This document shows positions 1-64,000 of a DNA stretch of 64,000 nucleotides, in pieces; position 1 is the first letter of the stretch; every line of letters starts with the position of its first letter. The position numbers and the translations under genes are program-made. Origin of the DNA: an uncultured Phycisphaerales bacterium (GTDB taxonomy: Bacteria; Planctomycetota; Phycisphaerae; Tepidisphaerales; Tepidisphaeraceae); contig CAWJPJ010000006.1 of the NCBI GenBank assembly GCA_963844715.1, positions 192,001-256,000 of the forward strand. Reading direction: 5' to 3'. The notes under the pieces were generated by a model. That model searched no databases, had not been told where the DNA came from, and worked only from the letters and a program-made list of their open reading frames with translations.

Positions 1-1
1 G

Positions 2-1279
2 ATCCTCTTCGCCATCGGCCTGTTCGTCGCCTCTTCGTTGTTGGCCTCGACGGCGCGCTCGATGCCCGAACTCATTCTGTTCCGCGGCTTGATGGGCCTG
101 GGCGCCGGCGGAATCATGCCCGTCGTCCTGACGATCATCGGCGATATCTTCACCATCGAGGAACGCGCCCGTGTCCAGGGCTTCTTCAGCGCCGTCTGGG
201 GAACCAGCGCTCTGGCCGGTCCCGCACTCGGTTGGTTCCTCGTCACCACCCTCGGCTGGCGATCCGTCTTCTTCGTCAATCTGCCATTCGGTCTGATCGG
301 CTGGCTAGTCCTCGCGCACTTCTATCGCGATCAGGAAAAGCCCCAGTCCGTAGGGCTCGATTTACCCGGTTTCGCGGGCTTGGCCATCGGATTTGGAACC
401 CTTCTGACCCTCGTCTCCCGCCTCGGCCCCGGCGGGTGGCCCTGGACCGTCGCCATCGCCCTGGCCGCGATCACCACCATCGCTTTCATCTTTTATGCCC
501 TGCACGAGCGAGGCTCGCGCGACCCTATTCTTCCCCTCGATTTGCTCCTGGATCGATCCATCGGCCCATCCCTGATCGGCAGCGGCTTGCTGGGCATCGG
601 CTTCCTGAGCCTGGATACCTTTGTCCCCCTGTACGTCCAGGGCGGCCGAGGCGGCGGCGTTGGCGCGGCGGCTAGCGTCGTCTCGCCAGTCATGCTCACC
701 TGGGCGCTCTCCGGCATCTTCTCCGCGCCCCTGGTTGTCATCTGGGGATTTCGCCGCACCTCGTGGCTTGGGTCGAGCCTGATTATCGTCGGATTCACGG
801 GTTTGATCGCCTGCGCCATCACCGGCGCCAGCGGCGCGATTCTCGCCGCCGTGCTCGCGATCACCGGCTTCGGATTTGGGCCCTCCTCGATGGGTTATCT
901 TCTGGCCGCGCAAAACGCCGTGCCTTGGCAGCGGCGTGGTATCGTGACCAGCAGCGTTCATTTCTGCCGAACCGCCGGCGGCGCGCTCGGCATCGGAATT
1001 CTCGGCGCCCTCTTCAACGTGATCACCGGCCCGAAGCTTCGCAACCTGCAAGCCGGCGGAATCAGCCCCGCATCGCTGCTCGATCCTCATACGCGCCAGC
1101 AGATTCCGCCCCAAATCCTGCATACCGCCGCGCAAACTATCGCCGGAGCGCTGTATTGGGTTTTCGCCGTCATGCTCGCGGTGGCGGTCGCCCAATTGAT
1201 CGTCACGTGCTGGATGCCGCGGCGCAAGGCCGACCGTCGCCCCACGGCGCTGGAAGCGGCCGAAGCGATCGTCGCATAG
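2..1279 (+). CDS. MFS drug/metabolite transporter (DHA2/MDR-like), 5' end outside window
   Basis: ORF 38..1279 is open back to the window edge; motifs LILFRGLMGLGAGG, IGDIFTIEERARVQG, GPALG, WRSVFFVNLPFG; many TM segments. Confidence 0.9.
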   Translation: MLFAIGLFVASSLLASTARSMPELILFRGLMGLGAGGIMPVVLTIIGDIFTIEERARVQGFFSAVWGTSALAGPALGWFLVTTLGWRSVFFVNLPFGLIGWLVLAHFYRDQEKPQSVGLDLPGFAGLAIGFGTLLTLVSRLGPGGWPWTVAIALAAITTIAFIFYALHERGSRDPILPLDLLLDRSIGPSLIGSGLLGIGFLSLDTFVPLYVQGGRGGGVGAAASVVSPVMLTWALSGIFSAPLVVIWGFRRTSWLGSSLIIVGFTGLIACAITGASGAILAAVLAITGFGFGPSSMGYLLAAQNAVPWQRRGIVTSSVHFCRTAGGALGIGILGALFNVITGPKLRNLQAGGISPASLLDPHTRQQIPPQILHTAAQTIAGALYWVFAVMLAVAVAQLIVTCWMPRRKADRRPTALEAAEAIVA

Positions 1280-1306
1280 ATTGCTTCAGAATCTCCATTC
1301 GCGAAT

Positions 1307-1597
1307 TCATCGAGGCAGCAAATGCATAATCGATGCGCGGAAATACCAAATCAGGATGCCGAGTACGACCCCGATAAAAAACAGAGGAAGCCGCCGTCGT
1401 CGCGATCTGAATCGCCCCGCGCGCGGGTTCGGTGCATTGGATTTCGCGGGATACCCGCTGGTGACATCCTCAACCCGATGAACCGACATCCCCGCCTGGG
1501 TCGCCTTCCGCTCGGCGGCGGCCTTGCTCTCGGCTTCAAATTCCAACGACATCCGAGCGTCCGTATCCCGATTCTGCCCGATGACGTGATATTTCAT
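1307..1597 (-). CDS. Small hypothetical protein with C-terminal TM helix
   Basis: 96 aa ORF starting 6 nt downstream of the TolC stop; soluble N-terminal domain, basic RRRR then hydrophobic LPLFFIGVVLGILIWYF. Confidence 0.6.
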   Translation of the reverse strand: MKYHVIGQNRDTDARMSLEFEAESKAAAERKATQAGMSVHRVEDVTSGYPAKSNAPNPRAGRFRSRRRRLPLFFIGVVLGILIWYFRASIMHLLPR

Positions 1598-1603
1598 CGC
1601 AAA

Positions 1604-3355
1604 TTAATGCAGCAGCCCCTCGGGGTTGTCCTCGTTGTCCGCCTGCTCCATCAGCACGTTGTTGTATCGCAGCAGAGTCCCCTTGGCGTGCTCGAGCTGG
1701 GCCAGGGCGATATTGTAATTGGCGATCGCCTCCGCCTCCGCCTGCTGGGCTGAGGAGAGCCGCTCCTGCGTGTCCAGCTTCAACTGCACGAACTCGGGCG
1801 TCAGCGGCTCGTTGGCGTCTTCCCGCTCCTGGATCGCCTGCAAGGCCGCCTCGGCGCTGAAGCGCGCCTTGCGGTTTTCGCCGACCAAAATCCAGGTGGT
1901 TTCGACATTTCGAGCCCCTTGCGTCACGTCTACGGCCACCTGTTCGATGGCCGAATCATACTGCTCGATTGCCTGCTGCCGTTGCAGAAGCACGCGGCGA
2001 TAAATCGCCTTCCCCTCGCGATAGCCGATCGGGATGCTCAGTTTGAATCCCACGGTGTAATCGACGTGATGGAAATCGGCATTGCTGGAGATCGCCGCCC
2101 CTTCGCTTGAATCCGCTCCCTGCGGTCCGACCGAACCGACAAAATCCAACTCCGGCAGCAGATTGTTCTCCGCCACCGAAACCGTAACCGTCGCCGCCTG
2201 CACTTTCAGTTGCTGCTCGCCAAGCTCGAAGCGATTTTCCATCGCCGTCTTGATTTCATCATCGATGATAAAGTTCATCGGAACCTCGATCGGCGAATCC
2301 GCCGGCAGGATCACGATCGGCGACGTCACCGGAAACTGCGGATCGCTCATGAGCTGCTTAAGCTGATCCGACAAATCGCTGGCATGCGACTTGAACGACA
2401 CGAGCTGTCCGCGGCGGGATTCCAAAACCGTCTGCGCCTGGGCAACCTGCAATGAGCTGACGTCCAGCCCTTGTTTCATTCGCGTATTCAAAATCTGGTA
2501 GGTCGTCTCGGTTTGCTGAACCAGCGCCGTTTCGGTGCGAATGTCCTCCATCGTTTGCACGAGCTGCCAATACGCCTTTTCGATGTCCAGAGCGTTCTGT
2601 TCGACCGCCTTGCGGAATTCCAGAATGCTTTCCTGTTGCGTCAATCGGCTGATCGTGATCTGCGCCTGGTTGACGTCATATCCAAAATTCCGCAACAACG
2701 GCTGCGTCAATGAGAGCGTCAACTGGCTCGTATAAAACGGATTCAAAACCGTTGTCTGGGGATTAAACCAGTTGTAGGTATTGTCGTATTCAAGCTGGAT
2801 CTGTCCGCCGCTGTTCAGGTTCTGCTGAAGGCCGACTTGTCCCGATCCGGTCTGGGATTCGAACGAGTTGCTGGTAACCGGGAGCAAACCGCCCGAGAAG
2901 CTGTTGAATACCTGCCCGCCGGTCTCTTCATCCTTGGATTGCCACTGCGAATTGAGAAAGAAGCTCGGGTCGAAATGCGCCTGGGCTTCAACCGTTCGAG
3001 CGCCTTCGATCCCCGGCTGATATCCGGCAACCCGAACGTCGTGATTATTCAAAACCGCGCGGTGAATGATCTCCCTGAGGCTCATTCGCACGACGGTCTC
3101 GGCATCGAATCGCGCCATCGCTGTCGGATCGTGCGTCGAACCCGACGAAGCGCCGATCACTGGTGCCTGCCTGGTCGTCGGCAGAGGCACCAGTTGCGGA
3201 TTCAAGTCCTCCGAAGCGTCCATGCGCGTCCGAGGTCTGGAGCATTTTCGGATCGAATGGGCTGACGGGTTCCGCCCCGCATCCCCCCAATCCCCAGGTC
3301 AGCGCAAACTCCCCGTTACCATTCCCGCCAGCACAAGTATTCTGCGCACCATCAT
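1604..3355 (-). CDS. TolC-family outer membrane efflux protein (N-terminus frameshifted)
   Basis: ORF 1604..3223 has OEP features (LREIIHRAVLNNHDVR, LTQPLLRNFG, IEKAYWQL, NLLPELDF, ANYNIALAQLEHAKGTLL); signal-like MMVRRILVLAGMV starts at 3355 in another frame. Confidence 0.88.
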
Positions 3356-3550
3356 GTTTCGCCCGGTTTGAATCCCTTCCGCCTGCGGCACGTCACAAAA
3401 ATTATGCCGTGACCGCGTGTTTTTACCGGGTGAGGCATGACGACACAACCCATCCACCCAAATTACCCCAATTTTTATCTTCAGGCTCAAACTTTTGAAT
3501 CCGGGCCGTGCAGGAGTTGGCGCGGCTTATTTTCGTGATAAACTCCGAGG

Positions 3551-3965
3551 ATGCCGCCGTCCGCAAAGCTTCAGCAGTACGCGATTCTGGATCGCGTCGC
3601 CCGCCGTCGGCGTCTGGCCGATCGAAGCCTATGAATTCGTGCACCTCGGCCTTGCCCACACGGTCAATTCCCTCTACGGCTCAAAATCCCCCCGCCCCGG
3701 CCCGCGCAGCCCCGCCACGTCTCCGGCCAGGAACTATGCTGGGGCCTGCGCAACTATGCGCACTCAGCGGTGGGGCATGCTTGCCCTGCCCGTCCTGAAC
3801 CGGTGGGACATCCGTACTACGCTCGATTTTGGCCGCATCGTCTTCAGCCTGGTCGAGCATGGCCTGCTTGCCGTCACGCCGGAGGACAATCTGGAGGATT
3901 TCCGCGGCGTTTACAACTTCAAATCCGCTCTCGGATCCGGATATTGCATTCGCCCCCAGATATGA
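3551..3965 (+). CDS. Minf_1886-family Planctomycete/Verrucomicrobia conserved protein (frameshifted)
   Basis: Motifs EAYEFVHLGL, RHVSGQELC (alternate frame), WGMLALPVLNRWDIRTTLDFGRIVFSLVEHGLL, EDNLEDF. Confidence 0.75.
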
Positions 3966-4112
3966 GCCGCCCAAGGCCGGCCAAAGAGGCTGATTCGCGC
4001 ACGCACCGCCTTCCCCGTCTTCAAAACCCATTCGACGATTGCGCCCCCATCGCCGCTTGTTCTTCTGGCTCTGCGTCGCCTACGCCGTTTGGATCGCGGC
4101 CCTGGTTATTCT

Positions 4113-5313
4113 TTATTTTGTAACCGTATATCCATTGCGGCATCCATCGTCCGGTACCCGCCCGGGGGCGTCCGATCTGCCCAGCGCGCCCCGGTAGTCA
4201 AACGCATGAGCCGAAATGCAGAGGATCAATTCCCCAAGCACCGTCCACAGCCGAAGCAGTACGCTTAGAAACGATAGAAATAATTTGAACGCCCCCTCGG
4301 TATGGAATTCGTGATGGATCGATTCTGGCAGTGCGAATTTCAACGTAGCCACGAAGACGATCTCGCGCACCCCGATTCCCCCCGGCGCCCATACTGCGAG
4401 AAATCCCGCGCACCAAGCAAGGCAGTAAGCCGAGACAACAAGAACAATCCCGTCAAATCCGATATTCAGCGCGTTCGGCTGGCACATGAGAATCCAAATC
4501 GCCAAACCCTGCCAGCAAAGTCCCAGCAGCGACCACCCCAACAATCCGACGAGTCCCGGGCCGCTCACGCGCGATTCCAGCGGCGGCTTTTTTATCCACC
4601 GCAAAACGGTATTGATCACGCCGTAGAAAACCGGCGGATAAAGCAAAACCAGCAGCAGGGGGGCGAGCCCGCACGCCGCCCACAGCCAGGCATGGGTCGG
4701 CGAGTCGCCTTGCGCCGCGATTTCCGCCGCATACCACGGCAAACCGCCCAGCGCAATCAGCAGATTCGCCAGCAAGAAAATCGTCAATTCCAAAACCTGG
4801 CTCGCCGACGATGTCGCCCCGGAAATTCCGTACGGCCGCGCCAAGATAAGCCCGCCCGACCACCTGCCAGATCGCACCAGGCAGATACCGCGCTAATTCC
4901 GACGTAGACCAGATTCGCGTCGCCGTCGCCAGCGGGAGCTTATGCCCCATTGACTCGACGATTTTCCGCCACGAAACCACCCGGAAGACCAGCAGGAAAA
5001 TGCTGAACATCACCGACGCCAGCAAAAACCGCGGGAAACTCGTGTGCATCACCCGCTCATGCACATCCGGCCAGCGATGGATAATCGGCTTGAACATCCA
5101 GCCGAGAATCGCGGCCGTGATCACCGATCCGACGATCACCTTCCGTCGCCGCCGCCAGAACGAAACGGCGTCGCCAATCCCTGGCCGGCTGATCTGCAGG
5201 ATTCCCTCACTCCCGTCCGCCGAACGCGGCCCGCGATGCTTGGCTCGCGGCGGCAGGAGATTGATTCCATGACTCCGCAACCACGGCCGAATCCGCCGGC
5301 GAATCCCCGGCAC
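4113..5313 (-). CDS. Lysylphosphatidylglycerol-synthase TM / flippase-like membrane protein (frameshifted, start uncertain)
   Basis: ELARYLPGAIWQVVGR in ORF 4453..5313 continues into AWCAGFLAVWAPGGIGVRE in ORF 4113..4877. Confidence 0.8.
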
Positions 5314-5862
5314 AAAGCCGCATCCCGTAATTGATCGCCCGCAACACCCAATATGAACCCACCCAAGTCACCACCACGCCCACCAGGTACGCCGCCGCCA
5401 TCCCCGCAGCGCCGATAGTTCCTCGCCAGGGACAGAACCTGCGGCTGACGCGATTCGACCCAAGCCAGAATCGGAGGAAAAAACGGCGGGAGCAACACGC
5501 GCCAGTACCGTTCGCCACCAGCGCACTTGCACCGATTCGATTTGAACCGGAATCCCGCGCAATACCCGGCTGGTAAGACTTCGCTTCCCCGGCAGCGTAA
5601 CCAGCGCAAACCCAATCAAAAACATCGGCAAACCCAGCGGCCCCGGAAAAAGACCCGCCACCGGAACCGCCATCAAAATGAAAACCCAGCCAATGAGGTT
5701 CTTGATCAGGATCCAGGAATACGTGCGCAAAGAACGTGCCGATATCGACCGATCGGCCCCAAGCGCCCTGATGTGAGATGGGATTTTTGGACACCAGGAA
5801 GGGATTCTAACCAACCGCGGCCCCGAATCGAGCATCGGACTTCCCCAGGAACCGCAAAGCAA
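5270..5862 (-). CDS. Hypothetical membrane protein, PGPGW-like (frameshifted, ends uncertain)
   Basis: KNLIGWVFILMAVPVAGLFPGPLGLPMFLIGFALVTLPGKR in ORF 5368..5862; further TM segment in ORF 5207..5794. Confidence 0.5.
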
Positions 5863-6916
5863 GGTTTCTCAGGGCCGGCACCGCCTCGGCTGCCAGGACC
5901 GTGAACGCCGCCGCATCCGGATGAGAAATGAGAATCCCCATCAGCCGGCAAGCCGCGCCGGCACGCGCCACATCCCCGCGAGCCTGCGGCGAAGCACGTC
6001 CACATCCTCGCCCTGGCCCGAAAATTTCGCGTCGATCCATTCAGCCGCGCCACGCAGCGCTCCGCATTGCCAGCCCCATCCCCTCGCCGCCAATCGGCTC
6101 AAGGGCCGCCGCCGCATTCCCGACCGGAATGACATTGACCGGCCAGCGCTTCTCAACCCCAAATCGCGGCAGCGGCGACGCCAGCCAATCGCCAGTTCGC
6201 TTCGCCCCGCCAATCGTTTCTTCAACATCGGATTTTGCTTAATGACGTCGCCCATCAAGTATTCGAGATCTCCCCCATACGCCGCCGCCAACCGAGCCGG
6301 CACGCTGAAAGCCGCGTTCCATCCCCCATCTTCGACCGGCACCAGTCCCCCGTAGTGCCCATCGACGCCAAACAGCTCAATCGAATCGGCCGGTCCGTCC
6401 ACATCATAAAACGAAGCCTTAATTCCCAAGCTACCGGTGCGCCCCGTGGCTTTCCCGTCGGCGACAATCACACTGCCACATTCCAACTCGGTCACCCGAT
6501 TGGTCGCCAGATCGCGCACTTTCACCCGCGGCCGATCCCCGGATTCAACCCCCTCGCACCGGCAGGGCTGCAAAATGTCCGCTCCGGACTCCGCCGCGAT
6601 ATCCAATAATTCCCGATCCAATCTAAATCGCGATATGCCCCACATCGCGCGCGGAAGCGCCAGCTGCGCCGAATTCCCGTCCGGCGAATGCAGTATCGTC
6701 CGTTTCAAAACAGCCGGGCCGAGAGCTGCGATTCGTTCGCCGAGGCCAAGTTCCCGCAAAACGTCGATCCCCAGCGCACTCAAACATTCCCCGCAAACCT
6801 TTTGCGCGCGGAAACCGATGTTGCTCGATAAGAACCACATCCCGGCCGCGCCTCGCCAGATAAATGGCCGCAATGCTCCCCGCCGGACCGGCGCCGATGA
6901 TGATCACCTCGGGCAT
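5807..6916 (-). CDS. FAD-dependent oxidoreductase (geranylgeranyl reductase/monooxygenase-like), frameshifted
   Basis: VIIIGAGPAGS Rossmann motif, KVCGECLS, ISRFRLDRELL, VIVADG, and GNAAAALEPIGGEGMG in a shifted frame. Confidence 0.85.
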
Positions 6917-6934
6917 GAGACGATTGTAGGGCGA

Positions 6935-8478
6935 TTACTTCCCGGCAGTAGCGATTCCGCCGCTCACTTCCGGATTCCATCCGTCTCCCAGCACCCAACC
7001 GGGATCGCTGTATTGCTTGATCGTGGCTGAATCCGCCGGCTCCCGCAGCACCTTCGACACCGCCAGCCGCTGGCTTTCGTCGATGGGATTGCCGGATTCA
7101 TCTTGGCTGTCAAATTCCCAAAAATGAAGATTCGCCACATTCGCCGCCGTAAGCGGCGGGGGGGTGGCGCGGGATGAATCGTCGTCTTCGGGGGGCTCAG
7201 CAGATATCCCACCGGCAAAACCGTCTTGCCCATCGTGCAATCCAGAAACGCTACTTCGCTATAAGGATACGCCCGCGGATCGACACGCGTCAGATAGCTC
7301 GGCGTGACGTCATTCGGCCCATCCAGCAGGCAATGATGGAACACAAAGCCGTGATTGAATTGCGTGTTTCGCACCTGCGTGTAATACGCCAGATTTCGAG
7401 TCTCCCGAAGATGGCAGTTCTGGAAATAGCAGGGCCCGATGCCCCACACGAAATCCACGTCTCCCTCGATGTAGCAATTCGAGATGTACGCCTGCCCGTT
7501 CGCCTGAAGCGTGTCTTTGGTGCTATAAAGGTCGAGGTCCGTCAGAATCGCGCGAGCCGTCACGCTTCCGACAAGAATAACCGTCTCCGCCTGCGAGCCT
7601 CCGCGCAGGCGTGGTGTTCCGTATCGTCAAATTGGACAAATGGAAATCGTCGCAATGCGCTGCCGTCAGAACCCCCCGGCGATAGTCCTTCATGTCCGGC
7701 TTTTGCGACATCCTGTCGTTGTTCAAATAGGTCAGAATCGTCTGCTTGCGATCCTCCCCCCGGATCGTGATCGCGTGCTTCTTGGAGATGCAAATGATCC
7801 CCGTGTAGGTTCCCTTTCTCACCAAGATCGTCGTTGGAATTCGGTTCTTCGCCGGAATGAAATCCACGGCCCCCTGCACCGTGCAAAAATCCCCCGATCC
7901 GTCCGCCGCCACGACCAGCTTCGTCGTCCCCGCCGCCGGTCCGGCGGCGCCGCGTATCGAAAGACCAATCCTTCGCGCCGAAAATCCCGCCCAGTCATTG
8001 GCACTTTTGAAAACGCCCGGATCAATCGTGAGGTAATAGCTCTTTCCGTAACTCAGGCTCTGGTTCCGCGGATAGACGTCCGCTTCATTCCCGCTAATGA
8101 TGACCGGGAAATACGTGAATCGATCCATCCCGCCGATCGACTGAATAGCCGTTTTCTGGCTTACGTCGATCGTCTCGACGACCTGATTCGTCGAGGCGTC
8201 GAAAATCTGAATCTTCCCCCATCCCCTAGAACAGGCGGGGATGAAAACGTGATCGTCAGCGGCGAATCGATGCATACCCCCATCGCGCCCGCCGCGGGGG
8301 ACAGACCGATCAAAGTCAGGTCACTAGGCCGCGTTTGCCCAAACAGCGCGGTCCCCGCGCCATTTAAGACAATCAAAAAAGCCAAAAGAATTAGTAGTTT
8401 TGGTAGGTCAGACTTGCGTTGAACGTAGTGAACCTTCGGGCCGCTTACGAGCGGTCTGGCCATAACGGTCAACTCCAA
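6935..8478 (-). CDS. Secreted pectinesterase (CE8) with N-terminal Ig-like domain, frameshifted
   Basis: VVAADGSGDFCTVQGAVD, ILVRKGTY, DTLQANG, CYIEGDVDFVWG across ORFs 8161..8478, 7523..8275, 6964..7563, 6935..7240. Confidence 0.85.
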
Positions 8479-8524
8479 CCGCTATCTTACCCTAAACCTG
8501 CGAATCGGCCAAACCTGGTGCAAT

Positions 8525-11135
8525 TTAAGTTGCCACGCATCCTGCCGTGAAGTTGGCAACCACCTGGGCGTACGTCAGCGTCGCGTACCCGGAGCCGCTT
8601 TCCAGCGAATCACCGGAAACGCCCCAGGGGTTGCGCACGATGTAGTGGTTCACGCCGTTGCTGTCACGATAGACGCTGACCAGCGTGTATGCGTGATCGC
8701 TGACCAGATTCGGAGCACTCCCGCTTGTCGCCAGGGTGACCGGATCGTCGTTCCCCAGCGCGGTGGTCAGGAGGCTGTAAAGGGCGTTGTCCGAATAAGC
8801 CGACGGCGTAAAGGCCGACGAAGAGACGTTCAAATCGGAGTACACCTCGCCCATCCAACCCGCGTTGATCGAGTTGTACGTGTTGGCTCCGGTTCGGAAG
8901 TAGGCGAACGCCTTCTCCATCACCGGCGCCCAGATATCCCCATCCGAACCGGGATGGGCATACAGATAACCATTGAACGGCCCCGTGGAGAACGAGTCGC
9001 TCACGCGCACATAAACCGGCGTGCCGTTGGAATAGAACTCCACCACGGATGTCCCGTCGCCCATGTCGACGGCCATTTGCCGCAGCGCCTGCGGCTGCAC
9101 GCCCGCGAACGCCGCCAGCGTCGAGAGGAAGTAGCAGTCGCCGACTTCCCCTTGATTGACGTCGCCTGCGACCGGCCCGGTGCCCCACAGCGAGGCATTG
9201 ACCGCCATCACCGTGCCGGCGTCCTTCGGGTTCGCCAGTGCCGCGCCCAGGGCTTTGCTCACGCCGCCGGCAAAGCTGGCGACCTTGTGAACCGTTCCGG
9301 TTCCCGTAAAGCTGTCCGTGGTGTTGCACCAGATGCTCACGTCGCTACCGGCGCTGGTGATCTGCGCTGACCGCCCTCGAGGGTATCGACAGTCGTGAAG
9401 GCGTTGACCGATTTGTCCACATCGATCGCGTCCAGCCCGCCGCGCGTGTAGATGAACACGCCCGCCGCCGGATCCGCCTCGCTGAACATCTGCCCATCGG
9501 CATCCACCGTCAAAGTGTTGCCGCTCTGGAACAGCGAAACCGTATCTGACCCGCCGGAAGCCGTAATAACCAGCTCATCCGTGTATTCGATTGTGATCGT
9601 TACGCCATCGACCGGCGTCACAATCTTCGCCGAAGCGCATGGCCGCGCTGTTCGCAACCGCCCCAACCGCCTCGACACGATAGTAATAGGTCGTCCCCGG
9701 CGCGACGGTCGTGTCCACGTAGCTGTTCGCGCTTACGCCCGAAAGCGTGGCGATCGTCGTCCAGGTGGAATTGTTCAGCGAACGCTGCACCAGATACCCG
9801 GTCGCGCTCGTGTCCTTGTCCGTCCAGGTCAGTTTCACGGTTCCGTCCTGCGTGGTCCCGGCCAAGTTGATCGGCGCAACCAGAGGCGTCGTGACCGCGA
9901 CAGCCGTGCTCGCCGCGCTCACCACCGACCCGCTGAACGCCTCGATTTCATATTGATATTGATGCCCGGACGTCACCATTGAATCGGTATACGAGGTGGT
10001 CTTCAGGCCGTTGACGGTTGCGATCTTCGTGAAATGCACCCCGTCGGTCGCGCGAAGAATGTAATACCCCAGGCTGTCCGCGTCGTTATTCGTCCAGGAC
10101 AGCAGAACGCTCGTCGGATTCGCCACGAAAGCGACGGCTGTCGGATGCGCCAGCGTCGTCGTCGCGCTCGCGGCTGCCGACGCAGCGGAAGTCATGCTCC
10201 CGCTGACCGCTTCGATCTCATATTGATACGCGTGCGCCGACGCCACCGTGTTGTCGGTATAGCTCGTGGCGCGTGCCGCTGCTCAGCGTCCCAATTTTCG
10301 TGAAATGGACGCCATCGGTCGCGCGGAGCACGATATAGCTCGTCGCGTGGGAATCATTGTCCTTCCAGGTGATCAGCACGCTGGTCGGCGACTGCGCACT
10401 GGCAGCCGCGGCCGTCGGCGCGATCAGCGGGGTCGTGGCGCTAACGGTGTTCGAAACCGCCGAAGTCGCCGCGGCGCCGTACGCCTCGACTTCATAACTG
10501 TACGTCGTATCCGAAGAAACTGTGCTGTCGGTGTATGTGGTCGTTCCGGCCGAAGTGACCTGGCCGACCTTCGTGTACGTTCCCCCGTTTGTCGCCCGTA
10601 GAATGTAATACCCGACAGTCGTCGTGTCTTTATTCGTCCACGTCAACTTCACCGATGTCGGGCTAATGACCGTGGCTGCCAGCCCGGTCGGGGTGACCAT
10701 GGGAGTCGTCACAGCCGCCACATTGGACGGCGTCGCCGTCACCTTGCTGGAATAACCCTCGACTTCGTAATCGTAAGTGTGGTTCGAGAGAACCGTATTA
10801 TCGGTATAGGTCCGCGTCGCGCCATTGGCGATCGTCGCGATGGTGCTGAAATGCGTTCCGTCCGTGGAGCGAAGAACATAGTAGCCGGATTCAGCCGTGG
10901 TATCCGTCCAGTTCAACGCCACGCTGGTCGGGGCGAGGGCATGCGCCATGACGGCCGAAAGCATCGTCCGCGGTTCCAGGCCTTCGAACATGCAAGCCTC
11001 GCGCACCTTCTGCTGGGCGGGCGACCGCTTGATGATCATCTTCCAGATTTTTCGCCAGTGCGTCTTCGACAACCCGCTGGCTCGGCGCATGCTGAATCCC
11101 ATTTTCTCTATCCTCCGCTCGAATATCGGATTCAT
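8525..11135 (-). CDS. Extracellular protein: LEPR leader + five fibronectin type III repeats + C-terminal calpain-like (peptidase C2) cysteine protease, frameshifted
   Basis: FEGLEPRTMLS motif; five ~90 aa repeats with SVxLxW..Y.(I/V)LR..Y.D..Y.Y.(I/V)EA; catalytic QGEVGDCYFLSTLA, DHAYTL, VRNPWG. Confidence 0.85.
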
Positions 11136-11235
11136 TGGAAACGGGGTGCAAATAACGGTTTTGTTGAACCGGCAAGAAAGTGCGGTTTTATGGGCGAACG
11201 ATTATCGTCCGGTGGGAAAGTTCAGCGTGTGACGG

Positions 11236-13148
11236 TTATTCCGGCGGATTTCCGCCCTCGGGAATATCCGGACCGCAATAAGGTCCCGATTCCCGCTCCA
11301 TCGCCTGCATCACCGAAATCTTCGGCGGGGCAAATCGCTGCAAATCCGATTTGAAAAACAGATGAAACAGCGTCAGTTGCTGCCCGGGGAGCTTCTGCCG
11401 CCGCGAATGCTCGGATTGATCGATCGTCTGCACCGCCCCCAGCGTTTGCAACGCCGCCTGATCGTACATCCTGGCCACTATATAAACGTCCCCGCCAGTG
11501 ATTTCGGTGCTCCGCAGATAAGAGAGGTTATGCAGCATCAAGGTCGATGAGCGGAGATAAAACTGATCCCGGAAGAAATCGAGCGGCCCGACCGCCCCGT
11601 CTATGGCAAGCAATTTTGAACCTGGCACTTCTCCGTTCACGCGCCGGAGGAATTGCGTGTCGTCCACCGTTTCATCCGGCCAGTTCGATTGCCCCCAACT
11701 GTACGAAAACCCAACGCCCACAATCACCGCCGCAAACAACCACGCCGGTTTCTGCTTCGCCAGTCCTCGATAGTAAATCCCGACGCAAACCAATATCGCC
11801 CCCAGCAGCACCGCCGCCCAGATCGGCGATCCCGGAACCTTCCCCAGAATCATCAGAATCGTAAACGCGATGATCAGCGGATATCGAACAAAATAAGTTC
11901 CAAACTCCACCCTCCGGGACCATGCCGGACCGCTGAACAAGAACTGCCCAATCCGCGGCAAAGCCACTGCCGCCAATATCGCCCAAGGGGCAAGGCTCGG
12001 AACGAGATAATGATGATGCTTCCGATGCGGAATCGACAGAATCAAAATCGGTACGATTGCCCAGCACCACAAAAACCGCTTGACCCGATCCCCTTCCTTA
12101 AACGCTCCGCGCACCGTCAAGACCAGCCCCACGATAGCGGCGGGGGACCAGGGCATACTCACGCCCAAAAGTTGCGGAACGTAATACCAAAACGGCTGAT
12201 CGAACGTGTTGGTGTCCGAAAAATCATATTTCAGATTCTTCAAATATTCCGGATACCGAATCCCCACCGCGATATGCCACCACAGCGCCAGCGCGAGAAC
12301 ATCAGCCAACCCCACACCCCCACATACCGCCGCATCCTCTTCCAATCCTTTTGCCAAACCAGATAAACCCCGAGCGTCCCCGCGACCACAATCGCCCCCA
12401 CCAGCGGCCCCTTGGCCATGTTGCTCAGCCCCATCGCCAAAAAAAACGCCACCACCGGCCAAGGCCGCCCGGACACAATCCCCAGCCGCGTGTCCGTCAC
12501 GTCCGGATCAATAAAAAACTCCATCCAGACGAATAGCAGAATCGACCCGACAACCAGCACAGCCAGAAAAATGTCATCTTCGGAAAGAGTCGAGTAATAA
12601 TAAAACTCGTACATCGTCGCCAAACAGAACCCCGCCAGCAGCCCGGTCGATCTCCCGAACCATTTCCCGGCCAGCGTCGCGGTCATTAGCACCACCAGCA
12701 ATCCCATCACCGCCGGCGGAATTCGCACCGACCATTCCGTATCGCAATGCTGCCCCATAACCCCGCAAACCCGATCATGATCCAATGCGGCAGCGGCGGC
12801 CTCTCCAGCCACGGCCACGCCGCTATGCGGCACCAGATAATCCCCCGTCTGCATCATCTCCCGAGAAAGCTGCGGCAGCCGCGCCTCATGCATCGTCATC
12901 GGCCGCCCGCTCACCGCCACGTAGCCGAACAAAAGCGCACAAAAGACCGCCAGCAAGAGGTAGTCCCTTACTCTTAGGCCGCAAACCGCGGCAGGCGGCG
13001 GCGCTTCCAATGACGAATGACGAATGACTAGTGACGAATCAATGACCGAATGACCCAATGTTGAAGCGGCATTCGCGTCATTGGAATTTGATTCGTCATT
13101 CGTCATTCGAATTTCGTCATTTTGCAAACGCCTCCGCAGTATACTCAA
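11236..13148 (-). CDS. ArnT/PMT-like GT-C glycosyltransferase, frameshifted
   Basis: HEARLPQLSREMMQTGDYLVP, EWSVRIP, MAKGPLVG, QPFWYYVPQL, PWSP, KHHHYLVP; multi-TM. Confidence 0.85.
13008..13121. repeat. Inverted pair of heptamer arrays (GAATGAC / GTCATTC type)
   Basis: aatgacgaatgacgaatgac...aatgaccgaatgac followed by gtcattggaatttgattcgtcattcgtcattcgaatttcgtcatt. Confidence 0.8.
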
Positions 13149-13159
13149 GCCCCCGCTCT

Positions 13160-13948
13160 ATGCCCATTTGCCCCATCCATTCCCTCGACGATCCCCGCCT
13201 CGAGCCTTACCGCAACATGAAGGACCGCGAACTGGCCCGCTTCGGCGACCGGTTCATCGCCGAAGGGGAAAACGTCGTCCGAAGACTCCTCAAAAGCTCC
13301 ATCCCGGTAGAGTCCGTTCTTCTGGTCAAAAGAAAAGTCGACCTCATCGCGCCGGTCGTCAATCCCGCCATCACCATTTTCTCCGCCGGCGACGACATCA
13401 TCGAACAACTGATCGGCTTCGAATTCCACAGCGGCGTCATGGCCTGCGGAATCCGTCCCCCGTCGGCGAACCTGGACGCAATCCTTTCTTCCGCCAAATT
13501 AATCGCCGTCTGCCAGCGCATCACCAACACAGAAAATCTTGGCTCGCTGATCAGAATATCCGCCGCCTTCGGGGCCGACGCGATGGTCGTAGGGGAAAGC
13601 TGCTGCGATCCCTTTTTCCGCCAAAGCGTCCGCGTCTCGATGGGCACGGTGTTTTCTCTTCCCCTGATCAGATCCGAAAATCTACTGACCGATCTCGATC
13701 ACATGACTGAGCTCGGCGTAGAAACCTTCGCAACCGTGCTGGACCCCGATGCCGAGCCGCTATCCCAGGTGATTCCCGCCGGAAAATCCGCCCTGGTCTT
13801 CGGAAACGAAGCCCAGGGCCTGGACTCCGAAACCATCAGCCATTGCCGCAGGCGTATAACAATCCCCATGCAATTACAAACCGACTCCCTCAACGTCGCC
13901 ATCGCCGCCGCGGTCTTCCTCTATCACTTCACGCTCCCCCCACGATGA
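13160..13948 (+). CDS. TrmH/SpoU-family RNA methyltransferase
   Basis: FIAEGENVV, NTENLGSLIRISAAFG, RVSMG, LVFGNEAQGL, IPM..DSLNVAIAAAVFLY. Confidence 0.92.
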   Translation: MPICPIHSLDDPRLEPYRNMKDRELARFGDRFIAEGENVVRRLLKSSIPVESVLLVKRKVDLIAPVVNPAITIFSAGDDIIEQLIGFEFHSGVMACGIRPPSANLDAILSSAKLIAVCQRITNTENLGSLIRISAAFGADAMVVGESCCDPFFRQSVRVSMGTVFSLPLIRSENLLTDLDHMTELGVETFATVLDPDAEPLSQVIPAGKSALVFGNEAQGLDSETISHCRRRITIPMQLQTDSLNVAIAAAVFLYHFTLPPR

Positions 13949-15125
13949 GCCTCGTCCCACGCCAGGCGGAATGCCATCTCCACATCCACCACGGCCTTGG
14001 CATTTTGCAGGGCGATCAACTGGATCATGGATAATTGTTGGCCATGCGTTGGTCCCACGTATCCAAAATACGCGGCCGGATCAAACTGGCCGCTCGCATA
14101 ACCCGCTTGCGTCGCCGCCCCGACAAACGGCAGATAATCGTAACTGGCGCCCAGGATTCGCAAGTCCCACCGAAACGGATCAAACGCCTCCACGCTCGGC
14201 CGAATCTGCGCCTTATTCTGCACCGCAATATCGCTCTGTAAATCGTTCCAGAACTCCTCCCGAAAACTCTTCCGCGGCTCGTCATCGTTCTCAAACAACT
14301 CATACTCAATATCCCCATGCGGATTGATCCCCGCCGGCAGCCGCAATGCCACCAGCGCCATCAACCCCGGCTGCGTCGTCGCATAGACCCCCTTCACATG
14401 CCCAGCGAGGTAACTCTGGCTCTGGTAATCCCCCGTCGAATGATGCGGCTGAGTCGAGTCCTCAATGTAATGCGCCAAATATCCCGCCGCCTCGAGCGCG
14501 CCTTGGGAATCATTCACCTCATCCCCCGGCCCAAACGCCGCCGCCAGTTTGTGATACATCTCCTCCACCCGCCAAGGCAAAAACCCCGCCCGCTTCCATC
14601 GCCGATCGGAAAGATTGTGGGCAATCCGCTCGACATCCGGCTTCCCCGACAAATCCGGCTTGTAATATCCAACCGAAGAAAACACCTCCAAATCCCGCCG
14701 ATGCATAAATGCTTCCGGCATCCCATAGGGCTGGATCTTCTTCATCCCAACCACTCCCCCCTTCATCCGATCCGGCATCGTCGCCCACCGATCCAGCCCG
14801 ATATCAAACGCCTCAATGTCCTCCGGATGCGCCCGACGGTCTGCTCCGTCGCCAGTTGTTTGCAATCGTCCGTTGACCACTGCATCTGCGACCGCAAAAA
14901 ATCGCGCAAACCCCGCGGCGCGGAAGGATCATCAATAATCCGCAATGCCGCGAGCCGGGTAATAAGAATATGCCCCTGATGCGCCCACCCAAAACAAACG
15001 TTGCCCATGCTCACACACGCCAAAATAAATGCAACCGCGGAGACACAGAGGCGCGGAGTTGAAAACCGGCCGTGGCGGGACAGACACGGAGGAATGGCAG
15101 AATTTGAATTAAACCCTCTTCGCAT
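13924..15125 (-). CDS. Secreted S1/P1 nuclease / Zn-dependent phospholipase C-like protein (frameshifted)
   Basis: Signal-like segment then WAHQGH; WATMPD; GFLPW; GYLAHYIEDSTQPHH; NPHGDIE putative zinc ligands. Confidence 0.75.
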
Positions 15126-15178
15126 CCGTCTTCTCCGCGTCTTCCTCCGCGCCCTCTGTGTCTCCGCGGTTGCATTTA
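15026..15178. repeat. REPIN-like element: ~33-bp inverted arms around an ~86-nt spacer
   Basis: taaatgcaaccgcggagacacagaggcgcggag (15026-15058) versus ctccgcgccctctgtgtctccgcggttgcattta (15145-15178); one indel. Confidence 0.85.
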
Positions 15179-15212
15179 GAATTTCCCTCCCCCCATGATA
15201 ACCTAACCGCCA

Positions 15213-18200
15213 ATGCGGATCGCGCTTCTGGACTTTCTACCGCGTGATTACACGGTTTCGACCCCTCGTCACGCCCCCCTGGGCGGAAGCCCATCGGCTG
15301 TTTGCTACCTGGCCGAGCAATTCGCGCGCTCCGGCCACGATACTTTCCTCGTCAATTTCACATCCGCCCCCGGCAAATACGAAGGCGTCGAACAACTAAG
15401 CTGGAGCAATTTCAAGATCGAAGACTTGAACCCTCTGGGCCTCGACGCCGCGATCATCATTCAAGCCGCCGGGCGTGGCAAATTTGTCAAAGCCGCCATC
15501 GGAAACAAAGCCCGTCTCATTCTCTTCGGCCAGGACGGCACCGATCAACCCACCGTCTGGCCCCTCCACGAACCCGCCGAACGGGATTCCTACGATGGCA
15601 TCGTGATGGTCAGCCAATGGCAGGCGGACCGATACGCCAAGGACTTCGCAATCGATCGCGCCCGCATGGCGGTCATCGGCAACGCCATTTCGCCCGTCTT
15701 CGAGAATTTGTTTCCCGCCGGCACGCCAATCCTTTCCGCCAAAAATCCCACCGCTTGGCTCGCATACACGAGCGTCCCGTATCGCGGCCTGGAAACTCTG
15801 CTCGATCTATTCCCCCATATTCAAAGCGAATTCCCGGATGCGCGCCTCGGCGTTTTCTCCAGCATGAAGGTCTACCAACCAACCGACGATAAATATGCCG
15901 CTCTTTACGAGCGCTGCCGCGCCACCCCCGGCGTTGAATACTTCGGCTCCGTCCCCCAACCCCAGTTGGCATCCTGGCTCCGCGGCGCCGCCGTCCTCAC
16001 CTATCCCAACGTCTACCCCGAAACCGCCTGCATCGCCGTCATGGAAGCCATGGCCGCCGGCTGCCACATCGTCACCGCCGATCTCGCAGCCCTCCCCGAG
16101 ACCTGCGCCGGCTTTGGCCGCCTCGTCCCGCCGGATTTCACCAATCCGGATAATCGCCGCCGCTTCGTCGCCGAAACCATCGCCGTCTTGAAGGAATTTC
16201 AGTCTTCCGAGGATGTGCTGGGCCGTCAGGTCGATTACGTAAACGGAAAATACACGTGGTCCGCCCGCGCAAAAGATTGGCTGGCCTGGCTCCCGCGATT
16301 AGAACCTCGCCACCCCGTAATCTCGATGCAAACGCTCGTCGATCTTCACGACCGCATCCGTGCCGCCGGTGCGCACTATCAAGCCGGCCGCCCCGCGGAA
16401 GCCCAGGCGATCTGCAAAGAGATTTTGCTCTCGCATCCAGATCACATCGACGCCAACAATCTGATGGGGGTCATGACCTTTCAGGCCGGGCGATCGAAAG
16501 AAGCGATCAAATTTCTCCAGCACGCCGTCAAACTCAATCCGCAGCGCCCCGATTTGCAGGTGAATCTGGGACTCGCATTCGGAAACATTGGAGCGAATGA
16601 AGAAGCCTTGGCGGCATTTCGCCTGGCGACCGACCTCCAGCCCGATTTCGCCCCCGCCTATCAAAATCTCGCCACCATTCTTCTTTCCCAAAAGCGCCCC
16701 GATCAAGCTATCCCCGCATTGCGGAAATACCTTCAGCTTCGCCCCGACGACCCCGATGCCTGGAACACGCTCGGCAACGCACTTCAGGACCAACATCAAA
16801 ACGAAGAAGCGATCGCCGCCTACCGCCGCGCCCTCGAAATCTGCCCCGACTTCGCCGCGGCGTTCTACAACCTCGGCCTATCCCTTCGCGCCGCCGGTCG
16901 CTGGGACGAAGCGGTGGGGGCCCTGCGCCAGACCGTTGCCGTCGAACCCATCTTCCCCGACGGCCACAACAATCTCGCCAGCGCACTCAAACACATCGGC
17001 CAGTTCTCCGAAGCCGAGCTTGAATATCGCAAAACCCTCGAACTGCGCCCCGATTTCGCCCAGGCCCACAGCAATCTCATCATGCTCCTGCACTACGCCC
17101 CGGGAAAGTCGCCGCAGGAAATCCTCGCCGAAATGCGCGCCTGGAACGACCAGCACGCCCGCCCGCTCGCTCACTTGCGCAAACCCCAGGATCGCAACCG
17201 AGATCCCCGCAGAAAACTTCGCATCGGCTACGTCTCCCCAGATTTCACCGGCCACATCGTCGGCCTGAATCTCCTCCCTCTATTCCTGAACCACGATCCC
17301 AACGAATTCGAAATTTATTGTTATTTCAATGGGCCAAAAGAAGACGAATTCACGCTGAATTTCAAAAAAGCCGCCGCGCGCTGCGCGATATTCGACGACT
17401 CAGCGACCAGGCCGCCGCCGAGCTCATCCGCCAGGACCAGATCGACATCCTCGTCGATCTCGCCGGCCACACCGCCGACAATCGCCTCCTCGTCTTCGCC
17501 CAAAAACCCGCCCCTATTCAAATCACCTTCGGCGGTTACCCCGGCGGCACAGGCCTGGAAACGATGGACTGGCGTCTCACCGACCCCCATCTCGATCCCC
17601 CCGGCCAAACCGAAATCCACTACGTCGAAAAGCTCTATCGCCTCCGCGACAGTTTTTGGTGCTACGATCCCGCCGCCATGATCCCAGCCGCGGAGTTGCA
17701 AATCGCCCCTTTACCCGCCTCTCAAAATGGCTTCATCACCTTCGGCTGCCTGAACAATTTTATGAAAGTCACCGAGACCACCGTCCAAGCGTGGGCCGCC
17801 ACCGTTAAGTCCGTCCCCGCCTCGCGTTTCCTCATGCTCGCGCCCGAAGGCTCACCCCGCCAGCGCATTTCGCAGATTTTCGCCCAATCCGGCGTCGCCG
17901 ATCGCCTGGAATTCGTCGGTCAGCAATATCGAAAGGACTACCTCGAAACCTATCACCGAATCGACATGGGCCTCGACACGGTCCCCTACAACGGCCACAC
18001 CACCAGTCTCGACGCCATGTGGATGGGCGTCCCCGTCCTGACGATGATCGGCTCCACAGCCGTCGGCCGCGCCGGCTTCAGCCATTTATCCAACCTCTCC
18101 TTGGCCCACTTGGCCGCCGCGCGACCCGAGGACCTCCCCAATATCGCAAAAAAACTCGCCGCCGACGTGCCTACACTGGCCGAATTGCGTTCCTCCATGC

Positions 18201-18307
18201 GCGATCGGCTTAATAGCAGTGGCCTTACCGACGGCAAGCGCTTTGCGCAAAATATCCAAAACGCCTTCCGCGATATTTGGCGTAAATGGTGCGAGCAAAC
18301 CCAATGA
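15213..18307 (+). CDS. GT4 + TPR + GT41 (SPINDLY/OGT-like) fusion glycosyltransferase; frameshift near 17370
   Basis: N-terminal PLGGS, YTSVPYRGLE, ETACIAVMEAMAAG; central TPRs; LRIGYVSPDF, IDILVDLAGHT, KPAPIQ, FGCLNNFMK, LDTVPYNGHTTSLDAMWMGVPV. Confidence 0.9.
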
Positions 18308-20174
18308 GCCAATCCGCCCAGGACATTCTCGCCCAGGCCCTGCGATTTCATCGCGCCGGACAAATCCTCCAGGCGCGCGACTGTTACAACCAGGTTCTTG
18401 CCGAGCATCCCGACCACGCCGATGCCCTCAACTTGCTCGGATACGCCACCCATCAGGCGGGTGACCCCCACGAAGCGCTCAGGCTCATTCGCAAGTCGAT
18501 TGTTCTCAATGGCTCCCGCGCGGATTATCACTGCAACCTCGGCGTGGTGCTTGCCGGGATGCACCAACACCGCGAAGCAATCGACGCCTTCCGCGCCGCC
18601 CTGGCAATCCGCCCCGACTTGGCCGAGGCATCCTACAACCTCGGCGTCTCCCTCCACGCCATCGAGCACAGAGATGAAGCGCTCGACGCTTACCGCGCCG
18701 CTCTCGCAATCAAACCCGCATGGGCCGAGGCGTGGATCAATCTAGGCAATACCCTCATGGATCTGGATCGTTTTCAGGAAGCTCTGGATGCCTTCCGCAA
18801 GGCGGCCGAACTGAATCCCCAAATGCCCGCCGCATGGTTCAACCAATCCAACGCCCTGATGAAGCTTGAGCGCTTTCAAGAGGGCATCGTTGCCGCAAAG
18901 CAGACCATCGCCCTCCAACCCGTCCATGCCAAGGCTTACAACAATCTGGGATCGCTCTACGCGGCAACCAAACGGCACAACGACGCGATCGCGGCTTTCC
19001 TATGCGCGATCGAGCAAAATCCCAATTATGCCGACGCCTTCGGCAATCTCGCCAACGCCTATCAGGCAACGGAGAATTACCCCAAAGCCATCGCCGCCGC
19101 CCGCAGTGCCATCTCCCTCGATCCGAATCACGCTCAGGCCCACGCCAATCTCGCCCACGCCTTTCTGGCCACCCATCAGCGCGCCAAGGCCCTGGACACC
19201 TACCGACAGGCCATCCGAATCGATTCCGAGTTGCCCGAAGCCCACTACACCCTCGGCGTCATGCTCCTCGCTCAGGGAGACTATCTCGCCGCCTGGGAGC
19301 ATTACGAATGGCGCTGGCAAGTAAAGGAATTCCGCAACAGCCGCCGGCCGTCAAGTCTCCCCTTATGGAACGGCGAACCCATCCAAGGCAAAAAGATTCT
19401 CCTCCAGATCGAGCAGGGATTTGGAGACCTCATCCAGTTTGCCCGGTACGTCCCCCTCGTTGCCCAGCGCGGAGCCACGGTCTATTTGGAAACTCACCGC
19501 GAATTGGCTCGTCTCATGGATTCTGTGCCCGGTGTCGAAAAAGTTATTCCGCCCGATGCGCCCCCTCCGGAAACCGAATTGCGATGCCCGCTCCTAAGCC
19601 TGCCGCGCATTTTCGGCACGACCATCGAGACCATTCCGAGCAAAGTTCCCTATTTGTGGTTCGATCCAAAACTAGCCGACAAGTGGCGCGACCGTTTGGG
19701 GGATGAAAAGCGCCTCAAGGTCGGCCTGGTCTGGACCGGCCGGCCTCGCCCCGAGCCTCGCAGATCCGTCCCCATCGATCAGCTCGCCCCCTTGGCCAAC
19801 GTGGACGCCGTCCGCTTCATCAGCCTGCAATACGGCGATGCCGCCGCCCAGGCCAAAAACGCTCCGGCCGGCCTCGTGCTGGAGGATTTCAATTCCGACA
19901 TTTCCGATTTCGCCGATACCGCCGCCCTCATGGCGAATCTCGACTTGATCATCACCATCGACACCGCCGCCGCCCATCTCGCCGGCGCCTGGCAAGGCCC
20001 GCCTGGGTCCTCCTCTGCGATCGCCCGGATTGGCGCTGGCTCGAATCCGGCCCGGCCACTCCCTGGTACCCGACGCTAAAACTCTTCCGCCAGCCCACCG
20101 AAGACGATTGGCAAACCCCGATCAAACAATTGGCCCGTGAATTGGCGGATTTGACCGCCAAGAAACGATCATGA
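18304..20174 (+). CDS. TPR-repeat protein with C-terminal GT9-like glycosyltransferase domain; frameshift near 19990
   Basis: Multiple TPRs; WEHYEWRW, EQGFGDLIQFARY, PLLSLP, LDLIITIDTAAAHLAGA, DWRW..TPWYP in the shifted frame. Confidence 0.88.
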
Positions 20175-21548
20175 GCGACCCAGCGGCTCATCTTTTCGAG
20201 CAAGCCAACCACGCCCGCAACGCCGGCAAACTCGACGAAGCCGTCTCCCTCTATCGCCAGGCCATCCAATTCTCCCCCAATTACCCCGGCGCCCACGTCA
20301 ACCTCGGCACGGTCCTGGCCATGCAAAACCGCTGGGACGAATCCGCCGCCGCCTATCGCCGCGCTGCCCAGCTCGCCCCCGGCGTTCCCGCCATCCAATA
20401 CAATCTCAGCAACGTCCTTGAAGCCGCCTGCGCCTGGGACGAAGCCCTCGAAGTCGCGCAATCCGCTTTGAACCAACGCCCCGACGATCCCCTCATGCTC
20501 CATCATCTCGGCGTAGCGCTCCATAACGTCGGAAAATTTCCCGAAGCCCCGGACGCCTATTCTCGCGCCCTCGCGCTCAAACCCGACTTCCCCATGGCCC
20601 ATTGCGACCTCGCCTCCCTCCTCATCCTCACCGGCGATTTCGAGCGCGGCTGGCGCGAATACGAATGGCGCTTCAAAGCCGTCGAACCGGGCCGATTCCA
20701 CCCCAAATTCACCGCCGCCAATTTCTGGGATGGCTCTGCTCTCCCCGGCCGCCGAATATTGATCCACACGGAAGGAGGATTCGGCGACGCCATCAACTAT
20801 TTCCGGTACGCGCCCCTTATCGCACAACGCGGCGCGCGAGTAATCGTGCGCTGCAAGCGTCCCCTCGTGGAATTATTCCGCACATTGAATGGGATCGCGG
20901 GCGTCATCTCCGACGACGAACACTTGCCCGATTTCGATCTGCACTGTCCCTTGTTCAGCCTTCCCCGGGTGATTGGCACCACCGTCGCCACCATCCCAAC
21001 AAATTCACCCTATCTTAGCGCCAGGCGCGGAAAAAGCTGCCGCGTGGAAATACCGCCTTTCAAATGACCGCATAAACGTGGGACTAATCTGGGCCGGCGC
21101 CGGCGGCCACGCTCAGGATCGTCTCCGCTCCATGCGCCTCGATGACCTCGCCCCTCTGGCGTCAACTCATGCCCGCTTTTACAGTCTCCAAAAAGGAGAA
21201 CCCTCCCGTCAGGCGCAAAACCCGTCCCGTGGATTGGATCTCACCGATTTCTCGGCGGACTTGCACGATTGGACCGACACAGCCGCCCTGATCGATACCC
21301 TTGACCTGCTCATCAGCGTAGACACCGCCGCCGCCCATTTGGCAGGCGCTCTCGCCAAGCCGGTCTGGACGGCAATACAATATGTGCCCGACCCGAGATG
21401 GCTCCTCAATCGCTCCGATACCCCCTGGTATCCCAGCATGAAGCTCTTTCGGCAGTCAAAAAGAAACGATTGGGCTGATCCAATTCAGAAAATCGCGGCC
21501 GAATTAAAGGAATTATGCGCGCATTTATCTCCGGACAAGTCGGCGTAG
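20171..21548 (+). CDS. Second TPR + GT9-like protein; frameshift near 21025
   Basis: GWREYEWR, EGGFGDAINYFRY, CPLFSLP, LDLLISVDTAAAHLAGALAKPVW, TPWYPSMKLFRQ; ATGA overlap with the previous gene. Confidence 0.88.
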
Positions 21549-22632
21549 ACAAAACCCCGTTCCTCGAAGCCGTCAAGGACCGCGCCTGCGCCCGCGGTCT
21601 CGACCTCGAGATCTGCCATGTCGGCAAGATGATGTACGAAGAAGCCCCCGACGTTCCCGCCGGCAGAATCCTCAATCTCCCCATCACCCGCCTGAATGCC
21701 CTGCTCGCGCCGTCTTCCGCGAAATTCACTCGATCGCGCAAAAGCACGAGCATCTGATCATCAACTCCCACGCCACCTTTCGCTGGCGCCACGGCTTATT
21801 CGCCGCCTTCGATTTCGATCAGATCAAAACCCTCAACCCGGACGTTTACATCACCCTCCTCGACAACGCCGAGTCCGTCCATCAGCGCCTTCTGCGGGAT
21901 AATGGCGATCTCGATCATTCGCTCAAGGACATCATGGTCTGGCGCGAGGAGGAGATGCTTGCCACCGAAATCATCGCCAACATCACGCGCGGCTTCGGCC
22001 ATTTCTTTGTCCTCGCCCGCGGCCGTCACGACGAAACCATCCCCACTCTCGACGATCTCCTCTTCCAACCCGCCAAGCGCAAGGTCTATCTCAGTTTCCC
22101 CATGACCCATGTCATGGATCAGCCTGCGACTCTGGAAAAAATCGCCGCCTTCCAAAAGGAAATGGCCCGCCACTTTATTTGCTTCAATCCCGGCGACGTC
22201 GACGAAATGCTGCTGCATATCAGCGCCGTCCGCGCCCTCGAGGCCGGCGAATCCACCATCGAAGCCACCGGCCCGCACGGGCCGATCACCCTGAAAACCA
22301 GCGAAGTCGCCCAGATCAGCTCCGACATCCTCGGCCAGACTTACGCCCGCGATTTCAAAATGATCGACCAATCCGACATGATTGTCAGCCTCATCCCCGA
22401 ACTCCCCAACGGCAAACCCGCCATCTCCAGCGGCGTGGAACGCGAACTCCACCACGCTTTCGAGGCCGGCAAAGAAGTCTTCGTCATCTGGACCTGCAAA
22501 AGCGTCCCCAGCCCCTTCGTCACCAAAACCGCCACAAGAGTCTTCAATTCCGTCGAAGAACTAACTCGCGAACTACTCGGCGACCAGAAGCCCCAACCCG
22601 GCCCCCAAAAACAACTAAAAACCGCCCAATAA
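21515..22632 (+). CDS. Fusion of an archaeal-type adenylate-kinase-like P-loop domain and a nucleoside 2-deoxyribosyltransferase(NDT)-like domain; frameshift near 21705
   Basis: N-terminal ISGQVGVDKT, IINSHATF, YITLLD, VWREEE; C-terminal KVYLSFPMT, FNP, RDFKMIDQSDMIV, SSGVERELHHAFEAGKEVFV. Confidence 0.65.
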
Positions 22633-22675
22633 CTCGCCCACGGCGGCCTACCCATTGACTGATTCAGACATTCTG

Positions 22676-22721
22676 ATTTGATTCCAGTTTCTAGTCTCTA
22701 GTTTCTAGCCTCTAGTTTCTA
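22676..22721. repeat. Heptamer tandem array (T/C)TCTAG(T/C), the target of the IS
   Basis: atttgattccagt ttctagt ctctagt ttctagc ctctagt ttcta then the IS; the last unit is completed by gt after the right-hand TA. Confidence 0.8.
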
Positions 22722-23608
22722 GGGCCTGTCTGATGAATCGCTTTTGGTTATAAATAGCGGTTTTCAGACGAGGTGTCACGGATGCGACGTTATGAGCTCA
22801 CGGATGAGCAGTACGAGTTGATCGGCGATCTGCTGCCCGGCAACGGCAAGCGCGGCGGGCAGTGGAACGACCACCGCACCACGCTCAACGGCATGTTCTG
22901 GATTCTGCACTCGGGCGCTCAATGGCGCGAGATGCCCGAACGTTACGGCAGATGGCAAAGCGTCTACGACCGCTTCAACCGCTGGAGAAAGGACGGAACG
23001 ATTGATCGAATCCTCCAGCGGCTGCAGATGAGGTTGGACAAGCAAGGACGAATCGACTGGGACCTGTGGTGCATCGACGGCACCAATGTGCGAGCCAGTC
23101 GATCCGCCGCCGGAGCCAGAAAATCAAAACCGCCCCGGAAGAACCGGCGGATCACGCGTTGGGCCGCAGCCGAGGCGGGTGGGGCAGCAAGCTCCACCTG
23201 GTTACTGACGGCCAGGGAGTTCCGCTCGCCGTCGAGGCCAGCGCCGGCCAATGCCACGAGAGCCGGTACGTGGAGCCGGTGATGAACGCGATGCGCATCG
23301 GTCGCCGCCGTCGTCGCCCCAGGAGGCTGGCGGGCGACAAGGGATACAGTTACGGAAATGTGCGGCGATGGCTGCGTCGCCACCGAATCCAAGCGGTGAT
23401 CCCGGCGAAATCGAATCAGCCGCCGCAGGAGAACTTTGATCGCAAGGCGTATCGCCGACGGAACGTGGTGGAGCGTTGCGTGAATTGGATGAAGGAGAAT
23501 CGCCGCCTGGGCACGCGTTACGAGAAACTGGCGGTGAACTTTCAGGCCATGGCCAAGCTCGCCATGATCCGTCGCTATTTCAGGATTTTGGATTCATCAG
23601 ACAGGCCC
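22722..23608 (+). mobile_element. IS5-family insertion sequence (IS427-like), 887 bp
   Basis: Perfect 18-bp TIRs GGGCCTGTCTGATGAATC (22722-22739; 23591-23608); TA duplication (22720-21, 23609-10) in a CTAG target. Confidence 0.95.
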
Positions 23609-23611
23609 TAG
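22773..23611 (+). CDS. IS5-family DDE transposase in two frames (-1 shift near 23120)
   Basis: RYELTDEQY, WILHSGAQWREMPERYG, IDGTNVRA; then LGRSRGGWGSKLHL, LAGDKGY, YRRRNVVERC, RYEKLA; stop TAG formed with target DNA. Confidence 0.93.
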
Positions 23612-23613
23612 TT

Positions 23614-24657
23614 ATGCTTTCCCTATCCGTGCCACGTCGCGACCCCACGCTCCTGCTCTGCCTCCTGGCGGCCCTGGCCGTCCATGGCGCAATTCTCGCG
23701 GCCGGCAATCGTCAGTTCCGCGCCAACCTAGGCTGGGAACTCGCCACCTCCCTCGCCCAGGCCCGGCCCCCCGCCGTCATCGCTCCCGTCCCCCGTCCCC
23801 CCGAATCCGACCAAGACCTCGGCGAAGCCAAAGGCACCGGAAAATCGATTAACTCCCTCCAGGGCGACACCCCCATGCAATCCGCAGTAGCCGACGCCGA
23901 GCAGGAACAAGCCATGGCCACCCGAGACTCCGGCTTCGGCAAGCCCTCCCGCGCCCGCCCACTGGTCCAAGCCCTTCAGGGCAGCAACCCGACCAATCCC
24001 GCCATCGCTCAACCCAAGGACATAACCTCGCCCCCGGCCCCGCGATCCGTGCGCCCGCCGCCGCCCCTGGCCCTCGTTGATCCCAAAGCCCCCGCGAACC
24101 TCTCGCCTTCGCCTAATCCTTTGGATGCCGGCCCCCTCGCGGCCAAGCCCATGCCCCCCGCGCCGCAGACTCCGCCCCAGCCGCAGGCCCAGCAGAAACC
24201 CGATCAAAACCCCGCGCAAAATCCCGACCAAACCCAATCCCCCGCCCAACCCCAGCAGCAGCAGCAAAATCCCTCCGCCGCCGCCCCCGGCGGCAAGCCC
24301 GAACCCCAGGCCACTTTCGAATCCACACCCGTCACCACCATCGCCAGTAATTACGTCGCCGGCAGAATCATCGCCCGCCCCGGCCGCAGGTTCATCACTC
24401 GCCAGCTCCCCGACCTCACCGACGCCGAACTCTACATCGATCTCCCCTCGCTCCCCCACGCCGTCGTAGGCCTGCAAATAAAAATCGCCGAAACCGGCGA
24501 AGTCACCGACGTCCAGGTCGTACACAGTTGCGGCAGCGCCGGCGTAGACGACGCCTGCCAACGCGCCGCCGCGACCTGGTGGTTCGAACCCAAAATAGAC
24601 CCGGAGACCGGCAAAGCCGTCCCCGATGAAATCCTTTTCGCGATTCGATTTAAATAA
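23614..24657 (+). CDS. TonB-like energy transducer (N-terminal TM, Pro/Gln-rich linker, TonB_C-like domain)
   Basis: LLAALAVHG anchor; PQ-rich linker; IKIAETGEVTDVQVVHSCGSAGVDDACQRAAATWWFEP. Confidence 0.72.
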   Translation: MLSLSVPRRDPTLLLCLLAALAVHGAILAAGNRQFRANLGWELATSLAQARPPAVIAPVPRPPESDQDLGEAKGTGKSINSLQGDTPMQSAVADAEQEQAMATRDSGFGKPSRARPLVQALQGSNPTNPAIAQPKDITSPPAPRSVRPPPPLALVDPKAPANLSPSPNPLDAGPLAAKPMPPAPQTPPQPQAQQKPDQNPAQNPDQTQSPAQPQQQQQNPSAAAPGGKPEPQATFESTPVTTIASNYVAGRIIARPGRRFITRQLPDLTDAELYIDLPSLPHAVVGLQIKIAETGEVTDVQVVHSCGSAGVDDACQRAAATWWFEPKIDPETGKAVPDEILFAIRFK

Positions 24658-24664
24658 GATTATT

Positions 24665-24777
24665 AACCGCCAAGCCGCCAAGCACGCCAAGACCAGAACG
24701 CCAAAAATCAATTCCTAATTTTAATCTCCAATCAACTTGGCGGAATTTATCTTGGCGTCCTCGGCGGCTTGGCGGTT
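24665..24777. repeat. REPIN-like inverted pair of the AACCGCCAAG family between convergent genes
   Basis: aaccgccaagccgccaagcacgccaag (24665-24691) versus cttggcgtcctcggcggcttggcggtt (24751-24777), 25/27 match; single arms at 46573-46599 and 44375-44400. Confidence 0.85.
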
Positions 24778-24807
24778 TTATCATCTTATTTGACCGATCG
24801 ACACGGC

Positions 24808-25469
24808 CTACTGAAGCAAAAACACCCGCACCATCCCCGGTCCATGCACCCCCTGCACCATCACCGCCTCGATATCCGCCGTCTGCGATGGCCCCGTGAT
24901 GATCGAAACCGCCCCCCCCGGATCCTCCCCCTTCATCTTCTCAAATAGATCCAGCAAATCCGCCACAATATTCTTCGGCTCGACAATCGCCACATGAATG
25001 GGCGGAATCAGTGAAAGCGCCCGCCCATGCCGCGGGTCAGGCCGAATCACCAAACTTCCCGTCTCGGCGACCGCCGCCCATACATCGGTAATCCCGCAAT
25101 CCAACTCGTACGTCTCGTCCAGGGTTATCTCGCTCCAAAAAGTAGCATCCAACCCCGCCCCGCGCAATACCGCGGGCAAATTCAATTGATCAAACAAATC
25201 GGTGTTCGTCAGACTCACCCGATGGCAGTTCTTCGATTTCAGAAACTCCAGCAATTTCCCCGCCAGTTCATCCGGCGCGACCGATTCAACAACAAACTTC
25301 GCCGCCTTGGCGGTCTTCAAATAAAGATCGGCCAGCCGAATATCCGAATGCACCAGCCGGGTAATCGGCTCGTCAATCGCCGGCGGCACCGGCGCAACCT
25401 TCAGCGGCTCACGACGCCCCAGCCCCGGCGAACCGACGCGATCCAATCTTTTTCCGCCGGCGCCGTCAT
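24808..25469 (-). CDS. lutC: LutC/YkgG (LUD domain) lactate utilisation protein
   Basis: GITDVWAAVAETGSLVI, RALSLIPPIHVA, ITGPSQTADIE..VQGVHGP; third gene of the operon; N-terminal frameshift. Confidence 0.88.
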
Positions 25470-26887
25470 GATTTCTTTCGTTCCTCCCACAAGTCATGAA
25501 ACGACTTCGCCGCTGGCGCGGGCAAATCCCTGATCTGCGTCCACCCCGAGACCGGTCCCGGCAATCGATGCACCCACCCCGTCTCCTCCGCGCGCCGCCG
25601 CAAATCCCACCGCTGAATCCCCCCGATCTTGCGGTACACCCATGGACTCTTCATCCCTTTCGCCCAAAGCCGATACAGCATTCGCTCAAAAAACCCGTTC
25701 AAATGCCGCCGCGAGATATCCCGCCGCAGTTGGACCAGGTGTTTCGGAATATCAATCTTCACCGGGCAAGCCTGATAGCAAGCCCCGCAGAGCGAACTGG
25801 CCTGCGGCAAATCCTTGTACTCCTTCAATCCCCCCAGCAGGGGACTCAGCAGCGCCCCGATCGGCCCCGGATAAACGCTCCCATACGCATGCCCCCCGAT
25901 CCCCCGAAAAATGGGGCACACGTTCAAACACGCCCCGCACCGAATGCACCGCAGAATCTCGCGATATTCCGGATTCGCGAGGATCTCCGTCCGCCCATTA
26001 TCCAGCAGAACCAGATGAAATTCCTCCGGCCCGTCCTTTTCCCCCGCCCGACGCGGCCCGCCGAAAATATTCGTGTAAACCGTCATCGATTGCCCCGTCG
26101 AACTCCGCGCCAAAAGCTTGATCATCACCGCCAGATCGCTCATCCGCGGCACAACCTTCTCAATCCCCACCAGACTCACCAAAATCCGCGGCGTAGTCAG
26201 AGACTGCCGCGCATTCCCCTCGTTCTCCACCACGCAAACCTGCCCCGTCTCGGCCACAAGAAAATTTCCCCCCGTCATCCCCAAATCCGCGCGGCGGAAT
26301 TTATCGCGCAAAAACACCCGCGCCTGCTGCGTCAAGGTAGGCGGATCATCGTTGTAAGGCGTCCCAAAATATTTACTGAACACCGTTGCGATCGACTTGC
26401 GATCCTTATGAATAATCGGCGCCACCAGATGGCTCGGCCGATCATGGCTCACCTGCACAATGAACTCCCCCAGATCCGTCTCAACAACATCGAGTTTCGC
26501 CTTCTCCAATTCATGCGTCAGCTCAATCTCCTCGCTGGCCATCGACTTGCTCTTGATGATCTTTTTGGATTTCGTCCTGGCGATGATGTCGAAGATAATC
26601 TGGCGCGCCTCGGCCCCGTCCTTGGCGAAATGAACGTGTCCCCCATTCCGCTCGACCGCGCTCTTAAACTGATCGAGATAATAATCCAAATAATCCAGCG
26701 TATGCTGCTTGATCGCCGCCCCGTGCGCTCGAAGCCCCTGCACATCCGGCAATTCCGCCCACCGCAGTTCGCGCCCCTCCTGTTTGCGATACGTGTTATT
26801 GATGACCGCCATGCGCAGCCGCTTATCCGCCGCCCCCTTGGCGGCCCCCTCCTGAAAATCAACCTTTGGCAGTCCGATCGATCCCAT
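25466..26887 (-). CDS. lutB: LutB/LldF Fe-S lactate utilisation protein
   Basis: KSKSMASEEI, VETDLGEFIVQ, PSHLVAPIIH, CIRCGACLNVCP, YPGPIG, SSLCGACYQACPVKI. Confidence 0.95.
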   Translation of the reverse strand: MGSIGLPKVDFQEGAAKGAADKRLRMAVINNTYRKQEGRELRWAELPDVQGLRAHGAAIKQHTLDYLDYYLDQFKSAVERNGGHVHFAKDGAEARQIIFDIIARTKSKKIIKSKSMASEEIELTHELEKAKLDVVETDLGEFIVQVSHDRPSHLVAPIIHKDRKSIATVFSKYFGTPYNDDPPTLTQQARVFLRDKFRRADLGMTGGNFLVAETGQVCVVENEGNARQSLTTPRILVSLVGIEKVVPRMSDLAVMIKLLARSSTGQSMTVYTNIFGGPRRAGEKDGPEEFHLVLLDNGRTEILANPEYREILRCIRCGACLNVCPIFRGIGGHAYGSVYPGPIGALLSPLLGGLKEYKDLPQASSLCGACYQACPVKIDIPKHLVQLRRDISRRHLNGFFERMLYRLWAKGMKSPWVYRKIGGIQRWDLRRRAEETGWVHRLPGPVSGWTQIRDLPAPAAKSFHDLWEERKKS

Positions 26888-26890
26888 TAA

Positions 26891-27697
26891 TCACCACCGC
26901 TCCAAATCCAAATCCAGCGCCTCCGCCAGCAACTCCGCCAGATGTACGACGCGAGTGTCCATTCCCCGCCGACGGCACATCCCCGAAATATTCATCGTGC
27001 ACCCCGCGTCATTGCATACCACCATCTCCGCTCCGCTCTTGGCAATGCAATCCGTCTTATCCTCCACAATCGCGCCGCTCACAACCGGATATTTCACCGC
27101 AAAAGTCCCCCCAAACCCGCAGCACTGATCGGTCCGCTCCAATGGCAACAACTTCACATTCCCCAGCTCCCGCAAAATCCGCGGCGCCTGGGGAGAAATC
27201 CCCAGCCCCCGCAAATGGCAAGTATAGTGATACGCGATCGTGCGTTCCCGCTTCAGCTCCAACGCCGAAACGTCCACCTTCAAAACCTTGTCCAAAAACT
27301 CCACGAACTCAAAAGTCTTATGCGCCGTCTCTGACACCGCCGGATCATCCTTAATCAACTCCGGATAATGCTCCCGCACCATCGAGCAGCAGGACCCGCT
27401 GGGGCTAACGATGTATTGGTACGGCTTGAAAATCTCCACCCACCGCCGAGCCAAATCCCGCGCCTCCCGAGAATAGCCATTGTTGTACATCGGCTGCCCG
27501 CAGCAAGTCTGCTTCCCGGGGAAGTGCACCTCACACCCAAAATGCTCGATAATTTTCGTGACCGCCATGCCCACGCGCGGAAAAAACTGATCCGTCAAAC
27601 AAGTAACAAACAAAGCAACCCGAGGCTTGCCAGGTTTAACCCCCTCTTTCGGTATTCCGAGAGAGGGCAGGGGTGAGCGCAATTCATCATTCATCAT
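26891..27697 (-). CDS. lutA: LutA/LldE CCG-domain Fe-S oxidoreductase
   Basis: ALFVTCLTD, QTCCGQP, PSGSCC, YHYTCH, CCGFGGTFAVK, DAGCTMNI. Confidence 0.93.
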   Translation of the reverse strand: MMNDELRSPLPSLGIPKEGVKPGKPRVALFVTCLTDQFFPRVGMAVTKIIEHFGCEVHFPGKQTCCGQPMYNNGYSREARDLARRWVEIFKPYQYIVSPSGSCCSMVREHYPELIKDDPAVSETAHKTFEFVEFLDKVLKVDVSALELKRERTIAYHYTCHLRGLGISPQAPRILRELGNVKLLPLERTDQCCGFGGTFAVKYPVVSGAIVEDKTDCIAKSGAEMVVCNDAGCTMNISGMCRRRGMDTRVVHLAELLAEALDLDLERW

Positions 27698-27750
27698 TCA
27701 CCGTTAATTCGCCCCTCACCCTATCCCTCTCCCCGAGTACAGGGAGAGGG
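27640..27750. repeat. REP pair of the CCCTCACCC..CTCTCCC..GGGAGAGGG family flanking a TCATTCA array
   Basis: Right arm 27711-27750 matches the reverse complement of 37857-37896 at 39/40; degenerate inverted left arm 27640-27679 lies in the lutA 5' end. Confidence 0.85.
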
Positions 27751-27757
27751 TAATAGC

Positions 27758-28309
27758 TCAAGGCGTAGGAGGATACTTACTCAGCTTTCGTTGCAGCGAC
27801 CGCCGATGAATCCCCAGCACTCGCGCCGCCTGCGAAATATTCCCCCCGCAATCCGTCAGAATGCGCTGGATATGCTCCCATTCGACGTGCGCCAGCGAAG
27901 GCGCCGTCTGCGGCGGTGGGGGGGCCATCTCGCCGGCGCGGTCAAACGCCGCCAAAATCTGGTCCGCATCCGCCGGTTTAGTCAGGTAATCCGCCGCCCC
28001 GCGCCGCATCGCCTCCAGCGCCGTCGCGATGCTTCCATAACTCGTCAACACCACGATATCCATCTCCGAGTCGATCTCCAGAAGATCGCTCACCAGATCG
28101 ATCCCCGACCCGCCCGGCATCCGCAAATCCACCACAGCCCGGTCCGGCTTGAATCGCACCGCCGCCTCCAGCGCCTCCGCCGGCGACCCCGATCCCTGCG
28201 CCGCCAGTTTCCTGGCGCACAAAGCCGCCACCAGACGCTCGCGGAACGTCGCGTCGTCGTCCACGACCATGATTCTCAGTTTCGCTGTTTCGGTAAGCGT
28301 CGTAGTCAT
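27758..28309 (-). CDS. regA: RegA/PrrA/ActR-family response regulator
   Basis: VVDDD, VDLRMP, TSYGSIATA, YLTKPADADQI, SLAHVEWEHIQRIL..GNISQAARVLGIHRRSLQRKL. Confidence 0.92.
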   Translation of the reverse strand: MTTTLTETAKLRIMVVDDDATFRERLVAALCARKLAAQGSGSPAEALEAAVRFKPDRAVVDLRMPGGSGIDLVSDLLEIDSEMDIVVLTSYGSIATALEAMRRGAADYLTKPADADQILAAFDRAGEMAPPPPQTAPSLAHVEWEHIQRILTDCGGNISQAARVLGIHRRSLQRKLSKYPPTP

Positions 28310-28328
28310 AACTCGCGCGCAGCCGGTT

Positions 28329-29618
28329 TCAATGCGCGGGCAATTCCAGGGTCGCACACGTCCCTTCGCCTGGACGGGATTCAAATCTCAATCTCCCGCC
28401 CAACTTTTCCGCCACCAGCCGCGCCAGGAACAGGCCGAGGCCCATCCCCTTTCCAGGCGGCTTGGTGGTGAAGAACGGTTCCCCGGCGCGGCGAGCCACT
28501 TCCTCGCTCATCCCGGGTCCCTGATCCCGCACGTCGAAGAATATATGCCCACCAGCCGCATGGATGCAAAGCCTCACCCCCTTGCCCCCCGGGGAAACAG
28601 CCAAGGCGTTGTCCACCAATATCGCCACCGCCTGCTGCACCGCACGCACGGGAAGCTCGATATTCGGCAGTTCCGCCGCGCATTCCACCCTCAAAACCTC
28701 CCGCACGCCAGGCTCCATACCCCCGATTAACGCCGCCAAAAATTCCTCCGCCGGCATCGCGCTCCGCTTCCGCCACTCCCCCTGAAGCACATCCACCCGC
28801 ATCCGCCCCAGGATCAACTGGCACCGGTCCACCTCCCGCCGGATCAGTTGCGCATCCTTCCCCACCCCATCCGCCTCCGGAAGCTGCTTGGATTGCACCT
28901 CCAACTCCCGCGCCACCACCGCAATCGTGCTCAGCGGCGTATTCAATTCGTGCGCCGCGCCAGCCGCCAACGTCGTCAGGGACGCAAGCTGTTCATTCCG
29001 CGCCGCCCGCTCCCGCGCATCGGCCAGTTCCCTCTCCCGCCGCCGAAGCGAGCGCGTCGTCCGCCCCACGAAATAGACGATGACGATCGCCACCAAAACC
29101 AGCGCCACCCAATCCGCCGCCGCTGCCGATTCCGGCGCAAGATGCAGCGCGTAAGGCGAAGGCCACAAAAATAGCAACCCATAACAAGCCGCCGTCGTCG
29201 CCACTACCAGCCAAGGCCAGTTATCGTCCAGAGTCACCACCGCCATCGCGACGTGCACCAGATAAAGCGCACTAAACGGATTGCTCGGGCCGCCGCTGCA
29301 AATCAGCAGAGCCGTCAAAAGCCCCACGTCCAGAATCAAAACCCCCGGCACCAGCCAACCCGGCGCAGCCGGCGCCGGCCGCGTCGTCCAAAAATGAATG
29401 ACGACGTTGCTCGCCAACGTCAGCAGAATGACCGATTCAATCGCCCCAAGGGGAAGTTTCAGTTTCAGGATGAAATACGCAACCAGAGTCGCGATAGTTT
29501 GCCCCGCCGCCGCCAGCCAGCGCAAACGCACCAGCCAGCGCAAAACGATCTGAGTCTCCTGCGCGGTTCCCCGCGCCAGGTCCGGCGTCGTCCATGCCTT
29601 GCTTGCCGACGCCGTCAC
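28329..29618 (-). CDS. regB: RegB/PrrB-family sensor histidine kinase
   Basis: LVRLRWLA, SGGPSNPF, LAAGAAHELNTPLSTI, DQGPGM, EPFFTTKPPGKGMGLGLF. Confidence 0.92.
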   Translation of the reverse strand: MTASASKAWTTPDLARGTAQETQIVLRWLVRLRWLAAAGQTIATLVAYFILKLKLPLGAIESVILLTLASNVVIHFWTTRPAPAAPGWLVPGVLILDVGLLTALLICSGGPSNPFSALYLVHVAMAVVTLDDNWPWLVVATTAACYGLLFLWPSPYALHLAPESAAAADWVALVLVAIVIVYFVGRTTRSLRRRERELADARERAARNEQLASLTTLAAGAAHELNTPLSTIAVVARELEVQSKQLPEADGVGKDAQLIRREVDRCQLILGRMRVDVLQGEWRKRSAMPAEEFLAALIGGMEPGVREVLRVECAAELPNIELPVRAVQQAVAILVDNALAVSPGGKGVRLCIHAAGGHIFFDVRDQGPGMSEEVARRAGEPFFTTKPPGKGMGLGLFLARLVAEKLGGRLRFESRPGEGTCATLELPAH

Positions 29619-30127
29619 CGAGGCTCCTCATACACCGCCGGGTCTTCCTTGTCCCCGACATGACGGATCATGGCCCGTCCGCTCGGCCAGAACGTCACGA
29701 AAAACATGAACGCGATCAAAGCCGGAAAAAGATTCGGCAGCAACTGATTCTGCACCAGGCACCCCGCCAGGCTGAACAACCCGCCTATTTCCAGCGTCAA
29801 CCAGATCAGCAGCATCCCGGAAAGATATTTCCCCGGCGACACGACTTCTCCCGTCCAATACGCCTTGAACACATTGCTCCGCGCAAAAAACGAAATCGGC
29901 CCCGCGACGAGCAAATAAATAATCGCCGCGATGAACCAGGTCTGATGCGCATGCGGAGACACCGTCACGCGCGATTCCGCATTCAGCGTCCAGACCACGT
30001 GCAAAAACATAAAGAACGGCGCCACCAGAAGCACCATCCAACAAACCCAGGCGATGCGAATAGCCGTCGCCGGCGACAAGCCCGAAACTCCCGATGGAAC
30101 ATGGGGATGGGAAGCCGATTCGCTCAT
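29615..30127 (-). CDS. Hypothetical 4-TM membrane protein
   Basis: 170 aa with four hydrophobic segments; overlaps the regB start by 4 nt. Confidence 0.7.
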   Translation of the reverse strand: MSESASHPHVPSGVSGLSPATAIRIAWVCWMVLLVAPFFMFLHVVWTLNAESRVTVSPHAHQTWFIAAIIYLLVAGPISFFARSNVFKAYWTGEVVSPGKYLSGMLLIWLTLEIGGLFSLAGCLVQNQLLPNLFPALIAFMFFVTFWPSGRAMIRHVGDKEDPAVYEEPR

Positions 30128-30263
30128 CTGATCGTCTCCTTGTTTGCTGCCGTCCGCTATTCCACATTGTACCTACTATTTCACCAGAATCGCATGCGGA
30201 AATTTCTTGATAACACAAGTAATGAGATAGAGAATTATTTCACACACTATATGGGGAGGCTAT

Positions 30264-30850
30264 ATGGATTGGGGCGAGGATCCGGGGGAGCAAGCTCCCC
30301 CGGCTTCGCAAAAGAAGAAAGGGTCCCCGTGGAACGGATGGTATCATTGCATCGTCCACACTTACGGGACTTGGTTGCCTGGCGACCCGCGGATTTCGCA
30401 CCGCCCATCATCGAGTACATGTCGAGGGCGATTACAAATCCCCACCGCCTCGCGGCACTTATGATCGCCTTCATAAGCACGTGAAAAACAAAATGCCGCG
30501 AGAGCCGGTATTTATCAAACCCGACCATCGCCGCCAAATTGCGCAATTCCTGGTCGACTACCTTTTGCGTCGAAACATTGACCTCGTCGCGCTGAGCGTC
30601 GACGCCACGCACTTTCACCTCCTCGGTCGTTTCCGCACAAGCGACCCCGAATACCCGATTGGAATCGCAAAGAGAGAAACCTCGTACTACGCCAAAGCCG
30701 CCCGCATTGCCCGCCCCGGCGGCCTATGGGCCATAGGCGGCAAATACCAACCCATCCGCGACCGCCAACACCAACTAGCCACGGTGCGATATATTTTAAA
30801 GCATCGCCAAAAGGCGCAGCCATCTGGTTCCAAGGAAAGCTCTCCCCTCC
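30264..30850 (+). mobile_element. REP-associated tyrosine transposase (RAYT / Y1 HUH family), frameshifted
   Basis: YHCIVHTYGTWLPGDPR, HUH motif DATHFHLL, GIAKRETS, LWAIG, TVRYILKH (putative catalytic Tyr); flanked by 31-bp inverted REPs. Confidence 0.8.
30279..30309 (-). repeat. REP, left of the RAYT
   Basis: GATCCGGGGGAGCAAGCTCCCCCGGCTTCGC, exact reverse complement of 30853-30883. Confidence 0.92.
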
Positions 30851-30852
30851 CC

Positions 30853-30883
30853 GCGAAGCCGGGGGAGCTTGCTCCCCCGGATC
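30853..30883 (+). repeat. REP, right of the RAYT
   Basis: GCGAAG-CCGGGGGAGC-TT-GCTCCCCCGG-ATC: 10-bp stem with 2-nt loop. Confidence 0.92.
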
Positions 30884-30895
30884 TCCCCCCGCCCC

Positions 30896-31389
30896 TCACC
30901 CCACGTAAAAAAACGACAAGTGCAATTCCCCATGCCGAAGTGCCAGCTCGATCCACACCTCATGCGTCATCGCCCCAAACAACGGATTCGCCTCCATTGG
31001 CGCACCCGCCCGCAGCCGCGCATTGGCCGCCAGAAACTTCTTCAATCCCTCCTCCGTCGAAATCGCCTCCGTCCCAAACGTCCCGCCCGCTACGTTAGGA
31101 ATGCATTTCCCCGCTGGGATCGGCCCGCGCAGTAATCTCCCCTTCATTGGCCGGATCATCGCCTTGATATAAAACGGTACCTTCATCGGATACCCGTCAA
31201 ATCCAAAATTCGTCCACGCCGCCAAATGCCCCACGCCTGGCCCAAAGACCAATTCCCAAGTCGGTGCAATTTCCCCGCCGCATCCCCCTCCGCCAGAGCC
31301 CGTGCGTCCGCGTCCAACTGTGCGAGATCCGTAAAATGCAGTTCCCGCCGCCCCGTGACATTCCCCGTGTCGATGGTCCCCATCCCCAC
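30896..31389 (-). CDS. DUF1569 / DinB-like protein (frameshifted)
   Basis: RRELHF, GNWSLGQ..GHLA, NPLFGAMTHEVWIELALRHGELHLSF. Confidence 0.78.
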
Positions 31390-31404
31390 ATTATAAACCG
31401 CGAT

Positions 31405-32851
31405 TCACTGCGGCACATGCCTTCCCGGCTTCAGCAGCGTCACCCGCACCTTCTCGCTCGGCACCACCTTCCCCGGATTAATCTGCTCCTCCGGATCAAA
31501 CGCCCCCTTGATCCGCGAAAAAAGCCCCAGCGTAGGCTCATCAAACAGATACGGCATCAGATGCAATTTCTCCACGCCCACCCCATGCTCCCCGGTTATC
31601 GTCCCACCCACATCCACGCAAAATTGCAAAACCTTCTCCGCCGCCCGCAGCGTGTTCTGCACCTGGCTCTCATCCCGATCATCATAAAGAAAAATCGGAT
31701 GCACATTCCCATCCCCCGCATGGAACACATTGGTGATCTGCAATCCATGCTCGCGCCCAATCTCCCCAATCCTCCGCAAAACCTCCGGCAACTTACTCCG
31801 AGGCACACAAGCGTCCTGCGTGCAATAGCTATGACTGATCCGCCCGATCGCCCCAAACGCATTCTTCCGCGCCCGCCACAAATGCGCCCGCCTCTGGGCA
31901 TCCCGGCTCGATTCAACGCTGATCGCTCCGCGCCTTCGATGAATCTCCAAAATCATCTCCAATTCCCCATCCAGCAACTCATCGATCCCGTCAATCTCCG
32001 TCAAAAGCAGCGCCTGCGCTTCTTTAGGAAACCCAAAGCCAAACGCCTGCTCGACCACGCGCACCATCTGCCCGTCCAGCATCTCCATCGCCGCCGGCAG
32101 CAGCCCCGACGAAATCACATCCGCCACCGCCGCCGAGGCGTCTGACGACGATGCGAACAATCCGACGATCGTCCGAAACGCCGTCGGCTTAGGCGCCAAC
32201 CTCACCCAAAGCGATGTAATAATCCCAAAAGTCCCCTCCGACCCGCAGATCAGTCCTGCCAAATCAATCGGCCCCGCCTCGCAAGCCCCATTCTCACCGC
32301 CCGTGCGCAAGATCGACCCATCCGCCAGCACCATCTCAATCCCAAAGACATGATTCGCCGAGACAAAATCCTTGAGCGTGTGAATCCCCCCGGCGTTCGT
32401 CGCCGCGTTCCCTCCAATCGTGCTGGCCCTTTGACTAGAAGGATCAGGCGCGAAAATGATATCCCGCTCCACCGGGGATCGCCGCCACCGCATCCGAAAG
32501 CTGCGTATTGCGAACTCCCGCCTGAACGTGCGCCGCGCGATTCGCCAAATCGATCTTAAGAATCCGCGTCATCCGCGTGGTCGAGACAATCACCCCGTCC
32601 CCAAACGCCACGCACCCACCCGCCAGCCCCGTCCCCGACCCTCTCGGCACGATAGGGCACCCATGCCGCCCCAAAACCTTCACCACCGCGCTCACCTGCT
32701 CCGTCGTCGTCGGAAAAACCACCGCCGACGGCCGCGCCTTGGCGATCGTGAACCCGTCGCTCTCATAAACCAAAAGCTCATCCGCATCGCTCAGCACCGA
32801 TCCCAGCGGAAGAACCCCGGCGAGCTCGTTAAAAAGAGCAACAGAAATCAT
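31405..32851 (-). CDS. glcD: FAD-linked oxidase, GlcD/D-lactate dehydrogenase-like (frameshift near 32480)
   Basis: VPRGSGTGLAGG, APDPSSQRASTIGGNAATNAGG, GSEGTFG, QDACVPR, FHAGDGNVHP, GTITGEHGVGVEK, NPGK. Confidence 0.85.
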
Positions 32852-33525
32852 GACTCCGTCGCGTCCGCAATTCGAACCGCCCGAATGAACTTCTGAATCT
32901 TCTCCGGAGACTTTTTACGCTTCTCCTCCTCCACGCCGCTGCTCACATCCACCCCATAAGGCCGCAGCATCCGCACCACCTTCCCCACACTCTGTGGCCG
33001 CAATCCCCCCGCGACAATCACCGCCGGCAACCCCGCAAACGCCCCCGACTTCTTCAGCCTCAAAATCGCCTTCCAATCATTGGCAATCCCGCTCCCCCCC
33101 GGCATCCCGCTCGCCGTCTCGAGCAAAATCCCCTTCAAATTCGTCAGCTTCAGCCGCCGAATCTCCTTCTTCCAGAATTTCAAAGTCCGCGCGATGTGCC
33201 CATCCACGTGCAACGCCTTGACCACCGCACGCGGCTTAAGCGACGCCACAAACTCCGGCGTCTCATGCCCCTGAAGCTGAATCACATCAATCGGCACCTG
33301 CCGCAAAGTCTCCGCCACCTTCCGCCCATTCGCATTCACAAACAACCCCGCGACCGTCACCAACCCCGGCACTGCTCCCACAATCCGATTCGCCTGCTTC
33401 GCCGTCAAAATTCGCTTCGAAGGCCCATGCAAAACCACCCCAATCGCATCCGCCCCGGCTTCCACAGCCGCCAGCGCATCCTCAGCCCGACAAACCCCAC
33501 AAATTTTGATTCGCGTCCGACTCAT
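32848..33525 (-). CDS. trpF: Phosphoribosylanthranilate isomerase
   Basis: RIKICGV, GADAIG, IQLQGHET, GGSG..DW, VAGGLRP, GVDVSSGVE. Confidence 0.93.
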   Translation of the reverse strand: MSRTRIKICGVCRAEDALAAVEAGADAIGVVLHGPSKRILTAKQANRIVGAVPGLVTVAGLFVNANGRKVAETLRQVPIDVIQLQGHETPEFVASLKPRAVVKALHVDGHIARTLKFWKKEIRRLKLTNLKGILLETASGMPGGSGIANDWKAILRLKKSGAFAGLPAVIVAGGLRPQSVGKVVRMLRPYGVDVSSGVEEEKRKKSPEKIQKFIRAVRIADATES

Positions 33526-33555
33526 GATTTAACCCTGCCGCTCCAAACAATTCTC

Positions 33556-33658
33556 CCCTCTCCCCATGTACTCATGGGGAGAGGGCCAGGGTGAGGGGCG
33601 ATCTTGGAACGTCGAACGCCGTCCTTCACCCTAAACCCTTCCGGGAACACGGGGGAGG
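33556..33658. repeat. CCCTCACCC-family REP plus a degenerate inverted arm
   Basis: ccctctccccatgtactcatggggagagggccagggtgaggggc (33556-33599), then ccttcaccctaaacccttccgggaacacgggggagg. Confidence 0.75.
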
Positions 33659-33689
33659 CATGCGGCGCCGACTTATCAATCAGCATTTC

Positions 33690-35402
33690 CTATTTCGCCA
33701 ACCGCGTAAGCTCCTCTTCCATCGCCTTCATCAGCGGCCTCAACGTCCTCTCGGAAAAATCAAACTCAATTCCCGCCGCCTCGAACAACTCCGGCAGCGG
33801 CCGCGTCCCGCCCAGCGCCAGCGCCGCCCGATATCGCTCAATCGCCGCCGCCTGATCCTGCCTCGATTTCACCCACATCTGCAACGCTCCAAGCTGCGCA
33901 ATCCCATATTCAATGTAATAAAACGGCGACCCAAACAAATGTGTCTGCCTCTGCCACATCGATTCGCGCGTCTCTTCACACCCACTCCAATCCACTTTGC
34001 TCCCGAAGCGATCCAGCAGTCCAAGCCACGTCCGTTTCCGCGCCGTCCGCGTGTGCCGCGGCGTCGTATACAGCCAATGCTGAAATGAATCGATCGTCGC
34101 CATCCAAGGCAGGAACCGGATGATCCCCTCAATCATATTCCGCCGCGCACGATTGGCCTCGGGTATGTCATAAAAAATCGAGAAATGCTGGCTCCCCAGC
34201 AATTCCATCGACATGCTCGCCACTTCGCAGAATTCCATGGGCGCCGTCCGCAGGAAAACCACATCTTCCGCCGCCGACGCCGCGAGATGATGAAACGCAT
34301 GCCCGCCCTCATGCAAAAGCGTCTCGACGTCCCGCTGCAATCCCGCCGCGTTCATGAAAATGAACGGCTTGCGCGACTCCTCCAGCGGCATCAGATACCC
34401 GCCCGGCTGCTTCCCCTTGCGGCTCTGCAAATCCAGATTCCCCGACGCTCGCAACCGATCAAATTCAAACCCCAGCGCCGGCGACAGCCGCACGAAAATC
34501 TCCCGCGTCTTGTCCAGAAAGTCGTCGATATCCGCCGCATCAAACGGCCGCAGCGGCGGCCGGCTCTTCGGATCCACCGCCGTATCCCAAGGCCGCAATT
34601 TCTCCAATCCCAAATCCAGCAACCTCTGCTGATCCAGCCGCCGAACCACCGGCACAACCGTCTCCGCGATCGCATCCGCGAACTTCAAACAATCTTCCGG
34701 CGCGTAATCAAACCGCTTCAGCGCCTTCCATTGATAGGCCCGAAAATCCACGCACGCCGCATTCCGCGCGATCTGCTGCCTCAGCGGCAGCAATCCCTCG
34801 AAGATCGTCTCAATCGCGTCCCGGTCGTTGAGCCGGCGCCGCGCCGCCGACTCCCACGCCTCGCGCCGCGTCGCCCGGTCCGGCTCCTCCTGGAACCGCG
34901 CCATCTGCTGCATCGTGTAATCCTGCCCCCGGAAATGCACCATCATCCGCCCGTTGATCTGGTCGAATTCCGTCACCCGCCGCGTCAGCTCCGTCTCGAT
35001 CGCTACGTTTTCCTCGCGGAATATTTCCACATCCGCCTGCCATTTCTTTCGCAATTCTTCAAACCGCTCCCCCATCTGGTCCGCGAAAGACGACTGCAAA
35101 TATTTCTTCTGCAACTGAAAAATCAGCGGCTTGATCTTCGGCTCGACATTCTCCACGAAATCGAGATACCGCTTCAAAACCGCCTTGTCGTCCGTATGGC
35201 AGCTCTTGTCGATGTATTTCCGGCTCCCGTATTCGTCGACAACGGCCGTCAGCTCCGAAAAATCGTCCATCCACCGCCGCAATTGCTCGACGGAATCCAC
35301 CGGCCGGAAGAGCAACCCCCGATACAACGTCTCAAGTTTCGAAAAATCCGCCACGTCCAATCCCGGCGGCACATACCGGTCCGGCGGCAAAGTTGCGGGC
35401 AT
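33690..35402 (-). CDS. M3-family oligoendopeptidase F
   Basis: RKGKQPGGY, PFIFMN, TLLHEGGHAFH, EFCEVASMSMEL, PFYYIEYGIAQLGA. Confidence 0.93.
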   Translation of the reverse strand: MPATLPPDRYVPPGLDVADFSKLETLYRGLLFRPVDSVEQLRRWMDDFSELTAVVDEYGSRKYIDKSCHTDDKAVLKRYLDFVENVEPKIKPLIFQLQKKYLQSSFADQMGERFEELRKKWQADVEIFREENVAIETELTRRVTEFDQINGRMMVHFRGQDYTMQQMARFQEEPDRATRREAWESAARRRLNDRDAIETIFEGLLPLRQQIARNAACVDFRAYQWKALKRFDYAPEDCLKFADAIAETVVPVVRRLDQQRLLDLGLEKLRPWDTAVDPKSRPPLRPFDAADIDDFLDKTREIFVRLSPALGFEFDRLRASGNLDLQSRKGKQPGGYLMPLEESRKPFIFMNAAGLQRDVETLLHEGGHAFHHLAASAAEDVVFLRTAPMEFCEVASMSMELLGSQHFSIFYDIPEANRARRNMIEGIIRFLPWMATIDSFQHWLYTTPRHTRTARKRTWLGLLDRFGSKVDWSGCEETRESMWQRQTHLFGSPFYYIEYGIAQLGALQMWVKSRQDQAAAIERYRAALALGGTRPLPELFEAAGIEFDFSERTLRPLMKAMEEELTRLAK

Positions 35403-35464
35403 CGCAAAGTCCTCTAAATTGGTCCACCGTGAACACTAATCGCCCCTCGCGCCGCAAGCAACCG

Positions 35465-36333
35465 ATGCGCGCACAAACGAATCGGCCTCCTAATATTCCC
35501 TCCCCATGTACTCAGGGGGAGGGCAAGGGTGGGGGTTCCTATGCTTTCGAACTTCATAACGTAGGCGTCCTGAGAGATTCCCGCTGGATCCTAAAAAATA
35601 TAAATTGGCAAGTAACCCCCGGCTCCCTCGCCGCCATCATCGGCCCCAACGGCAGCGGAAAAAGCTCCCTCGCCCGCGTCATCGCCACCCACTGGTGGCC
35701 CACCGCCGGAACCTGCTCCGTCCTAGGCGAACCCTTCGGCCAAGCCAATCTCCCCGAACTCCGCAAAACCATCCGCATGGTCCAACCCGCCGGCCCTTAC
35801 GACGCCGACAACGCCCTCACCGCCAAAGAAACCGTCCTCACCGGCTTCTTCGGAACCGTTGGGTTGTATCAACGCCGATCGCCATCCATGTTGCGTCGAG
35901 CCGCACAGTTGCTCGACCGCGTAGGCCTCGCCGCCGTCGCCAACCACTCCTACCCATCCCTAAGCAGCGGCGAAAAAGTCCGCGCCCTCATCGCCCGAGC
36001 CCTGGTCAACCTGCCTCGTCTTTTGATCTTAGACGAACCCACCGCCGGCCTGGACCTCCGCGCCCGCGAGCAAGTCCTGGCCACCATCCAATCCCTAATG
36101 CAATCCAAAAATCGCCCGACAGTCGTCCTGATCACTCACCACATCGAAGAGCTACCCCCGCTAACCCAAAACGTCCTCCTATTAGACCGAGAAAAACCCG
36201 CAGCCCAAGGCCCCAGGTCCTCAATCCAAAAATCCTGTCGAAAGTCTACGGAGTAAAAGTAGAAGTGACCCAATCCTCAGGAAGATTCTACGCCCAAGTC
36301 CACCCCAGCGCCTGGACGGAGTTGCTAAAATAA
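35465..36333 (+). CDS. ABC transporter ATP-binding protein (ModF/YlmA-like), C-terminal frameshift
   Basis: GPNGSGKS, LSSGEK, LILDEPTAGLD, LITHHIEE. Confidence 0.9.
35498..35535. repeat. CCCTCACCC-family REP in frame within the ABC ATPase N-terminus
   Basis: ccctccccatgtactcagggggagggcaagggtggggg translates as PSPCTQGEGKGGG. Confidence 0.7.
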
Positions 36334-36351
36334 CGCCCTCTCCCCGCATTT

Positions 36352-36382
36352 ACTGGCAACTGGCAACTAACAACTGGCAACT
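36352..36382 (+). repeat. ACTGGCA heptamer element
   Basis: actggca actggca actaaca actggca act; same sequence at 48261-48291 and inverted at 46497-46526. Confidence 0.9.
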
Positions 36383-36386
36383 ATTC

Positions 36387-36755
36387 TCACTTCCCATTTT
36401 TCCCCCGAAACTGCACCGCCATCTCAAACTTCCCATTGCTCAATGGCCGCGACCGAATCACTTCGCAAATCTGCGCCCCATTCGAGTGCCCGTTCCCGAT
36501 CACTTCAATTTTGCAGTTTTGCCCCACGGCCAGCGATTCCTTCAGCAGAAATGAAATCCCGCTGAACGACAAATCGCGCGTCATGATCTCGAACGTCGCA
36601 TTCGCGTTCGCTCCGTCAAGAATGGTAAGAATGGCTTTCCCCTGAACGGGTCTGCGGTTTTCGCGCCGCCGATCGCGATCCTGCAAAGATGACGGCGGAG
36701 GCGTTGGCCGCTGCCCCGATGGGGGCGGGTTAACCGGGTCTGGTAATCGGCTCAT
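36387..36755 (-). CDS. PilZ domain protein
   Basis: RRRENR (RxxxR) and DLSFSG (D/NxSxxG) c-di-GMP-binding motifs. Confidence 0.85.
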
Positions 36756-36886
36756 AGGATGTTCCTAAGTTAGCAGATTGCGCGGGATGCAACTCTCCAT
36801 TTAAACCTCACCCACCGCCCGCGCCCGTCCTCCCACACCATATTTAGCGGCGATGCGCAGCACCGCGTTAACCCCCCAAGCTCCCC

Positions 36887-37831
36887 TCAATCCAAATGCA
36901 AAACAGCCTTCCCCAAAAACTCCCGCCCCATCAACTTCTGCGCAACCCCCGCCACATTCCTCCACGAATCCTCCAGCGAGATATGCGGCGTCAATTTTCC
37001 CGACGCAACAAGCCCCACAAGATTTTTCAATCCAATCGATGCCGGCTCACTCAACAGCTCATTAAAGACAATCATACCGTAAAGCGTCTTAGGACCTCCG
37101 GAATAAAATTGCTGCGTATTGATCGTCGGCTCCGCCCCCGCGGTTGTCCCAAAAATAACACAAACCCCGCGCATCCCCAGCATCCCCAGCACCTTCCCAA
37201 AATTCGCGCCCCCAACCGAATCGATGATCAGCCGATACGGACCAAACTCCGCCGCCGGCGATGGATCGTCCCCAGCCGCCACATGCTCGACGCCCAGCGA
37301 CCACGCAAACGCCTCCTTCGCCGGCGATCTCACCAACGCCACCATATTCGCTCCCGCCAATCGTCCCAATTGACAGGCAAAATCCCCCGTCCCACCCGTC
37401 GCCCCCGTTACCAATATCGGCTGATTCAGCAAAAATCCGCCCTTGTAAAGCGCATGCAAAGCCGTCAATCCCGCCACCGGCAACGTCGCCGCCTGGGCAA
37501 ACGAAACCACTTCCGGAACCTCCGCCAGCGCATTCGTCCCCGCCGCGATCACCTCCGCCCAAGCCCCCGTACTGACCAATCCCACCACCCGTGCCCCCAT
37601 CTTCGGCCCCGACCCATCCGCTGCCGCCTGCTCCACGATGCCCGCAAAATCCCATCCCGGCCGAAACCCCGCCGGCGCACTCTGCGACCGCCGAACCTCC
37701 CCCCGATTCAGCGAAATCGACTTCACCCGCACAATCGTCTGATCCCCCCGCGCCGCCGGCCACCCAACTTTCCGAACCACCAATCTCTCCGCCCGATCCG
37801 GATCCACCACCACGGCTTCAATGTCGTTCAT
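36887..37831 (-). CDS. MDR-family (quinone oxidoreductase-like) dehydrogenase
   Basis: SLNRGE, PGWDFAG, AATLPVAGLTA, LVTGATGGTG, GKAVL. Confidence 0.9.
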   Translation of the reverse strand: MNDIEAVVVDPDRAERLVVRKVGWPAARGDQTIVRVKSISLNRGEVRRSQSAPAGFRPGWDFAGIVEQAAADGSGPKMGARVVGLVSTGAWAEVIAAGTNALAEVPEVVSFAQAATLPVAGLTALHALYKGGFLLNQPILVTGATGGTGDFACQLGRLAGANMVALVRSPAKEAFAWSLGVEHVAAGDDPSPAAEFGPYRLIIDSVGGANFGKVLGMLGMRGVCVIFGTTAGAEPTINTQQFYSGGPKTLYGMIVFNELLSEPASIGLKNLVGLVASGKLTPHISLEDSWRNVAGVAQKLMGREFLGKAVLHLD

Positions 37832-37856
37832 AACGTCTCCCAGTCCCGCTCTGGTC

Positions 37857-37896
37857 CCCTCTCCCTGTACTCGGGGAGAGGGTTAGGGTGAGGGGC
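37857..37896. repeat. CCCTCACCC-family REP
   Basis: ccctctccctgtactcggggagagggttagggtgaggggc; near-identical to the reverse complement of 27711-27750. Confidence 0.88.
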
Positions 37897-37940
37897 GATT
37901 TTTCCCTAACGTCAAAGCGTTCCCCTAATACTGAACTCTC

Positions 37941-38270
37941 CTACCATTTTTTAAAAATAACGAACACTGCCAAAGCCATGATCGCAAACCCCGCCAGATG
38001 GTTCCACCGGATCTGCTCCTTCAAATACCACACAGAAAAGAAACTGAACACCTTCAAGGTGATCACTTCCTGAATCGTCTTCAGTTGCACCGCCGAAAAT
38101 TCATACGACCCGATCCGATTCGCCGGAACCTGAAAACAATATTCCAGAAATGCGATCAACCAACTGACGATCACAACCTTCCAAAGCGGCACCTGCCGAT
38201 ATTTCAGATGCCCATACCACGCAAACGTCATGAAAATATTGGAACAAACCAGCAGGCATATGGTAGTCAT
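37941..38270 (-). CDS. DMT-family small membrane protein (DUF486-like)
   Basis: SNIFMTFAWYGHLK, SWLIAFLEYCFQVPANRIG, QLKTIQEVITL. Confidence 0.9.
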   Translation of the reverse strand: MTTICLLVCSNIFMTFAWYGHLKYRQVPLWKVVIVSWLIAFLEYCFQVPANRIGSYEFSAVQLKTIQEVITLKVFSFFSVWYLKEQIRWNHLAGFAIMALAVFVIFKKW

Positions 38271-38317
38271 GCCCGATATGCTGCGCGATCGCGAAAAATC
38301 CCGCCAGAGGCAACTGC

Positions 38318-38922
38318 CTACTGGAATTTGAACCCGTTGATCTTCCAAGCCCCGTTCACTTCGATAAGGAAAACCTGTCCCGTAGCGCTACTCCCGTCGG
38401 AGAATTGGATCTTCACGAAAGAGTTCCCCGTCTTGTTTCCGTTGGCGTTCTGTATCCCCGCGATCGGGCAGGTAACCTTCTGCAAAGTCGGCTTATTCTT
38501 GAACCAGTCCAGCGCTTGCTGAAGCTGATCCGCCGTGACCGGATTCGTGCATTCGGCTGTCACGGCCGCCTGATTTGCGCCGCCAGATCCATGACAAGCT
38601 GGTCCGATGCCGTCCGTAGCGGACCCGTCACCTGCCACCACCCGATTCCCCCCAATCCCCACAACCCGAAATTGACGAAACCGAGGATCAACCCGGCGAC
38701 CGCCATCCCGCGCCCGCGCACCGCCGGGTTCTTCGTCGCGCTGATCCCGGTGATCCCGAATATGATCGCCAGCAAACCGCTCAATCCAGGAATGCAAAGC
38801 AGCAGTCCGCAAACCAGACTGGTGATTGCAAGCCCGCTCGTGCGCCAGGCCATCGGAACCGGATAAGGAGACGGCATGCCGCCCGGCGGATACCCCGCCG
38901 GTGGATAGAGTGGTTGGCTCAT
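38318..38922 (-). CDS. DUF4190-domain membrane protein (frameshifted)
   Basis: Pro-rich N-terminus, TSGLAITSLVCGLL, RGRGMAVAGLILG; C-terminus in ORF 38318..38929. Confidence 0.75.
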
Positions 38923-39022
38923 CCCCCAATCATAAGTCCCCTCCCCAGGGCAACCCCCATCCACACCCCGCTCGCGCCAGCCCCATCCGCGACCGGATTC
39001 CAAACCGCATCCCAATCCTCCC

Positions 39023-39053
39023 GCGAAGCCGGTGCAACTTGTTGCACCGGATC
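39023..39053 (+). repeat. REP of the RAYT-flanking family (covariant stem)
   Basis: GCGAAG-CCGGTGCAAC-TT-GTTGCACCGG-ATC. Confidence 0.85.
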
Positions 39054-39647
39054 CTAATTGAATTCAGCCCGATAAACCTGCAAGTTCACCCCGCGATAGA
39101 TCAAGCTTAAATCCGCCCTCGCCCGGCTACCATCCGCAAATTCAATCTCGCAGGACACTTTCCCGGTGGTGAATCCCGATTGATAATCGACCGAACCGTT
39201 CGATGTCCGAATCGACTTCACCGATCCGCGCTTTTTAAAGAAATCCATGTATCCCCTGATCTGATCGTCGGAGATCGATTCCACGCAGTCCCCCCTCGCG
39301 CTGATAAAGTTGCCCGCCGACAGATCCACAATCAACTGCCGCGACTCGCTCCGCATCGGCCCGGTCGTTCCCCGCCACGAATTGTAAACACATCCCCAGA
39401 ATGCCAGATTGATCACCCCAAGAACAATCCCCGCCACCGCCAGCCTGCCCCCGCGCAACGCCGATTTTCGCGTCGCCAGGATCCCTCCAATCCCCGTACC
39501 GATCGCCGCCAATCCCGTTACCGCCGGAATGCAGACAAACCCGCCCAATACCAAACTGGCGACCGCCAATCGGCTAAGCCGCTGCGAAATCACCCCCGAA
39601 TAATCCGAAGGAAGCGGATTACCGCCCGATTTTGGCGTTTGGCTCAT
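39054..39647 (-). CDS. DUF4190-domain membrane protein, tandem paralog
   Basis: SRLAVASLVLG, RGGRLAVAGIVLG, TGPMR..QLIVDLSAG, IEFADGS; similar to the neighbouring gene. Confidence 0.78.
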   Translation of the reverse strand: MSQTPKSGGNPLPSDYSGVISQRLSRLAVASLVLGGFVCIPAVTGLAAIGTGIGGILATRKSALRGGRLAVAGIVLGVINLAFWGCVYNSWRGTTGPMRSESRQLIVDLSAGNFISARGDCVESISDDQIRGYMDFFKKRGSVKSIRTSNGSVDYQSGFTTGKVSCEIEFADGSRARADLSLIYRGVNLQVYRAEFN

Positions 39648-39686
39648 TCCTCCCATCATAAATCGCACTGTCCCCCAAATCTCGGT

Positions 39687-39715
39687 TTGACAGTTTTCAA
39701 CCGAATGGTATATAT
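39687..39715 (+). promoter_or_regulatory. Sigma70-like promoter for the aroF leader
   Basis: TTGACA (39687-92), then TG-G-TATATAT (39706-15); imperfect -10. Confidence 0.6.
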
Positions 39716-39724
39716 CCTCTTGTG

Positions 39725-39799
39725 ATGAATAAAGGTCGCCAGGGTTACCGCTATTGGTTTACGGGTTACTTTTACCCCGTTACCCATACCGCGTCCTGA
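39725..39799 (+). CDS. Attenuator leader peptide MNKGRQGYRYWFTGYFYPVTHTAS (4 Tyr, 2 Phe, 1 Trp)
   Basis: Read directly from the sequence (below the ORF-track size); 7 aromatic codons within codons 8-17, directly upstream of DAHP synthase. Confidence 0.85.
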   Translation: MNKGRQGYRYWFTGYFYPVTHTAS

Positions 39800-39830
39800 G
39801 CGACCACAACGAACAGTGGATAGAAGATAG

Positions 39831-39861
39831 AGCCTCAGGACAAAATCCTGGGGCTTTTTTT
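39831..39861 (+). terminator. Intrinsic terminator (attenuator 3:4 hairpin)
   Basis: AGCCTCAGGA-CAAAA-TCCTGGGGCT followed by a T run, 20 nt before the aroF ATG. Confidence 0.88.
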
Positions 39862-39881
39862 GTTTTTGAAGGGAGCCCCGG

Positions 39882-40904
39882 ATGATAGTGGTAATGAAAC
39901 CTGGAGCCGACAAAAAGCAGGTCGAGCACGTAATTCATTTGGTGAGAGAAATGGGCCTTAAAGATCACGTCATCGTCGGGGAAGAACGAACCGTGGTCGC
40001 CGTCATCGGCGATGACCGTTTCAAAGATCGTTCCGTCCTCGAATCCGTCGACGGCGTGGACCGCGTCGTCCCCATCCTGGCCCCCTACAAAATGGCTTCC
40101 AAAGAAGTCAAAAAAGATCGCACCACCATTCCATTGGGCGGCAAGCTCAAGGGAACCGTTGGCGGTAAAAAAGTTGCCGTCATTGCCGGCCCATGCAGCG
40201 TGGAAAATAAATCCCAGGTCCTCGAGATCGCCCATGCCGTCAAGGAAGCCGGCGCCGTCGCCCTCCGCGGCGGGGCATTCAAGCCCAGAACGAACCCCTA
40301 TTCATTCCAGGGTCTGGCCGAAAAAGGCCTCGAATTCCTCGCCCTCGCCCGAGAAGAAACCGGCTTGGCCGTCGTCACCGAAGTTATGTCCATCGATCAG
40401 GTGGACCTCGTCGCCAAATATGCGGACGTCCTCCAGGTCGGCGCTCGCAACATGCAAAATTTCAATCTCCTCAACGCCGTGGGCGAGCAGAAAAAGCCCG
40501 TCCTATTAAAGCGAGGCATGAGCGCCACCCTCGAGGAATTTCTCCTCGCCGCCGAATACATCATGGCCAAAGGCAACGCCAACGTCATGCTCTGCGAACG
40601 CGGCATACGCACCTACGAGGAATACGTCCGCAACACCCTGGCCCTGGCCGCAGTCCCCGAACTCCACCGCGTGAGCCATCTCCCCGTCGTAGTCGATCCC
40701 AGCCAGGGCACCGGCAAAAGTTATCTCGTAGACAGCATGTGCCGAGCCGCGGTCGCCGCCGGCGCCGACGCCCTGATCATCGAAGTCCACAACGACCCCG
40801 AGCACGCCCTTACGGATGGCGCCCAATCCATCACGCCAGACCAGTTCGCGGAGACGATGCGCGCCATCCAAAAAATCGCCGCCGCCGTCGACCGCGAGGT
40901 GTAA
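39882..40904 (+). CDS. aroF: DAHP synthase, type I-beta with N-terminal regulatory domain
   Basis: [64 protein letters not shown]. Confidence 0.95.
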
Positions 40905-40974
40905 TCGAACGTCAAAGTTCCCCGATAAACATTTTCTGGAACAAGAAGAGTTCGGCGTGCACGACCATTTCCGT

Positions 40975-43820
40975 CTAATACCCGTTCAAAGTATTACTCC
41001 CCAGCGCAACCGTGGAATCCGTCCCATTGTAAACGATCGCATTCGGATCCGTCGATCCGCCTTGCGGCGCGGTGAACGTATTATTGACGATCAGCGTGCT
41101 CGGATCGTCAAACACATCGATCCCGTTCAACGTCGAGATACTATTCTGTTCGACCACCAGTAGCGTGGTGCTTCCTACGCCCTGCCAGGCCAGCGTGATC
41201 CCCGTCGCCACATCGCCGATGGAGTTATTCCGCACCACATCTCCGACGAAGTCTGTGTACGCGTCATCCGAAGACGTCGCACCGCCTAGCGCTACGCCCA
41301 CCGGGCTATAGATATACGGGCCCGTTTCATCGGGCGAAAGCAGAACCTGGTTGTTCACAATCTGCTGGTAAAACGCCGGCGAATCCAACCCCGGCCACCC
41401 GCTGATCCGCACCCCCTCCGCAAGATTCTCCAGCGTGTTCCCATCCACCACGTTCTGGTACCCGGCAATGCATACGCCGGTGGAAGCCTGCGCGTTCTCG
41501 GCCATTCCCTCCACGCCCGCCATGTCCTGAAGCGTATTCTGATAGACAACACTGTGCGTCATAAAGTTGCCGATCGTGACATAGCTCGTCGAATCCGGCG
41601 TCACCGCCCAATTCCCGGCTATCGTCGCCACGATCGTATCCGTGTCCGTTGCCGCGTCATACGTCGTCGTCTCGCCGGTCACGGTCTCCGTCTGCGCCAG
41701 ACCCGTCCCGCTGGTCACGATCAGTTCCCCGCCTGTCAGCCCCGGCACGCTTCCATGCGGGGCCACCAGCGTTATCGTGTTCGCGGTTGCCGAGCTGGCG
41801 TATCCGCTATACCAAATCGCGTTATTTCCCTCGTTAAGAATCTGCTCCCCCGAGTTCCCCGGATCGACTTGTCCGAGCATCGTCGTGTTCCCCGCGATGT
41901 ACTGGTTGGTCACGTCCCCGAAATCCGTGTTGTATTCGATGAACCGCGACTGCCCAGAACCGTCGGTATTGGTCGTATCCGAATTATTCGCGTTGGCGAC
42001 GTTGCAATTCGTCACGCTCACGTCGTACGTCCCGCCCAGCACCAGTTCCTCTTCCAGGTCGTAGTTTTCGTAAAGATGATCGTTGTTGACGAACGCATCG
42101 TGCGCCACAGCAGATCGATTCCGCCGTAGACCGTGGAGTTTTCCACAGTCACGCCGGAATCACCCTGGAGTATCACCGCCCCCTCGTTGGAGGTGACCGT
42201 CACGCCGTTCAGGACGATGTTCCCGTTATTGATCGACCTGATGAGATCGTTGGCGCCGTTCCATCCGGTCGGAATCCCCGTCGAGACGGTCGCGCCCGCG
42301 TGCTCGATTGTGATCGAGTCAATTTCATTTTCGCCGCTCAGTCCCAGCGCCTGGAGCGCGCCCTGCCCAGGCACATAGGCGATCGCGCCCTGGAATTTCA
42401 ATATCGTGCCCGACTCGCTCTGGCCCAGCAGCCGCACATTTTCGCGCAGCTTCAGCTGCTCGCCGCCGCTCACCAGATAGGTTCCATCGGGGAAATAAAG
42501 CGTGAAATTCTCTGAAGGCGCCGCCGCCTGCGCCGCGTTGAGCGCATTGATCGCAGCGTCGATGGCCGCGCCCGAATCCGCGCTGCCGGTCGGGTCGGCG
42601 CCGTAGTTCACGACGTTAAACACGTTCCCCGCCGCCGTGCTCCACGAGGACGCCGCCGGCGCCATGCTCAGCACCTGCGGCGAACTACCGGACTTGACTT
42701 CCGACCACCCCTCATTCCCGCCGAGGCCGTTATTCACCCAAACATTATAAGTCGTAGTCGCCGAAACAGTCGGGAGCGTGAAGCTCACTTCATAAGGATT
42801 CACAGCGGTGACCGGCGCCCAAATGCCCGCGCTCCCGTCCGTCGGCTGGAGATAAACCCAGGACTCCGGCATCGCCGCGCCGTTCGACAAATTCGTCCCA
42901 TACACCGACATCGTCGCGCCCGAATAACTATCCACCGTCGGCGTCGCCGTCGTTGCACCCAACGATTCGCCGGGCGCGCCGATCCACCAAGCCTGCGTCT
43001 GATTCACCGCCACTGGCGCGCTCGACCCAGTTCCATTCACCGCCCACACCAGATACATCGCATTCGCCGGCAATCCCGCGGGAAGCATAATTGTCACGCC
43101 GTCCGCCGCGGAGACCTCAACCGTCGCGTCCAGATAAGTCCCGTCCGAAGCGCTCGTCTGCCCATAAACGACATACTCCGTCCCGGTATCATCAAGCCCG
43201 CTTCCGGTCAGCGTGATGCTCTGACCGGCGCCGCCCGTCAAACTCGCCGTCGCGATCACCGGCGCGCCCGCTTCCGCGGTGCCCGATTCAAGAACCGGCG
43301 TAAAATCGTTCATCCCGCTGGCGCCCCCGGGATCGGAAACCGGCGAAGAATCGCTATACCCCAACAGCGCCGCGCGAACAGTCTCCGCCGGCGCATCGGC
43401 CACGGGAGCCGGCGCGGCCACCGGCGCGGGAGAAGGCGCCGATGTGGCCGCCGGCGGAGTCGCCGCGGGAGAGTCAGTCGATCCACTCGCGGGTGTCCCC
43501 GAACTCGTCGAAGTTCCAGAAGCCGCCGGCGCGCTCGCCGTCACGGGCTCGCTAGCCGCAACCGGCGCGCTCGTCGAAACAGGCGTAGAAGCCGCGGCGG
43601 GCGCCGAGGGTGAGGTCCCCGGCGCCGATTTCGCCGCGGCTGACGTTAATTGCTGATACGCCGTCCCATTCCCCCAATCCAAAAACCAGTGATCCACCCC
43701 GCGCTGAAACGCCAGCGCCTCGGCGCTCACGCTCAACGTCGCGGTGCTCATGTACTGCCGCTGCTCCAGCGTTTCAAAAACGCCGCGACCTTGACGAGTT
43801 GCTTTTCGATTCATTCGCAT
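40975..43820 (-). CDS. Large extracellular protein: LEPR-like leader, Ala/Pro/Ser/Thr linker, Pectate_lyase_3-like right-handed beta-helix (frameshift near 42110)
   Basis: FETLEQRQYMS; FNVVNYGADPTGSADSGAAIDAAI; LYFPDGTY; LLGQS; Asn-rich beta-helix repeats. Confidence 0.78.
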
Positions 43821-44184
43821 CTTGATGAATACGGGTGTGGCTAAACCCCGCTTCCCACCATCTGTTTCGGGCCGCTTTACATCGGCAATAATTTTCTTCT
43901 TGCAAGAATCGACAGGTGACGATGTGAGGCCCATTCCGCCTATGCCGTCATTCGCGATTCTGTGCCGCGAATCCGCCCCAATAACGCCGTCCCCACCTAC
44001 CACAGTTCAACTCTCGCTCATCCGAGAAACCCATCCCCCCGGCATAATCGTTGCCACTTCAGGTCCAGCTTCCCCCGACCAAAATAATCACAGTACGCGC
44101 GCCGACAAAACTCCTCGCCTCTCTGTAATCCCGCTCGCACTAAAATTCTCCGCGCGCCTTCAAAACACAATTCAAAAGCATTGG

Positions 44185-44400
44185 CACAGAGCACACAGAG
44201 AAAAGATCTTGAAATAAAATGCGAAAGAACAAATACAAAAAGCATTTCTCTGTGCCCTCTGTGTCCTCTGTGCCCTCCGTGCTAATGCCGTTGAACAATC
44301 TGCGGGAACAGATCCAAACCCCTCCTCCCATCCGCGCCCATCCGTGAAATCCGCGGTTCAACTTTTTGCCTTTTCCTGGCGTCCTTGGCGCGTGGCGGTT
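44185..44400. repeat. Mosaic of REP-like repeats (CACAGAG pair, ATCCGCG arm, CTTGGCG arm)
   Basis: cacagagcacacagag ... ctctgtgccctctgtgtcctctgtgccctccgtg; atccgcgcccatccgtgaaatccgcggtt; cctggcgtccttggcgcgtggcggtt. Confidence 0.75.
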
Positions 44401-44450
44401 AAATCCAGTATCATGATCCCTCGAAAATGTCCCCGGAAGGAAACTCACCC

Positions 44451-45441
44451 ATGACCTCTCTCGTCACTGGCGGCGCCGGATTCATCGGCTCACACGTCGC
44501 CGAGGAACTTCTCAAATCCGGCCACCAGGTCGTCATCCTTGATGATCTCTCCGGCGGCTTCCGTGAAAACGTCCCCGCCGGCGCCCGGCTTGTTCAGGCC
44601 TCGATCCTCAATACCCGCGTTTTGTCGCAGGTCTTTGCGGAAAATCATTTCGATTATGTCTTTCACCTCGCCGCTTACGCCGCCGAGGGGCTCTCCCATT
44701 TCATCCGCCGGTTCAACTACGAAAACAACGTCGTCGGCTCGATGAACCTGATCAACGAATCGGTCAAACACCAGATCAAGTGCTTCGTCTTTACCAGCTC
44801 GATCGCCGTCTACGGCCCGGCTCAAACCCCGATGCGCGAAGACATGACGCCCGCCCCTGAAGACCCCTACGGCATAGCCAAATATGCCGTCGAACTCGAC
44901 CTCCACGCCGCCAAAAACATGTTCGATCTCAACTCCATCGTCTTCCGCCCGCACAACGTCTTTGGCGAGCGCCAAAATATCGGCGACCGATACCGCAACG
45001 TCATCGGCATCTTCATGAACCAGATGATGTCCGGCCAGCCCATGACCTTCTTCGGCGACGGCTCCCAAACCCGAGCCTTCTCCTATATCGCCGACGTCGC
45101 CCCTCTCATCGCCAATTCCATCCAAAACCCCGCCGCCCAAAACCGCACCTTCAACGTCGGCGCCGACGCACCCATCTCCCTGAGCGAACTCGCCAAGCTG
45201 GTTGCTGAAGCGATGAACGCCCCCGCGCAAATCAAACACCTCGCCCCGCGCAAAGAGGTCCTCCATGCGGTGGCCGATCATTCGCAGCTAATCCAAGTCT
45301 TCCAATACCAGCCGAGATGGAACATCCATGACGGCCTAAAGCGCATGGCCGACTGGGCCAAAAAAAATCGGCCCCCGCAAACCAAGCACCTTCTCCAACA
45401 TCGAACTGCGCCAAAACCTTCCCGAAGGTTGGGAAACGTGA
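44451..45441 (+). CDS. NAD-dependent epimerase/dehydratase (GalE-like), C-terminal frameshift
   Basis: LVTGGAGFIGSH, FHLAAYAAEGLS, TSSIAVYG, PYGIAK, GDGSQTRAFSY; likely true end FSNIELRQNLPEGWET* at 45441. Confidence 0.9.
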
Positions 45442-45449
45442 TTCATCCC

Positions 45450-45480
45450 GCGAAGCCGGTGTAGCTTGCTGCACCGGATA
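45450..45480 (+). repeat. REP of the RAYT-flanking family
   Basis: GCGAAG-CCGGTGTAGC-TT-GCTGCACCGG-ATA, 8 nt after the inferred epimerase stop. Confidence 0.82.
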
Positions 45481-45637
45481 CACCCGTCGCCACCAACGCC
45501 AGACTGACACGATCGACCCACCTCCATTCCAGCTCATTTCCCCCTTCACGCGTTCTGATTTGATTCTGGTTTCGGGTTTCGGGCTTTGCCCGCGCCGCCC
45601 CCTCATCTAGAATCAATCGCGAAGGCTGATCCGCGCT

Positions 45638-46498
45638 ATGCTCCCAAAACTAGACGACGTCACTCTCCTCTGCATCGACACCGACCATCCCGCCGCCGGC
45701 CTGCGCGCCGTTCAACTCAGCCAGGCACAATGTCAGTTCGGTCGCACCATCTTTATAACCTCGTCGGAATTTGTGTCGCAACACGCACCCCCCCATCCGC
45801 AAACAGAATTCCGGACATTACACCCGCCCGTTGAAACGTTGACTCAAGCCGAGATTATGATGAAGCGGCTTGTCGAATTCGTTTCGACCTCCCACGTCCT
45901 GATCATCCAATGGGACGGCTACGTTCTCGATGGCCGGCGTTGGAGCTCCGACTTCCTTCAATTCGACTATATCGGCGCAGTCTGGCCCACTGGCACGCCC
46001 GGCCTCCGCGTGGGCAACGGCGGCTTCTCCCTCCGCTCCCGCCGTCTTTTGGAAGTTCTCGCTCGCCCCGAGATGACTTGCTCGGACCCCGAGGACAACG
46101 CCATATGCGTTCGGCTGCGCCCGGAGCTTGAAAAGCACGGAATCAAATTCGCCGACGAGCAAACCGCTTCCCGATTTTCTTTCGAGGCCCTCGGCGCCGA
46201 CAACCCCACCTTCGGGTTCCACGGCATATTCAACTTCTGCCGGGTCGTTTCCCCAGCCGACCTTCAATTCCTCCTCGACCAGATGCCCCCTCGCGTCCTG
46301 TCCTGCACCTCCGTTCCCGATCTGATCAAAGGCTACGCCCTCAGAAACCGCTGGCGCGAGGCGGAAATGGTCTTGCGCAAACTCGAATCCCAATTCGACG
46401 AACAAAAGGTCCTCGAAATCCTGTCGGAGATCGCCGACCACAACCTGGAACACGCCAAGGCCGCCCAGGCCGTCATTCACGCCAAAGCCAAACAGTAG
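45638..46498 (+). CDS. DUF5672-family glycosyltransferase-like protein
   Basis: HVLIIQWDGYV, FDYIGAVW, VGNGGFSLRS, PEDNAIC, FSFE..TFGFHG. Confidence 0.82.
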   Translation: MLPKLDDVTLLCIDTDHPAAGLRAVQLSQAQCQFGRTIFITSSEFVSQHAPPHPQTEFRTLHPPVETLTQAEIMMKRLVEFVSTSHVLIIQWDGYVLDGRRWSSDFLQFDYIGAVWPTGTPGLRVGNGGFSLRSRRLLEVLARPEMTCSDPEDNAICVRLRPELEKHGIKFADEQTASRFSFEALGADNPTFGFHGIFNFCRVVSPADLQFLLDQMPPRVLSCTSVPDLIKGYALRNRWREAEMVLRKLESQFDEQKVLEILSEIADHNLEHAKAAQAVIHAKAKQ

Positions 46499-46870
46499 TT
46501 GCCAGTTGTTAGTTGCCAGTTGCCAGGAATTGTTCTTCGTGGCAAAGCCAAGCAGCCCCCGACCAGAGATTCAACCGCCAAGCCGCCAAGAACGCCAAGA
46601 TAAATTCCCGCCACAGATCGGGACCGATGAACGCAGCTAAAATGCCGCCGGCTCCTAATCTTTCTCCTTCTCTTAATCCTACTAATCTTCTTAATCTTAA
46701 TCGTAATCTTAATCCTAATCTCTCTCCTCCCAGCGTTTCCGCCTTGTTATGCCGCAGCGTCAAGCATGTCTTGCCGCGAGGAAATCTGTTGAATTATCCG
46801 CGTTCATCCGCGTTATCCGTGGTGAAAAAAGAATTTAACCGCGGATTTCGCGGATGGCGCGGATAATTCA
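46497..46870. repeat. Composite repeat mosaic, copy 1
   Basis: Inverted ACTGGCA element + AACCGCCAAG arm + ~80-bp ctcctaatctttctcc..cttaatc block (46652-46733) + atccgcgttcatccgcg..aaccgcggatttcgcggat palindrome (46796-46864). Confidence 0.85.
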
Positions 46871-47002
46871 AAAAAAGGCCAAAACATTGCCAAGGCCGTC
46901 GATCTGGCAAGCCAAAGACCGTGACGCACCATTAGCTTTCGTCTGTTGCCGCGAGTCCGGGCGGGGTAAACTGGATCGGCAGGCACACCCGGAGGCGTCG
47001 CG

Positions 47003-47689
47003 ATGCATCCCACGGCGATGAGAAATTGCCGGCACTTCTTTGAATGCTACGGCGGATATCTGCCGCGCCCGGGGCGCCTCGTCGAGGTGGGATCGCAGGA
47101 CGTCAATGGGAGTTTACGAGAACTTTGTCCGGCGGATATGGAATACGTAGGCGTGGACTTCGCGGCCGGAAAGGGGGTGGATCTCGTTTTGAGCGATCCT
47201 TACAAATTGCCGTTTGAAAATGAGACGGTCGATGCGGTGCTGTGCAGTTCCGTGCTGGAACATTCGCAGATGTTCTGGGTGACGTTCCTGGAGATGCTGA
47301 GAATTCTCAAGCCGAGCGGGCTGATCTACATTCTAGTGCCATCGAACGGCGACGTGCATCGATATCCAGTGGACTGCTGGCGCTTTTATCCGGATAGCGG
47401 GCAAGCGCTCGTGGCCTGGGCAAAAAGGAACGGGATGAACCCCGCGCTACTCGAGTCCTATACCAGCCTCCAGGTCGACCATCAATGGAACGATTACGTA
47501 TCGGTGTTCGTAAAGGACGAGGCGGCCGCCGGTCTCTATCCGCGGCGGATTTTGCAGACCAAAACCGATTATATGAACGGCTGGATTCGCGGCGGCCGCG
47601 GGTTCTTGAACGCCGCCGCCAAGCCGGAGGACAGGTTAAGGCTCGAAGCGATTGTGAAGGCCTACATGGGCCTGATCAAACCGTCGTGA
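47003..47689 (+). CDS. Class I SAM-dependent methyltransferase
   Basis: VEVGSQDVNGSLR, YVGVDF..GKGVD, CSSVLEH, HRYPVDCWRFYPD. Confidence 0.88.
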   Translation: MHPTAMRNCRHFFECYGGYLPRPGRLVEVGSQDVNGSLRELCPADMEYVGVDFAAGKGVDLVLSDPYKLPFENETVDAVLCSSVLEHSQMFWVTFLEMLRILKPSGLIYILVPSNGDVHRYPVDCWRFYPDSGQALVAWAKRNGMNPALLESYTSLQVDHQWNDYVSVFVKDEAAAGLYPRRILQTKTDYMNGWIRGGRGFLNAAAKPEDRLRLEAIVKAYMGLIKPS

Positions 47690-47818
47690 AGAGCAAACGT
47701 CTCCTCAGAGCTTCGCCCGCGCCAGTTCCAATCCCCACCACAGCCCAGCAAGCCCCAACCCACAGCCAAAACTCGCGTCAAAGGCGCCCCCCAGGCTCAC
47801 AGAGACAATATGCAGACC

Positions 47819-48291
47819 GCTCCTAATCTTTCTCCTTCTCTTAATCCTACTCGTCTTCTTAATCTTAATCGTAATCTTAATCCTAATCTCTCACCTCCCA
47901 GCATGTCCGTCTTCCCCTACGCCGCCACGGCATCCAACCAGCAATTGGCAACTGGCAACTAAACGTCTTCCCATCCGATTTCCATCCGTGGCAAACCTCC
48001 CCGACTTCGCGTTTAACCGGCTTTTGCTTCCCCCAAACTCCCGCGCGTCCTGCCGGAAATAAATCCGCCGAATCATCCGCGTTCATCCGCGTTCTCCGTG
48101 GTAAACAAAAAGTATTTAACCGCGGATTTCGCGGATGCGCACGGATGAAGAGAAAACCGCCTCGGACTCATTCCGTCTCCAAGTCTCGTCGTCTCTTTGT
48201 CTCCACGAGAATTGAATTCTTATCCGCGCCATCCCCGAAATCCGTGGTAAAACCTCTTTCACTGGCAACTGGCAACTAACAACTGGCAACT
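47819..48291. repeat. Composite repeat mosaic, copy 2
   Basis: Near-identical cttaatc block (47819-47902), partial and full ACTGGCA elements, atccgcgttcatccgcg..aaccgcggatttcgcggat palindrome (48075-48146). Confidence 0.85.
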
Positions 48292-48340
48292 TCCCGCGCC
48301 AAATTTGTGCATCCCCAGAAACCACGATACAAATAGCCCC

Positions 48341-48616
48341 ATGAAATACATGCTGGCGTGGAAGATTGCTCCCGGTCACATCAAGTCCGCGGCCGAGGCG
48401 TTCCTGAAAACCGGCGGGCCGCCCCCGAAGGGACTGACCATCATTGGCCGCTGGCACGCCCCCGGCTCCGCATATGGATGGGCCGTGGTCGAGGGGAAAG
48501 AAACTTCCGTCGCCCAGCATGTCGCCGAATGGGAACACCTGCTTGAGTTTCAGATTACGCCGGTTCTCGAAGACGCCGAGGCCGCCAAAGCCCTCGCCAG
48601 CGTCTACGGAAAATAG
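48341..48616 (+). CDS. DUF3303-like small protein
   Basis: MKYMLAW, FLKTG..PPKGLTIIGRWHAPG, FQITPVLED. Confidence 0.8.
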   Translation: MKYMLAWKIAPGHIKSAAEAFLKTGGPPPKGLTIIGRWHAPGSAYGWAVVEGKETSVAQHVAEWEHLLEFQITPVLEDAEAAKALASVYGK

Positions 48617-48671
48617 CTAGAGCCGGTTGATCCGCCGGAAATTGGCCGGCGGACCTTCGAAGGGAGCGCAC

Positions 48672-49007
48672 ATGCCGAGCTATCTCTTTCAAGGCTGTTA
48701 CACGTCCGAGTCGGTCGCGGCGATGGTCGTCCAACCCGAAGACCGCACCGACGTGGTCCGAAAATTGGTCGAAAGTTTCGGCGGAAAGCTCGATGGATTC
48801 TGGCTCTCCCTCGGCGAATATGACTTCGTCGGCATCGCACAACTTCCCAATCCCGAGGCCGCGTTGGCATTGGCCATGGCCGTCGCAGCCGGCGGCGGAG
48901 TCCACAACTACAGAACCGTCCCCCTCCTCTCCTGGACCGAAGGCGTCAACGCCTTCAAAAAAGCCAGCGGCGCAAAGTATCTCCCCCCGGCAAAACACGC
49001 GAATTAA
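48672..49007 (+). CDS. GYD domain protein
   Basis: YTSES, VESFGGKL, WLSLGEYDFV; RBS GGAG upstream. Confidence 0.85.
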   Translation: MPSYLFQGCYTSESVAAMVVQPEDRTDVVRKLVESFGGKLDGFWLSLGEYDFVGIAQLPNPEAALALAMAVAAGGGVHNYRTVPLLSWTEGVNAFKKASGAKYLPPAKHAN

Positions 49008-49078
49008 TCAATCTGTCCCCCACAGCGGATAGTCCCCGAGCGCACAGAAAACGTTCAGCCACAGATAAAATTCCGACC

Positions 49079-49228
49079 GCTCCTAATCTTTCTCTTAATC
49101 CTACTCTTACTCCTAATCTTTCTCCTCCCCGCATTTGCGTCTTTCCGTAACAACCACTTAATCCGCGTTCATCCGTGTCATCCGCGGTAAAAACCAATTT
49201 AACCGCGGATTTCACGGATAGCGCGGAT
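49079..49228. repeat. Composite repeat mosaic, copy 3 (shortened)
   Basis: ctcctaatctttctcttaatcctactcttactcctaatc block + atccgcgttcatccgtg..aaccgcggatttcacggatagcgcggat. Confidence 0.8.
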
Positions 49229-49315
49229 AAATCGAAAACGCCAAAGCCGTCGGCAAAGTCATCGATTCCAAAGCCGAAGCCGAGTGGGGCGGGACAAATG
49301 GGGTTGGGATTCCTC

Positions 49316-49693
49316 TCATCTGCATTCGCAATTCAATAATTCAATTGGAACCGACACAAACAAATCGCCGTTTTTTAATCCTCTCGATACACATAGCGCA
49401 GCCACGCGCACCGAAATAAAAATGCCCAGCCCCCCGATGGTGAGCAGTACGATCGAGGAGAACAAAACCACCTCCCCGCTCCCGCCCGCGCTCCCGACCG
49501 AAAGGGTCCCCACAAGCCCGGCTACGCCCAAGATAACAAAGGGGAGACTGAACAACCCGCTCACCACGCTCAAAAAAACCGCCATGAACCCGACCCTAGG
49601 CACGCGCTTCACGCGCCGCACCGGGCCGCGATATTCCAACACCTCAGGTTTAACCGGTTCGTCCACCATGCCCGTTCCAACCAAGAACATCAT
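49316..49693 (-). CDS. Hypothetical membrane protein
   Basis: 125 aa; VLEYR motif then two hydrophobic segments. Confidence 0.5.
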   Translation of the reverse strand: MMFLVGTGMVDEPVKPEVLEYRGPVRRVKRVPRVGFMAVFLSVVSGLFSLPFVILGVAGLVGTLSVGSAGGSGEVVLFSSIVLLTIGGLGIFISVRVAALCVSRGLKNGDLFVSVPIELLNCECR

Positions 49694-49963
49694 ACCCCAG
49701 CATGGAACACCCTCACCTCATCTCCCCATCCCAACCCTTCGCGCCTCCGTGCCTAATCCCCTCCGCTGTCCCCCATCTATCCCATCTCCCCCGACCCACC
49801 AATCGCTTAAAAAGTGTCAAGTTTTGTCGGCGCACGTCTCCGCGACCGAAATTTTCCGACCCCCGCGCAGCAGATTTCAAAGTAGTTTCCCCATCGCCGC
49901 AAATCCCCGCCCAAGCATCTCCCGCGCCGCCGCAATCGCGATCCATTCTCGAATTGTCAATTC

Positions 49964-49994
49964 ACTAGCAACTGGCAACTGGCAACTAGCAACT
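49964..49994 (+). repeat. ACT(G/A)GCA heptamer element
   Basis: actagca actggca actggca actagca act, just past the PEGA/TolB-like stop. Confidence 0.85.
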
Positions 49995-50001
49995 AATTTC
50001 C

Positions 50002-51973
50002 TCACTTAATCGAAATCTTCCAAATCCCCCATTGCCCGCCGCGATTGCTTCGGAAATAGATTGCGTTTCCGCTGGGATCCCACACCGGATTATCGTCGAT
50101 GCTGCCGTTGGTGGTGACCTGAATCGGCTTGTCCGGATGCGCAAGATCGATGATCCAGATATCGGGATTTCGGTTGCGATCCTCGTCCATGCCGCGGTCG
50201 GAGACGTAGGCGATTTGGCTGCCGTCCTTGGACCAGGAGGGATCGTAGCAATCGGAATCCGGGTCGTTGGTGAGATCGGTGGGGGGGCCGCCGTGGTCGG
50301 GGATTTTATAGATTTCACGGTTGCCCGTGCGCTGGTTCACGCTGGTGAAGATGATCGAATCCTGCGCGCGGGCTGATTCGCGGCTCGGAGACGGAGATCG
50401 TCGTCAGATCGAGCCGTGGGCCACCGTCCACCGGGGCGGTGTAGAGCTGCGCATCGGCGAGGCTGTCGCTCATGACCTGATAAAACAGCCGCGGATGCGG
50501 CGAGGCGTCGATGCTCGGCCAAAGGTCCTGCTCGTCGCCGTTGGTGAGCTGTTCGATTCCTTCGCCGCCGGAGAGATTTTTCTCCCAGATCGTCAGGCGT
50601 TTGCTGGCGCGATTGGAGGAGAAGACGATGGAATTTCCGTCGGGTGTGAAGGATGGGAAAACGTCCAGGGCCTTGCCGTCGGTGAACTGCTGCACGCCGC
50701 TAGCGGTATCCGTGCTGACGGCCAGAATTTGCGAGCGGAAATTATTCGGGTCGGTCCCGCTAAGCTGGCTGAAAAGAACCATGGACCCCGTCGGGGAGAC
50801 GGAAAGCGAGCCGATGGTTGTGCCCGGTGGCGCTGAATAAAGCAGCGCCGGCGGCTCCCGGCCGGGGCCTTCGCTGATGTCTTTTTGGCCAAGGGTCTGC
50901 TGGAGTTTGGGCACCACCTGCCAGGCCCCGTCGGAATCGCGGTCCAGCGAAACCGAGAGCATCGGAACCGGGCGCGTCTTCACTTCCTTGAGGGTCACGG
51001 AATAATCCGTCCGGCCGTCATCCCAGGGGATGGGGATCGTCGCGGGATACCATTCCGTCTCGGCGGTTTTTTTGGTCACGCTCGCCGTAAAGGTGGGGAG
51101 ATCGCCCTTGTCGTCGGTGGGCGTGAAATCGAGGACTTCGGTGGGCACGCCGTTATCGCCCGGCGGAAGGACTTTCCCGTCGATGGTGACAATCGCGCCC
51201 GCCGGGTCGGTCTCGACATGAACCGTCTTTTTCTTGCTGGGGACGTCGAACTGATAATCGGTCTTGCCGTCGTCCCAGGAGATGGTTTCATCCGCCTCGT
51301 CATATCCGGGCTTGGTGAGAACCAGCTTGTGCACGACATACTGATTGGCGTCGACGTCATAGGGAAAGGCGCGGCCCTTGTCCGCCAGGGGCGTCACGCC
51401 GATCGGCTGTCCGTCGAAGCTAACACTCGCGCCGGGCGGGTTGGAGGTGATGTTCAGGTCCTTCTGCATCGGCTGAAGGTCCAGGGTGTAATCGGGCGAC
51501 GCGTCGGTCCATGTCACGGTGATTTCGCAGGGCTGAAATCCCGGCCGCGAGGCGGTGACGGTGTAGCTCGTCCAGTTGTCCTTCGCGTCCTTGGTGAATT
51601 CCATCTCGCGCGAAACTTCCGTGACGGGGTCGGGGCTTACGGGAGTGCCATTGATATCGAGGAACGCCGGAACCGGGGTGATCGTGAAGCTCAAGCGGCG
51701 CGTAAGCGGCTTGAGGACCATTTGGTAATCCGTTGAGCGATCGTCCTTGGTAAGAATCAGGGTTGATTCCTTATACCCCGGCCGGCTGGCGGTGATTCGG
51801 TGCTGGTCATCGGAGCCGTGGAATTTGAATTGTTCGGTGAGCGTTCCGACGCCTCGCGGAATGCCGTCAACGCTGAGGATGGAATCGGGGGGCGTGGGGG
51901 TGATGGTTACGGTTCGGGTGGTGGTGCACGCCGAGAGAACCATCAAGCAACCGAGGGCCAGCCATCTCTTCAT
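50002..51973 (-). CDS. Lipoprotein with PEGA repeats and a TolB-like (PD40) beta-propeller; frameshift near 50365
   Basis: Lipobox LSAC; ITSNPPGASVSFDG, ETDPAGAIVTIDG; PSFTPDGNSIVFSSNR, PSWSKDGSQIAYVSDR, PVWDPSG..FRSNRGG. Confidence 0.85.
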
Positions 51974-52015
51974 GAATACGACTCCGATGCAAGGTTTAGC
52001 CGAAAACCCAATCGT

Positions 52016-54444
52016 TCACAAGAAATTGCCCACGTTCACGGCTGCAACGCCGGCGCGATCGACGGCTGCGTCGCCGCGGCCGAGGGCTCGGTGGTGACTT
52101 TGGCGCTCTTGAGCATGATCATCGCCTTCTTCAGGTTTTCCTGTGCGTTCGTGTAATTGGGATCGATACTCGAGCGCGTCCTGGAAACATTGGATCGCCA
52201 ATCGAAGCTGCGACATGTTTGTCGGCGTCGATCGGCAAATGATCCAGCCGATTTCGTTGTAAGCCGGGGCGTATCGGCCCTGGGGCGAATAGAGAGCGGC
52301 GGAAAGGAGATGGTCGTGCGCGTCCTTCAGATCGCCGAATTTCTCCAGGCACAGGCCGATGCGATATTGCGCTTCGACATTGTCCGGTTCGACGTTGAGG
52401 GAAACGTTGTAATCGACGATGGCGTCTTTGGCGAAGTCGCTGGACGCCGCTTCGTCGCCGCGCTGTTCGGCCAGACCGCCCAGGGCGAAATCGGCGTTGC
52501 CGCGCTGGAAGGCGGCCAACGCGAGCAACTGCTGGGCTTCCTCATGGGTGGTCGGATGTTTGGAGGCCGCTTTTCCGGCGTCGACCGCCTGCTGAAAATA
52601 ATCGCGCGCGGATTGGAAACGGTCGATCACGCGCTGCTCATCCGCGGTGGCGGGGCGCGTCGAGGCGGGGGATTCCGGCAGCGACTTTTGCAAGTACTCG
52701 GCATTCTTCATCTGCACCAGACCCATGTTGTAGTAAGGCAGCGGATCCGGAACCGCATCGGGAATCGCGCGCATCTGCGAGATGGCGGTGTTCAGTTCAT
52801 CCTCAGCGTGAGTCATCAGGTCCGGAACCTTCGCGTCCGGCCAGCGTGTGCGGGTGATGTCGATGCCGGCGAGTTGGCTGTGGCTCAGATAAATTGACGA
52901 CGCGGGCGAGTTGGGATTGGCAATCACGCCATCGAGCAATTTCGTCGCATCGTCGAGCTGGGCGGAAGCCAGATCGGCGGACCCCTGGGAAGCGTCGGGC
53001 TCGTTGTCGGCGGCTAGCTGCCCAGCCAGGGTGAGGTTTCGCGTGGCGTCGTTCATGTGGTCGCGCGCAGGTTATAGGCGGCCAGCCAGCTATTCGGATT
53101 CTTATCAAGCGTGTCCTGCCAGAGAAGAAGCGGATCGGAGAATACTTTCGCCCGTGCCCATGTCGTGCCACAGAGAACCAGCAGCAGGGCGGTCGCGCCA
53201 ATGCCAAGAGGTACGGCCTTCTGAGCGAAGAGCCTGGCGAGCAATGCGACGGCAATAGCGACAACGGGAATCGCCGCCAGGTATTGGAAATGATCGGCGA
53301 CGAACGAATAGCGGAAGGGATAGACGTTGAAAAAGCCCAAGGCCGGGAAGATAGCCGCGAAATAGCAGATCGCCGCGGCGAACGGCCCTCGCCCGATGGC
53401 GCGGCGGAACATCCACAGCAAGTCGATCACGATAATCGCCGCCACAAGCGGAATCCATGCGTTTGCTTCATGCGGCGATGGAATCAGGCGCGGATAATTA
53501 AAGCTCAAATCGACCGGCACAAAAAACTTGCCGAGATAGAACCAGAAATTGTGCCCCGCGATCAATAGGCGCTGCACTAATGACAGATCCCATTCTGGTC
53601 CGGTCGCCTGGATCATGCCGGTCGCGGAGACTTCGAGATGGCTGGTGATCAAACCGCCGGCCAGTCCGAGGATGAACATGGGGATCAGCCCGGCGAACGT
53701 TTTGGCGTTCAAGCGCTTCTGCCACCAGAGCACGACCAGAAGTGCGACCGGGAGCCCGCAGACGGCGGTCTTGGCGAGCAGCGCGGCCGCGAATGCGATG
53801 AGACTGACGGCGTAGGTCCCCCAGGTTTCGGGAATTTGCCAAACGGTTTGCTCGGAATCGGGATCGCGCAGCCCGGCGAAATCGAGATAGAACAAAAGCG
53901 AAGAGATCGCCAAAAGCCCGCTGAGAACGTTTTTGAGTTCGCTGACCCATGCGACGGTTTCCACTTGCATGGGATGGATGGCCCAGATGGCGGCGATCGC
54001 CCAGGCGCCGGGGAGTCGAAGTCGGCGAAGAGCGCGCCAGAGAATGATTGCCGCCGCCGCGTGGAGGAGAAGGTTCACCACGCGATATCCGAGCGCGCCA
54101 TTTTGCCAGATGTGGTGCTCGATCCACATGACGGTAAAGGTGAGCGGATAGTATTGCACCGTTCCGGGGGGAATTTCCCAGATTCGGTCCAGGCCGCCGC
54201 GGTTGAGCAGGGCGGAATTGTGCGTAACGTAGGCGTCGTCGTCCCAGATAAAACTGCCCGGGATCGAGGGCCAGAAGGAAACAAGGGTCAGAAGCGCCAT
54301 AACGCCGGCCCAAAGGCCCCAATCCCTTGCGGAAATGGGGTCGTCGGGAAAAGAGAGCACGAAAGGTTGGATTTGGGAATCCTGCCCGGCGGGGGGTTCC
54401 GATGGGGACGGGATCGCCCCCGGCGTCTGATTCGATTCGGTCAT
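52016..54444 (-). CDS. TMTC-like (DUF1736) GT-C O-mannosyltransferase-type protein with C-terminal TPRs, frameshifted
   Basis: FIWDDDAYV, YYPLT, NLLLHA, IHPMQVETVAWVSE, LLAKT, VADHFQYLA, LWQDTLDKNPNSW; TPRs in ORF 52016..53056. Confidence 0.82.
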
Positions 54445-54527
54445 GGGCTCCTCGAAAGCGCCGGAAACGGCGTGACTTTGGACGCCAAGTATGATTACAT
54501 AAACCATCTTACGGAGCAACCGGTTAT

Positions 54528-55657
54528 ATGAGCCTTCTGACCGAGCCGACCGACCTGTCCGATCCAATAAACGCCCGCATTTTATCGGTCTCGGAAGACC
54601 GGATTGCCGGTTTCACGCGCGATCCCGTAGCGGAGATCTCGCAACAAACCGGCATCGATCCGCAAACCGTGATCGGGCGAGTCCAGGCGATGATGCGCGC
54701 GGGGATTATTCGCCGTGTCCGCCAGACGCTGCTGGCGACGAATCTGGCGCGGGGGCGCTGGTGGCGTGGCTCGTTTCGCCGGAACGTTTGCAGGAAGCGT
54801 TTGACTGGATGGTGACCAATGATCCGTTCTCCGGACATGTGGTTATACGGAGCACGGATTCCCAGGTTCAAGGGAGCAAATATCGACTTTGGACGACGCT
54901 TAAGGTGCCGCAGGGTTTTTCCCTGGCACGCCACTGTGAACATCTCATCAAACAGACCGGGGCCGAGCGATTTATCGTGATGCCGGCCAAGCGATTGTTC
55001 GCGCTTGGCGTGGGGCACGTCCGGCGCAAGGGGATGGAGCCGGGAAGCAAATCGGATGAACTGGCCGAAGCGATGCAGCCCTCGGTCGTGGATTTGAGCG
55101 AATTGGAATGGCGCGTGCTGATGCCGTTGAAGCGGGAGTTTTTGCCGGAGGAGATCGGACCCGATGTCTGGTCAGGGCGCGCGGCGGAGGCGGGAGTTTC
55201 GCTGGAGGAATTTTATCGCGTGGCGGAAGGGCTGAACCGGCGCGGCGTGATTGGGCGATTCTCGACATTTCTGGAACACGTCAAACCATTGGCCGATGGG
55301 CAGCGCGTGACGCGATTCAATGCGCTCTTTCACTGGGCGGCGCCGCACGGGCGGGAGATCGAGACGGGCCGGCAAGTGGGGCGGTTTCATATACTCACGC
55401 ATGCGTATTGGCGCGAAGGCGGGCCGGATTTTAATGACGTCAACGTCATGGCCGTCGCGCACGGAACGGAAAAGGATACGGTGCTGGCGCACAAGGCGGC
55501 GATCGATAGACATCTTGGCGAAGTCGGCATTCCGATTGGCTACACCAACGTCTTCTGGGGCGGCCGGAGCGAGATCAAGCCGAGCGAGATTGCCCCGGCG
55601 GAATACCGGCAATGGTGCATTTCGCAGGGCGCCGATCCGGAATCCATGCGCGAATAA
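54528..55657 (+). CDS. Double AsnC/Lrp-like protein related to siroheme decarboxylase (AhbA/B, NirDL); frameshift near 54760
   Basis: Two wHTH + RAM-like units (GIIRRVR..ALVAW; GVIGRFS..NALFHW); degenerate His/Arg motifs GHVVIR and THAYWR. Confidence 0.62.
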
Positions 55658-55660
55658 AAG

Positions 55661-56365
55661 ATGCCTTACCTCTACAAAGAACGTACGCGTCCGGAAAAAT
55701 GGTCGGAATATCGCCGCCGCTCGCCCCATCCCATGCTTCACGCGTTTTTTGCCATCGAGTGGACTTGCGAGTGGATTTCATTCCTGCTCGGAAAGTGGGC
55801 GGTATTGGAAGTGCTGGAATACGTTGGGACGCTCTCCATTTTGGTCGGAGTCATCGCCTACTTTGCGGAGGCGAAGGATCGGCTGGAGCAGAAACATTAC
55901 CAGGCGTGGCTGGTCATCGACGCCGCCCAGGGCAAAAGCGGGAATGGCGGACGTTTAACCGCGCTGGAAGAACTCAATACCGATGGCGTGCCGCTGGTGA
56001 ACATAGATGTCTCCGACGGCTATTTTCGAGGCATCAGCCTTCCCGGGGCGGATTTGTCGCGGTCCAAAATGAGCGGCGCGGATATGCGCGAGGCGAATCT
56101 ATCCGGGGCGAACTTGAGCGAAGCGGGCCTCGTCTACACCAATCTTCGCAACGCGAATCTGCGGAACGTAAACTTCGATTTGGCGATACTTTCCAACGCG
56201 GATCTGATGGGGGCCGACTTAGCCGGGCTTCGCAATTGGAAGTCGATCGATAAGATCGACGGGGCGAATGTTTACGGCGTGAAAAATCCACCCGACGGGT
56301 TTGTTGATTGGGCGAAATCTCAGGGGGCGGTCGAACAGCCGGACACGCCAAGTACACAACCCTGA
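55661..56365 (+). CDS. Pentapeptide repeat protein with one TM segment
   Basis: ADLSR/ADMRE/ANLSG/ANLSE/ANLRN/ADLMG repeats. Confidence 0.85.
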   Translation: MPYLYKERTRPEKWSEYRRRSPHPMLHAFFAIEWTCEWISFLLGKWAVLEVLEYVGTLSILVGVIAYFAEAKDRLEQKHYQAWLVIDAAQGKSGNGGRLTALEELNTDGVPLVNIDVSDGYFRGISLPGADLSRSKMSGADMREANLSGANLSEAGLVYTNLRNANLRNVNFDLAILSNADLMGADLAGLRNWKSIDKIDGANVYGVKNPPDGFVDWAKSQGAVEQPDTPSTQP

Positions 56366-56366
56366 C

Positions 56367-59300
56367 TTATTGCGATGAAAGCTGCCGGTAGTATTCGGTC
56401 AGCGGCTGGGACCACGCCGGCGGGAGTTGCCCGCGCATCACATCGTTGATCTCCTGCTGGAGCTTATCGGTCGGTTGCGGAGTTTGATCCTCTTGTACCG
56501 CAATCTGGCTCCCGAGCAGCAATCGACTCGTTTGCAGGTCGTTCAGCAGCTCATTCTGCGAGGCAAGCGCGTTGTCATATCGATTGGCCTTCAGATCGCT
56601 TTCGATCCGGCCCATCAGCAGAACGGCTTGCTCCAGCTTGAAGTTGTCGTAGCGGATCAGATTGTTTTCCAGATTAAGATGCTCAGCGGTGTTGCGGATG
56701 CCGGCCTGCTGCTGGGTGAGACGGTGTAGCTGATCATAAAGGCTTTGAGGAATGACCGGGGCGGTGCCTTGCAGTCCGGAAGCGCCTTCGCCGGCGAGTT
56801 TTCCGCCGCCGGTTGCGCCGCCGGCTGATTGGTTGCTTTTGTCCTGAACCTGGCCTTTCTGGAAAGGCGTGGGGTCGAGGCGGGTGGGCGTATCGCGGCC
56901 GCCCTTGCCCTGGTAGGTGTCGCCGACATATTCGCCTTCGCTCTTGCCGTTGCGACCCTCGGCGCTGCGGCCCTGCTGATCGTTATTTTTTGGAAGCACG
57001 TTGCCGGTGATTCCGGTGGCGGAGTTGTCGGAGATGCCGCCGTCCGCTCCGCGATGGGCCGCGCCAATGGCGGCGGCGTCACGCCAGTTGGCGTCCTGGT
57101 CGCGCATCTGATTGAACAGGTCCTGCTGATCGGCGAGCAATTTGCCCATCAAATCCTGCAAATCCTTCGGCAGGGGAGGAAGTGGCACATCCGCGCTTCC
57201 CAGCGGGTCTTCCATTTGAAAATGCATCCGATCCGGTCGATCGGCCAGCCATTTATCCAGGGAGTTCTTGATCTCCTTGCCCATCCCCATGGCCGATTCA
57301 TCGAGGGGAACGGCTAATTCCATGTCCGGGGTTTTCATGGCGTCTTTGGCGAGCTGAATTTGCTTCACGATCGGAATCAGATCCTTGACCATGTGGGCGT
57401 GAGCCATGTCTTGCGGTCCTTCGCTCGAAAATGTCGAAAGCATCTCCTGGGCGAAGGAGGCGAGATTGTCCTGCTGAAGCCGGACTTTCGAAAGCTGGTC
57501 TTTTTGCGCATCGTCGAAATTCTCCGATGGGATTTTGGCGAGCGACGCGGTTTGATCGAGGGTCTTGCGCTGGGCCTCCAGGAATTTCTTAAGGGCGTCG
57601 TCGAGATGTCGGTAGGCGTCGGCCTTGCTGAGGAGGGGTGCGTTGCCGCGCGAGGGTTCCGTCGCGGGGGGCGCGGCCGGAGTGATCATTCCCAGGAGGC
57701 TGTCCAGGGAACTGAGAATGAGGCGCTGCTGATCGGCCAGGCGGGCAATCAATGTGGTTCGCTCGCTTTCGACCGGCTCGATGATGATCGCGGCCGAGAG
57801 ATCGACGGCTTGTTGGGCGGGGTCGGCGGCCAGCATTTGAAGCGTACGCTGAACGATTTGAGTATCCGCGTCAAACTCGAACCGGGCCGCAACGTCGATC
57901 ATGCGATTGCGTAGCGCCGTTTGCCCCGCGTTGATCGACGGCATGGGCGCGGCCTGGACCACCGAATCGATATACCTCTGCTGATCGGCTCGCATGAGCG
58001 TCAAAATCTTCCGCAGCTTTTCGGCGCGAGCGGCGGAATCCGCGGTTATCCGGTCCGGAGCAGCGAAAGTGATCCGGTAGATCGACGAACGCGCGGACTG
58101 CGGACCGCCGTCGGGAATCGTCGCCCGCAGGTCGCGATTGTCGACGGCTTCGATTTGCAATTGGATGGTCGAGCCGTCGCGGCAATCTTCGTCGGGGAGA
58201 TGAACGGGAATTTGCAAATGGTATACGTTCGGTTGAGACGCGAAATCAGACGGTGCCGCTTCGGCGATGACAACTGACGGGGAATTGCCCGCGCCGAGGA
58301 GGACGCGGCCGGCCGTCAGGCCCCAATCATCTGACAAGTCGGCTTCCACCGTGAGATCATTCGTCGGCGGCAGGATCAAATTCGCGCGATCAGGCCAGAC
58401 AACATGAATCGACGGCGGCTGGTCGATCTGGGCATGAACCACTACAGGCGGCTCCGGAAGCTTGGCGATTGTTTCCCGGCCTTGCAGGATGCTTACGGAA
58501 AGGGTTTCGTCGCCGGTCAGTTTGGAAGTGACACTGCCATGACCCCCCGATGGCGGCGAGAAATCGACGCTTAGCTTTAAATCGCTCCCTTGGGGGAACG
58601 TGAACGGCCCAGCGCCATGAACGACCGACGGCAGCTGCTTCGTATAAGCGGGCGGCTGCACGAGCAAACTCATTCCCAAAAGTTGGGCCTCGGGAAGGAC
58701 GGTGACGGCGTACCATTCGCTTTGCGTCGAGCCGACTTCAACGCGATATCGCAGCGATTGATCGACGTGATCGATTTCGTGGTCGTATCGAAGCGAACTG
58801 TCGGCCAAGGAATGCTGAGCGAGCAACACCACCGGATTATTCTCAACTATCAATCGCCCCTGCGGCGGCGGAGTTCGTGGAGCGCTCGCCTTCACGACAA
58901 TTTGCAGATCCTGCCCCGCGACGAGCGTCACGTTGCCGGGTTGGACGGACAGGATTTGCACCGTTCCGACTTGGGGGATGAATCGATTCGGCGCCAGCAT
59001 CTGGTTCCAACCGTGACGAAATTCAACGCCGAACAATTGGGCGACTATGATCGCACCAAGGATCCAAATCAGCAGGTTGATCGCCAGATGCCGGAGATTC
59101 CAAAATCGCACGGCGTTTTTCAGGGGTTTGTCCTGGATGTCGTGCAGAACTTCGTCGTAGATGCGCGGGACGAATGGATTGGTTTGAAGATCGGCGGAGC
59201 GCACCAAAAGCAGTGAATTGGTGAGGCCGTTGTTGAGATCGGCGAATTTCTGTTCGATCAATCGAGCGATTTGAACCGGTCGCAAAGGCTTGAATAGCGG

Positions 59301-59543
59301 AATCGCTATCCAAAAAAGAGCGGAAAAAGCGACCCAGGCGATCCATAATCCTGCGATAACAATTACCGGCGGTCCCTGGCCAAGAAAATGGGCGGCAAAC
59401 GCCGCGGCTACCCAGGTGACATACGCCCAGGCAAGCCAGAGCATGAGCCCGCGCACGAGGAGCCGGAGGCGGTATCGCCGCCTCACCGCGCCAATCCGTG
59501 CGGCGATTGATTCATACGCGGGATAAGTGGCCGGTTCCGTCAC
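56367..59543 (-). CDS. Large membrane-anchored coiled-coil protein (DUF4175-like, PVC-type)
   Basis: 1058 aa; N-terminal TMs, ARLIEQKFADLNNGLTNSL, Ig-like middle with DDWGL, Gln/Gly-rich coiled-coil, C-terminal LPPAW..LTEYYRQL. Confidence 0.7.
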   Translation of the reverse strand: MTEPATYPAYESIAARIGAVRRRYRLRLLVRGLMLWLAWAYVTWVAAAFAAHFLGQGPPVIVIAGLWIAWVAFSALFWIAIPLFKPLRPVQIARLIEQKFADLNNGLTNSLLLVRSADLQTNPFVPRIYDEVLHDIQDKPLKNAVRFWNLRHLAINLLIWILGAIIVAQLFGVEFRHGWNQMLAPNRFIPQVGTVQILSVQPGNVTLVAGQDLQIVVKASAPRTPPPQGRLIVENNPVVLLAQHSLADSSLRYDHEIDHVDQSLRYRVEVGSTQSEWYAVTVLPEAQLLGMSLLVQPPAYTKQLPSVVHGAGPFTFPQGSDLKLSVDFSPPSGGHGSVTSKLTGDETLSVSILQGRETIAKLPEPPVVVHAQIDQPPSIHVVWPDRANLILPPTNDLTVEADLSDDWGLTAGRVLLGAGNSPSVVIAEAAPSDFASQPNVYHLQIPVHLPDEDCRDGSTIQLQIEAVDNRDLRATIPDGGPQSARSSIYRITFAAPDRITADSAARAEKLRKILTLMRADQQRYIDSVVQAAPMPSINAGQTALRNRMIDVAARFEFDADTQIVQRTLQMLAADPAQQAVDLSAAIIIEPVESERTTLIARLADQQRLILSSLDSLLGMITPAAPPATEPSRGNAPLLSKADAYRHLDDALKKFLEAQRKTLDQTASLAKIPSENFDDAQKDQLSKVRLQQDNLASFAQEMLSTFSSEGPQDMAHAHMVKDLIPIVKQIQLAKDAMKTPDMELAVPLDESAMGMGKEIKNSLDKWLADRPDRMHFQMEDPLGSADVPLPPLPKDLQDLMGKLLADQQDLFNQMRDQDANWRDAAAIGAAHRGADGGISDNSATGITGNVLPKNNDQQGRSAEGRNGKSEGEYVGDTYQGKGGRDTPTRLDPTPFQKGQVQDKSNQSAGGATGGGKLAGEGASGLQGTAPVIPQSLYDQLHRLTQQQAGIRNTAEHLNLENNLIRYDNFKLEQAVLLMGRIESDLKANRYDNALASQNELLNDLQTSRLLLGSQIAVQEDQTPQPTDKLQQEINDVMRGQLPPAWSQPLTEYYRQLSSQ

Positions 59544-59656
59544 GGTTAATCCAGTCTCATCATAATTATCGAGCGAATTGGGCGATAGTCGCGGACATTA
59601 TTGCGCGGTCCGCCGATCGAGTTTGACAACTCCAATTTTGGCCGGATATTACAGGC

Positions 59657-60250
59657 ATGGGAACGCTGAAGAGCTTTCAACTGGGGTATTTCATCGAACA
59701 TTTCGGGGCCAAAGTCCTGGTTGAGACGGGAACGGGCACTGGCCACAGCCTTCGATATGCCAGGACGTTTCCATTCGAGGCGATTTATTCGATCGAGATT
59801 GTGCCCGAGCAGGTGGAAAAGTTGCGGCCCCAGTTCGCGGACGATCCGCGAATTCATCTGATCGCCGGGCAAAGCACGGCAGCGCTGCAAGAGCTGATCC
59901 CGCAGATCAAAAGCAACGCGATTTTTTGGCTCGACGCGCATTTCCCCGGGGCGGACCTGGGGCTGAACCGGTACGAGGAAGCGGGCGAGGTTTCGGTCAG
60001 CCTGCCGCTGCAAAGCGAATTGGAGATGATCCGGGATATGCGGACAGGTCATCGCGACGTGATCCTCATCGACGATTTGCGGATTTACGAGCGCGACAAT
60101 TTCGAGCGCGGCAACGCCGCCGACAAGGTGCCTGGCTATGAGTGGCCGACCGATTCACGCTTCCTCTACACGACCTTCGAGAAAACCCACAAGTGCCACA
60201 GATTCCTCGAGCACGAGGGATATATCGCCCTTTTGCCGAAGGACGAGTAG
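59657..60250 (+). CDS. Methyltransferase-fold hypothetical protein
   Basis: LVETGTGTG, YSIEI, FWLDAHF, VILIDDLR. Confidence 0.75.
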   Translation: MGTLKSFQLGYFIEHFGAKVLVETGTGTGHSLRYARTFPFEAIYSIEIVPEQVEKLRPQFADDPRIHLIAGQSTAALQELIPQIKSNAIFWLDAHFPGADLGLNRYEEAGEVSVSLPLQSELEMIRDMRTGHRDVILIDDLRIYERDNFERGNAADKVPGYEWPTDSRFLYTTFEKTHKCHRFLEHEGYIALLPKDE

Positions 60251-60328
60251 AAGTAAAACCAGCGACGAACGGGAGCTTGCGCTGCCTTTTCGTTCATCAC
60301 CCGGCGGTCATCATTCAGCATTTTCGAT

Positions 60329-60928
60329 TCAGACGATCTTGCACGCCTCGTCGAACGGAAGTCTCTCGAAGCGCAGGCGCAACTTTTCCGGCTCGCCATA
60401 ACCCAGATTGATGAGGAAGTTGGACTTCCACCGCCCGTCGGGGAAGAACTCGGCATCGAGCTTTTCGTTGTCGAATCCGGACATCGGGCCCGCGTCCAGG
60501 CCCAGGGCGCGGGCGGCCATGATGAGATAGGCCCCCTGAAGCGTTCCATTGCGGAAGGCGTGCGTAATGGCGAATTGTTCCTTGCCGGGCTGCGTGAATG
60601 CGTCCTTCATCGCGGGCATCGGGGGAAAAAGGCGCGGGATATGTTCGTAAAATTTCAAATCGTATGCGACGATTGCGCAAACCGGCGCGGCCATGGTCTT
60701 GTCGACGTTCCCGGGCGCCAATGCGGGCTTGAGCCGTTCCTTGCCGGCGGCGGATTTTACGAAGACGACACGCATGGGCATCGTATTGGCCGAGGTGGGC
60801 CCGAGCTTGGCCAGATCGTACACCGCGCGAAGCACTTCATCCGGCACAGGCTTGTTTTGCCAGGCTATATGAGTTCGCGCTTTTCGAAAAATGGTATCGA
60901 GCCCCTCGTCGTTCAATAGCGTGCCCAT
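60329..60928 (-). CDS. rutE: Nitroreductase-family malonic semialdehyde reductase (RutE-like)
   Basis: [59 protein letters not shown]. Confidence 0.85.
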
Positions 60929-61035
60929 TAAAGGTGTTCCTTTCTTTTGCGTGGCGAATCACATTAGGCGCAAGGGGCGGATGTTTCAAATCGGCGTACT
61001 TGACACCTCCCGGCCATTGCGTTGGACTTCCAATC

Positions 61036-62241
61036 ATGCCGAAGCGGGTTTTCATCACGGTGGGGGAGGCCAGCGGCGATCAGCACGCCGGAAACCTCAT
61101 CCGCGCCATGCGCGAGCTGGAACCCGATCTGATCGTCGAAGGGCTCGGCGGGGGGGAAATGGCCGCGGCGGGGGCGATCATTCACCACGACACCGTCACC
61201 AAGGCGGCCATGACCTGGAAGGCGATTTTCCGGTATCTCGATCTCGGGCAACAGCTTTTCTGGACCAAGGATTACTTTAAGCAGTATCGGCCGAACCTTC
61301 AGATCTGTATCGATTCATGGACCATGAACTGGCACTGGGCGAAGATGGCCAAGGAGATGGGGGTTCCGGTTTTGTATTACATCACGCCGCAGGTCTGGGC
61401 CAGCCGGCGCGGGCGGATCAAGAACCTGGCGCGCTTTGTGGATCGGGTCGCATGCATTCTGCCGTTTGAGGAGCAATTGTTTCGCCAGGCCGGGATGGAG
61501 GCGACGTTCGTCGGGCACCCGCTCTTCGACGCGCTTCCGACACATGAGGAGACCCATTCAAGCGCGCGGTTCCCAAATCGGCCGCCGATTGTTGCGCTGG
61601 TGCCGGGATCGCGCTCGAGCGTGGCGCGGGAGAATTTTCCGCACCTGATGGACGTTTCGCGGCGAATCACGCAGGAATTCCCCGAGGCGACTTTTGTCGT
61701 CCCGACCATGCCCGCGACGCACGCCGCTGTGCGGCAAGTGTTGGAGGCCGCGGAAGGACCCACGACCCCCAAGGGGGATTTGCTCATCGCCGGGAAATAC
61801 ACGATCGGCATGAATCAGTTCGACGAACTGGTCGGACAGAGCGATTTATGCATCACGGTTTCCGGAACGGCGACGCTTCACGCCGCCGGGCTGGGGGTGC
61901 CGATCATCGTGGTGTATCGTATCAACCCGTTTCACTGGCATCTGGTCGGCCGCTGGGTGGTCAAGACGCGAACCTATTCGCTGGTGAATCTGCTCAACCG
62001 GGGGAACCATCAGATCGTCCCGGAATATGTGCCGTGGTACGGCTCCAATTCCGTCGTCGCGGAAAAGGCTTTGGAATATCTCCGCGATCCGAAACTCCTG
62101 GATCAGCAGCGCGAGCAATTGGGGAACCTGATGCGCACGCTCAACCGCCCCGGGGCGAGCCGAAATGCGGCGAAGATCGCCACGGAGATGATGGATGCGC
62201 GGGCACTGACGCGCGTCGAAGGCGTTACAGTTCCGCGATAA
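61036..62241 (+). CDS. lpxB: Lipid-A-disaccharide synthase
   Basis: GEASGD, YYITPQVWASR, CILPFE, FVGHPL, LVPGSR, SGTATL, YSLVNLL..IVPE. Confidence 0.93.
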   Translation: MPKRVFITVGEASGDQHAGNLIRAMRELEPDLIVEGLGGGEMAAAGAIIHHDTVTKAAMTWKAIFRYLDLGQQLFWTKDYFKQYRPNLQICIDSWTMNWHWAKMAKEMGVPVLYYITPQVWASRRGRIKNLARFVDRVACILPFEEQLFRQAGMEATFVGHPLFDALPTHEETHSSARFPNRPPIVALVPGSRSSVARENFPHLMDVSRRITQEFPEATFVVPTMPATHAAVRQVLEAAEGPTTPKGDLLIAGKYTIGMNQFDELVGQSDLCITVSGTATLHAAGLGVPIIVVYRINPFHWHLVGRWVVKTRTYSLVNLLNRGNHQIVPEYVPWYGSNSVVAEKALEYLRDPKLLDQQREQLGNLMRTLNRPGASRNAAKIATEMMDARALTRVEGVTVPR

Positions 62242-64000
62242 CGCGAGGGGATAAAAAGACCAGATGAATGGCCGCCACTTTCGCCCCGGCGATGGTTTCC
62301 ATCGCGGCTCGGTAATGTTCCATTTGACCTTTATAAGTTTCCATACGCTGGCGCACGTCATCGGGCGTCAGGCGATCGGTTTTATAATCGACAATGGCGA
62401 CTTTGCCGCCGGCCTGACGAATCAGAAGATCGATCCGCCCGCGGATCATGGTCTGATCGGCCGCGTCGGCCGCGGGATCGCTTGAATAACCCATCGCGAA
62501 CGGAATTTCCCGAATGACATCGGATTGCCGGCGGGCAAGTTCCTTCGCCAGATCTGTGGAAAAGAACCACGCGAGGGCGGGGCGATCGATCAACGCGGCC
62601 TGCGCCGGCGAGAGGAATTTGCCGCGCGACCAGATCCTTGATCTGAGCCGCGATTCCCGCCTCGGAGGCGGCGGAAAAATCGCACAATTCCAGAAAACGA
62701 TGCGTCGCGGTTCCGATATCGGTCGGCTTGGGGGCAGCCACCGCCTCGAAGAAACTCGGCAGGTCAAGCTTTCGCAGCAGCCGCTCTTCCGGTCCTTCTC
62801 CCTCTAGCAGCGCCCGCGCTCTTATTCCCTCTCCCCTGTCCTCCGATAATTTCCGCAGGATGGGTGAGGGATAAACCGTCAGCAAGCACGTTGCCATTCC
62901 GCTTTGCCCTGGTGCTTACCGATTGAGCAGCGGGCACGACTGTCATCGCGGCGTGCGCATAGCTCTTACTGAATCGGCCTATGACTTGATCGGCCAGCCC
63001 ATTCGGCGACGGGGTACTGGCGAGCGGCTCCAGTTTCGCCATCGACTTCTGCCCCTCATCAAATCCCGCCTTCGTGCGGCTGGGATGCTTCCAGGTTTGC
63101 CACTCTTCCGGCTCGATCGTCGTTACGTCGAAAACGGGAGACTGCGATTGCCCGCTCATCCTCCATATCGGCCCAAGCCAAAAGATCGGCCCGCGCGCCC
63201 CCAGCACGACATCCGCCGGCAGCGCGCCGGTATGGTGCCGCCACAAATTCTCCCATTCCTCAAGCGCGGTGGCCCGGCAGGTCCCCACGCAAACCAAATG
63301 CTCCTTGGCACGCGTCATCGCGACGTAAAGCAACCGCAATTCCTCGGCGATCGTCTGCCTATGCAAACTATGCGAAACGAGAGTCGAGGAAACGGAGTCA
63401 TGGCGAATGAACCGGCGTTCGTCGACGACCTGCATCCCCAGGCCGGCGGCGCGATCCGCGAGAATTGCCCCTTGCGCATCCTTTAGGTTGTGAGCTTTTC
63501 CCAGATCAGGCAGAAATACAACCGGAAATTCCAATCCCTTGGCGCGGTGAATGCTCATGATGCGGACCACGTTTTGAGCATCCGCGGCCGGTGATGGGCG
63601 CTGAGGGTCCTGCTCTTGCCGGAGCGATTCCAAAAATCGCAGGAATCGCCCCAATCCCTGCCGAAGGAAATGACTGAACTGCGCCGCGCGATCGTGCAGG
63701 TCCAGAAGATTCGCGACGCGCTGCCGCCCGTCTTCTAGGCCGGACACATAGGCGAGATATCCCGTCTCTTGATAGATCGACCAGATCAAATCGGCGGCGG
63801 GGCGTTTGTTGGCCTGATCGCGCCAATCCTCCAACCGCGCAAAAAGCCATCGCAGATGCGCCGCCCATTCGTCGTTTTGCTCCTGGGCATATCGATAAAC
63901 CGCCTGATGGAACGGGATCTCCTCCGCCTCGTCGCGATACGCGAGGTGAATCCGCGCGAGGCACTCGTCGGGTTGGGGCACATCCGCCAGGGGACTGCGC
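62225..64000 (-). CDS. addA: AddA/UvrD-like helicase-nuclease, 5' part outside window, frameshifted
   Basis: VRIMSIHRAKGLEFPVVF, EELRLLYVAMTRAKEHL, GTATHRFLE, REIPF, IRGRIDLL, IVDYKTD. Confidence 0.9.

Follow-up and report, generated by a model that had tools for sequence, protein, structure and literature searches.

Attenuators with leader peptides are best known from trp and pheA, which serve as the textbook cases. In Actinobacteria, leaderless short ORFs act as attenuators, for example the poly-Cys uORFs of mycobacteria. The leader peptide TnaC of E. coli represents a further type. It senses free tryptophan, acts via Rho-dependent termination and induces the catabolic tna operon. For a DAHP synthase, a leader-peptide attenuator was reportedly described by Neshat and colleagues in 2014, namely aroR-aroF of C. 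glutamicum. The aroF product belongs to another type of DAHP synthase than the enzyme treated here. According to passages of two sources, attenuation of the aroF DAHP synthase operon is brought about by the leader aroR, which contains Phe-Tyr-Phe (PMC11802643; PMC4046766, Mentz et al., 2013). The operon is affected by limitation of Phe, not by the availability of Tyr, as stated in a passage of the former, a review (PMC11802643). In E. coli, the DAHP synthases are controlled by the repressors TyrR and TrpR (passage in PMC11802643).

A full-text literature search returned no report of a leader-peptide attenuator in Planctomycetota or Phycisphaerae. To our knowledge, gene regulation in Planctomycetota is almost uncharted. 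The accessible parts of two papers contain nothing on aro genes or Planctomycetota (Naville and Gautheret, 2010, PMC2965389; PMC1262725). In the accessible part of a third one, Planctomycetes are mentioned only within statistics on leader-gene distances (PMC4833913). With aroR-aroF, attenuation of a DAHP synthase gene through an aromatic leader peptide has a published precedent; the element described below is a well-supported further case and, as far as found, new for Planctomycetota.

The locus described here is located in a stretch of 64,000 nt, referred to as the window, from a Tepidisphaeraceae bacterium (Phycisphaerae, Planctomycetota). A promoter, a leader ORF, three mutually exclusive pairings and a terminator very probably act on a DAHP synthase gene as a transcription attenuator of the ribosome-mediated, leader-peptide type, as judged from the nucleotide sequence, its predicted folds and a comparison with relatives.

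Promoter, leader frame and regulated gene

The regulated gene (39882-40904, plus strand) encodes a DAHP synthase of type I-beta, whose N-terminal regulatory domain is ferredoxin-like. The initial annotation had placed the attenuator in front of a DAHP synthase gene, and this assignment was confirmed. The product matches the Pfam families DAHP_synth_1 (4.3e-74) and DAHP_snth_FXD (1.1e-22) and aligns over its full length with PDB 1rzm/3pg9 (2.3e-104). A Shine-Dalgarno motif of the gene, AGGGAG, is located at 39870-39875 on the plus strand. The upstream neighbour (39054-39668) and the next gene downstream (40975-42108) are both encoded on the minus strand, so that the DAHP synthase gene is monocistronic. 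The promoter scan of the window revealed no promoter-like site belonging to the gene itself.

The -35 box TTGACA (39687-39692, plus strand), for which TTGAC[ACGT]-like boxes with spacers of 16-18 nt are present in relatives, is separated by a 16-nt spacer from an extended -10 element (TGgTATATA, 39706-39714, plus strand), whose hexamer TATATA occupies 39709-39714. The standard promoter scan of the window did not list this plus-strand TTGACA/TATATA site, because its rule requires T as the final base of the -10 hexamer. A looser scan made for this analysis assigned a score of 10/12. Among the 29 unique loci with an aromatic uORF and a terminator that were used for structure tests, 28 have a promoter score of at least 8/12, with a TTGAC[ACGT]-like box and a spacer of 16-18 nt. 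At 26 of these 28 well-scoring loci, the first in-frame start codon follows 7-12 nt past the -10 hexamer, most often after 7 nt (at 11 loci) or after 10 nt (at 7 loci). In the window, GTG 39722 sits 7 nt from the -10 hexamer and ATG 39725 comes directly after it. An SD-like motif precedes only 1 of the 29 leaders versus all 29 DAHP synthase genes. A start codon 7-12 nt past the -10 hexamer and the absence of a Shine-Dalgarno motif lead to the prediction that the leader mRNA is leaderless or nearly so. The initial annotation had noted a TTGACA promoter just upstream of the leader and had considered the leader, devoid of an SD, as probably leaderless; the promoter is present at 39687-39692, together with the extended -10, and the promoter-start spacing and the SD counts at the 29 loci point in the same direction for translation.

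The leader ORF extends on the plus strand from GTG 39722 or ATG 39725 to the TGA at 39797-39799 and comprises 25 or 24 codons, respectively. Starting with the ATG, it encodes MNKGRQGYRYWFTGYFYPVTHTAS; the ORF listing gives the frame from the GTG (25 aa). The initial annotation had described an ORF of 24 codons (39725-39799) with seven aromatic codons in ten, and both can be read directly from the nucleotides. The block of regulatory codons (39746-39775, plus strand; codons 8-17) reads Y-R-Y-W-F-T-G-Y-F-Y, and its aromatic residues follow in the order Y, Y, W, F, Y, F, Y.

Distribution of the element and conservation of the leader

The enzyme was used to search 40 relatives, and 350 nt upstream of each orthologue were examined for a strong terminator located downstream of an ORF that has 5 or more aromatic residues within 10. 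The element was identified at 20 of the 29 orthologue loci with enough upstream sequence, with an ORF of 20-25 codons. These loci comprise the window, 18 of 18 assessable genomes of its own family (f1) and a single one from a different family (G030). At the other 9 of the 29 loci, all outside f1, nothing convincing was found within 350 nt upstream; at one of the nine (L029, family f11), the element was later found further upstream. Across f1 and further Phycisphaerae families, the aromatic-rich uORF has 20-33 codons and is combined with a terminator. A comparison of the aroF upstream regions of relatives had been suggested as a check in the initial annotation. The uORF and the terminator are conserved (18/18 in f1), the stems are supported as described below, and the lack of conservation that would speak against an attenuator is absent. 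In public records of Tepidisphaerales and Phycisphaerae with an at least 65% identical enzyme, the element is present in 15 of 21 cases. Loci of other phyla with an enzyme of at most 57% identity passed the aromatic filter in 2 of 59 cases.

A covariance model was obtained from the 29 unique loci and applied to 150 genomes sampled from the class. It matched 18 of the 20 sampled genomes of f1. Among the 29 matches that were fetched, 23 were genuine and belonged to the families f1, f5, f7 and f11; in all 23, the orthologous DAHP synthase gene is immediately preceded by an aromatic uORF on the same strand. The six weak matches (L134-136, L140-142) were rejected as false positives, with neither a DAHP synthase gene downstream nor an aromatic uORF. 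Some loci were excluded from the counts by judgement, ahead of counting. Two of them (L022, L031) have 5-6 aromatic residues, but are far from the gene and have weak or odd hairpins, and another one (L088) is devoid of a terminator. Six duplicates (L035, L037, L039, L040, L043, L046) and two loci with too little upstream sequence (L006, L042) were omitted as well. Outside the counts, a locus of the Calditrichaceae, which belong to a different phylum, exhibits a Tyr5 leader and a terminator before a DAHP synthase gene (L105).

In the genome of the window (4.55 Mb, both strands), a scan for short ORFs in which 6 or more of 10 residues are aromatic yielded 30 cases. The leader of the window is the only one of them with a terminator-like hairpin within 130 nt downstream. 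Neither the short-ORF scan nor the covariance model revealed a second copy of the element in this genome. A genome scan for leaders of other amino acids (His, Leu, Thr, Ile/Val, Trp and others), which left gene context aside, yielded none that was convincing. At none of 11 loci does the element precede the paralogous DAHP synthase (about 45% identity).

This distribution bears on the question whether the short ORF is an independent gene for a small protein, i.e. a hydrophobic or aromatic micro-peptide that has its own promoter and terminator and is a chance neighbour of the DAHP synthase gene. A strong promoter and a terminator of its own are indeed present, and the peptide motif is conserved. 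However, the ORF occurs only directly upstream of a DAHP synthase orthologue on the same strand (23/23) and nowhere else in the genome, and the scan of the window lists no promoter-like site for the DAHP synthase gene itself. The stop codon is embedded in the complement of the terminator arm, which would be needless for an independent gene, and the non-aromatic positions vary freely. A small-protein gene is considered highly improbable, and the ORF is treated in the following as the leader of an attenuator.

The composition of the leader was analysed on 45 distinct leaders from relatives. Trp codons are present in all 45 and Phe, Tyr and Trp codons together in 44. Each of the 45 leaders has 5-9 aromatic codons, with on average 4.1 Phe, 2.0 Tyr and 1.3 Trp residues. 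TGA, positioned within segment 2 of the pairings described below, is the stop codon in 43 of them. Aromatic residues account for 31% of the residues in the leaders versus 7.4% in the long ORFs of the window's genome. The codon TTT has a share of 68% of the Phe codons in the leaders versus 34.5% in these long ORFs, and TAT a share of 72% of the Tyr codons versus 47%, a comparison of codon usage that is only indicative, with leaders drawn from many genomes and a reference from a single one. F, Y and W interchange freely at the aromatic positions. In f1, W-F is nearly invariant. The distance from start to stop is a multiple of three in 26 of 29 aligned rows. The entropy of the three codon positions is nearly flat (1.16, 1.23 and 1.28 bits), and the aligned leaders show no classical signature of a protein-coding gene beyond frame, start, stop and aromatic content. 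Selection acting solely on the regulatory codons and on the RNA pairings would be expected to produce such a flat profile.

A feature absent from the initial annotation is an inner hairpin within the aromatic codons (39761-39780, plus strand), which is weak in the window and strong in most relatives. There, the codons for G-Y-F-Y-P (GGN UAY UUU UAY CCN) fold into a hairpin. Changes on both sides have been observed in 6 of the 7 pairs within the family. At 27 of the 29 loci, the hairpin exceeds synonymous recodings of the same peptide in stability (mean z -1.33), and the copy of the window is weak by this measure (z +0.23). Divergent leaders keep a hairpin at the same position using other codons. 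The inner hairpin may stabilise the untranslated state of the leader, or it may pause the RNA polymerase until the pioneer ribosome arrives.

The inner hairpin also bears on another explanation, in which the leader would be an arrest peptide with the motif W-F-x-G-Y-F-Y-P that senses free aromatic amino acids in the ribosome tunnel, similar to TnaC, and not charged tRNA. The peptides are unusually alike across f1, with the nearly invariant W-F and the UGA stop in 43 of 45 leaders. Yet the conserved Gly and Pro positions are explained by the RNA, because GGN and CCN form the stem of the inner hairpin with compensatory changes at third positions, and this hairpin surpasses synonymous recodings in stability (27/29 loci). 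The divergent leaders of f7 and f11 retain aromatic codons and the hairpin, but not the motif. The final two residues vary (A-S, A-F, V-S, L-P and others). TnaC-type elements are characterised by invariant sensor residues, with a conserved Pro encoded by the final codon, and by termination through Rho; here, the last residues vary and the terminator is intrinsic. Induction by an abundant amino acid would run contrary to what a biosynthetic gene requires, unless arrest only reinforced termination. There is very little probability left for an arrest peptide, and recognition of charged tRNAs by a translating ribosome is the preferred explanation.

RNA pairings and proposed mechanism

The initial annotation had postulated three mutually exclusive pairings, 1:2, 2:3 and 3:4, and a U-tract; all of them were recovered by folding and a terminator scan. 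Segment 1 (39734-39744, plus strand) is the 5' strand of the 1:2 protector stem, as derived from minimum free energy (MFE) folds and a test of own versus foreign partners at the 29 loci. Segment 2 (39791-39805, plus strand) spans the leader stop codon and can pair with either segment 1 or segment 3, according to MFE folds and the relatives. Segment 3 (39832-39841, plus strand), identified in the 2:3 fold, is the 5' arm of the terminator and at the same time the 3' strand of the 2:3 antiterminator. The intrinsic terminator (39829-39867, plus strand), detected by the terminator scan and by folding, consists of a stem of 12 pairs (39829-39857) and a T-run; in the terminator scan, the stem is followed by TTTTGTTTTT.

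Folding of 39720-39865, also suggested beforehand as a check, resulted in an MFE of -52.9 kcal/mol (z -4.0), equalled by 0 of 200 shuffles. The structure contains the terminator and the 1:2 stem (39734-39744 with 39791-39805, one bulge), which encloses the aromatic codons. The full-length MFE structure is composed of the same two elements (-53.2 kcal/mol, z -4.75). Folded alone, the 1:2 domain yields -31.8 kcal/mol (z -3.5) and the terminator -18.6 kcal/mol (z -4.75). The region 39788-39845, folded alone, forms the 2:3 helix (39793-39801 with 39832/39834-39841) at -16.4 kcal/mol (z -3.5). The 2:3 helix is also the MFE structure once the 5' part is removed, mimicking a stalled ribosome (39766-39845).

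Equilibrium folds fit the model only partly. Segments 1-3 folded without a ribosome have an MFE of -33.4 kcal/mol with a z of only -1.48, and this structure already contains the 2:3 helix. Since segments 1-3 of the window favour 2:3 at equilibrium, the protector would work only if the order of co-transcriptional folding matters. With a ribosome mask that ends 12 nt beyond the first aromatic codon, the terminator is still present in the full-length MFE structure of the window; among the 26 full-length folds listed for related loci, 11 change to 2:3 under this mask. From this partial fit it follows that the switch would have to be kinetic, as in the enterobacterial systems.

Support from the 29 loci differs between the pairings. 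In the 1:2 stem, the own partner has a duplex energy of -18.7 kcal/mol versus -14.8 kcal/mol for foreign partners (Wilcoxon p 1e-6, an overstated value because the loci are related to each other). This test of own against foreign partners replaced a count in fixed register, in which only 46.7% of cells are paired, as the register of the stem shifts between loci. For the antiterminator, 84.8% of cells are paired versus 30-44% with the partner slid by 1-3 columns. The best upstream partner of the terminator 5' arm overlaps the leader stop at 24 of the 29 loci and lies elsewhere at 5. Covariation in the antiterminator is weak, its pairing level being attained by 61 of 500 shuffles, and own and foreign partners differ weakly (p 0.058). 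Little covariation is explained by the high conservation of both strands. At the distant G030 locus (L032), both antiterminator strands are changed in sequence and complementarity is kept. The terminator has 97.2% of cells paired and 4 pairs with a compensatory change. RNAalifold on the alignment of 29 sequences recovered the terminator alone.

A search with Rfam cmscan in 39400-40100 at E <= 10 resulted only in unrelated weak matches, the best with an E value of 0.23. No leader (Trp_leader, Phe_leader), T-box or riboswitch family came near its gathering score in this region. These results are relevant for a model in which the RNA itself, resembling a riboswitch, a T-box or a TRAP target, binds a protein or a ligand and the ORF is incidental. 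High nucleotide conservation, the conserved inner hairpin and the flat codon-position entropy would agree with such an RNA switch. It is contradicted by the missing Rfam match at E <= 0.2, by the fixed spacing between -10 and start codon, by the in-frame stop inside segment 2 and by the 5-9 in-frame aromatic codons, features retained by 45 of 45 leaders in spite of sequence turnover and an interchange of Phe, Tyr and Trp, and by the multiple of three between start and stop in 26 of 29 aligned rows. An RNA switch of this kind is very unlikely to account for the element. Least probable of all is a translational control, or one via mRNA stability, coupled to the uORF: no characterisation of the efficiency of intrinsic terminators in Planctomycetota was found, so that hairpin and T-run might not terminate transcription here, but all 29 loci have a canonical strong terminator of 10-13 GC-rich pairs and 5-9 T, and the hairpin, 21-127 nt away from the structural gene, is too distant to mask its SD.

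For the attenuator, a mechanism can be proposed in which the transcript start, leader translation, ribosome stalling, termination and the amino acids sensed are all predicted from the nucleotides and from folding models. A look-up of RNA runs for 39600-40400 listed none containing this DNA. The predicted transcript start, about 7 nt past the -10 box, would place the leader start codon at or near the 5' end and allow leaderless initiation. If charged tRNA-Phe, tRNA-Tyr and tRNA-Trp are plentiful, the ribosome would reach the UGA inside segment 2 and mask this segment. Segments 3 and 4 would then form the terminator, and transcription would end at about 39861-39867. Without translation, segment 2 would be held by segment 1, again allowing the terminator to form. 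A shortage of any one aromatic aminoacyl-tRNA would make the ribosome stall within codons 8-17 and cover segment 1 or hold it apart. Segment 2, now free, would pair with the emerging segment 3; no terminator would be formed, and the RNA polymerase would continue into the DAHP synthase gene. Codons for Phe, Tyr and Trp in a single leader suggest that it may sense all three aromatic amino acids. Such a triple response cannot be assumed, because the availability of Tyr is without effect on aroR of C. glutamicum, as a passage of the review reports (PMC11802643).

Significance and comparison with known systems

The element represents a clean, conserved and easily testable cis-regulator, whose promoter is compact, whose ORF is predicted to be leaderless and whose terminator is of the textbook type. 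It would provide evidence that classical attenuation and leaderless translation operate in Phycisphaerae. It is a candidate for a new RNA family that is absent from Rfam 15. For planctomycete genetic tools, which are under construction, it may serve as a native part responsive to aromatic amino acids. The two DAHP synthase isozymes seem to divide labour: only one of them is attenuated, and it is the one with the allosteric domain. Since the attenuated enzyme also keeps this ferredoxin-like domain, a control in two tiers is suggested for the enzyme and for the entry of carbon into the shikimate pathway.

A wider generalisation is speculative and has the odds against it. The Phycisphaerae element could be one branch of a largely unrecognised rule that holds across phyla, according to which type I-beta DAHP synthases have repeatedly come under a single multivalent Phe/Tyr/Trp leader. 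A lead in this direction is the Tyr5 leader with its terminator at the Calditrichaceae locus (L105). In the present branch, the leader would be read leaderlessly and the inner hairpin would time the RNA polymerase against the pioneer ribosome. Attenuation by three tRNA pools, and not by repressors, would then be the common control of shikimate entry outside Proteobacteria.

Several described systems share parts of the architecture. In TnaC, too, the leader is short and has a conserved Trp-Phe pair, which is followed after about 12-13 codons by a UGA stop. In contrast to TnaC, the Phycisphaerae element has an intrinsic terminator and an antiterminator and precedes a biosynthetic gene, and the conservation of its motif is explained by RNA pairing. 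The leaderless attenuators of Actinobacteria share with the arrangement predicted for Phycisphaerae a leader ORF at the 5' end of the transcript, the missing SD and the control of biosynthetic genes by stalling at cognate codons. They differ in the amino acids, the phylum and the downstream mechanism, and the leaderless start in Phycisphaerae is a prediction from promoter spacing only.

The enterobacterial systems pheL-pheA and trpL-trpEDCBA have the same 1:2/2:3/3:4 layout, with regulatory codons in a leader of 14-30 codons and a stop codon that lets the ribosome mask segment 2. However, the enterobacterial leaders are preceded by an SD, respond to one amino acid and control operons of terminal branches rather than the common first step. 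In Phycisphaerae, segment 1 is located upstream of the regulatory codons, near the 5' end.

The closest relative in function is aroR-aroF. In both cases, a short aromatic leader is found before a DAHP synthase gene, stalling of the ribosome raises or, in the present case, would raise read-through, and the entry into the shikimate pathway is, or would be, governed by charged aromatic tRNAs. The Phycisphaerae element belongs to another phylum, and its leaders hold 5-9 aromatic codons, with Trp in 45 of 45 and all three aromatic amino acids in 44 of 45. Its enzyme is of type I-beta with a ferredoxin-like domain, and an inner hairpin is formed from the aromatic codons. The resemblance between the two attenuators is a functional one.

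Neighbouring genes and codon choice in the leaders

The divergently transcribed neighbour of the putatively attenuated DAHP synthase gene encodes a DUF4190 membrane-type protein of 204 aa by Pfam (39054-39668, minus strand). A 377-aa ORF without a Pfam match occupies 40975-42108, also on the minus strand. Among 45 aromatic leader ORFs from many genomes, U-ending codons are preferred, TTT accounting for 68% of the Phe and TAT for 72% of the Tyr codons. Unlike these ORFs, the window's genome (59.4% GC) prefers TTC. The U-ending codons of the leaders may have a role in the U-rich hairpin loop or in slow decoding.

The paralogous DAHP synthase

A second DAHP synthase of the same genome, approximately 45% identical to that of the window and also possessing the N-terminal domain, is located outside the window (contig C6:642547-643568, locus L003/L154). 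Its reading frame is split over two frames, whose overlap falls close to a stretch of five G at ~642940. The gene is unbroken in relatives. The split reflects either a frameshift in the gene or an assembly error at the homopolymer. Neither a uORF nor a terminator was found upstream of the paralogue in 11 loci (L144-L154). Most of these loci share a conserved motif resembling CCACTA(A/G)A(C/T)T ~60-110 nt upstream of the gene, with a GGCTTTCCC-like sequence after it. The two elements probably constitute the promoter of the paralogue.

Leaders in family f11 and in Calditrichaceae

Two loci of family f11, another family carrying the element, harbor an aromatic leader and terminator ~190-250 nt upstream of DAHP synthase (L143 of genome G120, with a leader of 36 codons, and L029 of G035). 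Between these and the gene, another short ORF contains G-W-Y-F, which may represent a second leader, either tandem or decayed. The Calditrichaceae locus L105 comprises a 20-codon ORF with five successive Tyr codons as well as Trp and Phe. Behind this ORF come a hairpin of 10 pairs and a T-run, the latter 23 nt from the DAHP synthase gene; the ORF-hairpin region spans 138 to 23 nt upstream. This arrangement resembles an aromatic attenuator of independent origin, in a phylum other than that of the window.
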